The position numbers were made by a program, and so were the translations under genes. A stretch of 64,000 bases of DNA, taken from NCBI GenBank assembly GCA_963819655.1, contig CAWFXA010000003.1, forward strand, positions 256,001 to 320,000, in the 5' to 3' direction. This DNA comes from an uncultured Chloroflexia bacterium (lineage in GTDB: Bacteria; Chloroflexota; Limnocylindria; Limnocylindrales; CSP1-4). The notes below the pieces were generated by a model that was not told the DNA's origin, made no database searches, and saw only the letters and a program-made list of their open reading frames with translations. Of the stretch, positions 1-64,000 are shown piece by piece (within the stretch, counting starts at the first letter, position 1; every line of letters starts with the position of its first letter).

Positions 1-266
1 CCCTGACGGTCATCGCGGGCGAGCTCGAGGCGCTCGCCCACCGCCCGGAGACCGCGTCCGACCCCGCGGCCCGCGATCTGGAGCGGGCACGGCTCCAGCG
101 AGAGCTCGACGACGCGCGCGGATGGCTGGAAGCGGCGCGGGCGCGCCTGGCCAACGACGCGTTCGTGAGCAAGGCGCCCCCGGCGGTCGTCGAGGGTGCG
201 CGGGCGCGCGAAGCGGAGCTCGCGGATCAGGTCGCGCGCCTGGAGGACCGACTGCGCGACCGGTGA
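1..266 (+). CDS. valS: Valyl-tRNA synthetase, C-terminal coiled-coil arm (5'-partial)
   Basis: The frame from nt 3 reads ...ERARLQRELDDARGWLEAARARLANDAFVSKAPPAVVEGARAREAEL..., the typical ValRS tRNA-binding arm (L.N..F..KAP..VV). TGA at 264-266. Not in the ORF track. Confidence 0.88.
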   Translation, partial: LTVIAGELEALAHRPETASDPAARDLERARLQRELDDARGWLEAARARLANDAFVSKAPPAVVEGARAREAELADQVARLEDRLRDR

Positions 267-429
267 CTCGGGGTCGCCACGACCGGCAGGTGGTCGGTGG
301 CACCGTCGATACGCGGCCGCACGTGACCGCTACCCGGCGGGCGGCAAGGGTTCCACCCGGGCCGATGGCGGCCCGGATGTCCCGCGTCGAGACGCGCAGC
401 GCCGGCGGATCGCCGATCGCCGCGCCGCC

Positions 430-1317
430 CTATTTGACGGAGCCCGCCAGCAGGCCCTGGACGAAGTACCGCTGCAGGCTGAAGAACACGAGAAGCGGGA
501 CGGCCATGAGGATGAACGCCCCGGCGGCCAGCAGGTGCCATTCGGTGCCGTACTGGCTGAGGAGGTTCTGGATGGCCTTCGTCATGGGCCACATGTCGCC
601 ACGCTGCACGAACACCAAGGCCATGAGCAGGTCGTTCCAGACCCACAGGAACTGGAAGATCCCATACGCGGCGATGGCCGGCACGGACAGCGGGACCACG
701 ATCTGGCGGAAGATCCCGATCGTCGACGACCCATCGATGCGAGCGGCCTCGATCAGGTCCTTCGGCAGCGTGATGAAGAAGTTGCGTAACAGGAAGATCC
801 CGAACGGCAGGGCGAACGCGGTGTGGGTGAGCCAGATCGCGCCGAAGCTGTTGAGCAACCCGGTGGGGGCGAACAGCTTGAGCAAGGGGATGAACGCCAC
901 CTGGACCGGGATCATCAGCAACGCGACGACGAGCAGGAACAGCCCGTCGCGGAAGGGGAAGTTCAGCCACGAGAACGCGTAGGCGGCCATCGACGCCAGC
1001 GCCAGCGGGATGAGCGTCGAGGGCACGGCGATCAGGAACGTGTTGCCGAACGCCTCGAGCATGCCCTGGGAGGTCAGCACCTCCTGGTAGTTGGCCAGCG
1101 TGAAGCGGAACTGCAGGAAGCTCTCCCACCAGCCCGTCACCTGGATGTCGCTGCGGGGTCGGAAGGACGTCACGAGCAGGCCCACCGTCGGCGCCAGCCA
1201 GACGAGCGCGATGAGCCCCAGCCCGATGTGGATGGGGGACTTGTTGAGGAAGCGGACGATCCGTTGGCTGGTGGTCCGCTCGCGATCGGCGGCTCGGGGT
1301 TCTGCGACAGCAGTCAT
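430..1317 (-). CDS. Carbohydrate ABC transporter permease (MalG/AglG-like)
   Basis: Six hydrophobic segments, EAA loop 'LIEAARIDG', C-terminal 'QRYFVQGLLAGSVK'. Confidence 0.95.
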   Translation of the reverse strand: MTAVAEPRAADRERTTSQRIVRFLNKSPIHIGLGLIALVWLAPTVGLLVTSFRPRSDIQVTGWWESFLQFRFTLANYQEVLTSQGMLEAFGNTFLIAVPSTLIPLALASMAAYAFSWLNFPFRDGLFLLVVALLMIPVQVAFIPLLKLFAPTGLLNSFGAIWLTHTAFALPFGIFLLRNFFITLPKDLIEAARIDGSSTIGIFRQIVVPLSVPAIAAYGIFQFLWVWNDLLMALVFVQRGDMWPMTKAIQNLLSQYGTEWHLLAAGAFILMAVPLLVFFSLQRYFVQGLLAGSVK

Positions 1318-2286
1318 CTACACGACCCTCGAGCTACGGAAGCGTCGGATGTTGTAGGCCATGATCGGAATCAACAGGATCAGCATGATCACTGCGATCG
1401 CCGCGCCGCGGCCGAACTGGCCGCCCGGGATCGACTCCTGGTACATCGTGAAGGCGATCACGCGACTGGCCGTGCCGGGACCGCCGTTCGTCAGCACGTA
1501 GATCAGGTCGAACAGCTTGATCACGTTGACGAGCAGCGTCACGGCGAGGACCGAGATCGGCAGGCTGACCATCGGCAGGATCACGCGGAAGAAGATCTGC
1601 CGCTCGTTCGCACCGTCGGTGCGGGCGGCCTCGAGGACCTCGCTCGGGATGCTCTTCAGGGCCGCCGACAGGATGACGGTGGCGAACCCGACGGATCCCC
1701 AGATGCCGGCCGCGATCAGCGCTGCGTTGACGAGCGACGGATTGCCGAGCCACGAGATCCCGCGCTCGGTGAAGGGATCGAGGATCGCGTTCAGGAGCCC
1801 GATGTTCGGGTCCGGTGCGTAGACGAAGTTCCAGATGATCGCCAGGGCAGTCGCCGCGATGGCCATCGGCAGGAAGACCACTGCCTTGATGATCGATTCG
1901 TAGCGGACACGCGATGCGAGGACCGCCACGACCAGGCCGAAGAAGATCACCAGGCTCGTGTAGAAGATGGCCCACAGGACGTTGTTCCAGATCGCTCCCG
2001 ACGGCGGGAACGTGCTGAGGTTGATGAAGCTCTTGTCGCCGAGCAGGCCGATGTAGTGGTCGAGGCCCACCCATTCGGTGAACTCTCCGCGCCGCCCGCG
2101 GTTGAAGCTCAGCGCGATGGTGTAGATCGTGGGGTAGACGAGGAAGACGGCCATCAGGAGGGCCGGCGGCCCGAGAAACAGCAGCGCTGCGAGGTCGTAT
2201 CGACGTCCGGCGGGGGTCGGTGGCGGTGGCGCCTTCAGTTCCGTCGACATCGCGCCCGGGACGTAATCCCCGGTGCCTGCGGCCAT
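1318..2286 (-). CDS. Carbohydrate ABC transporter permease (MalF/AglF-like)
   Basis: EAA loop 'EVLEAARTDGA', 'KLFDLIYVLTNGGP'; GGAGG SD upstream. Confidence 0.95.
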   Translation of the reverse strand: MAAGTGDYVPGAMSTELKAPPPPTPAGRRYDLAALLFLGPPALLMAVFLVYPTIYTIALSFNRGRRGEFTEWVGLDHYIGLLGDKSFINLSTFPPSGAIWNNVLWAIFYTSLVIFFGLVVAVLASRVRYESIIKAVVFLPMAIAATALAIIWNFVYAPDPNIGLLNAILDPFTERGISWLGNPSLVNAALIAAGIWGSVGFATVILSAALKSIPSEVLEAARTDGANERQIFFRVILPMVSLPISVLAVTLLVNVIKLFDLIYVLTNGGPGTASRVIAFTMYQESIPGGQFGRGAAIAVIMLILLIPIMAYNIRRFRSSRVV

Positions 2287-2312
2287 GCGTTCCCTCCTCT
2301 CCCGAGAACGGC

Positions 2313-2342
2313 GACACGGGCGACCCGAAGGCCGCCCGCGTC
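2313..2342 (-). terminator. Stem-loop downstream of the binding-protein gene (mRNA stabiliser or partial terminator)
   Basis: Minus strand GACGCGGGCGGCC-TTCG-GGTCGCCCGTGTC, a 13-bp stem with a cUUCGg tetraloop and no U tract. Confidence 0.6.
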
Positions 2343-2371
2343 GGATCGATCGTCCTAGAGCGACCTCTCGA

Positions 2372-3712
2372 TCACTCGGCGTCCCAGGCGGCCTTCACGC
2401 GCGTCTGGAAGTCTGCCCAATCGATGGTGTCGCCGCGGATCGCCCGCTGCAGCAGGGCACCGAGCCCCTCACCGGCGATGCCGGCAGGCAGGAGGTCGGC
2501 GCCGTCGTAGCGGATCTCATCGGCGTTCTTGAGGGATTCGGCCTCCCGGACGACGAGTTCGTTCGGGTAGGCGCTGGTCTGGACGCCCGTGTGCGGCGAC
2601 ACGATGGCACCCGTGCCCGCCCAGACCGCGTTGGCCTCGGGGGTGACGACGTACTGCATGAACGCCTTCGCGCCCTCGCTGTCGGTCAGCGCGCCGACGA
2701 CGTCGCCACCGAAGGTGGTCACATCCGACGTGTTGCCGAGCGTGGGGAAGGGGAACCAGTCGATGGTCTCGCCGATGACGAGAGCCGTGTTCGTCTGGCC
2801 GGTGGCGATGCCACCGACGAACCCGCCCTCGTAGAAGACGGCGGCCTCGGGCTCCGGCTTGAAGACCTGCGCGATGGCGTCGGTCCAGGCACGACCGACA
2901 GCCGCGTCGATGCCACCGACGACGTATTTGTCGTTGATGACCTCGAGCATCGTCGTGACGTCCTGCTGGACGGTCGGATCGTTCCAGTCGCCCTCGGCGC
3001 TGAACAGCTTGTCGTAGGCCTCGACGCCGGCCTGGCGGATGTAGATGTTCTCGAACCAGTCGGTCAGGTTCCAGTCGTCCTTGGCACCGAGCGCCATGGC
3101 TCCGGGCTTGCCCACGTTGGCGTCGAGCGCGGCCTTGTACTCATCCCAGGTGGTCGGGTTGGTGGTGACGCCATTCGCCGTGAAGAGGTCGGGGCGGTAC
3201 CACATCGTGCCCTTGTTGTTGTACTTGGCCGGGACCGCATACAGCTCGTTGTCCACGGTGCCCGCGGCCAGGAAGCCAGCCGGGTAGCTGCTGCTCAGGC
3301 CGGCGACGTCGACGCCGAGGTCGGCGACCTTCTTGAGCGAGCCGTCCTTGGCGAAGCGCCGCAGGAAGCCGATGCCCGGGATGATCGCGATGTCCGGCGG
3401 GTTGCCACCGGTGATACGCGACTGCAGGGTGGTGGAATACGTCTGCCGGTCGGCCTCGTAGTTGACGCCCCAACCTGACTTCGCGGTGAAGTCAGCGAGG
3501 ACGGCCTGGAAGGCCTCTTCCTCGCTGCCGCCCCACAGCGACAGCACATTGAGTGTGCCTGCCGAGCCACTCGTGACCGGCCCGCCGGTCGCGCCCGATG
3601 CTGGGGCGCCGTCCGACGCCGGGGCGGCCGGCGATCCGCCGCCGCCGCCGCAGGCGGTCGCGACGAGCGCGGCCATCAGCAACAGCGTCGGGATTCGTAG
3701 GGATCTGGTCAT
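2372..3712 (-). CDS. Sugar ABC transporter substrate-binding lipoprotein (AglE-like, alpha-glucoside type)
   Basis: Lipobox 'LVATAC', 'GGNPPDIAIIP', 'WNLTDWFENIY', 'FGGD'; first gene of the ABC operon. Confidence 0.92.
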   Translation of the reverse strand: MTRSLRIPTLLLMAALVATACGGGGGSPAAPASDGAPASGATGGPVTSGSAGTLNVLSLWGGSEEEAFQAVLADFTAKSGWGVNYEADRQTYSTTLQSRITGGNPPDIAIIPGIGFLRRFAKDGSLKKVADLGVDVAGLSSSYPAGFLAAGTVDNELYAVPAKYNNKGTMWYRPDLFTANGVTTNPTTWDEYKAALDANVGKPGAMALGAKDDWNLTDWFENIYIRQAGVEAYDKLFSAEGDWNDPTVQQDVTTMLEVINDKYVVGGIDAAVGRAWTDAIAQVFKPEPEAAVFYEGGFVGGIATGQTNTALVIGETIDWFPFPTLGNTSDVTTFGGDVVGALTDSEGAKAFMQYVVTPEANAVWAGTGAIVSPHTGVQTSAYPNELVVREAESLKNADEIRYDGADLLPAGIAGEGLGALLQRAIRGDTIDWADFQTRVKAAWDAE

Positions 3713-3933
3713 CGACTCCTCCTCAGAGCGAAACCGCGTGCCCGCAGACCTGCGGGCGTTCGAACTAACCCTGCGACTGATCGTGCACGCACGAACATCC
3801 GCGACTCCTCCGCCGGTGTCGACGAGGTGACCGACGTCCCGTCACGCATCCGCTGACGTCGACCGTGCCCCTGTCGCGACCGGTTCTCCCGCCGTCCACC
3901 CAAAGAGGTGCGGAACGGGCGGAAGTGCGCACG

Positions 3934-3962
3934 AGCCTAGAGTCCGTCAGAACGTTCTGTCA
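3934..3962 (-). promoter_or_regulatory. Sigma70-like promoter of the ABC operon with an overlapping palindromic operator
   Basis: Minus strand TTACAG-N17-TAGGCT. Perfect palindrome CAGAACGTTCTG at 3948-3959 with a central CG, in the LacI-family style. Confidence 0.6.
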
Positions 3963-4048
3963 ACGTCCCGGGCGCGTCGCACGCGAGTGCTGCCCAACGT
4001 GCCGTCAGTTCAGCGGGCACCCCCGCCTCGAGCTTCCCCCGTCCGTGG

Positions 4049-6803
4049 TCAGCGTCTACGCAGCTGGACGGTCCGAATCTCCCATGGGCCCAGGGTCAAC
4101 GCGAGGCCGTCGGGGGCCAGCAGCAGGTCCGCGCCCGGACGGCCGAGTAGATCCGCCTCCCGCGCAGCGGCCAGCGGGATCCCGATCGTCGCCGTGGTAG
4201 CCGAGGAGGATTCGTTCACGATGCGCAGCTCCAGGTGGTCATCCCGTCGTCGCAGCGAGCTGAGCACCACGCCGTCGCCTTCAACGCTGAGGCCAGGTAC
4301 CGGGGCCGGATCCCCGCCGCCCGACCCTGTCCCGCGAATGACGGCGAACGGGTGGCGATACTGCTCTGCCGCGGCACGCGTACCGGCGGTCGTCCACGAG
4401 CCCGCGTGGGGGAGCACGGCGAAGGCGAACGTGCGGTGCCCGGGAAGCTGGGCGGCCGGCACCGCGACCTCGGGTCCTGCCGGGTCCTCGCGAGACGGAT
4501 TGGCGTTGCGGCTGATCAGGCCGAACGAGCGCAGGACCGTCAGGGCGAGCTCGCGACCGCCGACGACCTCGTATTCGGTCACCTGATCGAGCAGCACGCT
4601 GCATCCGTCGACGCTGACGAAGCCGACCGCCGGGAACGTGGGCAGGGGCACCTCGCCGTGCCCGCCCTCAGGCTCGAGGCCCCGTTCGACCACCGCGAAC
4701 TGGCCCTCGGCCGCCGACCCGTCGTACCGACGACGGCAGGGGGATGTGCCACCGGACGCGGTGATCGCGCGAGCCGTTCTCGAACTCGATCCGCACGCGG
4801 ACGAAGGGCTCATCGGCCCGCAGCTCGAAGATGGTCGTGACTTCGGTCGCGACCGTCCGGTCCGACCGTCCGGACCCGTCCGCGGTCAGGTCGCGCGGCC
4901 AGGCATATCGCCGGAGGACGACGATCTCGCCGCGCAGCGGACCGTACGCGTCGGGGCGGATGTCGACGGTCTCCGGCTCCTCGACCAGCCGGTCGTACCC
5001 CGGGGGACCGTAGTTGTAGCTATCCCCGGCATCGCCGCCATCGACCACGCGCCCGACGCCGTCGAGGACGGTCCCGCCGCCCACTACTCTCGCCGTGCCG
5101 TCGTCCGCGACCACGATCTCGACCAGCCCGTTCGCCATGCGGCGGTCGGTGACCTCGACCGGGTGTGGGATCGATTCGTGCGTGTCACCGCCCTCGAGGT
5201 GGCTGGCCGGGGCATACCCGAGCGCGGGTGCGGGCAGACGCGCGAGCACGCGGCGCCGCTTCGCGACCTCCAGCGTCACCTCCCAGATCGTTTCGGGTCG
5301 CTCGGAGGCTGCGGTCGTGAGCTCGACCACCAGCTCCTCGACGTCGAGCTCGAGCGGCTCGGGAACCCGGTCGAGGTGCACCACGATCCGCGGCGGATCC
5401 GCGGCCGGGTCCACCTCGGTGCCGTTGATGAACCGCCCGAGCAGCTCGCGGCCGTGCCGGCGACGGCGCATGAACTCGCCGACACCCGATCCCGGGACGC
5501 GGAACACGCCGTGCACAGCACCCTCCCGCGACAGCTCCTGGGTCGGCAGGAGGCGATCCCCGGCGCGCAGCGCGACCGACGACCAGCCGGCCGGCACCGC
5601 GAGGTCGAGCTCGACGATGTCGTGCCGATCGACCGGGGAGGGGTTGATGACCGCCCATCCGTCCTCGGGCACCGACGCGGCGATCCGGCGCGTGACCGAC
5701 CCGACCAGCCCGGACGCGATCTGCTCCGCCTCCGCGTATCGACCGATGACCTGGGCGACCACAGCGTCGTGCGAGCAGCCGCAGATCGAGTCGTGAGCGG
5801 AGTTGTCGATGAGGCGCCGCCAGGCCAGCTCGAGCAGGCGTCCCGGCCAGGTCCCGCCGTGCAGCGCGCTCAGCGGCTCGGCATAGCGCTCGAGGGCGCG
5901 CTCCGCGTGCGCGGCCGCGGCCTTGAGGTCGACGCGTGCCGAGGCGACGTTCATCAGCATGTTGGCGCGGGCACCGGACCGCAGCTCGCCCACCCATGTC
6001 GGGAGGTCACCCTCGGGGCCGGGATGCCGCTCCCGGTCGCGTTCGAGGTACTCGCTCAGCGTGGCCAGCCGCACCTCGACGTCGCCGTCCGCGGCATTCA
6101 CGAGATCGACGAGGTCGGCGAGCTGGGCCGACGGCACGGCGTGGTCGGTCCCGTACATCGCAAGCAGCGACCGGTCGCCATAGGACCCGGCATGCAGACG
6201 GCGGTACTCGCCGAGCCTCGGGCCGAGGCGGTCCGGCAGGTCGAACAGGTGGGCGCCGTTGCCGTAGCCGCCCACGAGGTACTCGGTCTCGACGGCCGAT
6301 CCGTCGGGCGAGCGCCATGTGAAGGAGTGCCGGTCGATGGCCGCGGGGACGCCGCGCCAGACGGCCGCCCGGTCGATACCGGCCCGGCGCAGGATCTGCG
6401 GCATCTGGGCGATGTGCCCGAACATGTCCGGCAGGTAGCCGACCCGCATCGCCCCGCCGAGCCCCTCCGCACGTCCCCACCCGAGCTCGAGGTTGCGCAC
6501 GATCGTCTCGCCCGACACGAGGAACTCGTCGAGCAGGATCTGCCACGGCCCGATGGCCAGCCGCCCCTCGGCGATGAGCTGGCGGATGACAGGCTCGGCC
6601 TCGGGCCGCACCTCGAGATAGTCGTCCACGGTCGCGGCCTGACCGTCGAGCGTGAACCGGAGACGCGGGTCGGCAGCCATCCGTTCGAGGAGCTGGTCGA
6701 TGAGGTCGACCAGCCGCATCCGGAACACCTGGAAGGGCTCGTACCACTCGCGATCCCAGTGCGTATGCGGGACGAGGTGGACGACGGCCCGTTCGGTCGT
6801 CAC
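4049..6803 (-). pseudogene. GH38 alpha-mannosidase (MngB-like), split by a single frameshift near 4725 (likely sequencing error)
   Basis: GTG 6803 overlaps the upstream stop. Motifs 'HTHWDREWY', 'LDGQ', 'GYLPDMFGH', 'HDSICGCS'. The C-terminal part ('LTVLRS', 'LRIVN') continues in ORF 4049-4813; removing one base near 4725 joins the frames. Confidence 0.85.
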
Positions 6804-7963
6804 GCGGCTTCGCCCCCGATCGCGACGCCGAGCCGCGCGCCCATCGCGGCGATGGCCCGCTGGCACGTGACGATGTCGGCTCGCCCATCGGCCACGCCCG
6901 CGGCAGGCTCCCGGCCATCGACCACCAGGTCGTGGAAGGCGAGCAGCTCCTGCTCGAACGCCTCATCGGTCGACGTCCAGACCTCGTCCCGCCGGCCGCC
7001 GTCCTCCGTCGTCGTGATGCGAAGCACGGTCGGTCGATGGAGCAGGTACGGCGACGGGAAGGTGAGCTCGACGGTGGCCGCCTCGTACACCAGCCGGACC
7101 TCCTCCCGGTAGGCCGGGTAGTCGGGGAGGAAGTGCCAGTGGATCGACACGCGGCCGTCCGATGGCAGGGACCCCGTCAACTCGACCGACGGTGGCCAGG
7201 CGCCGTCCGGCCACGTCGTCGTGCTGTCGATCGCGGTCGGGTCGCCGGCGAACGCCCGCACCAGCGCGAGCTCGTGCACGATGCTGCCCAGGAGGATGTC
7301 GGTATAGAGCCGTCCGAAGGCCGCGGCGCCGGCGTCCCCCAGGGCGTCATGTCGGCGGCGGTCGGTGGCCGCGGCGAAGGCCGCGCGGGTCGCCTCGGGC
7401 ACGTCGGTCGGGGCGGGGAAGAGGCGGGCGTGCGCCAGCTGCGACTCGGATGTCGGATGCAGGACGGTGACCTCGATCGCGCGGGGCGCGCCGAAGCCGC
7501 GCTCCTCGGCAACGCGTCGCGCGTGTACCACCGCCGGGTCGTACAGCTTCATGTAGCCGACCTGCAGGCGGCGGGCCGGATCGGCCGCGAGCCGGCCAGC
7601 GATGTCGTCCGCCTCCGCGAGCGTGAACGCGAGCGGCTTCTCGGCGAACACGGCGAGGCCCGCCTCGAGCCCAGTCGTCACCGCGGGAGCGTGGGACCCA
7701 GAGGTGAGGATGAGCAGCCCGTCCAGGTCCGGCGCCCTCACGACCTCCTCGACCGTGCCGAATCGCCGATCGGCCGCGACCCGGTATCGGTCGCCGATGG
7801 CCGCGGTGAGCGTCGGCGAGAGGTCGCCGATCGCGCCGATCTCGAACCTGTCGCGCAATCGCTCGACGAGCGGGAGATGGACGGCCTGCGCCACCGCCCC
7901 GAGCCCGACGATCCCGAGGCGGACGCGGCGGGAGGGCGAGCCGGCCTTGGGCTGGGATGTCAT
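6800..7963 (-). CDS. Gfo/Idh/MocA family oxidoreductase
   Basis: Rossmann 'GIVGLGAVA', 'AEKP', 'QVGYMK'. ATG 7963 lies 8 nt from TATACT. Confidence 0.88.
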   Translation of the reverse strand: MTSQPKAGSPSRRVRLGIVGLGAVAQAVHLPLVERLRDRFEIGAIGDLSPTLTAAIGDRYRVAADRRFGTVEEVVRAPDLDGLLILTSGSHAPAVTTGLEAGLAVFAEKPLAFTLAEADDIAGRLAADPARRLQVGYMKLYDPAVVHARRVAEERGFGAPRAIEVTVLHPTSESQLAHARLFPAPTDVPEATRAAFAAATDRRRHDALGDAGAAAFGRLYTDILLGSIVHELALVRAFAGDPTAIDSTTTWPDGAWPPSVELTGSLPSDGRVSIHWHFLPDYPAYREEVRLVYEAATVELTFPSPYLLHRPTVLRITTTEDGGRRDEVWTSTDEAFEQELLAFHDLVVDGREPAAGVADGRADIVTCQRAIAAMGARLGVAIGGEAA

Positions 7964-8007
7964 GAGCGCGGAGTATATCGAGGGGCCCGTGCCGTAGGCT
8001 TTCCGCC

Positions 8008-9687
8008 ATGACGCATGAGGCCGGCGCACGCGACCGTCGCCCCGCCCCGGTCACCGGAGCCGCCTTCGGGGACGACTGGTGGCGGAACGGGATCATCTAC
8101 CAGATCTATCCGCGCAGCTTCGCCGATAGCGACGGCGACGGGCTGGGTGACCTGCCCGGCATCATCGCCAAACTGGACTACCTGACGGACCTCGGGGTCG
8201 ACGCCCTGTGGCTCTCGCCGATCTACCCGTCACCGGGTCTCGACGTCGGCTACGACGTCAGCGACCACACGACGGTGGACACGATCTTCGGGGGCGACGC
8301 AGCCTTCGACCGGCTCGTCGACGAAGCTCACCGGCGGGGCATCCGGGTGATCCTCGACCTGGTCATGAACCACACCAGCGACCAGCATGCGTGGTTCCAG
8401 GCCAGCCGAGCGTCGCGCGACGGCCCGTACGCCGACTGGTACCTGTGGATGGACCCGGCCGGTGAGGACGCGGACGGCTGGCCGCTCCCGCCCAACAATT
8501 GGTTGTCGTGGTTTGGTGGGTCGGCGTGGCAATGGGACGGTCCACGTCAGCAGTTCTACATGCACACCTTCCTGGTCCAGCAGCCCGAGCTCAACTGGCG
8601 CAATCCGGCGGTCGAGGCAGCCCAGTTCGCAATGGTGCGCGGCTGGCTGGACCGCGGGGTCGACGGCTTCCGACTCGACGTGTTCAACGCGTTCCTGAAG
8701 CACCCGGAGCTGCTGGCAAACCCCGAGATCGAAGGCGCGACGCTGTGGGCGCGCCAGCAGCACCTGTACGACCGCGACCAGCCCGACTTCCCGGACCTGA
8801 TCGGCCGTTTCCGGGCCATCGTCGACGAGAGGCCGGGCCGGATGTCGGTCGGCGAGCTGTTCGCTAGCGAAGCCGAGCGCGCCGTCATCCTCACGACCGA
8901 CCGCCACATGGTGTTCGACTGGGCGCTGCTCGCGGCGCCGTGGTCCGCCGAGGCGTACAGCGACGCGATCTGGCTGCGCGAGACGATGTTCGGTGACGAG
9001 CGCTGGCTCGCCAACGTGTTGTCCAACCACGATCAGGCGCGACAGGCCTCGCGCCTCGCCGACTCGGCCGGGATCGCCGATACGGACGCGGTCGCTCGGG
9101 CGGCCGCCGTCGTGCTCCTCACGATCCGCGGCACACCGTTCATGTACTACGGCGAGGAGATCGGGCTGCGCGACGTCGCCATCCCGGTCGACGAGATCAT
9201 CGACCCGCCCGCCCGACGGGCGCTCGTCGACCCCGACTTCGAGTGGTGGAACCGCGATCAGTGCCGCTCGCCGATGCCGTGGACCGGCGAGGCGGGTCGC
9301 GGCTTCACGACCGGCCGGCCGTGGCTCCGCTTCGGTGACGATGCCGCCGATCGCAATGTGGCCACCGAGACGAGTGATCCGGATTCGGTCCTGTCGACCT
9401 ACCGGCGTCTGATCGCCCTCAGGCGGTCGCACGAGGCGCTCCGGACGGGCACCCTCCGTCTGGCCCAGACCGGGTCACCGGACGTCCTTGCGTGGCACCG
9501 GGAGGCCCCAGGCGAGCGGCTCCTGATCGTCGCCAACTTCGCCCACGCGCCACGCGCCACGCCGCTCCCGGATGAGGACGCGAGCTATCGGGCCATCGGT
9601 GGGTCCCATGCCCACCCGACGGCGCCGGCCGTCGACGGCTCGATATCGCTCCGTCCACTCGAGGCTGTCGTCCTCCGCGCCGACTGA
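8008..9687 (+). CDS. GH13 alpha-glucosidase / oligo-1,6-glucosidase
   Basis: 'YQIYPRSF', 'DLVMNHTS', 'QPELNW', catalytic 'GFRLDV', 'VGE', 'SNHD', 'YYGEEIG'. Confidence 0.95.
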   Translation: MTHEAGARDRRPAPVTGAAFGDDWWRNGIIYQIYPRSFADSDGDGLGDLPGIIAKLDYLTDLGVDALWLSPIYPSPGLDVGYDVSDHTTVDTIFGGDAAFDRLVDEAHRRGIRVILDLVMNHTSDQHAWFQASRASRDGPYADWYLWMDPAGEDADGWPLPPNNWLSWFGGSAWQWDGPRQQFYMHTFLVQQPELNWRNPAVEAAQFAMVRGWLDRGVDGFRLDVFNAFLKHPELLANPEIEGATLWARQQHLYDRDQPDFPDLIGRFRAIVDERPGRMSVGELFASEAERAVILTTDRHMVFDWALLAAPWSAEAYSDAIWLRETMFGDERWLANVLSNHDQARQASRLADSAGIADTDAVARAAAVVLLTIRGTPFMYYGEEIGLRDVAIPVDEIIDPPARRALVDPDFEWWNRDQCRSPMPWTGEAGRGFTTGRPWLRFGDDAADRNVATETSDPDSVLSTYRRLIALRRSHEALRTGTLRLAQTGSPDVLAWHREAPGERLLIVANFAHAPRATPLPDEDASYRAIGGSHAHPTAPAVDGSISLRPLEAVVLRAD

Positions 9688-9756
9688 GGCGGCCGCCGCA
9701 CGCTGCTACGATTACCCGACGCCGCCGTTCGACGACGAGCCCCGGGGAGGACATTG

Positions 9757-10515
9757 GTGCCGCTCGATTTCCTGAAGCGCAAGAACGTTCCGGAGCCAGG
9801 CGCCCCGCAACCCGCGACGCAGGGGCACACGGGCTCGCTCGTCATGCCCGAGGAGGTCGTCGCCCAGGACTTCCAGCTGAAGCTGTACTACGCCGGGAAG
9901 ACCAGCGAGGGCGTTCGGATGAAGGCCGGTCCGCAGGCGATGGCCGAGCTGCCGTCGATGCTGGTCGGGCTGGCCAAGGCCGAGATCGAGGCCGTCGAGC
10001 CGCTGCCGATCGAGTTCAGCCAGGCCACCCCGACGATCGCCCGCCCGTCCGAGGCGATGCAGTGGCTCAACGCGCACCACATCCACTCGCCGATCACCCG
10101 CCACGCGCTCGTCGTGTTGGAGTCGGTCGACGCGGTCGACCTGGCCTTCGACACGTTCGTGTGCTCGTTGCTCGACGGCGAGATCGACACGAGCGGCTAC
10201 CCGGAGTACAACGCGGTCGTCGGCGGTGTCGCTGCCCACTGGGACGAGGCGACCGGCGACATGATCTGCCGCGCCGTCGTCGGCTGGGGCGGTCGCGGTG
10301 TCCGCGGAGATACGGACCGGATCGGCAACAAGCTGCTCGCCGGGATCCTGACGAACATCCTGGCCAACCAGCATGCGGTCGGGTTGACCGCGATCGAACG
10401 ACCTGTGCCGGCCGCTGGCCGTGGCGGTCTCGTCTGCGCCCATTGCGGGTTCGCGTCGGCTCACGAGCGTGCCTTCTACTGCCCGAAGTGCGGCATGCGC
10501 CTCCTCCGCGGCTGA
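9757..10515 (+). CDS. Hypothetical protein with C-terminal zinc ribbon
   Basis: GGAGG SD then GTG 9757; strong GC3 bias; C-terminal CAHC-x10-CPKC. Confidence 0.8.
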   Translation: MPLDFLKRKNVPEPGAPQPATQGHTGSLVMPEEVVAQDFQLKLYYAGKTSEGVRMKAGPQAMAELPSMLVGLAKAEIEAVEPLPIEFSQATPTIARPSEAMQWLNAHHIHSPITRHALVVLESVDAVDLAFDTFVCSLLDGEIDTSGYPEYNAVVGGVAAHWDEATGDMICRAVVGWGGRGVRGDTDRIGNKLLAGILTNILANQHAVGLTAIERPVPAAGRGGLVCAHCGFASAHERAFYCPKCGMRLLRG

Positions 10516-10530
10516 CCGTCCCGCCCGGAG

Positions 10531-10863
10531 ATGCCTCTCTACGACTACGACTGTGCCGCGTGCGGGCGACGGTTCGAGGTGATCCACGGCGTGCACGAGG
10601 ATTCGCCGGCTTCGTGCCCCTTGTGCGGGTCGGGCCCGGTCCGCAAGGCGATCAGCGCTCCCGCGTTCCATTTCAAGGGCTCTGGCTGGGCCAAGAAGGA
10701 GCGCCGGCCGGCGCCGTCATCGACCGGTTCGTCCACGGACGGGGCAGATGGTGGGTCGTCGCCCACCGAGGACGCAGCCGCCCCCGCGAAGAGCGATCCA
10801 GCCTCGACCTCGCCATCGACGGCATCGAAGACGACTCCGTCGTCGACGACGACCACCGACTGA
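10531..10863 (+). CDS. FmdB-family zinc-ribbon protein
   Basis: 'MPLYDYDCAACG...CPLCG...FKGSGW' signature with a Ser/Thr-rich tail. Confidence 0.92.
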   Translation: MPLYDYDCAACGRRFEVIHGVHEDSPASCPLCGSGPVRKAISAPAFHFKGSGWAKKERRPAPSSTGSSTDGADGGSSPTEDAAAPAKSDPASTSPSTASKTTPSSTTTTD

Positions 10864-10867
10864 TCCG

Positions 10868-11107
10868 ATGCCGTCGGGCGCGGACTGGATCACGCTGACC
10901 GAGGCTCAAGCGATCCTGGCCGCCGCCAACGTCCACTTCACGACATCGACGATCGGCGGCTGGGCCCGGGACGGCAAGCTGCAGAGCATCAAGCTCGGTG
11001 GTCGCAGGTTCGTGCGGCGTGGCGAGATCCGGAAACTGATCTCCGCGCCAAGGCGGGTCCCGGCGGACGCGGTCCAGCCCGCCCTCTTCGAGGACTGGCG
11101 CGACTAA
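10868..11107 (+). CDS. Small MerR-like / excisionase (BldC-like) HTH DNA-binding protein
   Basis: 'WITLTEAQAIL...TIGGWARDGKLQSIKLGGRRFVRRGEI'; ATG 4 nt after the FmdB stop. Confidence 0.8.
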   Translation: MPSGADWITLTEAQAILAAANVHFTTSTIGGWARDGKLQSIKLGGRRFVRRGEIRKLISAPRRVPADAVQPALFEDWRD

Positions 11108-11118
11108 GCGCGCGATCG

Positions 11119-12042
11119 ATGGATCCCGCCAAGATCCTGGAGAAGGTCCTCGATGAGCCGCGGGTGGCGGAGGTCCGACGGGTCCTGGACGTCTATGGCC
11201 GAGCGCCCGGCGGTCTCCTGGCGAACGGTCTCGCGTTCTCGGCTCTCTTCGCGGTCGTTCCGATCGCACTGGTCACGCTCGGCGTGGCCGGCCTTCTCGT
11301 CGACAACCCGGCCGTGCAGGAGCAGCTCGCCCAGGCGCTCGGTGAGGTCGTGCCGCCCCTGGCCGAGCTGATCGACCAGGCCCTTGTCGCCATGGCTCAG
11401 GGCGCCGCAGTCACATCGATCATCGGCGTGCTCGGGCTGATCTGGACGGTCAGCCAGTTCTACGTGACCCTCGATGTGGCCTTCTCGCGGATCTTCACCG
11501 ATCGACCGGAGCGGGATGTGCTGCGCCGGACGGCCCGCGGCTTCGTCTGGGTGGCCGGGCTCGTCGGGGTCGTCGTCGCGCTGATCGTCGGGGGGTCGCT
11601 GGCGGCGGCAGCGGAGGCATTGCTTCCGACGACGACCACGGCGCTCACCGCGATCGGTCGCGTCGTCACATCGCCGCCGGTCGTGATCCTGGTGACAGTC
11701 GGCGTGGTCCTTGTCGTCTATACCATCGTCCCGCCGCGGTCGCCGTCTCTGCGCTCGGCTGCGGTCCCTGCGATCGTGGCAGGGCTCGGGGTCTATCTGC
11801 TGGGCCAGGTGTTCCTGTTCGTCGCCCCGCGGATCGTCGGGGTCGCCGCGCTGGCGGGTTCATTGGCCACGGCGTTCATCGCGCTCGCGTGGCTGTCGTT
11901 GTCGTTCCAGATCCTGCTTCTCGGAGCGAGTTGGGTGCGGGTCCGGGACGACGCGGAGACCGGGGCCGGGGAGTCTGCCGAGGAGGAGTCAGCCCTGTTG
12001 GGTCCCGCAGCGCCGGCAGAACCGGGCATTGGCGGAGAGTGA
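11119..12042 (+). CDS. YihY/BrkB family membrane protein
   Basis: 'ANGLAFSALFAVVP', about six TM helices, 'WLSLSFQILLLGA'. Confidence 0.85.
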   Translation: MDPAKILEKVLDEPRVAEVRRVLDVYGRAPGGLLANGLAFSALFAVVPIALVTLGVAGLLVDNPAVQEQLAQALGEVVPPLAELIDQALVAMAQGAAVTSIIGVLGLIWTVSQFYVTLDVAFSRIFTDRPERDVLRRTARGFVWVAGLVGVVVALIVGGSLAAAAEALLPTTTTALTAIGRVVTSPPVVILVTVGVVLVVYTIVPPRSPSLRSAAVPAIVAGLGVYLLGQVFLFVAPRIVGVAALAGSLATAFIALAWLSLSFQILLLGASWVRVRDDAETGAGESAEEESALLGPAAPAEPGIGGE

Positions 12043-13518
12043 CAGCCCGCAACTGACGCACGGTTGCACGCCGCCCATGATCTTGGGGCTCGCGCTGGGT
12101 CCGACGGTGGCGACCTCGCGCGCCGATTCGGCCCAGAGCGCTTCCATCCCGCCGCTCGCTGCGGCCGGACGCCCGAGGAACGGGAGACCGTCCGCTGACG
12201 GTGGGCGCGGCCACTCCGGCTGCGCGGGCCATTGTGGTTCGGCGCTGGCCGCGATCGTGTCCGGCGGTGCGCTCGGCGCCTGAGGGGTCGACCCGGGGAT
12301 CTGATCGGAGGCCGGCGGTTCGGGGGCGACGATCTGCCACGTCGGCTGGAACACGAGGTCGTCGCGCGGCTCACCCTCAGCGGCAGCGGCAGCGGCAGCG
12401 GCTGCGGCGGCTGCTTCCTCGTCGGCTCTGGCTTGTGCGGCGGCCGCCTCGGCCGCCTGCTGGGCCCTGGCCTGGGCGGCTGCGGCGTCGGCCGCTTCCT
12501 GGGCCCGGGCGGCGAACGCTGCGGCTGCGGCGGCTTCCTGGGCCTTGGCCTGAGCGGCTGCGACTTCGGCCGCCTCCTGGGCCCTCATCTGAGCGGCCGC
12601 TTCGCCCTCGGCTCGTGCCTGGGCCGCGGCCGCGGCTTCCTCGGCCTCGGCCTGTGCAGCGGCCGCCTCGGCCGCAGCGGCCATCGCCGCGCCGGCAGCT
12701 GCCGCCCGCTCCCGCTCGTACGCGGCCAGCTCGGCTTCGATGTCGTCCCCTGGTCGGAAACGATGGAGCAGATCGGTCGTGTTGGCCGCTGCCGCCGCGA
12801 CGAGGTCGGTGGCGTCCGTGTCGGTGGGCGGGGCGGTGGTTGGCATCTCGACTTCTGCCTGCGCCGCGACCGGTGCCTCGTCCATGGCCTCGACCGCGAG
12901 CTCGTCGAGCGGCGCCGCGTCGACCGGCCCGGAGACCGCCTCCAGGCGGGCGGCAGCATCGATCGCTTCCTGGAACGAGCTGGGGCCGTCGCCCGCCAGC
13001 TCCTGCTCGGGCATCAGATCCGATGTCGGCCAGGCCATCGGCTCTGGCTCTGGCCAGGCCATCGGCTCCGCGGGCGCCGGGGCCTGAGCCTGTTGGTCAT
13101 GCCCGTTGTGGTCGTTGAGACCGACCGCCTCGCTATCGGTGAGGGCGATCGCGCCCCCCGCCCCGATGTTGGAGAAGGGCGCGGGCAGGATCTCGTGACC
13201 GAGGTGCGGGGCACAGGACAGGCAGCGCCCGTCCGCCTCGTTCCAGCAGTTGCCGCACGTGTACTGACGGCAGCTCATGCAGAAGTTGAACGTCTTGTGG
13301 AACGCGTCCAGCTGCTGGGCGGTCTGCTGGCGATCGGTCTCGTTGCGCGCGGCCGCCATCGCCTCGTCCATCGAGGTGTCGTCCGACAGGACGAAGTTCT
13401 TGAGGCCGCGCGACATCACCTTGAGGCCCTTGAGCCGGGGCCCTCGCGGGGTCGCGGATTCGAACGTGTACCGCGTGCCGCAGCGTTCGCAGAATGATTC
13501 GGTCAGGATCTCCGGCAT
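11989..13518 (-). CDS. Hypothetical protein: N-terminal 8-Cys zinc finger, Ala/Glu/Gln coiled-coil repeats, C-terminal zinc ribbon
   Basis: CERC...CMSCRQYTCGNC-x7-CLSC, AAAQARAQEAA-type repeats, CVSC-x10-CRRC; TATACT at 13581-13576 upstream. Confidence 0.8.
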   Translation of the reverse strand: MPEILTESFCERCGTRYTFESATPRGPRLKGLKVMSRGLKNFVLSDDTSMDEAMAAARNETDRQQTAQQLDAFHKTFNFCMSCRQYTCGNCWNEADGRCLSCAPHLGHEILPAPFSNIGAGGAIALTDSEAVGLNDHNGHDQQAQAPAPAEPMAWPEPEPMAWPTSDLMPEQELAGDGPSSFQEAIDAAARLEAVSGPVDAAPLDELAVEAMDEAPVAAQAEVEMPTTAPPTDTDATDLVAAAAANTTDLLHRFRPGDDIEAELAAYERERAAAAGAAMAAAAEAAAAQAEAEEAAAAAQARAEGEAAAQMRAQEAAEVAAAQAKAQEAAAAAAFAARAQEAADAAAAQARAQQAAEAAAAQARADEEAAAAAAAAAAAAEGEPRDDLVFQPTWQIVAPEPPASDQIPGSTPQAPSAPPDTIAASAEPQWPAQPEWPRPPSADGLPFLGRPAAASGGMEALWAESAREVATVGPSASPKIMGGVQPCVSCGLSLSANARFCRRCGTQQG

Positions 13519-13692
13519 CGAGTCCCCGGGATGTACGTGGACGAGTTCGGACAGCAGGCGTCGAACAGGGGCGAGAGTATAGCGCAGGGCCCTCGCCGCC
13601 CCTCGGCCGGGGGTACTCCATCGAGCGCGCGGATGGTCCGGTCCGGTGACGATGGGGGTCCCCCGGGACCCTCTGCTAGTCTGCGACCGACC

Positions 13693-14538
13693 ATGCCGCC
13701 GTTCGCCGCCATCGAGCGGTTCTTCGAGCGCCTCTTCGAGCGTCCCTCAGCACGTCTCTTTCGCGCACGATTGCAGCCCGTGCAACTCCAACGCCGCATC
13801 GAGCGCGCAATGGAATCGGAGCGCCTGGCCACCGCCGACCGCACGCTCGTCCCGAACCGGTTCGTCGTGCACCTCAACCCGACCGATCTCGAGGGCTTCG
13901 GGGACATGACCGCGTCCCTGGCCTCGGAGCTGGCCGACGGGGCATTGGTCTTCGCTCGGGCCAGGCACTACACGCTCGTCGACCGGCCACGGGTGACGCT
14001 GTTCGCCGACGGCGCCGTCCAGCGTGCCGACATCCGCGTGATCGCCCGCTTCGCCGATCCGATCGCGGGTCAGCAGCGACCGGCGAGCCCGGTTGCCGAC
14101 GATGAGCTCGACGACCGCTCGACGCGCGCGGGTGGCCGCGCCCGCTCAGAGATGGCCGACCTCCAGCCCGCGGCCGACGGCAACGTCGCTGTCCACGGCG
14201 ACACGATGGTGTTCACGGTGCCGCGTCCAAGCGCCCCGGCCGCACGCCTGCGGATCATCGGCCGCGAGGGCGACGAGCACGTCCACGTCTTCGACGGGTC
14301 GGGGCTGACGATCGGCCGGGCTGCGGACAACGATCTGGTCCTCGCCGACAGCCGCGTCTCGCGCCACCACGCCCGGATCGCCGGCCGTCGTGGCACCCTC
14401 GTGTATGCGGACCTGGGCAGCACCAACGGATCGCGCGTGAACGGCGTGCAGGTCGGCGAACTCGTGCTCGGGGCAGGCGATCGGATCGAAGTCGGGGACA
14501 CGGTGATCGTGGTCGAGGTCGCCGGGGACATCCCCTGA
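13693..14538 (+). CDS. fhaA: FhaA-like protein (DUF3662 plus FHA domain)
   Basis: N-terminal 'IERFFERLFE...LQPVQL...VPNRFVVHL'; FHA motifs 'IGR', 'VSRHHA', 'DLGSTNGS'. Confidence 0.88.
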   Translation: MPPFAAIERFFERLFERPSARLFRARLQPVQLQRRIERAMESERLATADRTLVPNRFVVHLNPTDLEGFGDMTASLASELADGALVFARARHYTLVDRPRVTLFADGAVQRADIRVIARFADPIAGQQRPASPVADDELDDRSTRAGGRARSEMADLQPAADGNVAVHGDTMVFTVPRPSAPAARLRIIGREGDEHVHVFDGSGLTIGRAADNDLVLADSRVSRHHARIAGRRGTLVYADLGSTNGSRVNGVQVGELVLGAGDRIEVGDTVIVVEVAGDIP

Positions 14539-14978
14539 TGGACGGCCTGCTGCTCATCGTCTGGGTCGTCCGGCTCGCGTTCCTCGCACTGCTGTACCTC
14601 TTCCTGGCGCGCGTCGTGCGCTCGCTGCTGCGCGACCTCCGCGCGGCTGCCCGAGAGCCGGGTGCGTCGCTCGGGCGGTTGGTCGTCCTCGAATCGCCGG
14701 GCGGCGACCCGGAGGCCGGGCGCTCGTTCGGCCTGGACGCGATCACGACGCTGGGTCGCGACGTCAACAACGCGATCGTCGTCGAGGACCCATTCGCGTC
14801 CGGTGAGCACGCGGTGCTGACGTACCGTGGCCGAAGCTGGTACGTGGAAGACCTCGGCAGCACGAACGGGACGTTCGTGAATGGGCGCGCGGTCGCGTCG
14901 GTGGCGCCGCTCGGCTTCGGTGACGAGGTCTCGATCGGTCAGGTGCGCATGCGGCTCGAGCGGGCGCGCCCGTCGTGA
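14538..14978 (+). CDS. fhaB: FhaB/FipA-like membrane-anchored FHA protein
   Basis: N-terminal TM 'RLAFLALLYLFL', 'LGR', 'SGEHA', 'DLGSTNGT'. Confidence 0.88.
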   Translation: MDGLLLIVWVVRLAFLALLYLFLARVVRSLLRDLRAAAREPGASLGRLVVLESPGGDPEAGRSFGLDAITTLGRDVNNAIVVEDPFASGEHAVLTYRGRSWYVEDLGSTNGTFVNGRAVASVAPLGFGDEVSIGQVRMRLERARPS

Positions 14979-16405
14979 CCGGCGCGAGCCGGCCCGCGGC
15001 TCGCCTCGAGCTGCCGCCCATCCTCGGCGCGATCCGACCGCGCGCCAGGTGGACCGAGACACGTCTCCTCGCGATCGCGGCCGTGGCCCTCGTCGTCGGC
15101 AGCATCTCCCTGAGCGCGGGGATGACCGGCCGGCTCGCGCTGTACGCGCCGCAGGGGCTGGCGATCTATCTGGTCGCGCTGGGGTTGGCGCATCTCGCGC
15201 AGGTCCTCGCCGGCCGGCGATCGGACGAGGTGTTGCTGCCTGTCGTGGGTCTGCTCGGCGGCATCTCCCTGCTGCTCATGCAGCGCCTGCCACAGGAGCT
15301 GGTCACGATGGAGCTCGGCGGGCTGGTCCTCGGGCTCGGCGACACGCAGCTGCTGTGGCTGGTGCTCGCGATCGGCGTTGCCACGACGCTCGGCATCGTC
15401 GTGCGCTCGGACAGCTGGCTGCGCCGCTACAAGTACACCTGGGCCGCGGCCGGCATCGCGCTGCTGCTGCTGACGTTCGTCTTCGGGTCCGACGTCGCCG
15501 GGCAGCGCCTCACGCTCCGGCTCGGGCCGTTCAGCGGCCAGCCCTCCGAGCTCCTCAAGGTCATCCTCGTCGTGTTCCTGGCGGGCTACCTCTCCGAGAA
15601 CCGGCCGCTGCTCATCGAACAGGACACGCGCCTCGGGCCGCTCCGCCTGCCGCCATTGCCGTACCTCGCCCCGATGGTCGCGATGTGGGCGATCGCCCTC
15701 GGCATCGTCGTCGTCCAGCGCGACCTGGGCGCCGCGCTGCTGTTCTACGCCGTGTTCCTCGCTCTGGTCTACGCGGCCACGGGCCGACTCAGCCTCGTCG
15801 TCATCGGGTCGATCCTGTTCTTCCTCGGGAGCGCCGTCATGGCGAACCTGTTCGACCATGTCCGCGCGCGGATCGATATCTGGGTCGACCCGTTCGCCGA
15901 CCCGCTCGGTGCCGGGTATCAGGTCGTCCAGTCGCTCCATGCCTTCGCCCGCGGCGGGCTGCTCGGGACCGGTCTCGGCGAGGGTCTGCCGATGGTCGGC
16001 GGGCGGCTGCCGATCCCCGAGGTCCACACCGACTTCCCGCTCGCGGCGCTCGGTGAGGAGCTGGGGCTGGTGGGCGTGATCGCGATCCTCGGGCTGTTCT
16101 TCGTGCTCATCGAACGCGGTCTGCGGATCGGCGCTGCGGCCGCGGACGACTTCCGAGCGATCCTCGCGACCGGCCTCGCCCTGGTCATCGGCGTCCAGGC
16201 GTTCATCATCGCGGGCGGCAACCTCAAGGTCCTCCCGCTGACCGGGGTGACATTGCCGTTCATCAGCTACGGCGGTTCGTCGCTGCTCGTGAACGCCATC
16301 GTCGTGGGCCTGCTGCTCGCCCTGTCCGACAAGGGGGTCGAGCCGCCCCCGCCCCCGACCGGCGTCCGTCGCTGGCGTGATCGGCTCCGCAGACGGGCTG
16401 CCTGA
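14975..16405 (+). CDS. rodA: SEDS family peptidoglycan polymerase (RodA/FtsW)
   Basis: 'QPSELLK', 'QRDLG', 'PEVHTDF', 'LPLTGVTLPFISYGGSS'. Confidence 0.93.
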   Translation: MTGASRPAARLELPPILGAIRPRARWTETRLLAIAAVALVVGSISLSAGMTGRLALYAPQGLAIYLVALGLAHLAQVLAGRRSDEVLLPVVGLLGGISLLLMQRLPQELVTMELGGLVLGLGDTQLLWLVLAIGVATTLGIVVRSDSWLRRYKYTWAAAGIALLLLTFVFGSDVAGQRLTLRLGPFSGQPSELLKVILVVFLAGYLSENRPLLIEQDTRLGPLRLPPLPYLAPMVAMWAIALGIVVVQRDLGAALLFYAVFLALVYAATGRLSLVVIGSILFFLGSAVMANLFDHVRARIDIWVDPFADPLGAGYQVVQSLHAFARGGLLGTGLGEGLPMVGGRLPIPEVHTDFPLAALGEELGLVGVIAILGLFFVLIERGLRIGAAAADDFRAILATGLALVIGVQAFIIAGGNLKVLPLTGVTLPFISYGGSSLLVNAIVVGLLLALSDKGVEPPPPPTGVRRWRDRLRRRAA

Positions 16406-17898
16406 TGCTTTCCACGTCGAACCGGCGTCGCCCCCTCGGCCGGACGATCGTCCACGTCGCTCTCGTCCTGGCGATCGCGTTCGCCGTGCTGGCCGGGGCG
16501 GGTGGTTATTGGGCGGTCGTCCGGTCGACCGATCTGACGCATTCGCCCTATGACCCCGCGGTCATCGCAGCCTCCCGGACCGTGCCGCGTGGCAGGATCA
16601 TCGATCGTGAGGGGAACGTCCTCGTCCGCAACAAGGAGGACGCCAACGGCGAGCTGTACCGGGTCTACAGCGGCGAGGCCATCAGCCAGGTCGTCGGCTA
16701 CGCGTCGGGGCGGTACGGGCGCGCAGGCCTCGAATTGGCGTACGACGCCGAGCTGTCGGGCCTCGCGGGCGACCCGCTCGCCGATGCCCTCCGCAAGTTC
16801 GGCACCGATCCGTACGATCCCAAGGACCTCCACCTCGCGCTGTCGTGGGACCTCCAGCGTGCGGCCGTGCGCGCACTCGGGGCCCGACGCGGGGCGGTCG
16901 TGATGCTGGATCCGCGCACCGGCGAGGTCCTGGCGCTCGCATCGACGCCGACCTACGCGGCGTCGGCGATCAGCAACCCGGCGACCTCCCAGGCAGCTTT
17001 CGAGGCTCTCCAGAACGACCCCGGCGAGCCGTTGCTGCCGCGCGCGACGCTCGGCCGGTACGTGCCGGGATCCGTGTTCAAGATCGTGACGGCGATCGCG
17101 GGTCTGGCGTCGGGGGCGATCACGCCCGACACGACATACGCGGAGCAGCCGCCCGCCGAGAAGGACGGCCTCCTGGTCGAGGGTTTCCGCATCCGGGACG
17201 GCCATCACCGGGTGACCGGCAACCGGCGACTCGACCTCGTCGAAGCGACCGAGGTGTCGTGCAACATCTGGTACGCGCTGACCGGTCTGCGCACGGGCGG
17301 GGCGGAGCTCGTCGACCACGCCGCGCGGCTCGGGTTCGGCCGCCCGATCCCGTTCGACCTACCCACGGCGGCATCGCAGGTCACCGACGGCTCGGGCAGC
17401 GCGCCCGGTGGCTTCGTCGACGACGTCGAGCTGGCCAACGCGGCATACGGTCAGGCGGAGACCTTCGTCACGCCACTCCAGATGGCGCTGGTCGCGTCGA
17501 CGATCGCCAACGGCGGCGAGCTGATGCGACCGCGCCTCGTGACCGCCATGAGCGGCAAGGGCGGCACCCGCCAGATCGGCGCGCAGACCCTCGCCCACGT
17601 CCTCGACGCGGGGGATGCGGCGGCCATCAACCGGGCGATGGTCGCGGCCGTGGAGGGCGACCTGGGCCGGCAGTTCACCACCGGCGCGAAGGTGCCGGGG
17701 GTGACGACCGCGGGCAAGTCGGGCACGGCCGAGCTCGGCGGTCGCGGCGAGCCACACTCCTGGTTCATCGGGTTCGCCCCCGCCGAGGCGCCGACGATCG
17801 CCATCGCCGTCATCGTCGAGCAGGCCGGGCGTGGGGCAGAGGTCGCCGCACCGATCGGCGGCGACCTGATGGGCCTGCACCTCGGCGCGGGTGGCTGA
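16405..17898 (+). CDS. pbpA: Class B penicillin-binding protein (PbpA-like)
   Basis: SxxK 'GSVFK', SxN 'SCN', 'GKSGTAE'; N-terminal TM; directly follows rodA. Confidence 0.92.
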   Translation: MLSTSNRRRPLGRTIVHVALVLAIAFAVLAGAGGYWAVVRSTDLTHSPYDPAVIAASRTVPRGRIIDREGNVLVRNKEDANGELYRVYSGEAISQVVGYASGRYGRAGLELAYDAELSGLAGDPLADALRKFGTDPYDPKDLHLALSWDLQRAAVRALGARRGAVVMLDPRTGEVLALASTPTYAASAISNPATSQAAFEALQNDPGEPLLPRATLGRYVPGSVFKIVTAIAGLASGAITPDTTYAEQPPAEKDGLLVEGFRIRDGHHRVTGNRRLDLVEATEVSCNIWYALTGLRTGGAELVDHAARLGFGRPIPFDLPTAASQVTDGSGSAPGGFVDDVELANAAYGQAETFVTPLQMALVASTIANGGELMRPRLVTAMSGKGGTRQIGAQTLAHVLDAGDAAAINRAMVAAVEGDLGRQFTTGAKVPGVTTAGKSGTAELGGRGEPHSWFIGFAPAEAPTIAIAVIVEQAGRGAEVAAPIGGDLMGLHLGAGG

Positions 17899-18116
17899 TG
17901 GACGAGCGGTCCGACCCGAACGCAACAGAGGCGCGTCCGTCTCGCCCACTGATCGAGCGCATCGGCCTGGCCGCGATCGCCGCGGTGCTGGCCGTGCTGT
18001 TCGGCGGCGTCGCGGCCGCTGCGTGGCTGGGTGGTGAGGTGTTCCTGGCCGCGATGGGCGCGATCGGCTGCGTCATGACCGCGTGGGTCGGTGGCTTGAC
18101 GCTGTTCCGCGGTTAG
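17898..18116 (+). CDS. Small two-TM membrane protein (72 aa)
   Basis: TGATG coupling to pbpA; MDERSDPN...IERIGLAAIAAVLAVLFGG...GGLTLFRG. Confidence 0.72.
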   Translation: MDERSDPNATEARPSRPLIERIGLAAIAAVLAVLFGGVAAAAWLGGEVFLAAMGAIGCVMTAWVGGLTLFRG

Positions 18117-18214
18117 ACCAGTGCGGCGCCAGCAGTCATCGGCGTAAATCAGAACGATCCGGCCCGCCGCAACGCCATGAGAGTCAGGCGCGTCCCACAG
18201 ACACCAACGCGTCG

Positions 18215-18240
18215 GGAACTGAAATGACGGGGCCGACGTA
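18215..18240 (+). promoter_or_regulatory. Candidate ECF sigma promoter of the moxR operon
   Basis: GGAAC(18215-18219)-N17-CGTA(18237-18240), 100 nt upstream of the moxR ATG. Confidence 0.55.
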
Positions 18241-18340
18241 GTATCCGTTGACACGACCGACCCACAGTGGCGCTCGTCACCCCATCCCGTTGCCCGTCCG
18301 CGGCGGTGTCCCCCGCACCGCTGACCCCTGAGAGAGGCCG

Positions 18341-19348
18341 ATGTCGAAGATCCAGGAGACCGGGGACAAGGTCCTCGCCAACGTCGAGCGCGTCATCGTC
18401 GGCAAGCACCATGAAGTCCGATTGGCGCTCGTCGCGCTGTTGTGCCGCGGCCACCTCCTCATCGAGGACGTCCCGGGCACCGGCAAGACGGTCCTCGCGA
18501 AGGCCATCGCGCGCAGCCTCGGTTGCACGTTCCGGCGGATCCAGTTCACCCCCGACCTTCTGCCGTCCGACGTGACCGGCCTGTCGATCTACAACCAGAA
18601 GACCCAGGAGTTCGAGTTCCGACCCGGACCGATCATGAGCCAGGTCGTCCTCGCCGACGAGATCAACCGGGCGACCCCGAAGACGCAGTCGTCGCTCCTC
18701 GAATCGATGGAGGAACGCCAGGCGACGATCGACGGCGTCACGCATCAGATGCCCGATCCGTTCCTGGTCATCGCCACGCAGAACCCGATCGAGTACGAGG
18801 GCACATTCGCGCTCCCGGAGGCACAGCTCGACCGCTTCATGCTGCGCATCCGATTGGGCTATCCGCAGCCGATCGAGGAGATCGTCATCCTCGACGAGCA
18901 GAAGCGCACCCACCCGCTCGAGGAGCTCGAGGAGGTCCTGAGCGTCGAGGACCTGCGTGGCCTCCAGGAGGCCGTCCGCGAGATCTACGTCGATCCGACA
19001 GTGGCCGACTACATCGTCCGCGTCGTCGGCGCGACCCGGACCCATCCCGATGTCTATCTCGGCGCATCGCCGCGCGGCTCGATCGCGCTGTACCGCGCGG
19101 GCCAGGCGCTGGCCGGTCTGCTCGGACGCGATTACGTCATTCCGGATGACATCAAGTCGCTGGCCGAGTCGGCGCTGGCCCACCGCCTGATCATCAAGAC
19201 CAGCTCGTCGATCCACGACGTGCAGGCCGCCCAGGTCGTCCGCGAGATCCTCGACACGACACCGATCGACGGCATCCGACCGACCGGCGGTGGCCCGACC
19301 GAGATCCGTCCGGCGACCCCGGGAGTCCAGACACGACCCGGCGCCTAG
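18341..19348 (+). CDS. moxR: MoxR family AAA+ ATPase
   Basis: '[10 protein letters not shown]', '[12 protein letters not shown]', 'LADEINRA', 'ATQNPIE', 'LPEAQLDRF'. Confidence 0.96.
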
Positions 19349-19387
19349 CGACGCGGCGATCGGGTCCGGCGTAGCGATCCCGGCACG

Positions 19388-20644
19388 ATGTTCCGACGCC
19401 TGCAGGCCGTCATCCTCGCGACGATCCTCGTCGTCGCCGCGTTCTCGACCGGCTACGACTTCCTGTTCTACCTGCTGTATCTCGGGATCCTCGTCGTCGG
19501 CGGGTCATATGTCCTGGTGCGCCTCGGCCTATCGGACCTCGAGGCAGGTTATGCCGTGAGCCAGCTGCACGGCCACGTCGGCGATCGCATGCGCGTCACC
19601 TACACGCTGCGCAACAGCAGCCGTTTCCCGAAGCCGTGGCTGGAGATCCACAACCCGACGACGCTGCCCGGCGGCCTGCCTGGCCGCGCCATCACGCTCG
19701 GCGGTCGGAGCGAGCGGTCGTGGCTCATCCGCGCGCCGCTCACCCGCCGCGGGCACTTCCGGATCGAGCCGCTCCACATCCGGACAGGCGACCCGTTCGG
19801 CTTCTTCGAGGCAGCGGCGACGGTCGGGCAGGGGATCAGCGTCGTCGTCTATCCGCGTCTCGAGCCACTGCCGATGTGGCGCCTCCCGTCCGCCAGCCTC
19901 GAGGGCAGTCACGCGTCACCCGAGCGGACGCTGCAGACCACGCCACTCGCCACGACCGTCCGGCCGTATGCACCGGGCGACAGCATGAACCGGATCCACT
20001 GGAAGTCGACAGCGCGTCACGGGGAGATCCAGGTCAAGGAGTTCGACCTCGAGCAGACCGCCGATGCGTGGATCATCCTCGACCTGCAGCGCAGCATCCA
20101 GGCCGGGCATGGCGAGGAATCGACGGCCGAGGCCGCCATCCGCGCGGCCGCCTCGATCGCCGACAAGGCGCTCAACGAGAACCGCGCGGTCGGGATGACC
20201 GTCAACGCCGGGCGGACCGCCTATCTGCCCGCCGACCGCGGGGGCCGCCAGCACCAAAAGGTCATGCAGCTGCTCGCGGCCGTCGACGCCGACGCGAGCA
20301 CCCCGCTGGTCGAGACGCTCATCGGGTCGGTCGGCAGGCTGCGGCGCGGGATGACTGCCGTCGTGATCACGGCCTCGCTCGATCCCTCGTGGATCCGGCC
20401 GCTTGCCGCATTGCGCACGCGCGGTGTCGGCTGCGTCGTCGTGATCGCGGATGCGACCGCGTTCGCGCGAGCCGAGGCCGCGGCACGAGCTGCTCAGGAT
20501 GGGTCGACCGTGCGGACCGACCCAGCCGCCGAGGAGCTGGCGGCCAAGCGCAGGCGGGCGCTGTTCCACACTCTGGCCGAGTACGAGCTCAAGGCGCACA
20601 CGATCGTTCCCAATACGCCACTCGGCGAGGTCCTGGCCTCGTGA
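19388..20644 (+). CDS. DUF58 domain protein
   Basis: 'VRPYAPGDSMNRIHWKSTAR...VKEF'; follows moxR. Confidence 0.92.
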   Translation: MFRRLQAVILATILVVAAFSTGYDFLFYLLYLGILVVGGSYVLVRLGLSDLEAGYAVSQLHGHVGDRMRVTYTLRNSSRFPKPWLEIHNPTTLPGGLPGRAITLGGRSERSWLIRAPLTRRGHFRIEPLHIRTGDPFGFFEAAATVGQGISVVVYPRLEPLPMWRLPSASLEGSHASPERTLQTTPLATTVRPYAPGDSMNRIHWKSTARHGEIQVKEFDLEQTADAWIILDLQRSIQAGHGEESTAEAAIRAAASIADKALNENRAVGMTVNAGRTAYLPADRGGRQHQKVMQLLAAVDADASTPLVETLIGSVGRLRRGMTAVVITASLDPSWIRPLAALRTRGVGCVVVIADATAFARAEAAARAAQDGSTVRTDPAAEELAAKRRRALFHTLAEYELKAHTIVPNTPLGEVLAS

Positions 20645-22950
20645 CCGCCCGGACCGACGGGGATCTGCTCCGGTCGCTGCGCCGGGTCGACGGCTGGTTC
20701 ACCGTCGGCCTGGTCGTGCTGGTCTGTGCGACTCTCGCGTGGTCGCTCGACGACGCGCTGCTGGTGCTCGGTCGCGATGAGTACACCGATCTCCTGTTCT
20801 GGGCGGCGATCGGCGGCGTCACTGCCGGGTTGGTCGGTCCGCTCGTCGGCTGGGGTCGCTGGAAGACACACATCATCGGGGCGGTCTTCGCCGCACTGCT
20901 CGTCCCGCTGCTCGTCGGCTGGACGCTGATCCCGACCGGCGCGCCACCGGGCGAGCTCTTCCAGCGGACGACCGACAGCATCGTCCAGGCGTGGTCAGAT
21001 CTCGTGCTCGCGGGTCGGATGTCGACGATGCAGTACGGGCATCACCTCTTTGCCCTCGCGATGCTGACATGGGCCACGTCCCAGTTCGCGAGCTATGCGG
21101 CGTTCGGGCATCGGCGACCGATCAACGCGGTCGTGGTCGTCGGCTCGCTGCTGCTGGCGAACATGGCGCTGACGGTGCGCGACCAGCTGACGTACCTCGT
21201 GATCTTCTCGATCGCGAGCCTGTTCCTGCTCGTCCGGTTCCACACGCTCGACGAGCAGTCCGACTGGCTCCGCCGCCGCATCGGCGATCCGACAGCGATC
21301 TCTGCGCTCTACCTGCGCGGCGGCACGGTCTTCATCATCGCGGCGATCAGCGGCTCGCTGCTGCTCACGAACGCGGCCTCGTCGGCGCCGCTCGCGGGGG
21401 CGTGGACCGACGTCGGCGCTCGGGTCATCGAGTGGGGCCAGTTCCTCGAGCGGTTCCTGCCGGCGTCCCGGTCGAGCCGCTCGCTCGGACCGACGTTCGG
21501 CGACAGCACCCTTGTCGGGCTGACCTGGAACACGAACGACCAGCTACAGCTGAGCGTGCAGTTCCCGGCCGAAGAGCAAAACCCGCCCTTCCTGGCGGCG
21601 GCCTACTACGACCAGTTCCGGCTCACAGGCTGGGTCCGAGCCGAGCAGGCCGAGCTGTCGCGTGACCCGGGTGCCGATGTCCTGGCCGGCACCGCCGAGC
21701 ATGTTGCGCCGGCCGGACGACGGCCTCTCGAGGCAACGATCACGCCGGCGTACGCCCGGCGTGAGATCTTCGCGCCAGGGCTCCCGAGCACGATCAACCA
21801 GGTTTCCAGGCTGCGCATCATCGGCGCGGGCGGCCACCTCGCCGGGATCGAGCGCGACCCGTCAAGTGCGCCGTACACGGTCACGACGCTCGTCAACGCA
21901 GACGAGAAGAGCGGCGGCTGGACGGAGGAGCGCCTCCGCGCGGCCGGGCAGGACTACCCGCCCGAGATCGTCGCGCTGTACGGGAAGGACACATTGCCCG
22001 ACGGCTCGCTCGGACCGCAGTCGACCGCCCTGCTCGCGGAGATCCTCCAGAACGCGCGATCGAACAACCCGTACGACCTGGCCGTCGAGGTCCGCGACAC
22101 CCTCCTCGACTCGACGCAGTTCGAGTACGACACGGACCTCAGCGACCGACCGTGCGTCGACACCTCGATCGTCGAGTGCTTCGTGGTGAACAAGGCCGGC
22201 TTCTGCCAGTACTACGCGTCGACGATGACCGTGTTCCTGCGCGAGCTCGGCATCCCGGCACGGTTCGTCGAAGGGTTCCTTCCCGGCGCGCCCGATGAAT
22301 CCGGGGGCGGCCGCACGGTCCGCGCCCACGACGCCCACGCCTGGGTGCAGGCCTACTTCCCGAGCTACGGCTGGGTCGATTTCGATCCGACCGGCGGTCC
22401 GGAGCGCCCGGGGCTCGCACCGATCCCGTCGGGCGCCCCGGTCGCGAGCGGGACCCCGCGACCGTCGGGCAGCGGCTTGGGCAGTTTGGCCATCCCGAGC
22501 GCGCGAGGCGAGATCGATCAGGGTCCTGGCGGTTCGGTGGGCGGGAGGGCAGGCGACCGGACGCCGGTCGGCCTGTTCATCGTGATCACGCTGCTGCTCG
22601 CGGTCGTGGTGGGCTCGCTTGCCGCCGTCGCGTGGCGGCGCGGCCCGCGCGGCACGCTGTCCGCCGACGACGCGTACGGCTCGGTGTCGCGGCTGGCGTC
22701 GCGCCTGGGGTTCGGACCGCGGCCGACGCAGACGGTGTACGAGTACGCCGGCGCGCTCGCCGATGAGCTGCCGATGGTCCGCCCCGAGCTCGAGACCGTG
22801 GCGCGCGCCAAGGTCGAGGTCGTCTACGGTGCGCGGTCCCTGGCCGACGAGCGGCTGGCCGCCCTGCGCCATGCCCACCGGCGGCTCCAGGTACAGCTTC
22901 TCCGCCTCCTCACGCGTCGTCGCCGCCGGTCGAGGCGCTGGCGAGGCTAG
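20641..22950 (+). CDS. Membrane transglutaminase-like cysteine protease (TgpA-like)
   Basis: GTG 20641 overlaps the DUF58 stop; multi-TM N-terminus; triad 'GFCQYYAS', 'AHAWVQAY', 'WVDFDPT'. Confidence 0.92.
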   Translation: MTARTDGDLLRSLRRVDGWFTVGLVVLVCATLAWSLDDALLVLGRDEYTDLLFWAAIGGVTAGLVGPLVGWGRWKTHIIGAVFAALLVPLLVGWTLIPTGAPPGELFQRTTDSIVQAWSDLVLAGRMSTMQYGHHLFALAMLTWATSQFASYAAFGHRRPINAVVVVGSLLLANMALTVRDQLTYLVIFSIASLFLLVRFHTLDEQSDWLRRRIGDPTAISALYLRGGTVFIIAAISGSLLLTNAASSAPLAGAWTDVGARVIEWGQFLERFLPASRSSRSLGPTFGDSTLVGLTWNTNDQLQLSVQFPAEEQNPPFLAAAYYDQFRLTGWVRAEQAELSRDPGADVLAGTAEHVAPAGRRPLEATITPAYARREIFAPGLPSTINQVSRLRIIGAGGHLAGIERDPSSAPYTVTTLVNADEKSGGWTEERLRAAGQDYPPEIVALYGKDTLPDGSLGPQSTALLAEILQNARSNNPYDLAVEVRDTLLDSTQFEYDTDLSDRPCVDTSIVECFVVNKAGFCQYYASTMTVFLRELGIPARFVEGFLPGAPDESGGGRTVRAHDAHAWVQAYFPSYGWVDFDPTGGPERPGLAPIPSGAPVASGTPRPSGSGLGSLAIPSARGEIDQGPGGSVGGRAGDRTPVGLFIVITLLLAVVVGSLAAVAWRRGPRGTLSADDAYGSVSRLASRLGFGPRPTQTVYEYAGALADELPMVRPELETVARAKVEVVYGARSLADERLAALRHAHRRLQVQLLRLLTRRRRRSRRWRG

Positions 22951-23001
22951 TCGCCGCTAGAGCAAGGGGGCACGGGCGCAGGGGCGCACGTCCCGCGCCT
23001 G

Positions 23002-23102
23002 GCCGGCTGCGACCACACCTGCCCCAGCGACCCATGCCGGCTGCGACCACGTCCCCCACGCGACCACGCGGGCCCACGAGCCCACGTCCCCGCGGGCCCA
23101 CG
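23002..23102. repeat. Degenerate direct repeats in a convergent intergenic gap
   Basis: GCCGGCTGCGACCAC at 23002-23016 and 23036-23050; CGCGGGCCCACG at 23067-23078 and 23091-23102. Confidence 0.65.
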
Positions 23103-23376
23103 TGCCTACGCAGCCCAACCAAGCAACGAGCACACGGAGTTTTTGTCAGATGTTTCGTGCCATGAGCCTTGGACAAGACTCTTGAGGGACGTCCCGCTCC
23201 GAAATGCATAGAAATGCGAACAAGTGTTGGGTTTCTGCATGGCGGTCGAGGAGCCATGCATATCTATCCACCTCGAGGACCGATCCAGCCGCTCGATCCT
23301 TGCCGAACGCTCGTGTAGCGAGCTTTTGACGGAAAGAGCCGTCAGAGCGGCCGCGGCGTCACCGAGCGCCGCGGCG

Positions 23377-24174
23377 TCACAGGGCACCGCTGCGGCTGCG
23401 CTCCTCCTGAGCCTCCTGGGCCGCTTCGTCGAGCATCGCCGCCAGGTGTCCCGTCAGGTTGTGCGCGCGGAGCACCGGGCGACCGGCCCGGAACTCAACC
23501 ACCGTGATCCCCGCGAGATCCATCGTCCACATCCAGAACCGTTCGAGCGGCAGGTCGAAGAGTGTCAGCAGCAGCACCTTGAAGATGCCGTCGTGCCCGA
23601 CCGCGATCGACCACGGGTGGGTGGCCGGCGCGTCCTCGTAGCCCGCGACCTGGGATCGGTCGAGCGAGCCCGGGACGCCGCCGACCGCCAGCCGCGCCAG
23701 CATCGCCGCCACGGTCGGGCGGAGGCGGCCCTGGACCTCGGCGATCGACTCGCCGCCGGGCGCCCAGCTCGTGGTCGGGCTGCGCCGCCAGGCGGCCAGC
23801 GCCTCGGCATACCGCGCGGTGATCTCGTCCCTGTGCAGGCCTTCCCATTCGCCTTGACCGATCTCGAGGAGGCCAGGCTCGGGTCGCGCCGGGGGCGGTG
23901 CCTCGAGCCGGCTCAGGATGGCTTCGGCCGTCTGGGTGGTGCGCCGCAGCGGGGAATGGACGATCTCGCGCAGCGGTCCAAGCGGCACCGGCAGCGCGGG
24001 TGCGTCGTGCGGGTGGGCGAGGCGCTCGGCCACGAGCGCCGCCTGACGCAGCCCGGCCGGCGAAAGGGGGGTCTCGGCCTGGCCCTGGAAGCGCCCCTCG
24101 ACGATGTACTCGGACTCGCCGTGCCGGACGAGCACCAGCGTCGCATCGAGCAGGTCCGGGATGAGCGGCGACAT
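23377..24174 (-). CDS. Histidine phosphatase family protein, probable phosphoserine phosphatase
   Basis: 'LVRHGES', 'SPLRRTTQTA', 'EIGQGEWEG', 'PGGES', 'VGHDG'; directly downstream of serA. Confidence 0.88.
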   Translation of the reverse strand: MSPLIPDLLDATLVLVRHGESEYIVEGRFQGQAETPLSPAGLRQAALVAERLAHPHDAPALPVPLGPLREIVHSPLRRTTQTAEAILSRLEAPPPARPEPGLLEIGQGEWEGLHRDEITARYAEALAAWRRSPTTSWAPGGESIAEVQGRLRPTVAAMLARLAVGGVPGSLDRSQVAGYEDAPATHPWSIAVGHDGIFKVLLLTLFDLPLERFWMWTMDLAGITVVEFRAGRPVLRAHNLTGHLAAMLDEAAQEAQEERSRSGAL

Positions 24175-24199
24175 CGACTCGCCCGGCGGTCCGCTCAAC

Positions 24200-24239
24200 G
24201 CATCACCGCATCACCGCATCACGGCATCACCGCGTCACC
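24200..24239. repeat. Tandem 8-mer repeat (GCATCACC) x5, imperfect
   Basis: GCATCACC GCATCACC GCATCACG GCATCACC GCGTCACC, overlapping the serA stop. Confidence 0.85.
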
Positions 24240-25824
24240 GCTCGCCACCGAGCCGGATGATCCACAGGTCCAGGACGGCCTCCTGGTCGCGGATCGCCGA
24301 CTCGACGCGGGCGGGGACGTCGTCGTCGAGCGCGAGGATCATGAGGGCGTCCTCGCGCGGGCGCGTCCGCGCGAGATGCATCGCGCTGATGTTCACGTCG
24401 GCCTCGCCGAGCATCGCCCCGACCCGCCCGACCATCCCGGGCTTGTCGGTGTGGCGCGTGATGAGCATCACATCGGCCGGCTCCATGTCGATGCGGTAGC
24501 TCCCCAGCCGCGTGATGCGTGGCTCGCCGGCGGCCACCGTTCCACCCACCGTGATCGCGCGGCCGCCCGGTGTCGCGTCGCTCGACAACGTCAGCTGGGC
24601 GGCGTACGCGCCGGCGTCGCGGGTCTTGCGCTCGACGAGCGTGATGCCGCGCGCCTTTGCGAGCGCGCCGGCGTTGACGAGGTTGACCCGCTCGGTCGTG
24701 ACGGTCTCGAGCAACCCACGCAGTACCGCGGCGGTGAGCGGCGACCCGTCGTGCTCGGCGAGCGCGCCGGCGATCTCCAGGGTCAGGGTGCGGACACCAC
24801 CGCGTGAGAACTGCGCGAAGAAGCGGCCAAGGATCTCAGCGAGTGGGAGATACGGCGCGATCGCCTTGGCCGTCTCAGGCGTGAGCAGCGGCGCGTTGAC
24901 GGCATAACGGGCGCTGCGGCCCTCCAGGACATCCAGCACCTGCGCCGCGACCTCCTCGGCCACGAGCACCTGCGCTTCCGCGGTCGATGCGCCGAGGTGC
25001 GGGGTCAGCAGGGTGTTCGGTGCGGCCAGCAATGGGCTGTCCGTCGGCGGCTCGTGCTCGAAGACATCGAAGCCGGCCCCGGCGAGATGTCCGGATGCGA
25101 GCGCATCCGCGACGTCGGCCTCGTTGACGATCCCGCCACGCGCCACGTTGATGATGATCGAGCCCGGACGCATCTGAGCGATCTCGGCCTTGCCGATCAG
25201 GTTGCGGGTCGCCCGGGTCAGCGGGACGTGGACCGTGATCACGTCGGCGCGGGCCAGGAGCATCGCCATGTCCATCAGCTCCACGCCGTGGTTGCCCGCC
25301 TGTTCCGGGGTCACGTACGGGTCGGCACCGAGGACGACCATCTCCATGGCCCGAGCGCGGTCGGCGATCGCCTGGCCGATCTTGCCGAGCCCGATGATCC
25401 CGAGCGTGCGCCCGCGCAGCTCCAGACCGGTGAACTGCGATCGCTTCCACTCCCCGCGTCGCAGGCTCGCGTCCGCGGCGGCAGTCTTCCGTGCCACCCC
25501 GTACAGCAAGGCCAGGGTGTGCTCGGCGGCCGCGATCGTGTTGCCGGTCGGGGCGTTGACGACCGTGATGCCGGCCCGCGTGGCCGCTTCGAGGTCCACG
25601 TTGTCGACACCGACCCCGGCACGCCCGATGACGATGAGGCGGGCGCCGGCGGCGATCATGTCGGCGTCGACCTCGACTTGGCTGCGGACGATCAGCGCGT
25701 CGTACTCGGGCAGGATGGCGGCCAGCTCGTCGCGGGTACAGCCGATCCGCTCGTCGACCTCGTGGTGCGCCGCGATGAGGTCGATGCCCTCCTGCGCCAC
25801 GCTCTCCGCGACGAGGACCTTCAC
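24235..25824 (-). CDS. serA: D-3-phosphoglycerate dehydrogenase (type I, ASB and ACT domains)
   Basis: GTG 25824; 'GRAGVGVDNVD', 'GLGKIG', 'NVARGG', 'TPHLGAST', ACT 'DKPGMVG...VNISAM'. Confidence 0.96.
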   Translation of the reverse strand: MKVLVAESVAQEGIDLIAAHHEVDERIGCTRDELAAILPEYDALIVRSQVEVDADMIAAGARLIVIGRAGVGVDNVDLEAATRAGITVVNAPTGNTIAAAEHTLALLYGVARKTAAADASLRRGEWKRSQFTGLELRGRTLGIIGLGKIGQAIADRARAMEMVVLGADPYVTPEQAGNHGVELMDMAMLLARADVITVHVPLTRATRNLIGKAEIAQMRPGSIIINVARGGIVNEADVADALASGHLAGAGFDVFEHEPPTDSPLLAAPNTLLTPHLGASTAEAQVLVAEEVAAQVLDVLEGRSARYAVNAPLLTPETAKAIAPYLPLAEILGRFFAQFSRGGVRTLTLEIAGALAEHDGSPLTAAVLRGLLETVTTERVNLVNAGALAKARGITLVERKTRDAGAYAAQLTLSSDATPGGRAITVGGTVAAGEPRITRLGSYRIDMEPADVMLITRHTDKPGMVGRVGAMLGEADVNISAMHLARTRPREDALMILALDDDVPARVESAIRDQEAVLDLWIIRLGGER

Positions 25825-27011
25825 GCGCTGGTCCCGGCCACCGCCATAGGCGCGATCCCCTCGGTCGCCAGGGCCGCCCGTTGGGCCGCCGCGACCGCCG
25901 CACCTGGCTCGACCGGACGGCCGTGCTGGAGCGACACCAACTCGAGCGTGCCGAGCGCGCCCAGGATCTCCTCGAGCGTCACCGAGCCCAGGTGTCCGAC
26001 CCGGAAGATCTTGCCTGTCAGCTTGCCCTGGCCGCCGGCGAGCACCAGACCGTGCCGCTTGAGGTCGCCGTTGAACGCCTTCCAATCCAGGCCGTCGGGG
26101 ACTGTCGCCGCGGTCACCGTCCGCGAGAAGTGGCGCTCGTCGGCGAACAACTCGAATCCGAGCGCGGCCAGGCCCGCCCGGGTCGCCGCGGCGCACACCT
26201 CGTGGCGCGCGAAGATCCGCTCGGGACCTTCTTCGCCCATGAGCCGCAGGCCTTCGTCGACCTGGTAGACGACCGCGATCGCCGGCGTGAACGGCGTCTG
26301 GCCGTCGCCAGCCGCGTCCCGGTGGGCTCGCAGGTCGAAGTAGAAGCGCGGCATCCTCGCGTGCTCCATCGCCTCCCAGCCGCGCGGCGAAGCGGCGACC
26401 ATCGCGAGGCCGGGCGCGGACATCCACGCCTTCTGCGACCCGGTCACGACCACGTCGACCCCCCAGGCGTCCATCTCGAACGGCACCGCGCCGAGGCTCG
26501 ATACGGCATCGACCAGGATCAGCGCGTCGGGGACCTCCTCCCGGATCGCCGCTGCGAGCTCCGCGACCGGATTCATGACTCCCGTCGAGGTCTCGTTATG
26601 GGTCAGCAGGACCGCTTTCGTGTCGGGCATCGAGCGGAGGCGTTCGCGGATCTCATCGGCTGCCGCCGCGTAGCCCCATTCGGCATCGAGCCTGGTCACG
26701 TCCGCGCCATACACGCCCGCGATCTTGGCGAACCGGTCACCGAAGGAGCCGATGCTGACCCCGAGCACCTTGTCGCCCGGCGAGAGCGTGTTGACGATCG
26801 CCGCCTCGAGCCCGCCCGAGCCGGCGGCGGTGAGCATCGCCACGTCCGAGGTCGTACCGAAGTAGGGCTTGATGCCCTCGAGGATCCGGCCGAGCATCGC
26901 CGCGAACTCCGGACCGCGATGGTTGATCATCTGGCGCGCCCCGACGGCGCGGACGCTGGGCGGGAGGGCGGTCGGGCCGGGGATTCGGAGGTTGGGCTCG
27001 AAACGGTCCAC
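25821..27011 (-). CDS. Class V PLP aminotransferase (AGXT/serine-pyruvate type; probable phosphoserine aminotransferase)
   Basis: 'IPGPT', 'HNETSTGV', 'VDAVSS', PLP Lys 'GSQKA', 'TPFTP', 'FRVGHLG'; coupled to serA. Confidence 0.92.
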   Translation of the reverse strand: MDRFEPNLRIPGPTALPPSVRAVGARQMINHRGPEFAAMLGRILEGIKPYFGTTSDVAMLTAAGSGGLEAAIVNTLSPGDKVLGVSIGSFGDRFAKIAGVYGADVTRLDAEWGYAAAADEIRERLRSMPDTKAVLLTHNETSTGVMNPVAELAAAIREEVPDALILVDAVSSLGAVPFEMDAWGVDVVVTGSQKAWMSAPGLAMVAASPRGWEAMEHARMPRFYFDLRAHRDAAGDGQTPFTPAIAVVYQVDEGLRLMGEEGPERIFARHEVCAAATRAGLAALGFELFADERHFSRTVTAATVPDGLDWKAFNGDLKRHGLVLAGGQGKLTGKIFRVGHLGSVTLEEILGALGTLELVSLQHGRPVEPGAAVAAAQRAALATEGIAPMAVAGTSA

Positions 27012-27124
27012 GGGTGATGCTCCTGGTGACGGCGTGGCGGTCGGGTCGATGGTGCCACAGGCGGGCGCTCTGGCCGCCGCCGGCGTGCTGGACGCTCGTC
27101 GGACGCCGAGCGTATCCTCTCGCT

Positions 27125-27272
27125 GGCGCTACCTCGCGCCGCACCTCCGTCGCCGGCACCCACGCTGTCGACCTCGTGGAGGCAAAGGGGCTCCGCCTCG
27201 AGGTCGTCGGTTCGTGCCTGGCCACGGTCGGTGGCTCCGGAGCGTGGGTCCGGGCCGACGGCCGGTCAGGAG
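27125..27272 (+). ncRNA. Candidate structured 5' leader RNA (three-way junction)
   Basis: Promoter-like TGGACG-N18-TATCCT (27089-27118). Paired segments 27147-27166/27241-27261, 27169-27176/27199-27206 and 27221-27225/27231-27235; SD AGGAG at 27268-27272. Confidence 0.6.
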
Positions 27273-27281
27273 ACACACGAG

Positions 27282-28016
27282 ATGACCACCGACAAGGCCC
27301 GCAAGCGGGCCGTGCGTTCCCGGATGCAGAAGACGGGTGAGCGCTATGCCGCCGCCCGCCGCCACGTCGTCCACGATGGCGACCAGCCCGCGCTCCCGCC
27401 CCGCGTCGCCGATCCCGGCGTGTCCGAGGCGGCGATCACGAAGGGCACCGGTCAGGGCTGGGACCACTGGTTCCGGGTCCTCGACGACTGGGGTGCCACA
27501 TCGCGCAGCCACACGGAGATCGCCCGGTACGTGAACGGTGAGCATGGCGTCGATGGCTGGTGGGCCCAGTCGGTCACCGTCGGCTACGAACGTGCTCGGG
27601 GCATGCGCGCGCGAAATGAGCGACCCGAGGGCTTCGAGGTGAGCGTCTCGAAGACACTGGCGATCCCCGCCATGGACGCCTGGCGCGCGTTCGTCGAGCC
27701 GAGCCGCCGAGCTCGCTGGCTCGATCTCGCTCTGCGGATGCGGACCGGCACCCGCACGATGGGCCGCTCGGCCCGATTCGATGTTCCCGCCGAAGGCACG
27801 CGCGTGAACGTCTATCTCACCCCGAAGAGCGACGACCGAACGACCGTGACGGTCACCCACGTCAAGCTCGAGGGCGCCGACGACGTCGCCGTCCACCGGA
27901 CCGCGTGGAAGGAGCGGCTGGCCCGTCTTGCCGCCGAAACCTCGGCCGGCGCAACGGCCGGATGGGGGACCAAGGTCGCACCGCGCGGAGCAACCCGGCG
28001 CTCTCAGGCGTCTTGA
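27282..28016 (+). CDS. Hypothetical protein: basic N-terminal helix, DUF4287-like domain, SRPBCC/AHSA1-like domain
   Basis: 'MTTDKARKRAVRSRMQKTGERYAAARR', 'TGQGWDHW...GVDGWWAQSVTVGYE', 'VSKTL...AWRAF...W', 'VTVTH...WKERL'. Confidence 0.82.
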   Translation: MTTDKARKRAVRSRMQKTGERYAAARRHVVHDGDQPALPPRVADPGVSEAAITKGTGQGWDHWFRVLDDWGATSRSHTEIARYVNGEHGVDGWWAQSVTVGYERARGMRARNERPEGFEVSVSKTLAIPAMDAWRAFVEPSRRARWLDLALRMRTGTRTMGRSARFDVPAEGTRVNVYLTPKSDDRTTVTVTHVKLEGADDVAVHRTAWKERLARLAAETSAGATAGWGTKVAPRGATRRSQAS

Positions 28017-28050
28017 ACCTAGCGTCCAGCGATCCAGGAGCCAGACCCGC

Positions 28051-29010
28051 GTGACCCGATCGACACACCGCGCCCCCAGCCGTCTCCGACGTTTCGTTGT
28101 GGGCGCGGTGCTGGTCGTCGTCGTCGGGGCGACGCTGACCACCGCCGCGATCGCCACCGACACGTTCGGGGCAGGGGAGAGGTGGATCTCGCTCGTCGGC
28201 AGGGTCGAACGGTTCCTCGCGGGGCCGGTGCCGGATCGGGCGACCCTGGAGACCGTCCGCGTGACCGAGCCGCCCGAGACCGAGCCGCCGACGCCCGAAC
28301 CTACGCCCGCGCCGGCCGGTCAGGCTCCGGGCGGTTCGCCGGCCCCGACCGCCGAACCCACGCCTGAACCGACCCCGGCGCCCAAGCGCAAGCCGGTCGA
28401 CTACGACATCGTCCAGAACGCAGATAGGGTCTTCGCGTCGCAACACCACAAGGACTGGTGCGCGCCGGCCGGCGTTCAGACCGTGCTCGCCATCCTTGGC
28501 AAGCTCGACACGTCGGATCAGACCCAGATCGAGGTCGCGAGCAGGGTCCGCCACTGGGAGGCCTGGGACGACAGCCATAACGGTGACTGGGGCCCGGCCG
28601 CTATGGCCCTTGCGCTCGAGTCGTACGGCGCCCCGGGCTACGAGGTCAGGGCGTTCGAAACGATGACCTACGCGCTCCGCGACGCGGCCGTTGCGATCCA
28701 GACGACGCAGTCCCCGGTCATCCTTCTCGCGTGGCGCGGGGCACACACCTGGGTGATGTCCGGGTATCGCTCGGACGCAGATCCGGCCGTGTTCCGCAAC
28801 ACCAAGATCGAGGGCGCCTACATCCTCGACCCCTGGTACCCACGTATTTCGTCGATCTGGGGGGCGTCGAACCCGCCGGGCACGCTCACCTCGTTCGCTG
28901 AGCTGCAGGACAACTTCCTGCCGTGGAAGCGGCCCGAGGGTCAATATCCCGATCGCGACGGCCTGTGGATCACGGTCGCCCCGACCATCCCGCGCGCCGA
29001 GGCCGGCTAA
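28051..29010 (+). CDS. Membrane-anchored papain-like (C39-like) peptidase
   Basis: AGGAG SD and GTG; TM helix, Pro/Thr linker, 'SQ...WCAPA', 'HTWVMSGY', 'ILDPW' (Cys-His-Asp). Confidence 0.72.
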   Translation: MTRSTHRAPSRLRRFVVGAVLVVVVGATLTTAAIATDTFGAGERWISLVGRVERFLAGPVPDRATLETVRVTEPPETEPPTPEPTPAPAGQAPGGSPAPTAEPTPEPTPAPKRKPVDYDIVQNADRVFASQHHKDWCAPAGVQTVLAILGKLDTSDQTQIEVASRVRHWEAWDDSHNGDWGPAAMALALESYGAPGYEVRAFETMTYALRDAAVAIQTTQSPVILLAWRGAHTWVMSGYRSDADPAVFRNTKIEGAYILDPWYPRISSIWGASNPPGTLTSFAELQDNFLPWKRPEGQYPDRDGLWITVAPTIPRAEAG

Positions 29011-30371
29011 ACCGTCGTCTCGAACGGGACGCGGCCGATCGCCCGCACGCGCGGGACGAGGAACGCGAGCAGCAGGCCGTCCTTGACCACCATCCCGATC
29101 GCGTAGCCGAGCGGGATGGCCAGCAGCCCGAGCCCGGGCGCGAGGAGGGTGGACGCCAGGAGGACCGTCCCGAACCCCGCGAACGAGGCGCCGACCTGGC
29201 GGATCGTGTCGTGCGTCGCGTAGAGCCCGCGCGACAGCGGGTAGGCGAGCGCGTCGAACGGCACCGACAATGCGAAGACCGAGACGATCGCCGACGTGCG
29301 CGCGACGTCCTCGGGCCCGAACTCGCCGCCGCCCAACAGGACCTCGACCAGGATGCTCGAGCCGACGAAGAGCGCGATCGCAGCCAGCGTCGTCAGCCCG
29401 CCGATCGTGGCGAGGTTGCGCCCGAGCACTGATCGGAACGTCGCCTGGTCGCGATCCGCGTACGCCGTGGAGAGCGTCGGGAACACCGCCAGCGAGAACG
29501 CGATGCCGATCAGGCTGACCGGCACGACCTGGTAGTCGAGCGCGAAGTTGATCGCGCTCACGCCACCGACCACGATCGTCGACGCCAGGGCCGTAAAGAA
29601 CGTGAAGATGGCGGGCTCGATCGGGTGGCTGATCATGCGCGGGATCATCAGCCGGATGAACTCGCGGAAGGCCGGCGTCCGGATGCGGAACGCCGGTCGG
29701 ATGCGGAACGACGTCCGGAGCGTGCCGATCGCCCGGATCCCGAGGTGGAGCGCGGCGCCGGCGACCGCGCCCCAGGCCGTCGCGACGATGCCGAATCGCT
29801 CCGCGCCGAGCACCGTCCCGAGGATGATGCCGGTCGTGTACAGGATCGGCGCAAGCGCGTAGAACAGGAAGCGTCGATTCGCGACGAGGATCTCGCCGAG
29901 ACAGATCGACGCCGCGAACAGGATCTGAGCGAGGCAGTTGATCCGAACGAGCGTCACGTACAGCTCACGGGTCTGAGAGTCGAAGCCGGCGCCGATCTGG
30001 GTGGCCAGCCACGGGGCCGCCACGAAGATCGCTACCACAGCGACCGTCATAACGAGGACCGCGCCAGTCAGCACGGTCCGTCCGAAGTCGTTCGCGGTCC
30101 GCTCGTCGTCGCGCCGCAGGCTGCTGTAGATGGGCACGAACGGGGCGGTCAAGCCGGCCGCCACGAGCACGTCGAGCGCGATCTCGGGGATCCGGAACGC
30201 CGCGTTGTACGCATCGAGCTCGGGGCCGGCGCCATAGGTGTTGGCGAACACCCGGTTGCGGATGACGCCCATCACGAAGTAGACGAAGCTCAGGACGGAC
30301 AGGATCAGGGCGCCGCGCGGGAAGATCCGGTCGATGAGCGCGCGCCCGTAATCGATGGGGGATCGCGACAC
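29007..30371 (-). CDS. murJ: Lipid II flippase MurJ (MviN)
   Basis: 'DAYNAAFRIPE', 'AGLTAPFVPI', 'AVFPTLS', 'RGLYATHDT'; multiple TM helices. Confidence 0.88.
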   Translation of the reverse strand: MSRSPIDYGRALIDRIFPRGALILSVLSFVYFVMGVIRNRVFANTYGAGPELDAYNAAFRIPEIALDVLVAAGLTAPFVPIYSSLRRDDERTANDFGRTVLTGAVLVMTVAVVAIFVAAPWLATQIGAGFDSQTRELYVTLVRINCLAQILFAASICLGEILVANRRFLFYALAPILYTTGIILGTVLGAERFGIVATAWGAVAGAALHLGIRAIGTLRTSFRIRPAFRIRTPAFREFIRLMIPRMISHPIEPAIFTFFTALASTIVVGGVSAINFALDYQVVPVSLIGIAFSLAVFPTLSTAYADRDQATFRSVLGRNLATIGGLTTLAAIALFVGSSILVEVLLGGGEFGPEDVARTSAIVSVFALSVPFDALAYPLSRGLYATHDTIRQVGASFAGFGTVLLASTLLAPGLGLLAIPLGYAIGMVVKDGLLLAFLVPRVRAIGRVPFETTV

Positions 30372-30513
30372 CGGCTGCCTCCCTCGTCCGCGGCGGTCGC
30401 CGCGTCCCTGGCCAGTGTGACGTCCCGGCAGCGCCCGGCGCGACGCGCAGCTTGGACCGCTACGCTTGTGCCCCGAACATGTCGATGGCCGCGACGCGGC
30501 AGGAGGAGGCAGC

Positions 30514-31660
30514 TTGTCGCGGTTCGAGTGGGTCGCCGGCAGCGCGCGGCTTCTGCAGCAAACGGGCGACGAGTTCGAGAGCACGCGGCCCTTCGATGGG
30601 TTGCGGATCGGGACGGGCATTCACCTCGAGCCGAAGACCGCGGCCCTGCTCCTGACCCTCAAGTGCGGCGGCGCCGACGTCGTCTCGACGGGCAACCTGA
30701 ACTCGACACAGCAGGAGACGGTCGATTACCTCCGCGAGCGCGGTATCGCCGTCATCGGCGGACCGACGGCCGATCCGACCGAGCACGATCGCTACCTGCG
30801 GGAGGTCATTGCGGCGAAGCCCGATCTCCTGCTCGACAACGGCGGCGACCTGTTCACGCGCTACCTCGAGGATCCGTGGCCGAACCTACGCGGCGGTACG
30901 GAGGAGACGACGTCAGGACGCGATCGACTCCTTCCCGCTGCGCGACCAGATCGCCCTGCCTCTGCTGGTCATCAACGACAGTCCGATCAAGCAGTTCGGC
31001 GAGAACACGCACGCGGTCGGTGCCGGGACGGTGGAGTCGTTCATCCGGATCACGAACCGCATCACGAACGGGCGGCGCGTGGCGGTGTTCGGATATGGCT
31101 CGGTCGGCCGGGGAGTGGCGGCCTATTTCCGGAGCTTCAACAGCGTCGTGTCGGTTGTCGAGCCACAGCCGGTGCTCCGGCTGCGGGCGTTGCTCGACGG
31201 GTTCGACGTCCCGGACCGCGACGACGCTCTCCCCTGGGCCGACGTGATCGTCACGGTCACCGGCGCTCCGCACGTGATCACGCATGCCGACCTCGGGAAT
31301 CTGCGCGACGGTGTCGTCCTTGTCAGCGCCGGACATCTTCCCTGGGAGCTGGACGTGCCGTCGCTGATCGAGGACCCGTCGGTCGAGTCGATCGACGACG
31401 TGACCGAGGGCATCACGACGCTGTGGCTGCGCGACGGTCGTGCGGTCCACATCCTGACCCGGGGTCACATGGTCAACCTGGCCGGCCCGCGCCCGCTCGG
31501 CAACTCGATCGAATTGATGGATCTCGGCTTCACCCTCCAGGCGCGCTGCCTGGAAGCCGTCGCCCGCGGGTCAGTGCCGAAGACCGCGTGCGTCGTCGCG
31601 GTCCCGGCGGAAATCGATGCCCTCGTGGCGTCCGCGTATGTCGCCCTCGCCAGGGCCTGA
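30514..31660 (+). pseudogene. Adenosylhomocysteinase-like protein, one frameshift near 30935 (likely sequencing error)
   Basis: AGGAGGAGG SD and TTG 30514; 'HLEPKTA', 'STQ', 'DNGGD', 'EETTSG' in one frame, then 'INDSPIK', 'GYGSVGRG', 'TVTG', 'SAGH', 'VNLA' in the next; one extra base at CCC 30934-30936. Confidence 0.82.
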
Positions 31661-31675
31661 CCTCGGGCCGAAGGG

Positions 31676-33040
31676 CTAGCCGGCGGTACGGATGAGTTTC
31701 TTGTTCACGAACTCATCGGCCGCCAGCAGACCCAGCTCACGGGCGGTACCGCTTCGCTTCACGCCGCCGAACGGCAGCTCGGGACTGTCGGCCATCACGA
31801 TGTTGACGTAGACCATGCCCGCCTCGATCCGATCGGCGACCCGGGCCGCCTGGGCCGGATCGTTGCTGTACACGTACGAACCCAGCCCGAAGCTGGTGTC
31901 ATTGGCCAGCCTGACCGCTGCGTCCTCGTCGGCCACGCGATAGACCACCCCGACCGGCCCGAAGAACTCCTCCCGATACGCGTCCATCTCGCGCGTCACG
32001 CCGGTCAGCACGGTCGGCGGATAGTACGCACCGTCCCGAGAGCCGCCGGTGACCACGGTCGCGCCCTGCGCCACCGCCCGATCGACCTGGTCCTCCAACC
32101 GGGTCGCCGCCTCCACCGACGACAGCGGCCCGAGCACCGTGTCCTCGACCAGCGGGTCACCCATCCGTGCCGCCGCCATTGCTGCGGTGAACCCGGTCAG
32201 GAACGGCTCGTACAACCCGTCCACCACGATGAATCGCTTGGCGGCATTGCAGGACTGGCCGGCGCTGTCCAGGCGGGCCGCGGTCGCCGCCGCCACCACT
32301 GCATCGAGATCGTCGGTGGCCAGCACCAGGAACGGATCCGAACCGCCGAGCTCCAGGGCCACCTTCTTCAGGTGCCGCCCAGCCACCTCCGCAACGGCTG
32401 CTCCGGCCCGCTCCGAGCCGGTCACCGAGACGCCCTGGATCCGCGGATCCGCGACGATGGTCGCGGCCTGCTCGGCGCTGACATAGACGTTGACGTAGGC
32501 GCCGTCCGGTAGCCCGGCATCGTGATAGATCGCCGCGATGGCCGCGGCCGATTCCGGGCATTGCGACGCGTGCTTCAGAACGATGACATTGCCGAGGACC
32601 AGGTTCGGCGCCGCGAACCGGGCCACCTGGTAGTAGGGAAAGTTCCAGGGCATGATCCCGAAAAGCACACCCAGCGGGCTGCGCCGGATCACGGCCGTGC
32701 CCTGGCCAAGGATGGTGAGCGGCTGATCGGCGGTGATGACGTCCGCCTGATCCGCGTAGTACTCGGTGATGTCGGCGGCGAAGTCGACCTCGCCGAGGGC
32801 GAGATCCTTCACCTTGCCCATCTCCCGGACGATGATGGCGGCCAGTTCCTCCCGACGTTCCCGATGCAGCTCGGCGGCCCGGCGGACCATGCCGGCCCGC
32901 TCGGCGACCGGGAGCTTCCGCCAGACCTCGAACCCCACCGCGGCCGTGCGGAGTGCCTCCTCGACCTGGGCGTCGGTGAAGGTCTCATAGCGGGCCACGG
33001 TCTCCCCGGTGGCCGGATTCACGACGGCGTACTCGGTCAT
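31676..33040 (-). CDS. NAD(P)-dependent succinate-semialdehyde dehydrogenase (Sad/GabD1 type)
   Basis: 'IMPWNFP', 'TGSERAG', 'LELGGSDP', 'AGQSC', 'EEFFGP', 'PFGGVKRSG'. Confidence 0.93.
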   Translation of the reverse strand: MTEYAVVNPATGETVARYETFTDAQVEEALRTAAVGFEVWRKLPVAERAGMVRRAAELHRERREELAAIIVREMGKVKDLALGEVDFAADITEYYADQADVITADQPLTILGQGTAVIRRSPLGVLFGIMPWNFPYYQVARFAAPNLVLGNVIVLKHASQCPESAAAIAAIYHDAGLPDGAYVNVYVSAEQAATIVADPRIQGVSVTGSERAGAAVAEVAGRHLKKVALELGGSDPFLVLATDDLDAVVAAATAARLDSAGQSCNAAKRFIVVDGLYEPFLTGFTAAMAAARMGDPLVEDTVLGPLSSVEAATRLEDQVDRAVAQGATVVTGGSRDGAYYPPTVLTGVTREMDAYREEFFGPVGVVYRVADEDAAVRLANDTSFGLGSYVYSNDPAQAARVADRIEAGMVYVNIVMADSPELPFGGVKRSGTARELGLLAADEFVNKKLIRTAG

Positions 33041-33212
33041 GATTTCCCCTTCCTCAGTCGATCATGGAGCTCCACCCCATCCGCCCGGCGCAGGCTCGGC
33101 GGCGCGACGACGACGGACTTCACGAGCTCGACGTGACTGTAATGCGGGCCACGGCCCCGCGTTCGTGCCGACCCACGCGACGCCACGCTGGGCCCAGCGG
33201 CCGCGCGCGACG

Positions 33213-33818
33213 CTAGCTATCGAAGGGCGCCTGCGCGATCTCCTCGAGCATCCCCGTGGCGGCCATCTCCGCAGCCGGGCAGGTCGGCTTGCGCGACGCC
33301 TGGTCGACGAAGAGCGTGGTGAACTCCCGTTTGAAGTCGAGCCGCGGATACGCGGCAAGCAATCCCGGGATGATCGCCGGCCGAACGTCGGTGAAGCGGT
33401 AGCCGGTAACGTCGGTGCCGGTCGAGTCCCAGAGCAGCACGACCTCGGAGGCGGGATCGGGCGGCAGGGTCTCGAGATTGTGCAGCGCGATCACGTCGTA
33501 GATCCCTCGGGCGCGCGCCTCCGGTTCCCCGGCCTCGCCCACGAGCCGCTCGGCCGCGATCGCGCCGTCGACCTCGTAGCAGCCGCCGAGGTCGTACGCC
33601 GGAACCAGGCCGATGTCGTGGAGGATCGCGGACACGTACAGGATCTCGGGATCGAACTGGAGCCGATCGTGCCGCGCCAGCTCGACGGCCCAGGCATAGC
33701 TCCGGACCGAATGGTTCACGAGGAACGGCGCCGCGACGTCCGCGATGAGCTCGCGGGCTCGCCGCGCCAGCGCGGAATCCGGCACGGGCATCCCGAGCCC
33801 GGTGAGTGCCTCGTCCAT
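33213..33818 (-). CDS. HD-domain metal-dependent hydrolase (cyanamide hydratase-like)
   Basis: 'PDSALA', 'NHSVRSY', 'LHDIG', 'YEVDGA', 'IALH', 'YPRLDFK'. Confidence 0.87.
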   Translation of the reverse strand: MDEALTGLGMPVPDSALARRARELIADVAAPFLVNHSVRSYAWAVELARHDRLQFDPEILYVSAILHDIGLVPAYDLGGCYEVDGAIAAERLVGEAGEPEARARGIYDVIALHNLETLPPDPASEVVLLWDSTGTDVTGYRFTDVRPAIIPGLLAAYPRLDFKREFTTLFVDQASRKPTCPAAEMAATGMLEEIAQAPFDS

Positions 33819-33828
33819 CAGTCGCGTG

Positions 33829-35328
33829 TCACGTCCCGTCGGACGCGTCCTTCTTCTGCGTGTCGGCGATCCGCTTGCGGTTCTCCTCGCGCGGACGCAA
33901 CCCATCGCTCATCGACGCCATCGGCATGTCCGTTCGCTGCTTCCGTCGAGGGCGCTCCTTGCGGGCCTCCGCGCGTGCGGCCATCCGCGCCGCGATGGTC
34001 GCCTCGTAGCCCTGATCGCCGGGGACGTAGTAGCGACGACCAACCAGCTCGTCGGGGAGGTACTGCTGGTCGATGTCGTCACCCTCGACGTCGTGGGGGA
34101 ACTTGTAGCCGACACCGATGCCGTGCGCCTTCATCCGACGATCACCCGCCGAGCGGAGGTGGTTCGGGACGGGGAGCGACCCGTGTTTGAGGACGTCCGC
34201 CATCGCCGCGCCGTACGCGCGACCGATCGAGTCGGACTTGGGAGACGACGAAATATGGACCGTCGCCTGCGCGAGTGCGAACTGCGCCTCCGGCAGCCCG
34301 ACGTGGTCGAGCGCCTGGGCCGCCGCGACGGCGATCTGGAGTGCCCGCGGGTCGGCGTTGCCCACGTCTTCCGACGCGCTGATGATCAGCCGGCGCACGA
34401 TGAACCGCGGATCCTCGCCGGCGGCGACCATCGACGCGAGCCAGTACAGCGCTGCGTCCGGGTCGTTGCCGCGCAGGCTCTTGATGAACGCCGACACCGT
34501 GTCGTAGTGCCCGTCGCCCGCCCGGTCGTAGGCAAGGACCCGCTGCTGGGCGGCCGCCTCGACGTCCTCGAGCCGCGGCGCGACCTTGCCGTCGGCGTCG
34601 CGGATCCCCTCCGCTTCTGCGAGCGCGACCGCGCCTTCGAGGACATTGAGGGCCGCGCGCGCGTCACCGCCGGCCAGCCCCACGAGGTGGTCGAACGCGT
34701 CGTTCGCGAGGGCGACCCCGCCATCCGGCCCGAGCGCGCCCGCCAGCCCGCGCTCCTCGTCCTCGAGCGCCCGCCGGACGACGGTGGCGACGTCGTCGTC
34801 ACTGAGCGGCTCCAGGCGCCAGACGCGCATGCGCGACAGGAGCGCCGAGTTGACCTCGAAGTACGGGTTCTCTGTTGTCGTACCCGTCAAGGTGATCGTC
34901 CCGTCCTCGACGTAGGGGAGGAGGGCGTCCTGTTGGGCCTTGTTGAAGCGGTGGATCTCGTCGATGAACAGGACGGTCCGCGTGCCGTTCAGGGCGAGCC
35001 GTTCCTGGGCCTGCGCGACGGCGCCGCGGACCTCTGCGACGCCGGACGAAACGGCGGAGATGGCGATCATCTCGGCACCGATCGCATCCGCCAGCAGGCG
35101 CGCGAGAGTCGTCTTGCCGGTCCCGGGCGGACCCCACAGGACGATCGAGGCGAGATGCCCTCGCGACACCGCCCGGCGCAGCGGTCCGCGTTCGCCGACG
35201 AGGTGGTCCTGCCCGACGAACTCATCGAGGGACCGTGGCCGCATGCGAGCAGCCAGGGGTTGGGCTCCGGGCGGCGGCTGGAACAGGGGCTCGGGCTTGG
35301 CGCCCTTCACTCGCGATGGGCCGGGCAT
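33829..35328 (-). CDS. rarA: Replication-associated recombination protein A (RarA/MgsA)
   Basis: 'PLAARMRP', 'WGPPGTGKTT', 'FIDEIHRFNKAQQDALLP', 'SAFIKSLRG', 'ASEDVGNADP'. Confidence 0.96.
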   Translation of the reverse strand: MPGPSRVKGAKPEPLFQPPPGAQPLAARMRPRSLDEFVGQDHLVGERGPLRRAVSRGHLASIVLWGPPGTGKTTLARLLADAIGAEMIAISAVSSGVAEVRGAVAQAQERLALNGTRTVLFIDEIHRFNKAQQDALLPYVEDGTITLTGTTTENPYFEVNSALLSRMRVWRLEPLSDDDVATVVRRALEDEERGLAGALGPDGGVALANDAFDHLVGLAGGDARAALNVLEGAVALAEAEGIRDADGKVAPRLEDVEAAAQQRVLAYDRAGDGHYDTVSAFIKSLRGNDPDAALYWLASMVAAGEDPRFIVRRLIISASEDVGNADPRALQIAVAAAQALDHVGLPEAQFALAQATVHISSSPKSDSIGRAYGAAMADVLKHGSLPVPNHLRSAGDRRMKAHGIGVGYKFPHDVEGDDIDQQYLPDELVGRRYYVPGDQGYEATIAARMAARAEARKERPRRKQRTDMPMASMSDGLRPREENRKRIADTQKKDASDGT

Positions 35329-35402
35329 CGTCTCAGTTTACGGGGCATCCCCGGTCGGACAGCTTGCGCAGCGGACCGGCTGGGCGATTCCGTGTCAGCC
35401 GG

Positions 35403-35810
35403 TCAGAACGGGGTGAGGTTCGTGACCTGGGTGACAGCCCACAGGCCGATCAGCAGCGCGATCAGCGAGCCGCCGATCGTCACGAGCCGACGGATGTCGC
35501 GGCTGACGTACGCGTATTCCTCCTGGCCTCGGACGGCGATCGATCCGGGACGCACCCGCGCGACACTCTCCTCGTCGCGCCGACCTCGCTCGCGCCCACG
35601 GCTGGCCATCGACTCCGTTTCGCGCTCGGTGGCGACGATCTGCGCCTCGAGCTCGGCCGCGCGGGCTTCCTCGGCCGGGGTCAGCGACGTCGACGGAGCC
35701 TGAGCCGGAACCACAGGCTGGCTGTCGACCCGTCCCCGCGGTGAGCCGCTGCGCTGCAGGCGCGGTCGCTGGCCGGGTCGCGTGGAGCTTCCCCGTACGC
35801 GCTTGGCCAT
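35403..35810 (-). CDS. Hypothetical protein with basic disordered N-terminus and C-terminal membrane anchor
   Basis: GGAGG SD and ATG 35810; ends 'EEYAYVSRDIRRLVTIGGSLIALLIGLWAV'. Confidence 0.72.
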   Translation of the reverse strand: MAKRVRGSSTRPGQRPRLQRSGSPRGRVDSQPVVPAQAPSTSLTPAEEARAAELEAQIVATERETESMASRGRERGRRDEESVARVRPGSIAVRGQEEYAYVSRDIRRLVTIGGSLIALLIGLWAVTQVTNLTPF

Positions 35811-35988
35811 GGCTTCGGACGGCCTCCAGGTCGTGGATGTGGTCGGGCGGGCTCGCGAAGTCTGACGGGCGGCCTGCCAGCGGGAGAGGATAGCACCGCG
35901 GCGTCGGCCGGCCATCCGCCGGTACGTGCCGGGCAAGGGGCGGCTGCTAGACTCGCGCCGACCCCCGCCGGAGGAACCTCCCATCGAC

Positions 35989-36471
35989 TTGAGCGCGACC
36001 ATCGCCGCGAATCTGGGACCCATCGTGGTCGCCCTGACCGTGCTCGTCCTGGTCCTGCTGCTGGTGGTCGCGTGGCTCGGACGGCGTGTGGTCCGTGTCG
36101 AGGCGCGCGTCCGCGGCCTGACGCGCGGGGAGGACGGCGATCTCGGCGACGTGCTCGGCGCACACCTCGAGCGGGTGTACGAGCTCGGCCGGGAGGTCGA
36201 CCGGTTGGTCGCCCGGACCGGTCGTCTCGAAGAGAGCTCGCCGCGCGCTTTCCAGCGCGTCGGGCTCGTCCGGTTCAATCCGTTCGAGGACACCGGCGGG
36301 AACCAGAGCTTCGCGCTGGCGCTGCTCGATGCGGACGGCAACGGCTGGGTGCTGTCGAGCCTCCACGCTCGGACCGGCACGCGCATCTATGCCAAGGCGA
36401 TCCATGGCGGCCGATCGGACGGAGCGCTGTCCGAAGAGGAGACGACCGCGATCAAGCAGGCGACGGCCTGA
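35989..36471 (+). CDS. DUF4446 family protein
   Basis: TM plus coiled coil, 'VGLVRFNPFEDTGGNQSFALALLD', 'IYAK', 'LSEEE'. Start uncertain (TTG 35989 or ATC 35983). Confidence 0.88.
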   Translation: MSATIAANLGPIVVALTVLVLVLLLVVAWLGRRVVRVEARVRGLTRGEDGDLGDVLGAHLERVYELGREVDRLVARTGRLEESSPRAFQRVGLVRFNPFEDTGGNQSFALALLDADGNGWVLSSLHARTGTRIYAKAIHGGRSDGALSEEETTAIKQATA

Positions 36472-36508
36472 CAGCCTAGGTGTCACGACGGTCGACGATG
36501 GTGTGCAC

Positions 36509-39500
36509 ATGGCCCCCATCGTCGACCAGCCCACGGCCCCGTCGGCCGCCCGCACCGTGACCCGTCCGACTGTCCGTGCCCGGCGGCGCGGCCCCGTCCC
36601 CCTCGAACAGATCCCGGCCTGGGGCGACCTCGTGCCGGTCATGGATCCCGCGCTCGTCGATAGCCGCCCGCCGGACGGGATGGACGCGCTGCTCGGCGGC
36701 CTCGATCCGGACCAGCTCCGCGCGGTGACCCACGGGGAGGGGCCGCTGCTCGTCGTCGCGGGGGCGGGCACCGGCAAGACCCAGGTGATCACCCGGCGGA
36801 TCGCGTGGCTGATCGCGACGAAGCGCGCCAAGCCGTCCGAGATCCTGGCACTCACCTTCACCGACAAGGCCGCCGACGAGATGGCGGTGCGGGTCGACCA
36901 GCTCGTCCCGTACGGCTACACGGACAGCACGATCGCGACGTTCCATGCCTTCGGCGACCGGTTGATCCGCGAGCACGCGCTGGAGCTCGGCCTCCCCCCG
37001 GACGTCCGTGTGCTATCGCGCGCCGAGGCGGTCATCTTCCTGCGGGAGCACCTCTTCGCGTTCGATCTCGACGCCTATCGGCCGCTCGGCGATCCGACGC
37101 GCTTCCTGTCCGCGCTCGTCACGCTGTTCAGTCGCTGCAAGGACGAGGACATCACCCCGGCGACGTACGTGGCCCACGCCGAGCGCATCACCGCCGAGGC
37201 GACGGCCCTCGCCGCAGCGGCCGCCGACCGGGGCGCTGAGGCCGCCGCTGCGGCCGCCCGCGCCGAGGAAGGCCGTCACCAGGAGGAGCTCGCCCGCGCG
37301 TACGCGCGCTACCAGCAGCTGCTCGGCGAGAACGGGTTCATCGACTTCGGCGACCAGGTGGCGCTGGCCCTCCGGCTCGTGCGCGGCTCCGCGGCCGCTC
37401 GGCAGGCCATCGCCGAGCGTTTCCGGTACCTGCTGGTCGACGAGTTCCAGGACACGAACCGCGCCCAGGCGGAGCTCGTCGGGCTGCTGGCCGAGCCGCA
37501 CCGGAACGTGACTGTCGTGGGCGACGACGACCAGGCGATCTACGCATTCCGTGGTGCCGCGATCGACAACATCCTCGACTTCGAGGCGCGCTACCCGGGC
37601 GCCCGGACCGTGGTCCTGCGCCGCAACTACCGCTCGCTCCGCCCGATCCTCGACGCGTCGTACCGGCTCGTGCGTTTCAACGACCCGGACCGGCTCGAGG
37701 CGCGGACGGGCCTCGTCAAGCGGCTCCGGGCACAGCGACGCGAACCTGCCCCGCCGCCGGTCCGTCTCGAGGCCTTCGCGACCGGATCCGAGGAAGCGGA
37801 CTGGATCGCGGCCGACATCGCGCGCCGGATCGCCGGCGGCGCCGACCCGCGTGACCACGCCGTGCTCGTCCGTGCGAACGGCCACGCGGACGCCATCCTG
37901 CGCGCCCTGAACGTCGCCGGCGTGCCGTGGCGGTTCTCCGGGTCGTCCGGGCTGTACGCCAGACCCGAGGTGCGCCTCCTGATGGCGTTCCTGCGCGTTA
38001 TCGCAGACCCGGATTCGAGCGTCGACCTCTACGCGCTCGCCTCGTCCGAGGTGTACGGGCTCGGCGGCGACGACCTGACCTCGATCGTCAACACGGCCCG
38101 CCGGCGCAATCGGCCGGTGATGGAGATCATGGACGAGCTCGAGCGGCAGCCCGGCATCCTGCGGCTGGCACCGACGACGCGGTCGGCCGTCCATCGCCTG
38201 GTCGGCGACGTGAACCGGTTCGCGGCGATGGCGCACGAGCGACCGGCCGGCGAGGTGCTCTACGCGTTCCTGCGCGACAGCGGTCTGCTGGCACGGCTGG
38301 CGGCGACCGCGTCCGCCGCGGCGGACGAGGGGCTCGGCAACATCGCCCGTTTCTTCGACCTCATCCGCGCCCAGTCCGTGCTCCTGGCGGACGACCGCGC
38401 GATGTTCGTGGCCCAGCACCTGCAGACGCTGATCGAAGCCGGCGACGATCCGGCCACGGCCGACCTCGACCCGGATGCCGATGCGGTGGCCGTGCTCACG
38501 GTCCACAAGGCCAAGGGCCTGGAGTTCCCAGTCGTGTACCTGCCGGGCCTCGTCGCCGGGCGCTTCCCGGGTAACGGTCGGGGCGACCCCCTGGCACTGC
38601 CGGCCGGCCTCGGCCGGGGAGAGCCGATGACGCCGGAACGTGGTCTGGCGGAGGAGCGCCGCCTCTGCTACGTCGCGATGACCCGGGCACGCGACGAGCT
38701 GGTGTTGACCCATGCGGCCGACTACGGCGGCGCACGGGCGAGACGGATCTCGCCGTTCGTCCTGGAAGCGTTGGACCTGCCCGTGTCTGCCGGGACGCCA
38801 GGCGTCGGGGTCGTGCCACCGTCCGCAGAGGAGCGCCTGGCCGGGTTCGCGGGGGTCGATGCGCCGGCCGTGCCGCAACGCCGTGAGGGGCACGAGCCCC
38901 TGATGCTGAGCTTCGGGCAGGTCGACGCCTACCTGACCTGTCCGCTCCGCTACAAGTACGCCCACGTGCTGCGGGTCCCGATCGCGCCGCATCACGCTCT
39001 CGTTTACGGTGCTGCGCTGCACAAGGCCGTCCAGCTCTTCCATCACCGGCATGCGCGTGGCCACGTGATGACCGAGGCGGAGCTTGACGAGGTGCTGGCC
39101 TCGGCGTGGACGAACGAGGGGTTCGTCAGCCGGGAGCACGAGGAGGCTCGGTTCGAGGCGGCGAAGTCGGCCCTGCACCGGTTCCGCGAGGAGCAGCTCG
39201 TGCCTGACGCGATCGTGCCGACGTACGTCGAGCGCGAGTTCGCGTTCGACCTCGACGGCGACCGCATCCGCGGCCGCTGGGACCGCGTCGACATCCAGCC
39301 AGTGGCCGCCGCCGACACCCCCGCGGCCCCCGCCGCCGCGGCCCCGGAGCACCCGTCCGCGGACGTCGTGACGCCGACGCTCGGGATCATGGGCCGGGAG
39401 CACGTGACGATCACCGACTACAAGTCGTCGGACGTGCGCGATCCGGCGAAGGCGCGCCAGCGGGCGCGCGAATCCCTGCAGCTCCAGATCTACGCCATGG

Positions 39501-39736
39501 GGTACGAGGCGATGACGGGCCGGCTGCCCGACCAGGTCGCGTTGCACTTCCTGGACTCGGGGCTGGTCGGTCGGGTCGATGTGGATCCCCGACGGATCGC
39601 CAAGGCACGCGGCCAGATCGCGACCGCGGCGGCAGGCATCCGCGCCGGCCAGTTCGATGCCACGCCGGACCCGATGGCGTGCTCGTGGTGCCCGTTCCGC
39701 GACATCTGCCCGTCGAGCGCCGCCACGACCCGCTGA
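36509..39736 (+). CDS. UvrD/PcrA-like SF1 helicase fused to a PD-(D/E)XK nuclease with Fe-S cysteines (AdnB/AddA-like)
   Basis: 'AGAGTGKT', 'VDEFQD', 'VGDDDQAIYAFRGA', 'NYRS', 'TVHKAKGLEF', 'YVAMTRA'; nuclease 'YLTCP', 'RGRWDRVD', 'DYKS', 'QLQIY', 'CSWCPFRDIC'. Start uncertain. Confidence 0.93.
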   Translation: MAPIVDQPTAPSAARTVTRPTVRARRRGPVPLEQIPAWGDLVPVMDPALVDSRPPDGMDALLGGLDPDQLRAVTHGEGPLLVVAGAGTGKTQVITRRIAWLIATKRAKPSEILALTFTDKAADEMAVRVDQLVPYGYTDSTIATFHAFGDRLIREHALELGLPPDVRVLSRAEAVIFLREHLFAFDLDAYRPLGDPTRFLSALVTLFSRCKDEDITPATYVAHAERITAEATALAAAAADRGAEAAAAAARAEEGRHQEELARAYARYQQLLGENGFIDFGDQVALALRLVRGSAAARQAIAERFRYLLVDEFQDTNRAQAELVGLLAEPHRNVTVVGDDDQAIYAFRGAAIDNILDFEARYPGARTVVLRRNYRSLRPILDASYRLVRFNDPDRLEARTGLVKRLRAQRREPAPPPVRLEAFATGSEEADWIAADIARRIAGGADPRDHAVLVRANGHADAILRALNVAGVPWRFSGSSGLYARPEVRLLMAFLRVIADPDSSVDLYALASSEVYGLGGDDLTSIVNTARRRNRPVMEIMDELERQPGILRLAPTTRSAVHRLVGDVNRFAAMAHERPAGEVLYAFLRDSGLLARLAATASAAADEGLGNIARFFDLIRAQSVLLADDRAMFVAQHLQTLIEAGDDPATADLDPDADAVAVLTVHKAKGLEFPVVYLPGLVAGRFPGNGRGDPLALPAGLGRGEPMTPERGLAEERRLCYVAMTRARDELVLTHAADYGGARARRISPFVLEALDLPVSAGTPGVGVVPPSAEERLAGFAGVDAPAVPQRREGHEPLMLSFGQVDAYLTCPLRYKYAHVLRVPIAPHHALVYGAALHKAVQLFHHRHARGHVMTEAELDEVLASAWTNEGFVSREHEEARFEAAKSALHRFREEQLVPDAIVPTYVEREFAFDLDGDRIRGRWDRVDIQPVAAADTPAAPAAAAPEHPSADVVTPTLGIMGREHVTITDYKSSDVRDPAKARQRARESLQLQIYAMGYEAMTGRLPDQVALHFLDSGLVGRVDVDPRRIAKARGQIATAAAGIRAGQFDATPDPMACSWCPFRDICPSSAATTR

Positions 39737-39766
39737 CAGGCAACCCTGGCCCTAGACTCGGGGCGC

Positions 39767-40141
39767 ATGGAAGCGCGCGATCGGCTCCTCAGCCTGGCGA
39801 CCTTCGCGGCCGCCGTGGTCGTGTGGGTGCTGGTCGCGCTGATCGTCACGACCCGGGATCCCGTGGCGGAGCCGCTGGCCGGGTTCATCGGCGCGGCGCT
39901 CATCGGTCTCGCGGTGGGCCTGACCGCGACGCCGATCGCCTGGTTGCTGGTCTTCGCTCGCCACCGGCGGATCGCCTATCGCGGGGACTGGATCCGTGCC
40001 GCCCGGCGGGGCGGCTGGGTCGGGCTCATCGTCGCGGTCTTCATCGTGCTGCGGCTGCAGGGAGCGCTCGAGCTTCCGATCGCGCTGTTCATCCTGGCGC
40101 TCGCGGCGGTGGCGGAGGCGACGCTCTCGGCGGAACGCTGA
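39767..40141 (+). CDS. Hypothetical four-TM membrane protein
   Basis: Four hydrophobic helices, 'AARRGG'; TAGACT 8 nt before the ATG. Confidence 0.78.
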   Translation: MEARDRLLSLATFAAAVVVWVLVALIVTTRDPVAEPLAGFIGAALIGLAVGLTATPIAWLLVFARHRRIAYRGDWIRAARRGGWVGLIVAVFIVLRLQGALELPIALFILALAAVAEATLSAER

Positions 40142-40219
40142 GCACGGTCCGTCCCGCGGCTCTACCATCCGCCGCGGACCCGCCCAGAAGGTCCGATCCA
40201 TGCCAGCTCTGGAGGATCC

Positions 40220-41422
40220 GTGCCGCAACGTACCGCCATCCGCCCCGCCGAACCGTTCACCGACGTCAAGGGTCGCGTCGCCGCCGCCGTCGAGGCGGCC
40301 CGCGACGAGATCATCGACCTGTCACATCGGATCCATGCGAATCCCGAGCCCGCGTTCGAGGAGATCCAGGCCGCGACGTGGGTCGCCGAGGCACTGCGGG
40401 CCCACGGGTTCACGGTCGAACACCCGGCGGGCAGCCTCGCCACGGCGATCCGTGCCGTGCGCCGCGGCGGTCATGGGGGCGACGGTCCTCGGATCGGGAT
40501 CCTCGCCGAGTACGACGCACTGCCCGGTCTCGGCCATGGCTGCGGCCACAACACGATGGCGGCTTCGGGCGTCGGGGCTGCCATCGCCCTGGCGGCCATC
40601 GCCGACGAGCTCCCGGGCGAGATCGTGTTCCTCGGCACGCCCGCTGAGGAGCGGGGGAGTGGCAAGCAGATCATGATCGACGACGGGCTGTTCGCCGGGA
40701 TCGACGCCGCTCTGCTCTACCACCCGTGCGACCGGAGTCACGTCGAGAGCCATCCGCTCGCCTCGGAAGATGTCGACGTTGCTTTCACGGGGCTGCAGGC
40801 CCACGCCGCCTCCGATCCATGGAAGGGCAAGAACGCGCTCGACGCGATGATCCAGCTGTTCTCGTCGGTCGGGCTGTGGCGGCAGCAGCTTCGACCGACG
40901 GCACGCGTTCACGGGATCATCCGCGAAGGCGGCACGGCCGCGAACATCATCCCGGACCGCACGTCGGCGTGGTTCATGCTCCGCAGCGACGACCAGGACT
41001 CCTATGAGCAGATGAAGGCGCAGTTCAGCAGGATGGCGGAGGCGGCTGCCCTCGCGACCGGGACGACCGTCGAGGTGACGTACTCAGGCGGCGCCACGAC
41101 CATGCGCAACAACCTGGCTTTGGCCGAGCGCTTCCGGGCCAACATGGCCGCGTACGGCATCGAGGACATGGGCGACGACCCGAACGCGGGCAGCACCGAC
41201 ATGGCCAACGTCAGCTGGGTCTGCCCCGCGATCCACCCGGACCTCGCCATCTGCGACGAGGGTGTCGCGGGCCATTCGACGGCGTTCCGCGATGCGGCCG
41301 CGACGCCGCGCGCCGACGAGACGACGCTCATGGCGGCCACGCTGATCGCGCAGACGGCCGTCGACCTGTACCTCGACCCGGCGCTGGTCGAGGCCGCATG
41401 GAAGGAGTTCCGGGCCGGTTGA
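40220..41422 (+). CDS. M20 family amidohydrolase (ACY1L2/AbgB-like)
   Basis: 'IHANPEPAFEE', 'EYDALP', 'GHGCGHN', 'GTPAEE', 'GSTDMANVS'. Confidence 0.93.
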   Translation: MPQRTAIRPAEPFTDVKGRVAAAVEAARDEIIDLSHRIHANPEPAFEEIQAATWVAEALRAHGFTVEHPAGSLATAIRAVRRGGHGGDGPRIGILAEYDALPGLGHGCGHNTMAASGVGAAIALAAIADELPGEIVFLGTPAEERGSGKQIMIDDGLFAGIDAALLYHPCDRSHVESHPLASEDVDVAFTGLQAHAASDPWKGKNALDAMIQLFSSVGLWRQQLRPTARVHGIIREGGTAANIIPDRTSAWFMLRSDDQDSYEQMKAQFSRMAEAAALATGTTVEVTYSGGATTMRNNLALAERFRANMAAYGIEDMGDDPNAGSTDMANVSWVCPAIHPDLAICDEGVAGHSTAFRDAAATPRADETTLMAATLIAQTAVDLYLDPALVEAAWKEFRAG

Positions 41423-41449
41423 GCAGGGGCCGGGGTGTACCATCGCCCC

Positions 41450-41556
41450 GGCGCGCCCCGCTGGACGCCGGATCGCGAACCGGCGGCGCCCCGGATCGAG
41501 ACGGATTCCCGCACGTGGCCGGGAACACCCGGCCACCTCCGTCTCCGGAGGATCAC
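41450..41556 (+). promoter_or_regulatory. Structured 5' leader with mutually exclusive anti-SD and anti-anti-SD helices
   Basis: TACCAT at 41438-41443. GAGACGGA(41498-41505)/TCCGTCTC(41538-41545) competes with CCTCCG(41536-41541)/CGGAGG(41546-41551); inner 9-bp stem 41515-41536. Confidence 0.5.
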
Positions 41557-42615
41557 GTGGCAGAGCGCCCCCACGACCCCGATTTCGCCGTCCTGAACGG
41601 CTGGGACGCGGAGTACGAGACCTACGCCGATTACGACCTGCCGACGTACGTCGGTGCGGTCAGCTTCATGAAGTTGCCGTGGGTGACCGATGCCGACGAG
41701 CTCCGCGCCCGCAAGCCGGATGTCGCGATCATCGGTGCGCCGTTCGACGATGCGGTGAGCCACCGCTCGGGTGCCCGGTTCGGGCCGCGGGCGATCCGCC
41801 AGGCGCAATACACGTCCGGCTCGGTCAACTCGCTCCAGCTCGACGTCGAGCCGTTCGAGATCCTCGACGTCGTCGATGCCGGCGACGCCAACATCATCCC
41901 GGCGTGGATCGAGCGGGCGCACGCGCTGATCTATCGGAAGGTGCGCGAGGTCGCCGAGACCGGGGCGATCCCGATCATCCTCGGCGGTGACCACTCGATC
42001 ACCTGGCCGTCCGCATCGGCGGTTGCGGAGGTGCGCCGGCCGGGCAGCATCGGCATCGTCCATTTCGACGCCCACGCCGACACGGCGAACGACGACTGGG
42101 GCGTCCTCGCCGGTCATGGCACCCCGATGCGCCGCCTGATCGAATCGGGCGCAGTCGATGGCCGCAACTTCGTCCAGGTCGGATTGCGCGGCTATTGGCC
42201 ACCCGTCGAGACCTTCGCGTGGATGAAGGAGAAGGGCCTGCGCTACCACTTCATGCGCGAGATCGAGGAGCGCGGCGCCGAGGCGGTCGTCGCCCAGGCC
42301 ATCGACGAGGCGCTCGACGGGCCCGACAGCATCTACCTCAGCCTCGACATCGACGTGATCGACCCGGGTCTGGCGCCCGGCACCGGCACCCCCGAACCGG
42401 GCGGGATGCTGACCCGCGAGGTCCTGCGAGCGGTCCGCCAGATCGTCGGTGCGGTCGAGCTGGCCGGGATGGACGTCGTCGAGGTGTCGCCGCCGTACGA
42501 CCACGCTGAGACGACGGCGATGGCTGCGAACCGCGCGGCGCTCGAGGCGATCAGCGCTCTGGCCGTACGCAAGGCCGCTGGCGGGACGGTGCGCTGGGAG
42601 CCGGCAGCGGGTTGA
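41557..42615 (+). CDS. speB: Agmatinase / ureohydrolase family protein
   Basis: 'GARFGPRAIR', 'GGDHS', 'FDAHAD', 'HGTP', 'SLDIDVIDP', 'PGTGTPEPGG', 'EVSPPYD'. Exact substrate not certain. Confidence 0.9.
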   Translation: MAERPHDPDFAVLNGWDAEYETYADYDLPTYVGAVSFMKLPWVTDADELRARKPDVAIIGAPFDDAVSHRSGARFGPRAIRQAQYTSGSVNSLQLDVEPFEILDVVDAGDANIIPAWIERAHALIYRKVREVAETGAIPIILGGDHSITWPSASAVAEVRRPGSIGIVHFDAHADTANDDWGVLAGHGTPMRRLIESGAVDGRNFVQVGLRGYWPPVETFAWMKEKGLRYHFMREIEERGAEAVVAQAIDEALDGPDSIYLSLDIDVIDPGLAPGTGTPEPGGMLTREVLRAVRQIVGAVELAGMDVVEVSPPYDHAETTAMAANRAALEAISALAVRKAAGGTVRWEPAAG

Positions 42616-43400
42616 TCCCACCGGCGGATCCCGCCACCGCGAGCGCGCTTGCGCGCCTGTACGACCTCGACCTGCAGGACGATCCGGGCGATCTCGACCT
42701 GTACCGCGCGCTGGCCGACCGAGCCGGTGGACCCGTCCTCGAGCTGGCGGTGGGCAGCGGCCGGCTCGCCGTCCCGCTCGCCGTGGCGGGCCACCGGGTG
42801 ACCGGCGTCGACCTCGACCCGGCGATGCTGCGACGGGCCCGTGATCGGGCCACGGCCGCGGGCCTCGCGAGTGAGCGGCTCGAGCTGGTCGAGGCCGACC
42901 TGCTGGACGTCCGGCTGCCCGATGCAGGTGGCTACGCCTTCGCCTTCATCGCGCTCAATTCGCTGATGCTGCTGCCCACCCGCGCTGCCCAACGCCAGGC
43001 CATCCAGACGCTCGCCGACAACCTCGCACCGGGCGGGCTCGGCGCGGTCGACGTGTGGCTGCCCGATGGCGACGACCTGGGCCGGTACGACGGTCGCCTC
43101 ATCCTCGAGTGGATCCGCCCAGAACCCGCGACCGGCGCCCTCGTGACGAAGTCCGGCTCCGCCATCCACGACGCGGCGAGCGGGACGATCGCGCTGACCT
43201 CGATCTTCGACGAGTCCAGCCAGGGCGGGCCGACGACGCGCTGGATCCGTCAGGACCACCTGCGCCTCGTGTCCGCCGACGAGCTGCGCGCCTTTGCCGA
43301 GGAGGCCGGGCTCCGGGTGGAGCTGGTCGCGGGTGGCTACGACCTCGGGCCGATCGGTCCCGGCGCTGAGCGCGCGGTCCTCATCGCCGAACGGGCCTGA
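42612..43400 (+). CDS. Class I SAM-dependent methyltransferase
   Basis: 'VLELAVGSGR', 'VTGVDLDPAML', 'LAPGG'; TTGA overlap with the previous gene. Confidence 0.9.
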   Translation: MIPPADPATASALARLYDLDLQDDPGDLDLYRALADRAGGPVLELAVGSGRLAVPLAVAGHRVTGVDLDPAMLRRARDRATAAGLASERLELVEADLLDVRLPDAGGYAFAFIALNSLMLLPTRAAQRQAIQTLADNLAPGGLGAVDVWLPDGDDLGRYDGRLILEWIRPEPATGALVTKSGSAIHDAASGTIALTSIFDESSQGGPTTRWIRQDHLRLVSADELRAFAEEAGLRVELVAGGYDLGPIGPGAERAVLIAERA

Positions 43401-43456
43401 TCCGGCCGCTCTCCCACTCGGGCCGCGTGCGTGGCCCCGTGGTATCGTCGAGGCCC

Positions 43457-44617
43457 ATGTCGAGCGGCTCGAGCAGCGACCAGACGCGCCTCCTGATCGT
43501 GGAGGACGTGCCCCAGGTCGCCCAGTACATCCGCGGTCTGCTGAACGCCCAACAGGCGGTCAAGCTGCTTGACGTGCTCACCGACGGCGGGCGGGCCGTC
43601 GAGCAGATCGGCCAGCTCCGACCCGACGTCGTGATGGTCGATGCGCTTTTGCAGGGCCGGCTCAAGGGCCCCAAGCTCGTCGAGCAGATCCACGCGGCCG
43701 GACTTAACGTGCCGGTCATCGTGTTGACCGTGCCGCAGAACCCGGTCGAGGTGGATCCCGCGAAGGGCGTCCACGCGGTGCTGTCGATGCCGTTCTCGGG
43801 CTTCGAGCTCATGAACAAGGTCGCCGGCGTGCGCAAGGCTCACGCACTGGCGTCACCGGTGGGAGTGACCCGTATCACCTCGGTCTTCGCGCCGAAGGGC
43901 GGCGTGGGCAAGACGACCATCGCGTTCAACCTCGCCGTCGCCATGGCTCAGCTCGAGCAGCGCACGGTGCTCATCGATGGCAGCGTGCAGTTCGGCGACC
44001 TTCGCTCGCTGCTCAAGGTGCCAGGGGACGCACCGTCGATCCTCGACCTGCCGACCGACCGGATCGCCGAGTCGGACCTGACCGACGTGCTGTGGCGCGA
44101 CCCATCGGGCATCGACATCCTGCTCGCGCCGCCGCGCATCGAGATGGCCGAGATGATCACGACACGTGACATCGACAAGGTCCTGTCGCTGCTGCGGCGC
44201 GTCTACAGCTCGATCGTGATCGACATGTCGAGCGTGATCAATGACATCAATCTTGGCTTCCTCGACGCGAGCGACACGATCATCGAGATCGTCACGTACG
44301 ACTCGACCACGATCCACAACACGATCGCGATGGCCGACACGTTCCGCTCGATCGGCTACCCGGCGTCGAAGGTGCGTTACCTCGTCAACCGAGCGGACAG
44401 CTCGGGAGGCATCGATCCCGAGGACCTCCACCGGGCGCTCGGGCGCATCCCGGAGCACCGTGTCAACTCGGACGGGCAGCTGGTCGTGCGCTCCAACAAC
44501 GAGGGCGTGCCGTTCATCCTGGCCAACCCCTCGGCGCCGGTCAGCCAGGACATCATGCGCCTGGCGTCGGAGCTGCTCGGCGCGGCCCGCGTTCCCGTGG
44601 CCGCCGGGCGCCGCTAG
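43457..44617 (+). CDS. Receiver-like domain plus MinD/ParA ATPase (CpaE/TadZ-like)
   Basis: 'LLIVED', 'PDVVMVD'; deviant Walker A 'PKGGVGKTT', 'QFGD', 'VIDM', 'LVNR', 'NEGVP'. Confidence 0.88.
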   Translation: MSSGSSSDQTRLLIVEDVPQVAQYIRGLLNAQQAVKLLDVLTDGGRAVEQIGQLRPDVVMVDALLQGRLKGPKLVEQIHAAGLNVPVIVLTVPQNPVEVDPAKGVHAVLSMPFSGFELMNKVAGVRKAHALASPVGVTRITSVFAPKGGVGKTTIAFNLAVAMAQLEQRTVLIDGSVQFGDLRSLLKVPGDAPSILDLPTDRIAESDLTDVLWRDPSGIDILLAPPRIEMAEMITTRDIDKVLSLLRRVYSSIVIDMSSVINDINLGFLDASDTIIEIVTYDSTTIHNTIAMADTFRSIGYPASKVRYLVNRADSSGGIDPEDLHRALGRIPEHRVNSDGQLVVRSNNEGVPFILANPSAPVSQDIMRLASELLGAARVPVAAGRR

Positions 44618-44626
44618 GCCGAGGCT

Positions 44627-45503
44627 GTGACGGATCCGCGACCCATCGGTGTCTTCGATTCCGGCGTCGGTGGCCTGACGGTCCTGCGCGAGATCATCCG
44701 CCGCACGCCGGGCGAGTCGACGGTCTATCTCGGGGACAACGACCGTGCGCCGTACGGCGTGCGCTCCGACGAAGAGGTCCTCGCGTTCTCGACAGAGTCG
44801 CTGGACGCGCTCGCGGAGCGCGACGTCAAGGCGCTGGTCGTGGCGTGCAACACCTCGACGGCCGTCGGTCTGGGCGCGTTCCGCCGTCGGTACGACCTGC
44901 CCGTGCTCGGGGTGATCCGGCCGGGTGCGGCCGCGACCGCGCTCGCAACACGCAATCGACGAGTCGGTGTGATCGCGACGCCGGCCACGATCCGGTCGCA
45001 CGCGTATTTCAACGCGATCAAGGACGAGAACCCGGCGGTCGAGGTGTACGAGCACGCCACGCCTGCACTCGTGCCACTCGTCGAATTCGGGGGAGTTGAG
45101 CGGTCCGCTGGCGGAGGCGACCGTGGCGGAGGCCCTGGCGCCTCTCGTCGGCGAGCGGGACGCCAACGGCGAGTCGATATTCCCGCGCCCGCCCGGGGCC
45201 GCGATCGACACCTTGCTGCTCGGCTGCACCCATTACCCGCTGATCCGCCCGCTGATCGCCGCGCTGGCCGGCGACCAGGTGGCGATCGTCGACTCCGCGA
45301 CGGCCACAGCCTCCGCGCTCGCCGAGCTCCTCAGCGTCAACGGGCTGGAGGCGCACGCGGACGGAGCTCGCGTCGACGGCTCGCCGGCCCATGTGCAACT
45401 GACGACCGGCGACCCGGGGCGGTTCGCGGCCGTGGCGCGGCCCTTGTTCGGCCCTGACTTCGTGTCCGTCGAGGCGATCGAGCTCGGGGCACTCGCCCGA
45501 TGA
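44627..45503 (+). pseudogene. murI: Glutamate racemase, one frameshift near 45089-45093 (likely sequencing error)
   Basis: 'IGVFDSGVGGLTV', 'PYG', 'VACNT' in the first frame; 'LLGCTHYP', 'IVDS' in the second; the junction is a G5 run. Confidence 0.9.
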
Positions 45504-46723
45504 CGAAGCGCCGGAGCGAGTCGACGTGGCGCGATGACCGCGCCTGGCAGGCCGGCATCCTGATCGGCTCGGCGCTCGGCGCGGCCGCGACCGTGGTCGG
45601 GCGCCACATGGAGCGGCGAGCACGGGAAGGGCTCGTCGACTGGGCGGCCGTCGAGCGGCTGGCGATCGGACGGCTCGACCAGGCGCCGGGCGCCCTGACC
45701 CCCGAGGAGCTGCGCGCGGTCGAGCCCGACTACGCCGCGGCGATGGCGCGCATCGTGCCCGCGTTGTCGGCCGCTCTCGGGACGCAGTTGCCCGGCGTTG
45801 TCGAGCGCTCGGGCGTGGTCGACCGGGCCGGCTGGGTCCGCGCCAACACGGCGTCGTTCGCCTCCCTGATCGGCAAGCTCGAGCACGATCTACTCGACCA
45901 GGTCATGCCACCGGGTGGCGGCCTGACCGCGGCCGCGATGGCGCTCGCCAACCGCTGGCTGACCACCCGCCAGCTCGGAGTGCTGCTCGGGTTCATGGGC
46001 CAGCGCGTGCTTGGCCAGTACGACCTCGCCCTCCTGTCGGCGGAGGCCGCGCCCGGCCGGCTGCTGTTCGTCGAGGAGAACATCCGCCAGACGGCCAAGG
46101 CGCTGGGCGTGCCGGTCGAGTCGTTCCGGACCTGGATCGCCCTTCACGAGACGACCCACGCCTTCGAGTTCGAGGCGCATCCGTGGCTGCGGCCGTATCT
46201 CGCGTCGCGTCTCGAGCGCCAGCTGACGCTATTCGGCAACGACGTCCGGGGCATGGGCCGCGAGGCCATCCGCGGGCTCGGCCGGGCGCTCCGCGGCGAG
46301 GGCGGTGGTGAGCATTGGATGGAGCGCCTGATGGGCACCGAGCAGCGCGCCCTGTTCCGCGAGACGCAGGCCGTCATGAGCCTGCTCGAGGGCTTCAGCG
46401 ACTACGTGATGGATGAGGTCGGCCACGACCTCGTGCCGGACGTCGAGCGCATCCGCGCGAGGTTCGACGAGCGGCGCGCGAAGCGCACTCCGTTCGAGCG
46501 AGCGATGCTTCGGCTGACCGGCATGGACCTCAAGCTCGAGCAGTACAAGAAGGGCGAGCGGTTCGTGCGGGCGATCGCCGCCGCGCGCGGCCCCGAGGCG
46601 CTCTCCCAGCTGTGGGGCGGACCGGAGACCCTGCCGCGCGACGGGGAGATCGAGGCGCCGGAGGGCTGGATCGCGCGGGTCCTCGACGGCTCACCGACGC
46701 CGGTCGCCGGTACGTCATCGTGA
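45500..46723 (+). CDS. Zinc-dependent metalloprotease (Zincin_2 / DUF2342 type)
   Basis: 'RVLGQYD', 'WIALHETTH' (HExxH), '[10 protein letters not shown]', 'KLEQY..GERF'. Confidence 0.9.
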
Positions 46724-47769
46724 CGACTGCGGGCCCTGGCAGCGGGCCCGACGGCGCGCCGACCGCGATCGCGCTGAGCCCGATCCTGTCGGCCCGCTAT
46801 CGATCGCGCGACCTCGAGAGGATCCGCGCGGCGGCGCCGGGTGCGCGTCTTGTCACGGTGTCCGTCGAAGGGCTGGCCGACGGGCCGCTCGACGACGTCG
46901 AGGTCATGCTCCGCGGCTGGCTGAGCTCGGACGCCTTCGATCGTCTGTTGGTCCGAGCGCCCCGGCTCGCCTGGGTGCACTCGGCGACGTCGGGCGTGGA
47001 ACGGGCGCTCACCCCGGCGGCGCGCGAACGCGGCCTCATCGTCACGAACGCGCGGGGCGTGTTCAGCCGGCCGATCGCCGAATACGTGCTGATGATGATC
47101 CTCGCGGTGAGCCGGCGGCTGCCCCAGCTCCTGGAGCTGCAGCGGGAACGGACGTGGCAGCCGCTCGAGGGCACCGAATTGCGCGACGTGACCGTTGGCA
47201 TCGTCGGACTCGGCTCGATCGGTCGGGCGGTCGGCGCGCTCGCGACGGCGTTCGGCTGCCGGGTCGTGGCGGTCCGCCGCCGACCCGACGGGGATGGGGC
47301 GGTCGCAACGGGCGACGGCGACGAGCCGTTCGTTGGCGAGCCGATGCTCGATCGCGTCGGCGGCCCCGAGACACTCCCCGAGCTGCTCGGCGAATCGGAC
47401 TTCATCGTTCTCGCGGCACCACTGACGCCGCAGACCGAGGACATGATCGATGCCGATGCGCTCGCCATGGTCAAGCCCGGCGCGTGGCTGATCAATGTCG
47501 CGCGTGGTCGCCTCATCGATGAGCGGGCGCTGCTCCGGGCGCTGCGCGACGGCCCGCTCGGTGGCGCGATCCTGGACACGTTCCGCGACGAACCGCTGCC
47601 GCCGACGTCGTCGTTCTACGACCTGCCGAACGTCATCGTGACGCCGCACACGGCGTGGTCGAGCGGCCGCGTGCTCGACCGCAGCGTCGAGCTGTTCTGC
47701 GACAACCTGCGCCTGTTCGCGAAGGGCGAGCCGCTGCTCAACGTCGTCGACCCGGCCGCAGGCTACTGA
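46720..47769 (+). CDS. D-2-hydroxyacid dehydrogenase
   Basis: GTG 46720; 'TNARG', 'GLGSIG', 'INVARG', 'EPLP', 'TPH'. Confidence 0.92.
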   Translation: MTTAGPGSGPDGAPTAIALSPILSARYRSRDLERIRAAAPGARLVTVSVEGLADGPLDDVEVMLRGWLSSDAFDRLLVRAPRLAWVHSATSGVERALTPAARERGLIVTNARGVFSRPIAEYVLMMILAVSRRLPQLLELQRERTWQPLEGTELRDVTVGIVGLGSIGRAVGALATAFGCRVVAVRRRPDGDGAVATGDGDEPFVGEPMLDRVGGPETLPELLGESDFIVLAAPLTPQTEDMIDADALAMVKPGAWLINVARGRLIDERALLRALRDGPLGGAILDTFRDEPLPPTSSFYDLPNVIVTPHTAWSSGRVLDRSVELFCDNLRLFAKGEPLLNVVDPAAGY

Positions 47770-47771
47770 CC

Positions 47772-48875
47772 GTGCAGATCGCGATCGTCGGGCTTGCCGG
47801 GAGCGGCAAGACGACCGTCTTCAACACGCTGACCCGCGGCCACGCTGAGACCGGCGGGTACGGCGGGGTCACTCTCAATGTCGGGGTCGTGAAGGTCCCC
47901 GATGAGCGCCTCGGGCGGCTGGCCGAGATCTTCAGCCCGAAGAAGATCGTCCAGGCCGACGTCACCTACGTCGATCTGCCCGCGCCACCCGCGTCCACCG
48001 AGGGCCGCGTCGGCACGGAGGAGCTGCCGGCCGACCACCTCGCGCGGCTGCGTGACTCCGATGCGCTGCTCCACGTCGTCCGCGCGTTCGAGGACGCAGC
48101 TCACCCGCATCCGGCCGGAAGCGTCGATCCCGCCCGCGACCTCGAGCAGCTCGATCTCGAGTTCACGCTCGCGGATCTGGCGATGACCGAGCGCCGGCTC
48201 GAGCGGCTCGCCGGCAGCGGCCGCCACGGCACCGCAGGGGAGCGCGAGGCGAACGAGCGCGAGGAGGTCGTCCTCCGGCGCATCCACGAGGGCCTCGAGG
48301 CGGGCACGCCGATTCGCGACCTCGGGCTCGATGCGGACGAGGCAAAGGCGATCCGCGGCTTTCGGTTCCTGACCGAGAAGCCCGTCCTGGTGCTGCTCAA
48401 CGTCGGGGAAGGCGACCTCGTGACGTCCCGGACCCTGGTCGACCGCATCGCCGCGGGCTATCCGCACCAGCAGGCGATGGTCGATGCGCTGTCTGCCAAG
48501 ATCGAGATGGAGCTCGGCGAGCTCGAGCCCGACGAGGCGGCGGTGTTCATGGAGGAGCTCGGCATCACGGAGTCGAGCCTGGACCGGGTCATCGCGCTGT
48601 CGTACCGGCTCCTGGGTCTCGTGTCGTTCCTTACTGCCGGGCCGGATGAGGTCCGCGCATGGCCGATCCACGACGGCTCGACGGCCGTGGACGCCGCGGG
48701 CGCGATCCACACCGACCTCGCCAAGGGCTTCATCCGCGCCGAGACCGTGTCCTACGACGACCTCGTCCGCCTGGGCTCGCTGGCCGAAGCACGCAAGGCC
48801 GGCCGGTTACGGTCCGAGGGGAAGACCTACCAGGTCAAGGACGGCGACGTGCTGGAGATCCTCTTCAGCCGCTGA
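47772..48875 (+). CDS. ychF: Ribosome-binding ATPase YchF
   Basis: 'GLAGSGKTT', 'VKVPDERL', 'HVVRAF', 'LTEKP', 'AGAIHTDLAKGFIRAE', 'EGKTYQVKDGD'. Confidence 0.94.
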   Translation: MQIAIVGLAGSGKTTVFNTLTRGHAETGGYGGVTLNVGVVKVPDERLGRLAEIFSPKKIVQADVTYVDLPAPPASTEGRVGTEELPADHLARLRDSDALLHVVRAFEDAAHPHPAGSVDPARDLEQLDLEFTLADLAMTERRLERLAGSGRHGTAGEREANEREEVVLRRIHEGLEAGTPIRDLGLDADEAKAIRGFRFLTEKPVLVLLNVGEGDLVTSRTLVDRIAAGYPHQQAMVDALSAKIEMELGELEPDEAAVFMEELGITESSLDRVIALSYRLLGLVSFLTAGPDEVRAWPIHDGSTAVDAAGAIHTDLAKGFIRAETVSYDDLVRLGSLAEARKAGRLRSEGKTYQVKDGDVLEILFSR

Positions 48876-48884
48876 CGTCCGGGG

Positions 48885-49271
48885 TCAGTTCGGGCGGCCG
48901 GGGTCCGGGTCGAAGTCCGCGAGGATCGTCCGGAAGTCGCCGCTCAGTTCGTCGCCCGGCTCGGTCTCGTCGTCATCGTCCTCGTCGTCCTCGTCGGTCT
49001 CGAACTCTGCGAGGAAGTTGTCCGCCTCCGTGGTCGACACGTTGACCGCGGCCGTGAGTGACTCGTCGCTGACGAACACGAAGCCATAGTCGCGCTCGAG
49101 GACGACCGCGATCGCCTCGACGAGCGTGTCACGCTCGTAGTTGTCCTTGACGTCGTGCCGGACCCGCTGGACCAGCTCGAAGAACTCCTGCGGCTCCCAC
49201 TCCGACTCGCTGACGACGATCGCATCGGAATAGACCTCGTCGTCGCCTTCGTGGAGCTCATAGAAGAACAA
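48885..49271 (-). CDS. Hypothetical highly acidic protein (128 aa)
   Basis: GAGG SD and TTG 49271; strong coding-type codon bias; roughly one third Asp/Glu. Confidence 0.75.
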   Translation of the reverse strand: MFFYELHEGDDEVYSDAIVVSESEWEPQEFFELVQRVRHDVKDNYERDTLVEAIAVVLERDYGFVFVSDESLTAAVNVSTTEADNFLAEFETDEDDEDDDDETEPGDELSGDFRTILADFDPDPGRPN

Positions 49272-49353
49272 TCGGGTACGCCTCGTCGATGGTGGTTCGG
49301 GTGCGGCAGTATACGCCGCACCGCCCCACAGCCCACCCGCCACGGGAGGTCCA

Positions 49354-50322
49354 ATGCCGCCACCTCGCGTCGAGGTCGTCCACGTCGGCTCGGCCGCGCG
49401 CGACATCGCACCCGACGATCCGCGCGGGTGGCGGCTCGGTGGCGGCGTCACCTACGCGGCGCTGACGACGGCCCGGCTCGGGCTGCGGACGGCGGCCGTC
49501 GTCGGCGTCGATGCGCTGGCCGCCAAGGCGGACGAGCTCGATGCGTTGCGCGACGCAGGTGTCGACATCCTCACGGTCGACCTGCCCGAGGGCCCGATCT
49601 TCCACAACGTCGAAACGCCGCGTGGTCGCGAGCAGACGGTGATCGCCCCGGGTGTGCCGGTCCGCCCGGTGCCATTGCCTGGGTCGTGGCGAGCCAGCCC
49701 GTCGTGGTCGCTGGTCCCTGTCGCGGCTGAGGTCGATGACGACTGGGCCGGAATCATCGGTCCGGATGCGATCGTCGCGGTCGCCTGGCAGGGGATGCTT
49801 CGCCGCCTCGAGGCAGGCACGCTCGTCGCGCGCATCCCGCCGACCGATCGAGCGATCCTCCGTCGCGCCGACCTCGTCGGCCTGAGCCACCTCGACGTGG
49901 CGCGCGACACGTCGCTCGGTGACCTCACCGGCTTCCTGCATGGCGGCGCTCGACTCCTGGTGACCCAGGGCGGCCACGGCGGCCTGCTCGTCACGACCGG
50001 CGACGACGGACCAGCCGAGGTCCTGCGCTACCTGTCGACCCCGACCGAGCGTGAGGTGGACCCGACCGGAGCCGGCGACACGTTCCTGGCGGCGCTGCTC
50101 GCTGTCCTGGTCCGCCCGAGCGTGGCCGGGTCACCGGGACGGTCGCTCGCCCGGGCACTCCGCTTCGCCGCGGCGGCAGGGTCGCTCGCCGTCGAGGATG
50201 TCGGTCTGGCCGGCGTCCCGGATCGCACCTCGGTGCTCTTCCGGCGCGCGCGGGAGCGGGTGCGTCGCGCAGTGGTGCCGACGCTGTCGGCCCAGGTCGG
50301 CGTCGAGGATCCGCGGCAGTAG
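49354..50322 (+). CDS. PfkB family carbohydrate kinase
   Basis: 'LGGGVTYAAL', 'VTQG..G', 'VDPTGAGDTF'. Confidence 0.9.
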   Translation: MPPPRVEVVHVGSAARDIAPDDPRGWRLGGGVTYAALTTARLGLRTAAVVGVDALAAKADELDALRDAGVDILTVDLPEGPIFHNVETPRGREQTVIAPGVPVRPVPLPGSWRASPSWSLVPVAAEVDDDWAGIIGPDAIVAVAWQGMLRRLEAGTLVARIPPTDRAILRRADLVGLSHLDVARDTSLGDLTGFLHGGARLLVTQGGHGGLLVTTGDDGPAEVLRYLSTPTEREVDPTGAGDTFLAALLAVLVRPSVAGSPGRSLARALRFAAAAGSLAVEDVGLAGVPDRTSVLFRRARERVRRAVVPTLSAQVGVEDPRQ

Positions 50323-50372
50323 GGGAGCAGGGGCGGCGCGGCCGCGGCGGCGATCCAGCCTGCCCGCGAACC

Positions 50373-51380
50373 TCAGCCCGGCGCCGGCCCGCTCGACTCG
50401 CGAACCTGCAGGTCGACCGGCAAGCGGATCGTCTCCGGGCCGATCCCCTCGCCATCGCCAGTTAGCTGGGCCACGGCGCGGCGTCCCATCTCGTCGGTGC
50501 GCTGCGCGATCGTCGTCAGCGGCGGATCGATGTAGGCGGCGACCGCCACGTCGTCGAACCCGACGACGCTGGCATCCGCCGGGACACGCCGGCCGCGGCG
50601 CCGGAGCGCACGCAGCGCGCCGATCGCCATGAGGTCGTTGTAGGCCACGATCGCCGTCGTCTCGGGCGCCCGGTCCAGCAGGTCGTACGCCGCCCGTTCG
50701 CCGCCCCCGACCAGGGCCTCGCCGACGGTCGTCGTCAGCGCGTCTGGCGGACAGCCCGCCGCGACCAGTGCTGCGCGCACCCCGGCCACACGTTCCGGCG
50801 CGTCGACGTTGCGCGGCGGTGGGAGGAGGTAGCCGAACCGGCGATGACCCAGCGCGAGCAGGTGTTCGGTGGCGACCCGGCCGCCCTGCTCGTTGTCCGA
50901 CATGATCGCCGGCAAGCCGACGTCGGGTGCCGCGGTATTGACGAGGACCACCGGGATCGGTGGCGACGACAGCCACTCCATATGGCGGACCCCGAGACTG
51001 CTGGCCGCGATGATCAGGCCGTCGACCCGCCGGTCCGCCAGCAGGTCGAGGTAGGACGCCTCGCGCTCCGGGTCGTCGGCCGCATTGCACAGCAGAACGG
51101 AGTAGCCGGACGCCTGGGCGGCGTCCTCGACCGACCGCACGAGCTGCGGGAAGTACGGGTTCTCGATGTCCGTGATGATCAAGCCGAGCGTCTGGGTCGA
51201 CCGCCGCTTCAGGGATCGGGCGACCTCGGACGGGCGGTAGTCGAGGGCGCGCGCGGCCTCGAGGACACGGGCCTTCGTCTCGGGCCGGGCGCGCCCGACG
51301 CCTGCCAGCACGCGGCTGACGGTCGCGGTCGACACGCCGGCCCGTGCCGCGACATCGGCGATCGTGGCCGTCATCGGCAT
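50373..51380 (-). CDS. LacI family transcriptional regulator
   Basis: 'TIADVAARAGVSTATVSRVL', 'NPYF', 'NDLMAIG', 'VVGFDD', 'PPLTTI'. Confidence 0.96.
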   Translation of the reverse strand: MPMTATIADVAARAGVSTATVSRVLAGVGRARPETKARVLEAARALDYRPSEVARSLKRRSTQTLGLIITDIENPYFPQLVRSVEDAAQASGYSVLLCNAADDPEREASYLDLLADRRVDGLIIAASSLGVRHMEWLSSPPIPVVLVNTAAPDVGLPAIMSDNEQGGRVATEHLLALGHRRFGYLLPPPRNVDAPERVAGVRAALVAAGCPPDALTTTVGEALVGGGERAAYDLLDRAPETTAIVAYNDLMAIGALRALRRRGRRVPADASVVGFDDVAVAAYIDPPLTTIAQRTDEMGRRAVAQLTGDGEGIGPETIRLPVDLQVRESSGPAPG

Positions 51381-51429
51381 CGCCGCGGATGCGGCGGGAC
51401 AGCCGGCGCCGCCGTCAGCGGCCCCGGCC

Positions 51430-52326
51430 TCAGTGGCTTACCGTCGGTCCGGGCGCCGGCGGTGCCGACGCGGGCGGCCTGCGCTCGCTCTTCGCCAGCG
51501 CCTCGAGCTCGCGCGTCAGCTCGTGCAGCTCGTCACCACCGCCCATCTGGCTGTGCAGCTGATCGGCATCGACCTCGCCGCGACTGAACTGACCGCCGGT
51601 CCGGCCGCGCGACAGGATCGTGAACGTGTCGCCGATCGGCAGCGCGTGCGAGACGTTGTGGGTGATGAAGATGACCCCGAGGCCGCGGTTGCGGGCCGCG
51701 ACGATGTGGCGCAGCACGATCGCCGATTGCTTCACGCCGAGAGCCGACGTTGGCTCGTCGAGGATGAGCACGCGGGCCCCGAAGTACTCGGCTCGGGCGA
51801 TGGCAAGCGTCTGGCGTTCGCCGCCCGACAGCGTGCCAACGGCCTGGTCGGTGTCGCGCACGTCGATGCCGATGCGCTTCATCTCCTCCCGGGCGATCCC
51901 AGCCGCCTTGGGCAGATCGAACCGCTTGAACGGCCCGACACCGACCGTCGGCTCATTGCCGAGGAAGAAGTTGCGAGTGACGCTCATCAGGGGCATCACC
52001 GACAGGTCCTGGTAGACCGTGGCGATGCCCGCGTCGAGCGCGTCGCGCGGCGATCCGAACTCGACGGGCTGGCCATCAACGGCGAGCGTGCCCTTGTCCG
52101 GGCGGTACACGCCCGACAGTGTCTTGATCAGCGTCGACTTCCCGGCGCCGTTGTCGCCGAGCAGGCACGTGACCTGGCCGGCGCGGACCTCCAGGGACAC
52201 GCCTTCGATGGCAACGACCGCACCGAAGTATTTCGAGATGTCGCGCGCCTCGAGCAGTGGGGTCTGGTCCGCGGCGGCGGCCGGCGTCGCCTCCATGAGG
52301 GCGTCGGTCATGGGGGTCGGATCCAT
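51430..52326 (-). CDS. Sugar/inositol ABC transporter ATP-binding protein
   Basis: 'GDNGAGKST', 'LSGGERQ', '[10 protein letters not shown]', 'ITHN'. Confidence 0.94.
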
Positions 52327-52338
52327 GGGTCTGCCCTC

Positions 52339-53418
52339 CTACGTCAGTCCGGCGAACCGACGCCGGATCCAGTTGTTGAGGACGACGGCGACCAGCAGCA
52401 GCGTGCCGATCGCGATCTTGTACCAGTCGGCATTGATATCGGCGAAGACGATGCCCTGACGGGCCATCCCCAGCGCCAGCGCTCCGAGCGCGGTGCCGGC
52501 GACCGAGCCGTAGCCGCCGGTCAGCAGCGATCCGCCGATGACCGCGGTCGTGATCGCATCGAGCTCGATGCCGGTGCCACGCAGGATATCGGCCGAGTTG
52601 AACCGCACGCTCTGGATGGCCGCCAGGATCGAGGCCGACAAGGCCGTCATGGCGAACAGGGCGATCTTGACCCGCGCGACCGGCACGCCGAGGTTGCGCG
52701 CGGCACCGGCCGAGCCACCCACGCCCGCGATCCAGTTGCCAAAGCGAGTCCGGCCCAGCACGTAGCTGCCGACGACCGCGATGACGATCCAGATGAGGAT
52801 CGAGATCTGCAGGGTCCCGCTCTGATCCCCGAGCGAGATCGGCATGCTCCACCCGAAGAACTCCGCGAGCGGGTCGCCGGCGATCCGTGTCGGGTCGATC
52901 GGGATGTAGGTGATGTTCGTGACGGTCGACGTCAGCACCGATGACGCGCCGCGGATGATGAACAGCGTGGCCAGCGTGACGATGAACGACGGAAGTCCCG
53001 TCCGCACCACGATGAGGCCGTTGATGACCCCGAGGAACGTGGTCGCGATCATCGCCATGATGATCGACAGCCAGACCGGCAGACCCCAGATGGTGACGCC
53101 GATGCCGATGAGGATCCCGGCGAAGCCGACCATCGAGCCGATCGACAGGTCGAACTCACCGGCGATCATGAGCAGGGCCACCGCGGTGGCGACGATGCCG
53201 ACCTGGGCGGCGACATCGAGGTAGTTGAGCGTGCCCGGGATGCTCATGAAGGCGGTGTTCCCACGGGCCAACGAGATCGCCGCGAAGACGACCCACACGA
53301 ACACGACGATGATCAGGGCGCCCGCGGCCGGGCGCGCCAGGATGCGCTGGGTGAGGGAGAGGTTGCGGAGTCTGTCCGATCCCGGTGCTCGCGGGGGCGC
53401 GGTCGTCGTGCTCGCCAT
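52339..53418 (-). CDS. Sugar/inositol ABC transporter permease (RbsC type)
   Basis: 'IAGEFDLSIGS', 'LPSFIVTL', 'TRFGNW', 'VIGGSLLTGGYGS'. Confidence 0.94.
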   Translation of the reverse strand: MASTTTAPPRAPGSDRLRNLSLTQRILARPAAGALIIVVFVWVVFAAISLARGNTAFMSIPGTLNYLDVAAQVGIVATAVALLMIAGEFDLSIGSMVGFAGILIGIGVTIWGLPVWLSIIMAMIATTFLGVINGLIVVRTGLPSFIVTLATLFIIRGASSVLTSTVTNITYIPIDPTRIAGDPLAEFFGWSMPISLGDQSGTLQISILIWIVIAVVGSYVLGRTRFGNWIAGVGGSAGAARNLGVPVARVKIALFAMTALSASILAAIQSVRFNSADILRGTGIELDAITTAVIGGSLLTGGYGSVAGTALGALALGMARQGIVFADINADWYKIAIGTLLLVAVVLNNWIRRRFAGLT

Positions 53419-53437
53419 CGTTCCCTCCGAGGTGATC

Positions 53438-53466
53438 GGGAGGGACCGACCTGGCCGGTCCCTCCC
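53438..53466 (-). terminator. Stem-loop downstream of the binding-protein gene
   Basis: Perfect 11-bp inverted repeat GGGAGGGACCG/CGGTCCCTCCC with a 7-nt loop. Confidence 0.65.
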
Positions 53467-53499
53467 ATGCGCCGGTGACGCCGACGCGCGAGCGCTAGG

Positions 53500-54504
53500 T
53501 CAGCGGAGACCCTTGGCGGCGAGACCGATGACGGCCTCGGCGTCCGCCTGGGTCACGAACCCTGGGCCGGTCATGATCAAGCCCTGGCCGTTGCCGGTGG
53601 GCAGGTTCTTGGTCTCGGCGTAGTTCGTGAGGATGACGATCGGCAGGTAGCCCTGGAGGAACTGCTGCTGATCGATCGCGAAGTCCATCTTCCCGTCCTT
53701 GATCGCCGTCAGCACGTCGGCGCTGAGGTCGAAGGTCGCGAGATGGATGGTCTTGCCGGAGGCCGCCACGGCGTCGAGCGCCGGCTTGGCCACCGAGGGT
53801 CCGAGGGTCAGGATGCCGTCGATGGTCGCGTCGGCCGCGAGGGCCGCCTCGATCGCCGCCTGCATGCCGGCCGGGTCGGAGATGTTGCCGGTCAGGACCT
53901 CGCCCGTCTCGCTGTCCGTCAGGCCCTTGAAGAACCCGTTGCAGCGCAGAGTGAGAGCCTGGTTGCCCACTTCCTGGTTGAAGCAGACCGCGTTCTTGAC
54001 GCCGGCCTCCTTGAACCGTGCGCCGGCTCCGAGGCCCGCCTCATACTCGGTCTGACCGACATGGGCCAGGACACCCAGGTCCCGGAACACGTCAGAACCG
54101 GAGTTCATCGACACGACCGGGATGCCGGCGTCGACGGCCTTCTGGATCGCCGGCCCGAGCGCGTCGGGGTTCGGGATCGAGACGACCAGTCCGGTCGGCT
54201 TCTTGGCGATCGCGGCGTCGATGAGCGAGACCATGCCGGGCATGTCGCTCTCGGCGCTCGGGGCGTTGTAGGTCGCCGTGACGCCCATGTCGGCCGCGCC
54301 GGCCTTCACGCCGTTGCGGACCACGCCCCAGAAACCGTCCTGGGCCTGGCCGTGGGTGACGTACTCGATCTTGATGTCGGCGCGCTTGACGAGCGCGCCG
54401 TCGAGGGCTGCCGCGGCCGAGCCGGTCGGCGTGCCTGACGTACAGGCTCCCACGATCATTGCCGCGCCCGCGAGCGCGACGATCGTCTTGCTCCTCAGAT
54501 TCAT
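53500..54504 (-). CDS. Inositol-type sugar ABC transporter substrate-binding lipoprotein
   Basis: Lipobox 'IVGAC', 'VTHG...[10 protein letters not shown]', '[10 protein letters not shown]', 'TFDLS', '[11 protein letters not shown]', 'TGP.FVT'. Confidence 0.92.
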
Positions 54505-54668
54505 ACGGTTCGTTCTCCTCCGATGTGCCGCGGCGTCTGCCGCGGTCCCGATCTCAGCCGCCCGCAGGGCGGATCCGAGGGTTCGCTGCTGTCGGTTCGC
54601 GGCCAGCCTGGCCGCCATGGACACCTCCTTTCGTCCGGTCGTCCCGAGGGTCGGGTCCGATCCGGCCC

Positions 54669-55667
54669 TCAGCCGGGGATCTCCGCGAGCCGCACGGGTC
54701 GGTGTTCGTGGAGCGAGCGATCGGCCGCTTCGGCGATGCGGAGGGCCGCAAGGCCATCGGCGGCGGTGCATGGTGACGATGCATCGCCACGGGCGACCGC
54801 GACGAATGCCGCGAGTTCGGCAGCATAAGCCGACTCGAACCGTACGAGGAAGTCTTTCCACGCAGGCCCGGGTGGCGGGGGAACGCCGGGTTCGACGGAG
54901 CGCAGCGGGGTCTTCGGGCCGAGGCCCACCGCCACGCTGTCCTTCGAGCCGAAGACCTCGGCCCGGATGTCATAGCCCAGGGGGTCGTGCCGGGTGACGG
55001 TCATCGCGGTCAGCGGGCCGTCGATGAGACGGAGCGTCACGACGGCGGTGTCCACGTCCCCGTACTTCGCGAAGACCGGGAAGGCGCGCACGGCACCGTC
55101 GGCGTAGACCTCCTCGACCTCGCAGCCGGTCATCCAGCGCAGGACGTCGAAGTCGTGGATCGAGAAGTCGCGGAAGAGGCCGCCCGACTGCGCGATGTAC
55201 GCCTCGTGCGCCGGCTCCGGGTCGTGCCCGGCCAGACGCACCGCATAGAGCGTCCCGAGGTCGCCGCCGTGGACCAGCCGGTGGACCTCACGGTAGGCCG
55301 GGTCGAAGCGGCGCTGGAAGCCGAGCTGGAACGGGGCGCCTGACGCGTCGATGTCCGCGGCGAGCGCGATCGTCTCGTCGAGGTTCGCGGCGAGTGGCTT
55401 CTCACAGAACGTCGGGAGCCCCCGACCGATCGACGCCCGAATGAGCTCGGCGTGGGCGCCCGTGGCGGCTGCGATGACGATGGCGTCGGCGGCGTCCAGC
55501 GCCGCGTCCATCGAGGGGGCCACGCTGGCACCGACCGACGAGGCTACCTCGGCCGCACGATCCGCGTCGACGTCGCCGATCACGAGTGAATCGATGCCCT
55601 CCGTCGCGCTGAGGAGACGGGCATGGAGCTTGCCGATCCGGCCCGCCCCGAGCAGAGCGACCTTCAT
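54669..55667 (-). CDS. iolG: myo-Inositol 2-dehydrogenase-like (Gfo/Idh/MocA)
   Basis: 'GAGRIG', 'FCEKP', 'GFQRRFDP', '[14 protein letters not shown]', '[10 protein letters not shown]'. Confidence 0.88.
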
Positions 55668-56635
55668 GCCAGGGCTCCAGAAGGGCCGGCGCGGCCGTGC
55701 CGACGCAGCGTCGACCCGAGGACGCGCCGCCCGATCGCGGCGCTCTCCGACGGCGGGCCCCATGCGCTGTCCTGCTCGACCATCAGCCAGCCGGCGTAGT
55801 CGCGCTCGACCAGCGCCTCGATCACGCCGTCGAGATCGAGCATCCCGGCGCCGAGCTCCGTGAACAGCCGCTCGCGGACGGCGTGACCGAGCCCGTCGAG
55901 GGCACCCGATTGCAGCCCGGCGAGAACATCCGGGTCGACGTCCTTGAGATGGACGTGGGTGACGCGATCGGCCAGGTCGCGGATCGCCGCGACGGGGTCC
56001 CCGCCGCCGACGATGTGGTGCCCGACATCGAGGCAGATCCCGACACGGCTGGGGTCGGTGGAGGCCACGAGCCGGTCCACCTCCGCGGTCGTCTCGATGA
56101 ACGTCGCGCCATGCGGGTGGAAGGCGATCGGGCGTTCCGCGCGGTCCGCGATGTCGTGAAGGAGGTCGATCAGTGCGTCCCAGCCCGCATCGGTCAGCAC
56201 GGGTGTCCCTGGAGTCGTCGCGCGGCCCGCCAGTTCATCGCGACCCGGCGACCTGTGCAGCGCGACGCACAGGACCTCGCCGCCACCGTCGCGCAGCAGG
56301 CGGATCCGTTCGATCGCGACGTCGAGGGCTTCGGGTGTCGGTCCGTCCACGGTCGCAGGTAGCGGGACGTAGACCTCGGCAAGGCGCAGCTCGCGCCGGG
56401 CCAGCTCATCCCGCAGCTCGGCGCCCTCCGGGAACCCGTTGCCGAGCTGGGTACCCTCGTAGCCGGTCCGGGCGATCTCGTCGAGGACTGTCGCTGCGTC
56501 CAGGCCGGACGAGTCCGCGTGATCGGAGTTGATCCACAGCATCGGCACGGTGCCGATCGGGGATCGCGACAGTGCGTCGTCGGGGTGGCGGAGCGATGGC
56601 CGCACATCGTGACGAGCCGCTGTGACGGTGCTCAT
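55664..56635 (-). CDS. iolE: myo-Inosose-2 dehydratase-like TIM-barrel protein
   Basis: 'GYEGTQLG', 'FHPH..T.IET', 'LDVGH', 'HVHLKDV', 'FTELG.G', 'GWLMVEQD'. Confidence 0.82.
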   Translation of the reverse strand: MSTVTAARHDVRPSLRHPDDALSRSPIGTVPMLWINSDHADSSGLDAATVLDEIARTGYEGTQLGNGFPEGAELRDELARRELRLAEVYVPLPATVDGPTPEALDVAIERIRLLRDGGGEVLCVALHRSPGRDELAGRATTPGTPVLTDAGWDALIDLLHDIADRAERPIAFHPHGATFIETTAEVDRLVASTDPSRVGICLDVGHHIVGGGDPVAAIRDLADRVTHVHLKDVDPDVLAGLQSGALDGLGHAVRERLFTELGAGMLDLDGVIEALVERDYAGWLMVEQDSAWGPPSESAAIGRRVLGSTLRRHGRAGPSGALA

Positions 56636-56736
56636 CTGCGCCGACTCTCAGCCTCCCGAACGACCAGGGCGCGCGCAGTACGGGACGGGATTCGCGGGCA
56701 TGCGCGACGCGCGGACGACCCGGTCAACGCCCCTCC

Positions 56737-56764
56737 TTGCGCATTCCGCGTAATCGATTACCCT
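56737..56764 (+). promoter_or_regulatory. LacI-type operator within a candidate promoter between the divergent iol arms
   Basis: Perfect palindrome GTAATCGATTAC at 56750-56761, lying between TTGCGC (56737) and TACCCT (56759). Confidence 0.68.
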
Positions 56765-56822
56765 GAGTCGCGGACCGTATCGCACGGCACCATCGAGTGT
56801 CAATGCCGGATGTGGAGGATGG

Positions 56823-57956
56823 ATGGTGGGAGGGGCCACGGAGACGATGATCGGGGCCGCGCGGCTGCCGCTGGCCGACAGCCCGCTGGGCCGGACCGTG
56901 GCCACGACGTCGACCGACATCTGGAACGACTCGTGCGCGGTCGACGAGCTCGAGTACGCGATCTCGTTCGGTGCGGTCGGCGCGACCGCCAACCCGACCA
57001 TCGTCACCGACGTCTGGAAGGCCGACCCCGCTCACTGGCGCAACCGGGTGCGGAACCTCGCCGACGAGCGACCCGACGCGACCGAGATCGACCTCGCCTG
57101 GGCGATCGTCGAGGAGATGTCGCTCCGCGCCGCGCCGCTCCTGCTGCCGGCGTTCGAGGCATCCGGTGGCCGCCATGGCCGGCTGTCGATGCAGACCGAC
57201 CCGACGCTGTTCAGGTCCTTCGATCGCATGCTGGCCCAGGGCGAGCATTTCGCCTCGCTCGCCCCGAACATCGTGGTCAAGTTCCCGGCGACGTCGGTCG
57301 GCGTCCGGGTCATGGAAGAGGCGACCTACCGGGGCGTGAGCGTCAACGCGACCGTGTCGTTCAGCGTGCCCCAGGCCGTCGCGGCCGGCGAGGCCGTCGA
57401 GCGCGGGCTCCGACGGCGCGAAGCCGAGGGCTTGCCGGTCGATGACATGGGGCCGGTGATCACGGTCATGATGGGCCGCCTCGAGGACTGGCTGCGGGTC
57501 CAGACGGAGCGCGACGGGGTCGTCGCCGACCCCTCGACCCTGCCCTGGTCCGGCGTGGCGGTCTTCAAACGGACCGTCGCCGAGTTCCGGGATCGCGGCC
57601 TGCGCGCACGACCGCTCGGGGCGGCGATCCGCCACCACCTCCACTGGTCGGAGCTCATCGGCGGCGATGTGGTGATCACGATGCCGGCGACCTGGCAGCG
57701 TCGGTTCAACGCGTCGTCGGTCGAGGTCCGGCCGCGGATGGACGACCCGGTCGATCCGGCCATCGTGGATGAGCTGCAGCGGCACTTCCCGGATTTCGTC
57801 CGCGCCTACGAGCCCGACGGACTCGCGCCCGCGGAGTTCGACTCGTTCGGGCCGAGCGCGCGGACGCTCCGGGCATTCGTCGGGTCGTACCACGAGCTGC
57901 TCCATCAGGTCGGCGACGCGCTGGTCCCGAACCCGGACGTCAAGCCGCCCTCGTGA
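56823..57956 (+). CDS. Transaldolase/FSA family class I aldolase
   Basis: 'WND', 'GATANPTI', Schiff-base Lys 'VVKFPAT', 'NATVSFS', 'GRLED'. Start may be 56847. Confidence 0.88.
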   Translation: MVGGATETMIGAARLPLADSPLGRTVATTSTDIWNDSCAVDELEYAISFGAVGATANPTIVTDVWKADPAHWRNRVRNLADERPDATEIDLAWAIVEEMSLRAAPLLLPAFEASGGRHGRLSMQTDPTLFRSFDRMLAQGEHFASLAPNIVVKFPATSVGVRVMEEATYRGVSVNATVSFSVPQAVAAGEAVERGLRRREAEGLPVDDMGPVITVMMGRLEDWLRVQTERDGVVADPSTLPWSGVAVFKRTVAEFRDRGLRARPLGAAIRHHLHWSELIGGDVVITMPATWQRRFNASSVEVRPRMDDPVDPAIVDELQRHFPDFVRAYEPDGLAPAEFDSFGPSARTLRAFVGSYHELLHQVGDALVPNPDVKPPS

Positions 57957-58843
57957 TCGGCGGCCCCGGGATGACCGGCCTCTATCGGCCGGCCGGTTCG
58001 CTCGCGGTCGACGGCTGGTCGGTGGTCCTCACGCCCGAGGACGCGGGATGGGCCTTTAGCGGCCTCCGTTCTGGCACGCTGGCACAAGGCGGGAGCCTCG
58101 CCTTCGACTCCGGGGCGGATGAGGTCGTCGTCCTCCCGCTCGAGGGCGGTTTCGACGTCGTCGTCGACGGCGAGCTGTATCGCCTCGTTGGCCGGGCGAG
58201 CGTGTGGGCTGGCCCGACCGATTTCGTCTACGCCCCGCCCGGGTCGAGCGTCGAAGTGTCCAGCAGCGCAGGCGGACGGTTCGCCGTCGCGATGGCCCGT
58301 GGCGAGCGCCGCTATCCCGTGCGCCACGTGCCCGCGTCGGCGGTCTCGGTGGAGCTGCGCGGCGCGGGTGCGTCGTCCCGAGAGGTCCGCAACTTCGCGG
58401 CGGCGGATCGTTTCGAGGCGGATCGCCTGATCGCCGTCGAGGTTTTGTCGCCGGGCGGCAACTGGGGCTCTTATCCGCCCCACAAGCACGACGAGGTCCG
58501 CGACGGCGAGACCGACCTCGAGGAGATCTACCACTACGTCGTGGCGGACGGCCCGTCCGGTCCGGGGCTCGCATACCAGCACATCTACGGCACGCCCGAT
58601 CGCCCGATCGACCTGCTGACCACCGTCCGGACAGGCGACGTCGTGCTGGTCCCGAACGGCTGGCACGGCCCGGCGATGGCCGCGCCCGGATACGACCTGT
58701 ACTACCTCAACGTGATGGCCGGCCCCGGCGAGCGTGCGTGGCGGGCGTGCGACGACCCGGCGCACGCGTGGGTGCGCGACACCTGGGCGGGCCAGGCCGT
58801 TGACCCGCGTTTGCCCTTCGGACGGGGTGGCATCGGCTCGTAG
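57953..58843 (+). CDS. iolB: 5-deoxy-glucuronate isomerase
   Basis: 'ELRGAG..SREV.N', 'PGGNWGSYPPHKHD', 'LEEIY', 'GYDLYYLNVMAGP'. Confidence 0.94.
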   Translation: MIGGPGMTGLYRPAGSLAVDGWSVVLTPEDAGWAFSGLRSGTLAQGGSLAFDSGADEVVVLPLEGGFDVVVDGELYRLVGRASVWAGPTDFVYAPPGSSVEVSSSAGGRFAVAMARGERRYPVRHVPASAVSVELRGAGASSREVRNFAAADRFEADRLIAVEVLSPGGNWGSYPPHKHDEVRDGETDLEEIYHYVVADGPSGPGLAYQHIYGTPDRPIDLLTTVRTGDVVLVPNGWHGPAMAAPGYDLYYLNVMAGPGERAWRACDDPAHAWVRDTWAGQAVDPRLPFGRGGIGS

Positions 58844-58953
58844 GGGCGTGCGTTCGGACGACGCACCCGACGGCGCACCGCGGCCTCGTGGAGGGGGCCC
58901 CGTACCTGTAGATTCGGTGCACCCGTCATGTCGTACCAGAACGGACCCCACAC

Positions 58954-60267
58954 ATGGACACACGCGAGCCGACCCGGATCCCCGAGGAGCTGAAGCGAGC
59001 GTGGCCGGACATCCGCCCGGAGGACAAGGCCGCCGTGATGGCCGTCCTCGAGCGCGGGGTGCTCGGAGGGGTGGGAGCTCCCGAATCCACGGCACTCGAG
59101 GCAGAGTGGGCGGCGTTCGTCGGGCGCTCGACAGGCCTGCTCTTCAACTCCGGCACGGCGGCGATCCACGCAGCCTTATACGGGATCGACCTGCGGCCGG
59201 GCGACGAGGTCATCACCACCTCGTTCACGTTCGCCGGGACGTGGCAGCCGATCCTCCAGCAGCTCGGCATCCCGGTCTTCGTCGACATCGATCCGCGGAC
59301 GTACACGCTCGACGCCGGCCAGATCGAGGCCAAGATCGGCCCGCGGACCCGGGCGATCATCGCGGTGCACATCCAGGGCATGCCGTGCGACATGGACGAG
59401 ATCCTCGACATCGCGGATCGGCACGGGCTGCACGTCATCGAGGACGCCTGCCAGGCGCACGGCGCCACCTACAAGGGACGCCAGGCCGGGTCCATGGGCG
59501 TCGTCGGCTGCTACAGCCTGAACTCGAGCAAGATCCTGACGGGCGGCGAAGGCGGCCTGTTGGTGGCCGATGACCCGGACGTCATCCACAGGGCGCGGCG
59601 GCTCCGGACCTTCGGTGAGGACATCCCCGAGCTGGCCCGCCTGACCGGCTGGAACTTCCGGCCCTACACGGTCCATTCGGTCGGTTGGAACTACCGGCAC
59701 CAGGAGATGCCGGCCGCGCTCGCGCGATCGCAGCTGAGGCGTCTGCCCGACTATATCGCCACCGGCCAGCGGAACGCGGCGTACCTGACAGAACAGCTGT
59801 CGAGTGTGCCCGGCATCACGCCGCCGTACGTCCCGGCGGATCGGACGTCGAGCTACTACGAGTATCGCGTCCGCCTCGAGCCGGCCGAGCTCGGTCTGGG
59901 TCACGTCGAGAAGACTGCGTTCCGCGATGCCCTCGGCAAGACGCTCCAGGCACAGGGCGTCGGCTGCGAGCTATGGCACACCGAGCCTGCCCCGGCCTTC
60001 CCGATCTTCCAGAACCGCGAGGGCTTCGGCGGTCGGTTCCCGTGGACGCAGCCGCCCGCCGGCCGTGACATCACCTACGTCCCGGCGGATTTCCCGGAAG
60101 CGCAGGCGCTGCTCGATTCGTCGCTCGTCATCTGCGACATGCGCCACCCGATCTTCGTCCAGTCGCTCGAGCTGATGGAGATGTACGTCGAGCGGATCCG
60201 AGCCGTCCTGGCCGATCCGGAGCGCATCCTCGACGCGACGGATTCGCCGCGGCCGATCCCGGCCTGA
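58954..60267 (+). CDS. DegT/DnrJ/EryC1/StrS family sugar or cyclitol aminotransferase
   Basis: 'NSGTAAI', 'GDEVIT', 'IEDACQAHGA', PLP Lys 'SLNSSKILTGGEGG', 'GWNYR'. Confidence 0.93.
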   Translation: MDTREPTRIPEELKRAWPDIRPEDKAAVMAVLERGVLGGVGAPESTALEAEWAAFVGRSTGLLFNSGTAAIHAALYGIDLRPGDEVITTSFTFAGTWQPILQQLGIPVFVDIDPRTYTLDAGQIEAKIGPRTRAIIAVHIQGMPCDMDEILDIADRHGLHVIEDACQAHGATYKGRQAGSMGVVGCYSLNSSKILTGGEGGLLVADDPDVIHRARRLRTFGEDIPELARLTGWNFRPYTVHSVGWNYRHQEMPAALARSQLRRLPDYIATGQRNAAYLTEQLSSVPGITPPYVPADRTSSYYEYRVRLEPAELGLGHVEKTAFRDALGKTLQAQGVGCELWHTEPAPAFPIFQNREGFGGRFPWTQPPAGRDITYVPADFPEAQALLDSSLVICDMRHPIFVQSLELMEMYVERIRAVLADPERILDATDSPRPIPA

Positions 60268-60283
60268 CACGACGAGCCACCGG

Positions 60284-61396
60284 ATGGAGGACGCGGTCGG
60301 CATCGGGATCCTCGGGGCCGGCTGGATCACGCGGGCGCACGGACATGCGCTCCGCACGCTCGGACACGTCGCCCCGCTCGCCAGGCCCATCCGCCTGACC
60401 GCGATGGCGGCTCGGAACCAAGACCGCGGCGAGGCGATGGCCCGCGACCTCGGCGTCGAACGGTTCACCACCGACTGGGCCGACGTGGTCAACGACCCGC
60501 GCGTCGACGTCGTGGCCAACCTCCTGGGCGAGTCGGCGCACCGCGAGGCGACGGAGGCCGCGCTCGCGCTCGGCAAGCCTGTCCTGTGCGAGAAACCGTT
60601 GGGTCGGGATCGGTTCGAGGCCGGGTCGATGCTGGCAGCGGCCGAGCGAGCTGGCGTGCCCGCCGCCTGCGGCTACAACTATCGGTACGTCCCCGCGATG
60701 CGCCTCGCGCGTCAGATCGTCGAGAGCGGCAGGCTCGGCACGCTGGTGCAGTACCGGGCGGTCTACCTCCAGGACCACGCCGCGGGCCGTGTCCCGAGCC
60801 GGCGTCCGAACGCATCCCGGGCCGTCACCGACTACGCCCACATCGTCGACTTCCTGCGCTACCTCGGCGGGGAACCCGAGGCGGTGCAAGCGTCGTCAGC
60901 CAAGCTGACGACGGGCGGCGCGGACCTCGAGGACGCCTATGTTGCTGCAGTGAGCCTGCGAGGCGGCGGGATCGCATCGCTCGAGGCCTCCCGTGTCGCC
61001 CGGGGCTGGAAGGGCCGCCAGGTCATCGAGTACAACGGCACCGAGGGTTCGCTGTGGTGGGACATGGAGGACCTCAACCGCCTGCACGTCTTCTACGCCA
61101 CTGACGAGGCCGATCGCACGGGCGGGTTCCGTGACGTGCTCGTGACCCAGGCCGACCATCCGTTCCTCGACATGTGGTGGCCGCCTGGTCACACGATCGG
61201 CTGGGAGCACAGCTTTGCCCACGAATGGCACGACTTCCTCGGGGCGGTCATCGACGGGCGTCCGTTGTCGCCCGAGCAGGCGTCCTTCCGGGACGGGTAC
61301 GAGGCGGCGGTCCTGTGCGACGCGATCATCGCCTCGGCCGCCGAGGGTCGCCGGGTCACGATCGACGAGATGACCGCGACTGCGGCTCCGGGATGA
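60284..61396 (+). CDS. Gfo/Idh/MocA family oxidoreductase
   Basis: 'GILGAGWI', 'LCEKPL', 'YNYRYVPA', 'WWPPGHTIGWEHSF'. Confidence 0.92.
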   Translation: MEDAVGIGILGAGWITRAHGHALRTLGHVAPLARPIRLTAMAARNQDRGEAMARDLGVERFTTDWADVVNDPRVDVVANLLGESAHREATEAALALGKPVLCEKPLGRDRFEAGSMLAAAERAGVPAACGYNYRYVPAMRLARQIVESGRLGTLVQYRAVYLQDHAAGRVPSRRPNASRAVTDYAHIVDFLRYLGGEPEAVQASSAKLTTGGADLEDAYVAAVSLRGGGIASLEASRVARGWKGRQVIEYNGTEGSLWWDMEDLNRLHVFYATDEADRTGGFRDVLVTQADHPFLDMWWPPGHTIGWEHSFAHEWHDFLGAVIDGRPLSPEQASFRDGYEAAVLCDAIIASAAEGRRVTIDEMTATAAPG

Positions 61397-62619
61397 CGGC
61401 TCGCCCGCCGGCCATCGGGATCGCGCTGGTCGGTGCCGGCACGATGGCCGCCGCACATGGCGCTGCACTGACATTGTTCGGCGCTCTCTATCCGGCGCTG
61501 CCCCGCGGCGTGCGTCTGGTCGCGGTGGCGGACGTCAACGAGGCACTTGCCGCACGCCTTGCCGCACGTTTCGGGTTCGAGCGGGTCGAGCACGACTGGC
61601 GTCGCGTCGTCGAAGCGCCCGATGTCGACCTCGTCGTTGCCTGCCTGCCGCCCGTGCTGAACCACGAGGTCGTACTCGCCGCCGCAGCCGCCGGCAAGCA
61701 CATCGTCAGCGAGAAGCCGCTGGCCGAATCCGCTGCCGCCGCCATGGAGCTGTTGGAGGCGTGCCGCGCCGCGGGCGTCTTCCACGGGCTCGGCGCCGCC
61801 TACCGCTGGAACCCGGCGCTCCGGGCGATCCGCGAACTGATCGATGACGGCGAGCTCGGCGAGATCAGGTCCCTGCAGGCCAGCTTCATGCTCGACTACG
61901 CGGCCGATCCCGAGGTGCCGCTCCTGTGGCGGTTCCAGCGAGCCCTGGCCGGCGGCGGGATCGGGATCGACACCGGCTACCACATCGTCGATTGCGCCCG
62001 CTACCTGGTGGACGAGATCATCGACGTGCAGAGCCTGACGCAGACGTTCATCGCCGAGCGTCCGCTGCCCGCTGCGGATGCGATCGGCAACCGGGGGGGC
62101 GGCGCAGGCGAGTCGAGCGACGGAGCTCGCGGCCCGGTCGACGTCGAGGACGCGATGGCCGCGCTGGTGACGTTCACGGGAGGAGCCTATGGCGTGCTGG
62201 AGACGAGCCGCGTGGCGATCGGCCGGCGCGTGTCGCTGCGGCTGGACGTCTTCGGCTCGACCGGATCGGCCGCGTGGGACCTCGAGCAGCCGGACGAGTT
62301 CCGGGTCTGCCTGCCAGGGGACTCGGCGACGTTCGGTTACCGCCGCGTGCTGGTCAATCCGACCCACCCGGGTGCGGCCGAGCTGCTCATCGGCGGCACC
62401 GATGGGACCTCGATCGGCTGGCTCGGTCAGGGCTGCGCGATGTGGGCGGAATTCCTGACGGCGATCGCCGAGGGACGCCAGGCGCACGCGGACTTCGAGG
62501 ATGGCGTCCGCGACAACGCCGTGATCGACGCGATCTATGCATCGGCCGCCAGCGGCATCCGGACGCCCGTCACCCAACCCGCCGGTCTCGACCCGGCGCT
62601 GGAAGGAGTCATGCCGTGA
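61393..62619 (+). CDS. Gfo/Idh/MocA family oxidoreductase
   Basis: ATGA overlap at 61393; 'LVGAGTMA', 'SEKPL', 'WRF...AGGG...DTGYHIVD', 'VDVED'. Confidence 0.92.
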   Translation: MTARPPAIGIALVGAGTMAAAHGAALTLFGALYPALPRGVRLVAVADVNEALAARLAARFGFERVEHDWRRVVEAPDVDLVVACLPPVLNHEVVLAAAAAGKHIVSEKPLAESAAAAMELLEACRAAGVFHGLGAAYRWNPALRAIRELIDDGELGEIRSLQASFMLDYAADPEVPLLWRFQRALAGGGIGIDTGYHIVDCARYLVDEIIDVQSLTQTFIAERPLPAADAIGNRGGGAGESSDGARGPVDVEDAMAALVTFTGGAYGVLETSRVAIGRRVSLRLDVFGSTGSAAWDLEQPDEFRVCLPGDSATFGYRRVLVNPTHPGAAELLIGGTDGTSIGWLGQGCAMWAEFLTAIAEGRQAHADFEDGVRDNAVIDAIYASAASGIRTPVTQPAGLDPALEGVMP

Positions 62620-63989
62620 CCGACACCGATCAGACGCGACCGGTGTCCGCGACGGCACTCGACTGGCCGGTGCCGACCACCCGTTCGGCGCAGCTCCACG
62701 CTCGGGCGAGCGCCGTCTCGCCGGGCGGCGTCCAAGGCGAAGGGCGGAGTGCCAACCCGTACCCGCTGTTCATGACGCGCGCCCAGGGATCGCGCATCTG
62801 GGACGTCGATGGGAACGAATACATCGACTTCCACAACTCGTTCGGGGCGGTCCTGCTGGGGCACAACGACGCACGGATAAACGAAGCCGTCAAGCGCACG
62901 ATGGACGAGCATGGCGTGTCGTTCTCGACCGCCAATCCCTTCGAGGTCGAGCTCGCAGAGCGGCTCGTCGAGATGATCCCGTCGGCCGACCGGGTGGTCT
63001 TCAGCTGCACCGGGTCGGAGGCGACCTACCACGCGATCCGGCTCGCGCGGGGGTTCACCGGTCGGGAACGGATCCTCAAGTTCGAGGGGAATTACCACGG
63101 CTGGCACGACTACGTCGCGTGGAGCCACCATTTCGCGACCGACGCGGAGGAGGCTGTCCCCGTGGCCGCATCGGCTGGCATCCCCGAGCTCGTGCGCGAT
63201 CTGGTCGTCGTCCGCGAGTACAACGACGACGCCGCCGTGCGGGACGTCCTGGCTCGTGAAGGGAACTCGATCGCCGCGGTCATCATGGAGCCCGTCTTCC
63301 ACAACGCGGGCGCAGTTCTGCCGGAGCCGGGCTTCCTCGAGGCGATCCGCGAGGCCTGTACCGACGCGGGCGTCGTCCTGATCTTTGACGAGATCATCAC
63401 AGGCTTCCGGCACGCCCCGGGCGGCGCCCAGGAACAATTCGGCGTCACGCCCGACCTCACGACGCTTGGCAAGGCGCTCGGCAATGGCTTCCCGATCTCA
63501 GCGCTCGCCGGGCGCGCCGACATCATGGATCGGCTCGGGCCCAAGGGCGACGTGCTGTTCGCGGGCACCTTCGCCGGCCACACGCTGAATGCCGCCGTGG
63601 CCCTGGAGGTCACGCGGATCGTCCGCGAGGGGTCGATCCATGGCCATATCGCGGGCCTCGGGCGACGCCTGACGAGCGGGATCCAGGCGGCCATCGACGA
63701 CACCGGCGCTCGAGTGCAGGTCCGCGAGTCGGCCGGCGTGTGGACGATGTACTTCACCGACGAGCCGATCCGCCGGTTCCGCGACTTCGCCCGGTTCGCG
63801 ATGGACAAGGACCACCCGGTCCAACGGGCGTACCGGGGCTGGCTCCTCGAGCGTGGCATCTACGTCCACCCGCACTACATGATCCGGGGCTTCCTCACGG
63901 GCGCCCACACCGAGGACGACGTCGATCGGGTGGTGGATGCGACCGCGGGGTTCCTGAGGGCCAACCGCGAGATGCTCGGGGTGCAGTAG
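62616..63989 (+). CDS. Class III PLP aminotransferase (glutamate-1-semialdehyde aminomutase-like paralog)
   Basis: GTG 62616; 'WDVDGNEYID', 'TGSEAT', 'FEGNYHG', 'FDEIITGFR', PLP Lys 'LGKALGNGFP', 'GTFAG'. Confidence 0.92.
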   Translation: MTDTDQTRPVSATALDWPVPTTRSAQLHARASAVSPGGVQGEGRSANPYPLFMTRAQGSRIWDVDGNEYIDFHNSFGAVLLGHNDARINEAVKRTMDEHGVSFSTANPFEVELAERLVEMIPSADRVVFSCTGSEATYHAIRLARGFTGRERILKFEGNYHGWHDYVAWSHHFATDAEEAVPVAASAGIPELVRDLVVVREYNDDAAVRDVLAREGNSIAAVIMEPVFHNAGAVLPEPGFLEAIREACTDAGVVLIFDEIITGFRHAPGGAQEQFGVTPDLTTLGKALGNGFPISALAGRADIMDRLGPKGDVLFAGTFAGHTLNAAVALEVTRIVREGSIHGHIAGLGRRLTSGIQAAIDDTGARVQVRESAGVWTMYFTDEPIRRFRDFARFAMDKDHPVQRAYRGWLLERGIYVHPHYMIRGFLTGAHTEDDVDRVVDATAGFLRANREMLGVQ

Positions 63990-64000
63990 CTCCCGGGCGG

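Follow-up and report, generated by a model that had tools for sequence, protein, structure and literature searches.

A structured RNA leader and the gene that it precedes lie on the forward strand of the window, a stretch of 64,000 nucleotides from an uncultured Chloroflexia bacterium. The leader runs up to the ATG start codon at 27282, and the encoded protein begins MTTDKARKRAVRSRMQKTGERYAAARR. The main features are the following.

27089-27094, forward strand: -35-like element TGGACG, followed after an 18-nt spacer by TATCCT
27113-27118, forward strand: -10-like element TATCCT (TANNNT), a hexamer that recurs at this position upstream of helix P0
27125-27281, forward strand: structured leader RNA of ~158 nt, ending at the start codon
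27252-27281, forward strand: leader tail, carrying the Shine-Dalgarno (SD) sequence AGGAG at 27268-27272
27282-27380, forward strand: conserved N-terminal peptide (start codon and 33 codons), described by a peptide profile of 19 rows
27282-28016, forward strand: gene for a 244-residue protein made up of the peptide, a linker, a DUF4287-like segment (residues 51-95) and an SRPBCC/AHSA1 fold (residues ~117-223)

Promoter, leader position and encoded protein

Both promoter-like hexamers with their 18-nt spacer, as well as the SD sequence, are found where the initial annotation had placed them. The -35-like element is not picked up by a sigma-70 consensus scan and is conserved in the alignment, as CTGGAC, only among close Limnocylindria-type relatives. 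The -10-like element recurs more widely: of 91 distinct regions upstream of P0, 77 have a TANNNT hexamer that ends 5-10 nt before this helix begins, and 78 have one that ends 3-14 nt before it, against a background rate of 1.2% for an interval of equal size. Placed from this hexamer, the transcript would start at about 27124-27126, and, with a promoter directly in front of it, the RNA would form the 5′ end of the downstream gene's mRNA. Metatranscriptome contigs that span the leader and the first codons come from four RNA runs in three studies; two of them begin at 27132, with the limit that contigs cannot show transcript ends or levels and that the libraries may contain DNA.

The initial annotation had matched the leader to no familiar riboswitch class, and a cmscan of 26500-28500 against Rfam 15 with E values up to 10 likewise returned no match overlapping it. 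Three matches to microRNA models (26504-69, 28104-52 and 28204-78) all score far under their gathering thresholds. The segment 27125-27281 represents a new family of structured leader RNA.

The protein body had been described as DUF4287-like followed by SRPBCC-like. The second assignment holds, with the Pfam AHSA1 model (PF08327) reaching 26.2 bits against a cutoff of 22.1; the first falls short at 18.9 bits against a cutoff of 27, which is passed by peptide-bearing proteins of like architecture (27.6 bits in P0005 and 43.6 bits in P0096). Foldseek places the body closest to bacterial Aha1/AHSA1-like proteins and CalU16 (E = 2e-5 to 1e-4), and the AlphaFold2 model of the whole protein has a mean pLDDT of 90.7. 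In that model the N-terminal peptide is predicted to form a helix (residues 3-18), a turn and a second helix (22-33), with pLDDT values of 83-94 for the block.

This peptide is an unannotated domain, which current databases name only “hypothetical”. Scans against Pfam and NCBIfam gave nothing meaningful, the ESM Atlas held no usable match, and the profile compared with all PDB chains at E values up to 10 returned a single unrelated match, 2oka (E = 1.8), and no Rop chain; no relative of determined structure or function emerged from these four resources. A homologue search with residues 1-40 recovered only orthologues named hypothetical or YndB/AHSA1. Complex prediction with two copies of the peptide gave no support for a complex and carries no weight either way.

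Covariation and long-range pairing in the leader

The helices and conserved bases of the leader, as they emerge from the alignments, are listed below; pairing percentages refer to alignment cells and two-sided changes to base pairs in which both partners vary.

27125-27140, forward strand: hairpin P0, GGCGC (27125-29) with GCGCC (27136-40) around a loop at 27130-35; 96.1% paired over 94 rows, two-sided changes at 3 of 5 pairs
27131-27135, forward strand: 5′ strand of pairing PK-A, ACCUC, within the P0 loop; partner 27200-04, 95.9% paired, two-sided changes at 4 of 5 pairs
27143, forward strand: unpaired A before P2, conserved in at least 97% of 92 rows
27144-27148, forward strand: 5′ strand of P2, CCUCC; partner GGAGG at 27178-82, 98.5% paired, two-sided changes at 4 of 5 pairs
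27153-27171, forward strand: hairpin P1, stem 27153-58 with 27166-71; 97.9% paired, two-sided changes at 6 of 6 pairs
27159-27165, forward strand: 7-nt P1 loop CCCACGC, the 5′ strand of pairing PK-B, which kisses the P6 loop
27178-27182, forward strand: 3′ strand of P2, GGAGG; partner 27144-48
27183-27186, forward strand: junction CAAA; conservation over 92 rows reaches at least 97% for A27184-86 and at least 80% for C27183
27187-27199, forward strand: hairpin P3, GGGG (27187-90) with CCUC (27196-99); 97.6% paired, sequence mostly invariant
27200-27204, forward strand: 3′ strand of PK-A, GAGGU; partner 27131-35
27205-27238, forward strand: variable region P4, 28-61 nt long, with lengths that are not multiples of three
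27239-27251, forward strand: hairpin P6, GGA (27239-41) with UCC (27249-51); 93.2% paired, two-sided changes at 3 of 3 pairs
27242-27248, forward strand: 7-nt P6 loop GCGUGGG, the 3′ strand of PK-B; 98.4% paired, two-sided changes at 3 of 7 pairs

Two long-range pairings compact the leader. In PK-A, the P0 loop pairs with the strand just 3′ of P3, and the pairing is maintained through covarying forms such as GUCCU/GGGAC, UUGUC/GACAA and GUGUC/GACAC. In PK-B, the loop of P1 pairs with that of P6 to form a 7-bp loop-loop kissing helix in which both 7-nt loops are fully paired; CUCACGC/GCGUGAG, CCCGCGC/GCGCGGG and CCCCAGC/GCUGGGG are examples of its covariation, and in the window ACCCACGCT (27158-66) is complementary to AGCGTGGGT (27241-49). 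P1 is itself nested as a hairpin within P2, whose strands covary as CCCGC/GCGGG, CCUUC/GAAGG and CCCCG/CGGGG, and a G·U pair in P3, present in 91 of the 94 rows, fixes the strand. The helices P0, PK-B and P6 were left out of the search model, so that their pairing counts are not fitted to it. Spacing is also constrained: of the 42 leaders in which a pattern match located the P1 loop, 37 have 22-25 nt between that loop and the CAAAGGGG anchor, and the end of PK-B lies 28-41 nt before the ATG in 40 of 43 leaders. Judged from the aligned sequences, the fold is a double pseudoknot with a kissing loop and not a simple three-way junction.

A three-way junction had been the initial annotation's drawing of this leader, and two of its helices are retained in another topology. 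Its 5′ hairpin GGCGC/GCGCC is P0, and the core of its long closing stem, 27159-65 with 27242-48, is PK-B. The flanking segments of that stem, CCGTCG/CGACGG and CCGG/CCGG, are not borne out: when the arms CGACCTCG/CGAGGTCG and GCCAC/GTGGC are counted with them, 53.2% of cells are paired, compared with 58.7% after sliding by one column. The GCCAC/GTGGC arm is not conserved and sits in the variable and poorly aligned P4 region, so its support is missing rather than the arm excluded; the folding energy of P4 is no better than that of shuffles (mean z = 0.0).

Could the apparent structure reflect chance pairing in a G+C-rich spacer, or a small coding region, in place of a functional RNA? The energy of the single sequence would allow it. 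The leader folds with a minimum free energy of -85.3 kcal/mol; its shuffles average -79.8 (z = -1.30), and 15 of 200 fold equally well, so that the energy advantage over shuffled controls envisaged at the outset is not seen; the fold drawn earlier reaches -84.0 kcal/mol when enforced. Long open frames also run across this G+C-rich region. For this leader, single-sequence folding energy is uninformative. Covariation, by contrast, far exceeds its controls and already contradicts the absence of an RNA. Within the 94-row model alignment, 97.1% of cells are paired versus 30-53% with the partners slid, two-sided changes affect 24 of 35 pairs, and none of 500 shuffles reaches the observed values. A MAFFT alignment of 30 rows gives 93.9% versus 36-47%, with two-sided changes at 19 of 32 pairs, and a divergent RNA subtype, aligned independently, has the same architecture (87.6% paired versus 36-57%). 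The claims that the leader is structured and that homologues share a covarying structure upstream are thus well supported. Conservation of the RNA across at least four phyla, as read from the names of database records, and insertions that do not come in threes (25 nt in locus L012; 28-61 nt for P4) speak against a coding origin or chance pairing as well. By the same record names, candidate cultured carriers include Micromonospora trifolii NIE79, Nocardiopsis lambiniae DSM 44743, Qaidamihabitans albus, Nonomuraea gerenzanensis and Streptomyces sp. NBC_00989. No conserved small ORF of the kind expected of a uORF attenuator is found inside the leader, where base changes are compensatory and length changes are not in threes. 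That no functional RNA exists here has practically no chance of being correct.

RNAalifold was also applied to 20 close relatives; it returned a mixed and partly wrong structure, which was discarded.

Co-occurrence of leader and peptide on unrelated proteins

Where the leader or the N-terminal peptide is found, the other nearly always accompanies it. The source genome contains two RNA and two peptide matches, pairwise abutting, with one pair on a BtrH_N-DUF4872 protein. Across 10 genomes searched in both directions, all 15 strong peptide matches abut an RNA match, and eight genomes present in both samples have neither element. When RNA instances were located by a DNA pattern, the peptide followed directly in 50 of 50 assessable cases. 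Among 80 loci encoding homologues of the protein, 43 carry the peptide; the RNA abuts it in 42 of these and lies 290 nt upstream in the other. The remaining 37 loci (35 without the peptide and 2 with a degenerate one) have no RNA in any case. In homologues of the same body, absence of the peptide is thus matched by absence of the RNA. By phylum, an RNA match accompanies 16 of 17 peptide loci in Chloroflexota and 51 of 60 in Actinomycetota, where 8 of the remaining 9 have the divergent RNA subtype. Genomes hold 1-4 copies of the cassette, with one RNA copy per locus.

A few loci depart from this arrangement. In L038, a hydrophobic ORF of 92 codons separates the RNA from the peptide gene, which shows that strict adjacency is not required, and two loci, L300 (peptide match at E = 1.3e-7) and L232, have the peptide and no detectable RNA. 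Overall, the RNA forms a single heritable unit with the first 33 codons, the two being gained or lost together. The portable RNA-plus-peptide module put forward by the initial annotation is strongly supported as a pattern of co-occurrence (15/15, 50/50, unrelated bodies). Because the two elements are adjacent on the DNA, their co-inheritance and matched subtypes could reflect linkage alone.

The peptide is itself conserved. Its 33-residue motif, MT.QKSFK.RVR.RM.KTGE.YT.AR, yields a profile that matches 3645 protein cluster representatives at E ≤ 0.001, and among the best 150 of these it begins at residue 1 in 124. Synonymous sites vary freely, which indicates that conservation acts at the protein level. 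These observations bear on the proposal that the leader is bound by another trans-acting factor (a regulatory protein, the ribosome or a small RNA) and that the peptide is merely carried along when promoter, leader and first codons are copied in frame. First codons are commonly captured along with a regulatory region in gene fusions, and the variable linker between peptide and body would fit such an origin. A passenger would be expected to decay, yet strong purifying selection acts on the peptide whatever the context; it keeps its place at residue 1 and retains invariant R12, R14, A25 and R26 in the 19-row profile despite variation of their codons. Passive carriage of the peptide is therefore improbable.

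The proteins behind the cassette are diverse. Those with an RNA match at E ≤ 1.3e-5 comprise DUF4287-SRPBCC, BtrH_N-DUF4872, DUF1835, WD40 and CN_hydrolase bodies, and the divergent RNA subtype precedes BFN nuclease, DUF2087 and TPR bodies, each body being joined to the peptide by a linker of variable make-up. Fragments of 33-60 residues and bodies of the DnaJ, GerE, Ala_racemase, Abhydrolase and Semialdhyde_dh types were not counted, since in part they resemble metagenome gene calls that are frameshifted or chimeric. At least eight unrelated Pfam architectures follow the RNA, with no shared pathway and with the peptide as their sole common feature. Comparison with the PADLOC defence library produced one generic WD40 match and otherwise no defence or toxin-antitoxin proteins, phage records gave no match, and synteny of the flanking genes is seen only in close relatives.

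This diversity appears to argue against a classical metabolite riboswitch. The leader could nevertheless govern a scattered regulon in response to some broadly important ion or small molecule (for instance a metal, a second messenger or a stress metabolite), with the peptide co-travelling in a separate role as a degradation tag, localisation signal or nucleic-acid tether. Two tertiary pairings and the unpaired A27143 and A27184-86, conserved at 97% or more, are hallmarks of an aptamer; the distance to the start codon is constant, the SD lies within a paired tail, and the cassette is present in only 1-4 copies per genome. Diverse genes are also known to be controlled by second-messenger riboswitches. 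Sensing of this kind is nonetheless rather unlikely: the bodies (SRPBCC, BtrH-like, WD40, TPR, nuclease, nitrilase-like, DUF1835 and DUF2087) have no common pathway, the RNA is absent from bodies without the peptide, and the one feature shared by all controlled genes, the peptide, would be left unexplained.

The same co-occurrence data would also suit a stable ribonucleoprotein in which the peptide holds the leader after translation, possibly following processing, and the RNA serves as inhibitor, scaffold or cofactor in the manner of a type III toxin-antitoxin system. Some bodies are potentially harmful enzymes (bifunctional nuclease, CN_hydrolase and papain-like BtrH_N), and genomes with 3-4 cassettes could gather several tagged proteins on like RNAs. 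The metatranscriptome contigs from the three studies, spanning leader and first codons, point weakly in the same direction, as they define neither ends nor levels. Against this, the RNA is single-copy with no tandem repeats, no processing site is evident, most bodies (SRPBCC, WD40, TPR) are not toxins, and the search for defence and toxin-antitoxin proteins yielded nothing beyond the generic WD40 match. There is accordingly little likelihood that the leader acts as such a partner.

A possible translational feedback cassette and its relation to known systems

The SD sequence is predicted to lie in a largely paired tail. Its mean unpaired probability is 0.296, compared with 0.388 when the upstream part is shuffled, and it is lower in 56 of 88 leaders; imposing the conserved fold changes the value from 0.30 (free ensemble) to 0.26. 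The 3′ strand of P6 and the SD are marginally more complementary than permuted pairs (-5.13 versus -4.68 kcal/mol, a value reached by 1 of 300 permutations). Modelling lends no support to a simple switch whereby formation of the kissing hairpin would release the SD, as the SD does not open when the conserved fold is enforced.

The best explanation, to which we assign a probability of roughly 45%, is that the leader restrains or tunes translation initiation in partnership with the N-terminal peptide. This basic helix-turn-helix mini-domain would attach to the leader in its folded state, most plausibly at the kissing helix or at the conserved A and CAAA junction nucleotides. Newly made protein would in this way act back on later rounds of initiation, possibly already as a nascent chain in cis, and any protein acquiring the cassette would thereby acquire such control. 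It is possible, at somewhat short of even odds, that the whole constitutes a natural portable RNA-peptide feedback cassette, in which a basic helical hairpin of 33 residues recognises its own kissing-loop/pseudoknot leader and evolution has attached the promoter-leader-peptide unit to numerous unrelated proteins in Actinomycetota, Chloroflexota and further phyla, conferring on each the same translational homeostasis. The initial observation of this locus is partly confirmed and its interpretation partly supported, peptide-RNA binding and feedback being what we infer from the pattern.

No description of such an RNA-peptide module was found in Rfam or in the literature searched, including the surveys PMC11109978 and PMC8632094, whose supplements may list motifs. 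If the coupling reflects binding, an RNA of ~158 nt and a peptide of 33 residues would form a compact natural recognition pair that acts as a transferable gene-control module. It would also represent a new principle of bacterial translational control, in which a tag, and not the function of the protein itself, carries the regulation. For synthetic biology it would supply an orthogonal feedback element usable in G+C-rich hosts. Even if the peptide is not the ligand, the leader is a widespread undescribed structured RNA with an unusual intramolecular 7-bp kissing loop.

Several known systems share parts of this arrangement. In type III toxin-antitoxin systems (ToxIN), the RNA encoded immediately before the protein gene is pseudoknotted, and its tandem repeats are processed by the endoribonuclease toxin. 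The present leader is similarly a pseudoknotted RNA directly upstream of the gene for its candidate binder; it differs in having one RNA copy, diverse bodies and no match to a defence family. Pseudoknot and loop-loop riboswitches resemble it in position and size, in their covarying helices and conserved junction nucleotides, and in having the SD within the 3′ tail; a conserved covarying domain in a 5′ leader is indeed present. It departs from them in lacking an Rfam match and in controlling genes that share only the peptide, their eight or more unrelated Pfam architectures offering no coherent pathway for one ligand.

The mRNA leaders of ribosomal proteins and threonyl-tRNA synthetase are structured, often pseudoknotted and close to the SD, and are bound by their own product to control initiation. 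Here too a structured, pseudoknotted leader adjoins the SD and the proposed binder is its own product; RNA and candidate binding part co-occur and are lost together, and almost every instance of the RNA extends to the start codon, the peptide being a binder in candidacy only. Those leaders, however, are recognised by the protein's normal RNA-binding surface, with one leader per protein family, whereas the present cassette would use a detachable 33-residue mini-domain that travels with its leader onto unrelated proteins. The phage lambda N protein carries a short, basic, helical arginine-rich motif at its N-terminus, paired with the boxB hairpin in the nearby transcript for transcription antitermination. 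Both peptides are short, basic and helical and stand at the very N-terminus; N uses a small hairpin, in contrast to the ~158-nt RNA with two tertiary pairings in the leader of the peptide's own gene and the predicted two-helix peptide described here.

The Rop (Rom) protein and the ColE1 RNA I-RNA II complex offer a likeness of another kind, as a 7-bp loop-loop helix formed from two 7-nt loops is again accompanied by a helical-hairpin protein, here predicted and a candidate binder. Rop is described as a homodimer (PMC11323272) and as also binding an unrelated TAR-aptamer loop-loop complex (PMC2602780). The peptide has no sequence relation to Rop, is half its length and is strongly basic, and the kissing interaction is intramolecular, within an mRNA leader. 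Rop is thus an analogy for a possible mode of action of the peptide on its kissing helix, and not a family to which it belongs.

Architecture of the leader RNA

The leader RNA (27125–27281) lies in the 270-nt spacer between two divergent genes:

25821–27011, − strand, aminotransferase (Aminotran_5) gene
27282–28016, + strand, gene for a protein of 244 aa (gene call)

All strings quoted in the initial annotation were found in the window. Folding energy does not set the leader apart: its minimum free energy is −85.3 kcal/mol, shuffles average −79.8 (z = −1.30; 15 of 200 do as well), and the fold proposed in that annotation, when enforced, reaches −84.0 kcal/mol. Comparison across 80 homologue loci of the downstream gene is more informative. 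Upstream sequences diverge freely 5′ of 27122 and are strongly conserved from 27122 to the ATG, even where the proteins are only 55% identical. Inspection of distant leaders by eye, followed by a scan of all column pairs, yielded seven helices (all + strand):

27125–29 / 27136–40, P0, the 5′ hairpin
27131–35 / 27200–04, PK-A, pairing of the P0 loop with a downstream strand
27144–48 / 27178–82, P2, with P1 lying inside
27153–58 / 27166–71, P1, with a 7-nt loop (27159–65)
27187–90 / 27196–99, P3, a hairpin
27239–41 / 27249–51, P6, with a 7-nt loop (27242–48)
27159–65 / 27242–48, PK-B, P1 loop with P6 loop

Since two 7-nt loops pair with each other, PK-B is a 7-bp loop–loop kissing helix. In a 30-row MAFFT alignment, 93.9% of paired cells are complementary versus 36–47% with partners slid, and both sides change in 19 of 32 pairs. 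Across 94 rows aligned to R1, the search model of the leader, the corresponding values are 97.1% versus 30–53%, with both-side changes in 24 of 35 pairs (305 cells); none of 500 shuffles attains any of these measures. This alignment was fitted to PK-A, P2, P1 and P3, and the helices absent from R1 are paired in 96.1% (P0), 98.4% (PK-B) and 93.2% (P6) of cells. The covariation anticipated among homologous upstream regions is thus present, and the leader is clearly more than chance by sequence comparison, though not by energy; fortuitous pairing has next to no probability.

One P3 pair is G·U in 91 of 94 rows, and because of such pairs the + strand is taken as the RNA strand. Unpaired A27143 and A27184–86 are kept in at least 97% of 92 rows. 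The segment 27205–38 ranges from 28 to 61 nt and carries no energy signal. Of the three-way junction originally drawn, two elements survive, namely the 5′ hairpin and the long stem's core; the topology does not, and its remaining helices (53.2% paired) do no better than slid partners. A scan against Rfam 15 gave no match within the leader at E up to 10, just as the RNA had earlier been matched to no riboswitch class.

Of 91 distinct upstream regions, 77 have a TANNNT hexamer ending 5–10 nt before P0 (background 1.2%). The promoter-like TATCCT (27113–18) noted earlier is therefore a credible −10 element by its placement, with the RNA probably starting at about P0; a generic sigma-70 scan called no promoter. 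RNA-library contigs from three studies span the leader and first codons (27131–27380) at an identity of at least 95%. Two start at 27132 and one at 27131, which may reflect assembly at a variable site rather than a transcript end. Elsewhere in the spacer, closer to the aminotransferase gene, the block CGATGGTGCCACAGG (27047–27061) is kept in loci L003–L013 (except L010, without that stretch), L016 and L017, with one or two letters changed in some and variable flanks; it may be the promoter or operator of that gene.

Spacings toward the start codon are nearly fixed, with 28–41 nt separating PK-B and the ATG in 40 of 43 leaders. The Shine-Dalgarno sequence is predicted to be mostly paired (unpaired 0.296 versus 0.388 with the upstream part shuffled; lower in 56 of 88 leaders, whose sequences are non-independent). 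Alternation of the P6 3′ strand between P6 and the Shine-Dalgarno sequence is visible in many leaders; as a general switch it is attractive but does not hold generally.

Coupling of the RNA to an N-terminal peptide

The downstream protein consists of a basic N-terminus of 33 residues (the peptide), a sub-threshold DUF4287 match (18.9 bits, Pfam cutoff 27) and an AHSA1/SRPBCC domain (26.2 bits, cutoff 22.1). AlphaFold2 (mean pLDDT 90.7) places helix 3–18, a turn at TGE, helix 22–33 and a lower-confidence linker before the body, whose nearest structures by Foldseek are AHSA1-like proteins and CalU16. This model and the residue spacing (F7, V11, M15 versus Y22, A25, L29) suggest that the peptide folds as a small hairpin, hydrophobic along its seam and basic on its outer face. 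Searches for relatives returned no family, solved structure or Atlas neighbour. Even where a residue is invariant, its codon is free to change at synonymous positions (R12 is encoded by CGT, CGA, CGC and CGG), so the RNA structure stops short of the codons and the conservation is a protein-level feature. At codons 2–3 (27285–27290 and homologues), ACC accounts for 66 of 73 Thr codons at codon 2 and AGG, unusual for G+C-rich genomes, for 17 of 21 Arg codons at residue 3; this bias may reflect an RNA-level constraint right after the start codon. The next gene (28051–29010) begins 35 nt past the stop; its membrane-anchored product has a weak, below-cutoff Peptidase_C39_2 match (Pfam, E = 0.0013), and its synteny is limited to close relatives.

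Sequence comparison establishes the structure and position of the leader as well as its coupling to the peptide, and shows that the RNA travels with the peptide rather than with the body. Whole-genome RNA searches, in which only 66–150 first-look candidates were scored, returned exactly two matches (143 and 67 bits) in the own genome, which also has two peptide matches; the second pair belongs to the gene of a 451-aa BtrH_N-DUF4872 protein. When four more genomes to which both queries were applied are counted in, all seven strong peptide matches adjoin an RNA match, in support of a portable unit as a pattern of co-occurrence; two weak peptide-like matches (E = 0.01–0.07) lack the RNA. RNA matches occur in 6 of 41 genomes of the own family, and in the five of these besides the own genome, the eight peptide matches each begin at the final three bases of one of the eight RNA matches. 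Neither element was found in the eight genomes shared by the peptide and RNA samples.

Among the 80 homologue loci, 43 encode the peptide at E < 1e-14, and the RNA reaches the ATG in 42 of them, L038 being the exception. Both elements are absent from 35 loci, and two (L041, L068) have a degenerate peptide and no RNA. L038 (1043–1503) is the sole locus with an ORF between the two elements: the leader is followed by a hydrophobic ORF of 92 codons, and the peptide gene begins 9 nt past its stop. L041 (1364–1500; peptide E = 1.8e-8) looks like a decaying cassette; its frame does not carry over to the body, homology to which begins at 1501 in a different frame. When the RNA core was searched for as a DNA pattern, 120 stretches matched; among the 80 loci listed, 51 are true by the RNA model and 29 have no model match at E up to 0.01. 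The peptide directly follows the RNA in 50 of 50 assessable true loci, L101 running off its locus.

Distribution, subtypes and bodies

A peptide profile matched 3645 cluster representatives at E ≤ 0.001 (685 at ≤ 1e-10). The motif begins at residue 1 in 124 of the best 150; in the remainder, start codons were probably called too far upstream. In Chloroflexota, the sample of 401 genomes comprised the own genome plus 400 drawn ones; 17 encode the peptide, and 16 of 17 loci tested (unpublished G277 left out) have an RNA match, L232 having none. In family f37 the matches are weak (30–49 bits), and most end about 33–140 nt upstream of the ATG.

In Actinomycetota, 51 of 401 genomes (G001 and 400 drawn) carry the peptide, in up to four copies each. 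After exclusion of eight matches from unpublished genomes, G563 (contig end) and G001's own, 51 of 60 loci have an RNA match at E ≤ 1.2e-4. Eight more carry a divergent subtype with loops CCCCAGC/GCUGGGG or CCCGGC/GCCGGG and with CAAAGGGG replaced by GAAGGGG. Once filters were switched off, seven of these score weakly at the right place (E = 3.5e-4 to 0.29; no such match at L299), and an independent alignment gives the same architecture (87.6% paired versus 36–57%). L300, whose peptide match is weak (E = 1.3e-7), is the sole locus with nothing RNA-like.

Bodies in assembled genomes (Pfam):

RNA match at E ≤ 1.3e-5: DUF4287-SRPBCC, BtrH_N-DUF4872, DUF1835, WD40, CN_hydrolase
Divergent subtype: BFN nuclease, DUF2087, TPR

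Several further bodies have no Pfam match. On a RefSeq Streptomyces plasmid, a "hypothetical protein" is annotated to start exactly at peptide M1, with an RNA match upstream; phage records gave no match. Two divergent-subtype cassette genes (L295 and L291; G595:C138:1306 and 4527) share a strand at a distance of 3 kb, one encoding a TPR protein of 455 aa, the other a protein of 318 aa that matches no Pfam family. Five Actinomycetota genomes (G513, G541, G620, G633, G698; L240–L287) each hold an identical set of three cassette subtypes, with peptides starting MT.[QNH]KSFK, MPT[DN]KDFK and MTAHKHLK (one copy with a GTG start) and an RNA score class for each (about 115–128, 36–42 and 54–70 bits). 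Matched RNA–peptide pairs coexist stably within one cell.

Possible mechanism and known systems

The leader would act on translation initiation, with the peptide recognizing it directly and feeding back on initiation. This reading, to which we give a probability of roughly 45%, is favoured because the peptide is the sole thing common to all controlled genes, always at the extreme N-terminus and behind a flexible linker. A conserved leader with a mostly paired Shine-Dalgarno sequence could also be a riboswitch responding to a general signal, which we consider unlikely, at roughly half that weight. The co-occurrence of RNA and peptide might instead mark a stable ribonucleoprotein, or another trans factor might bind the RNA with the peptide as passenger; each is improbable, and neither more so than the other.

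For such recognition, the closest mechanistic analogy is Rop, a helical-hairpin protein, as the candidate peptide is by model. Rop binds loop–loop helices of unrelated sequence (PMC2602780); by PDB sequence search it is no relative, so the likeness is one of analogy only. The literature searched yielded no description of the cassette, though one under another name may exist. An mRNA leader coupled to its own product is a known kind of system; against Rfam 15 and that literature, the RNA family is new, and so on this reading is the cassette principle.
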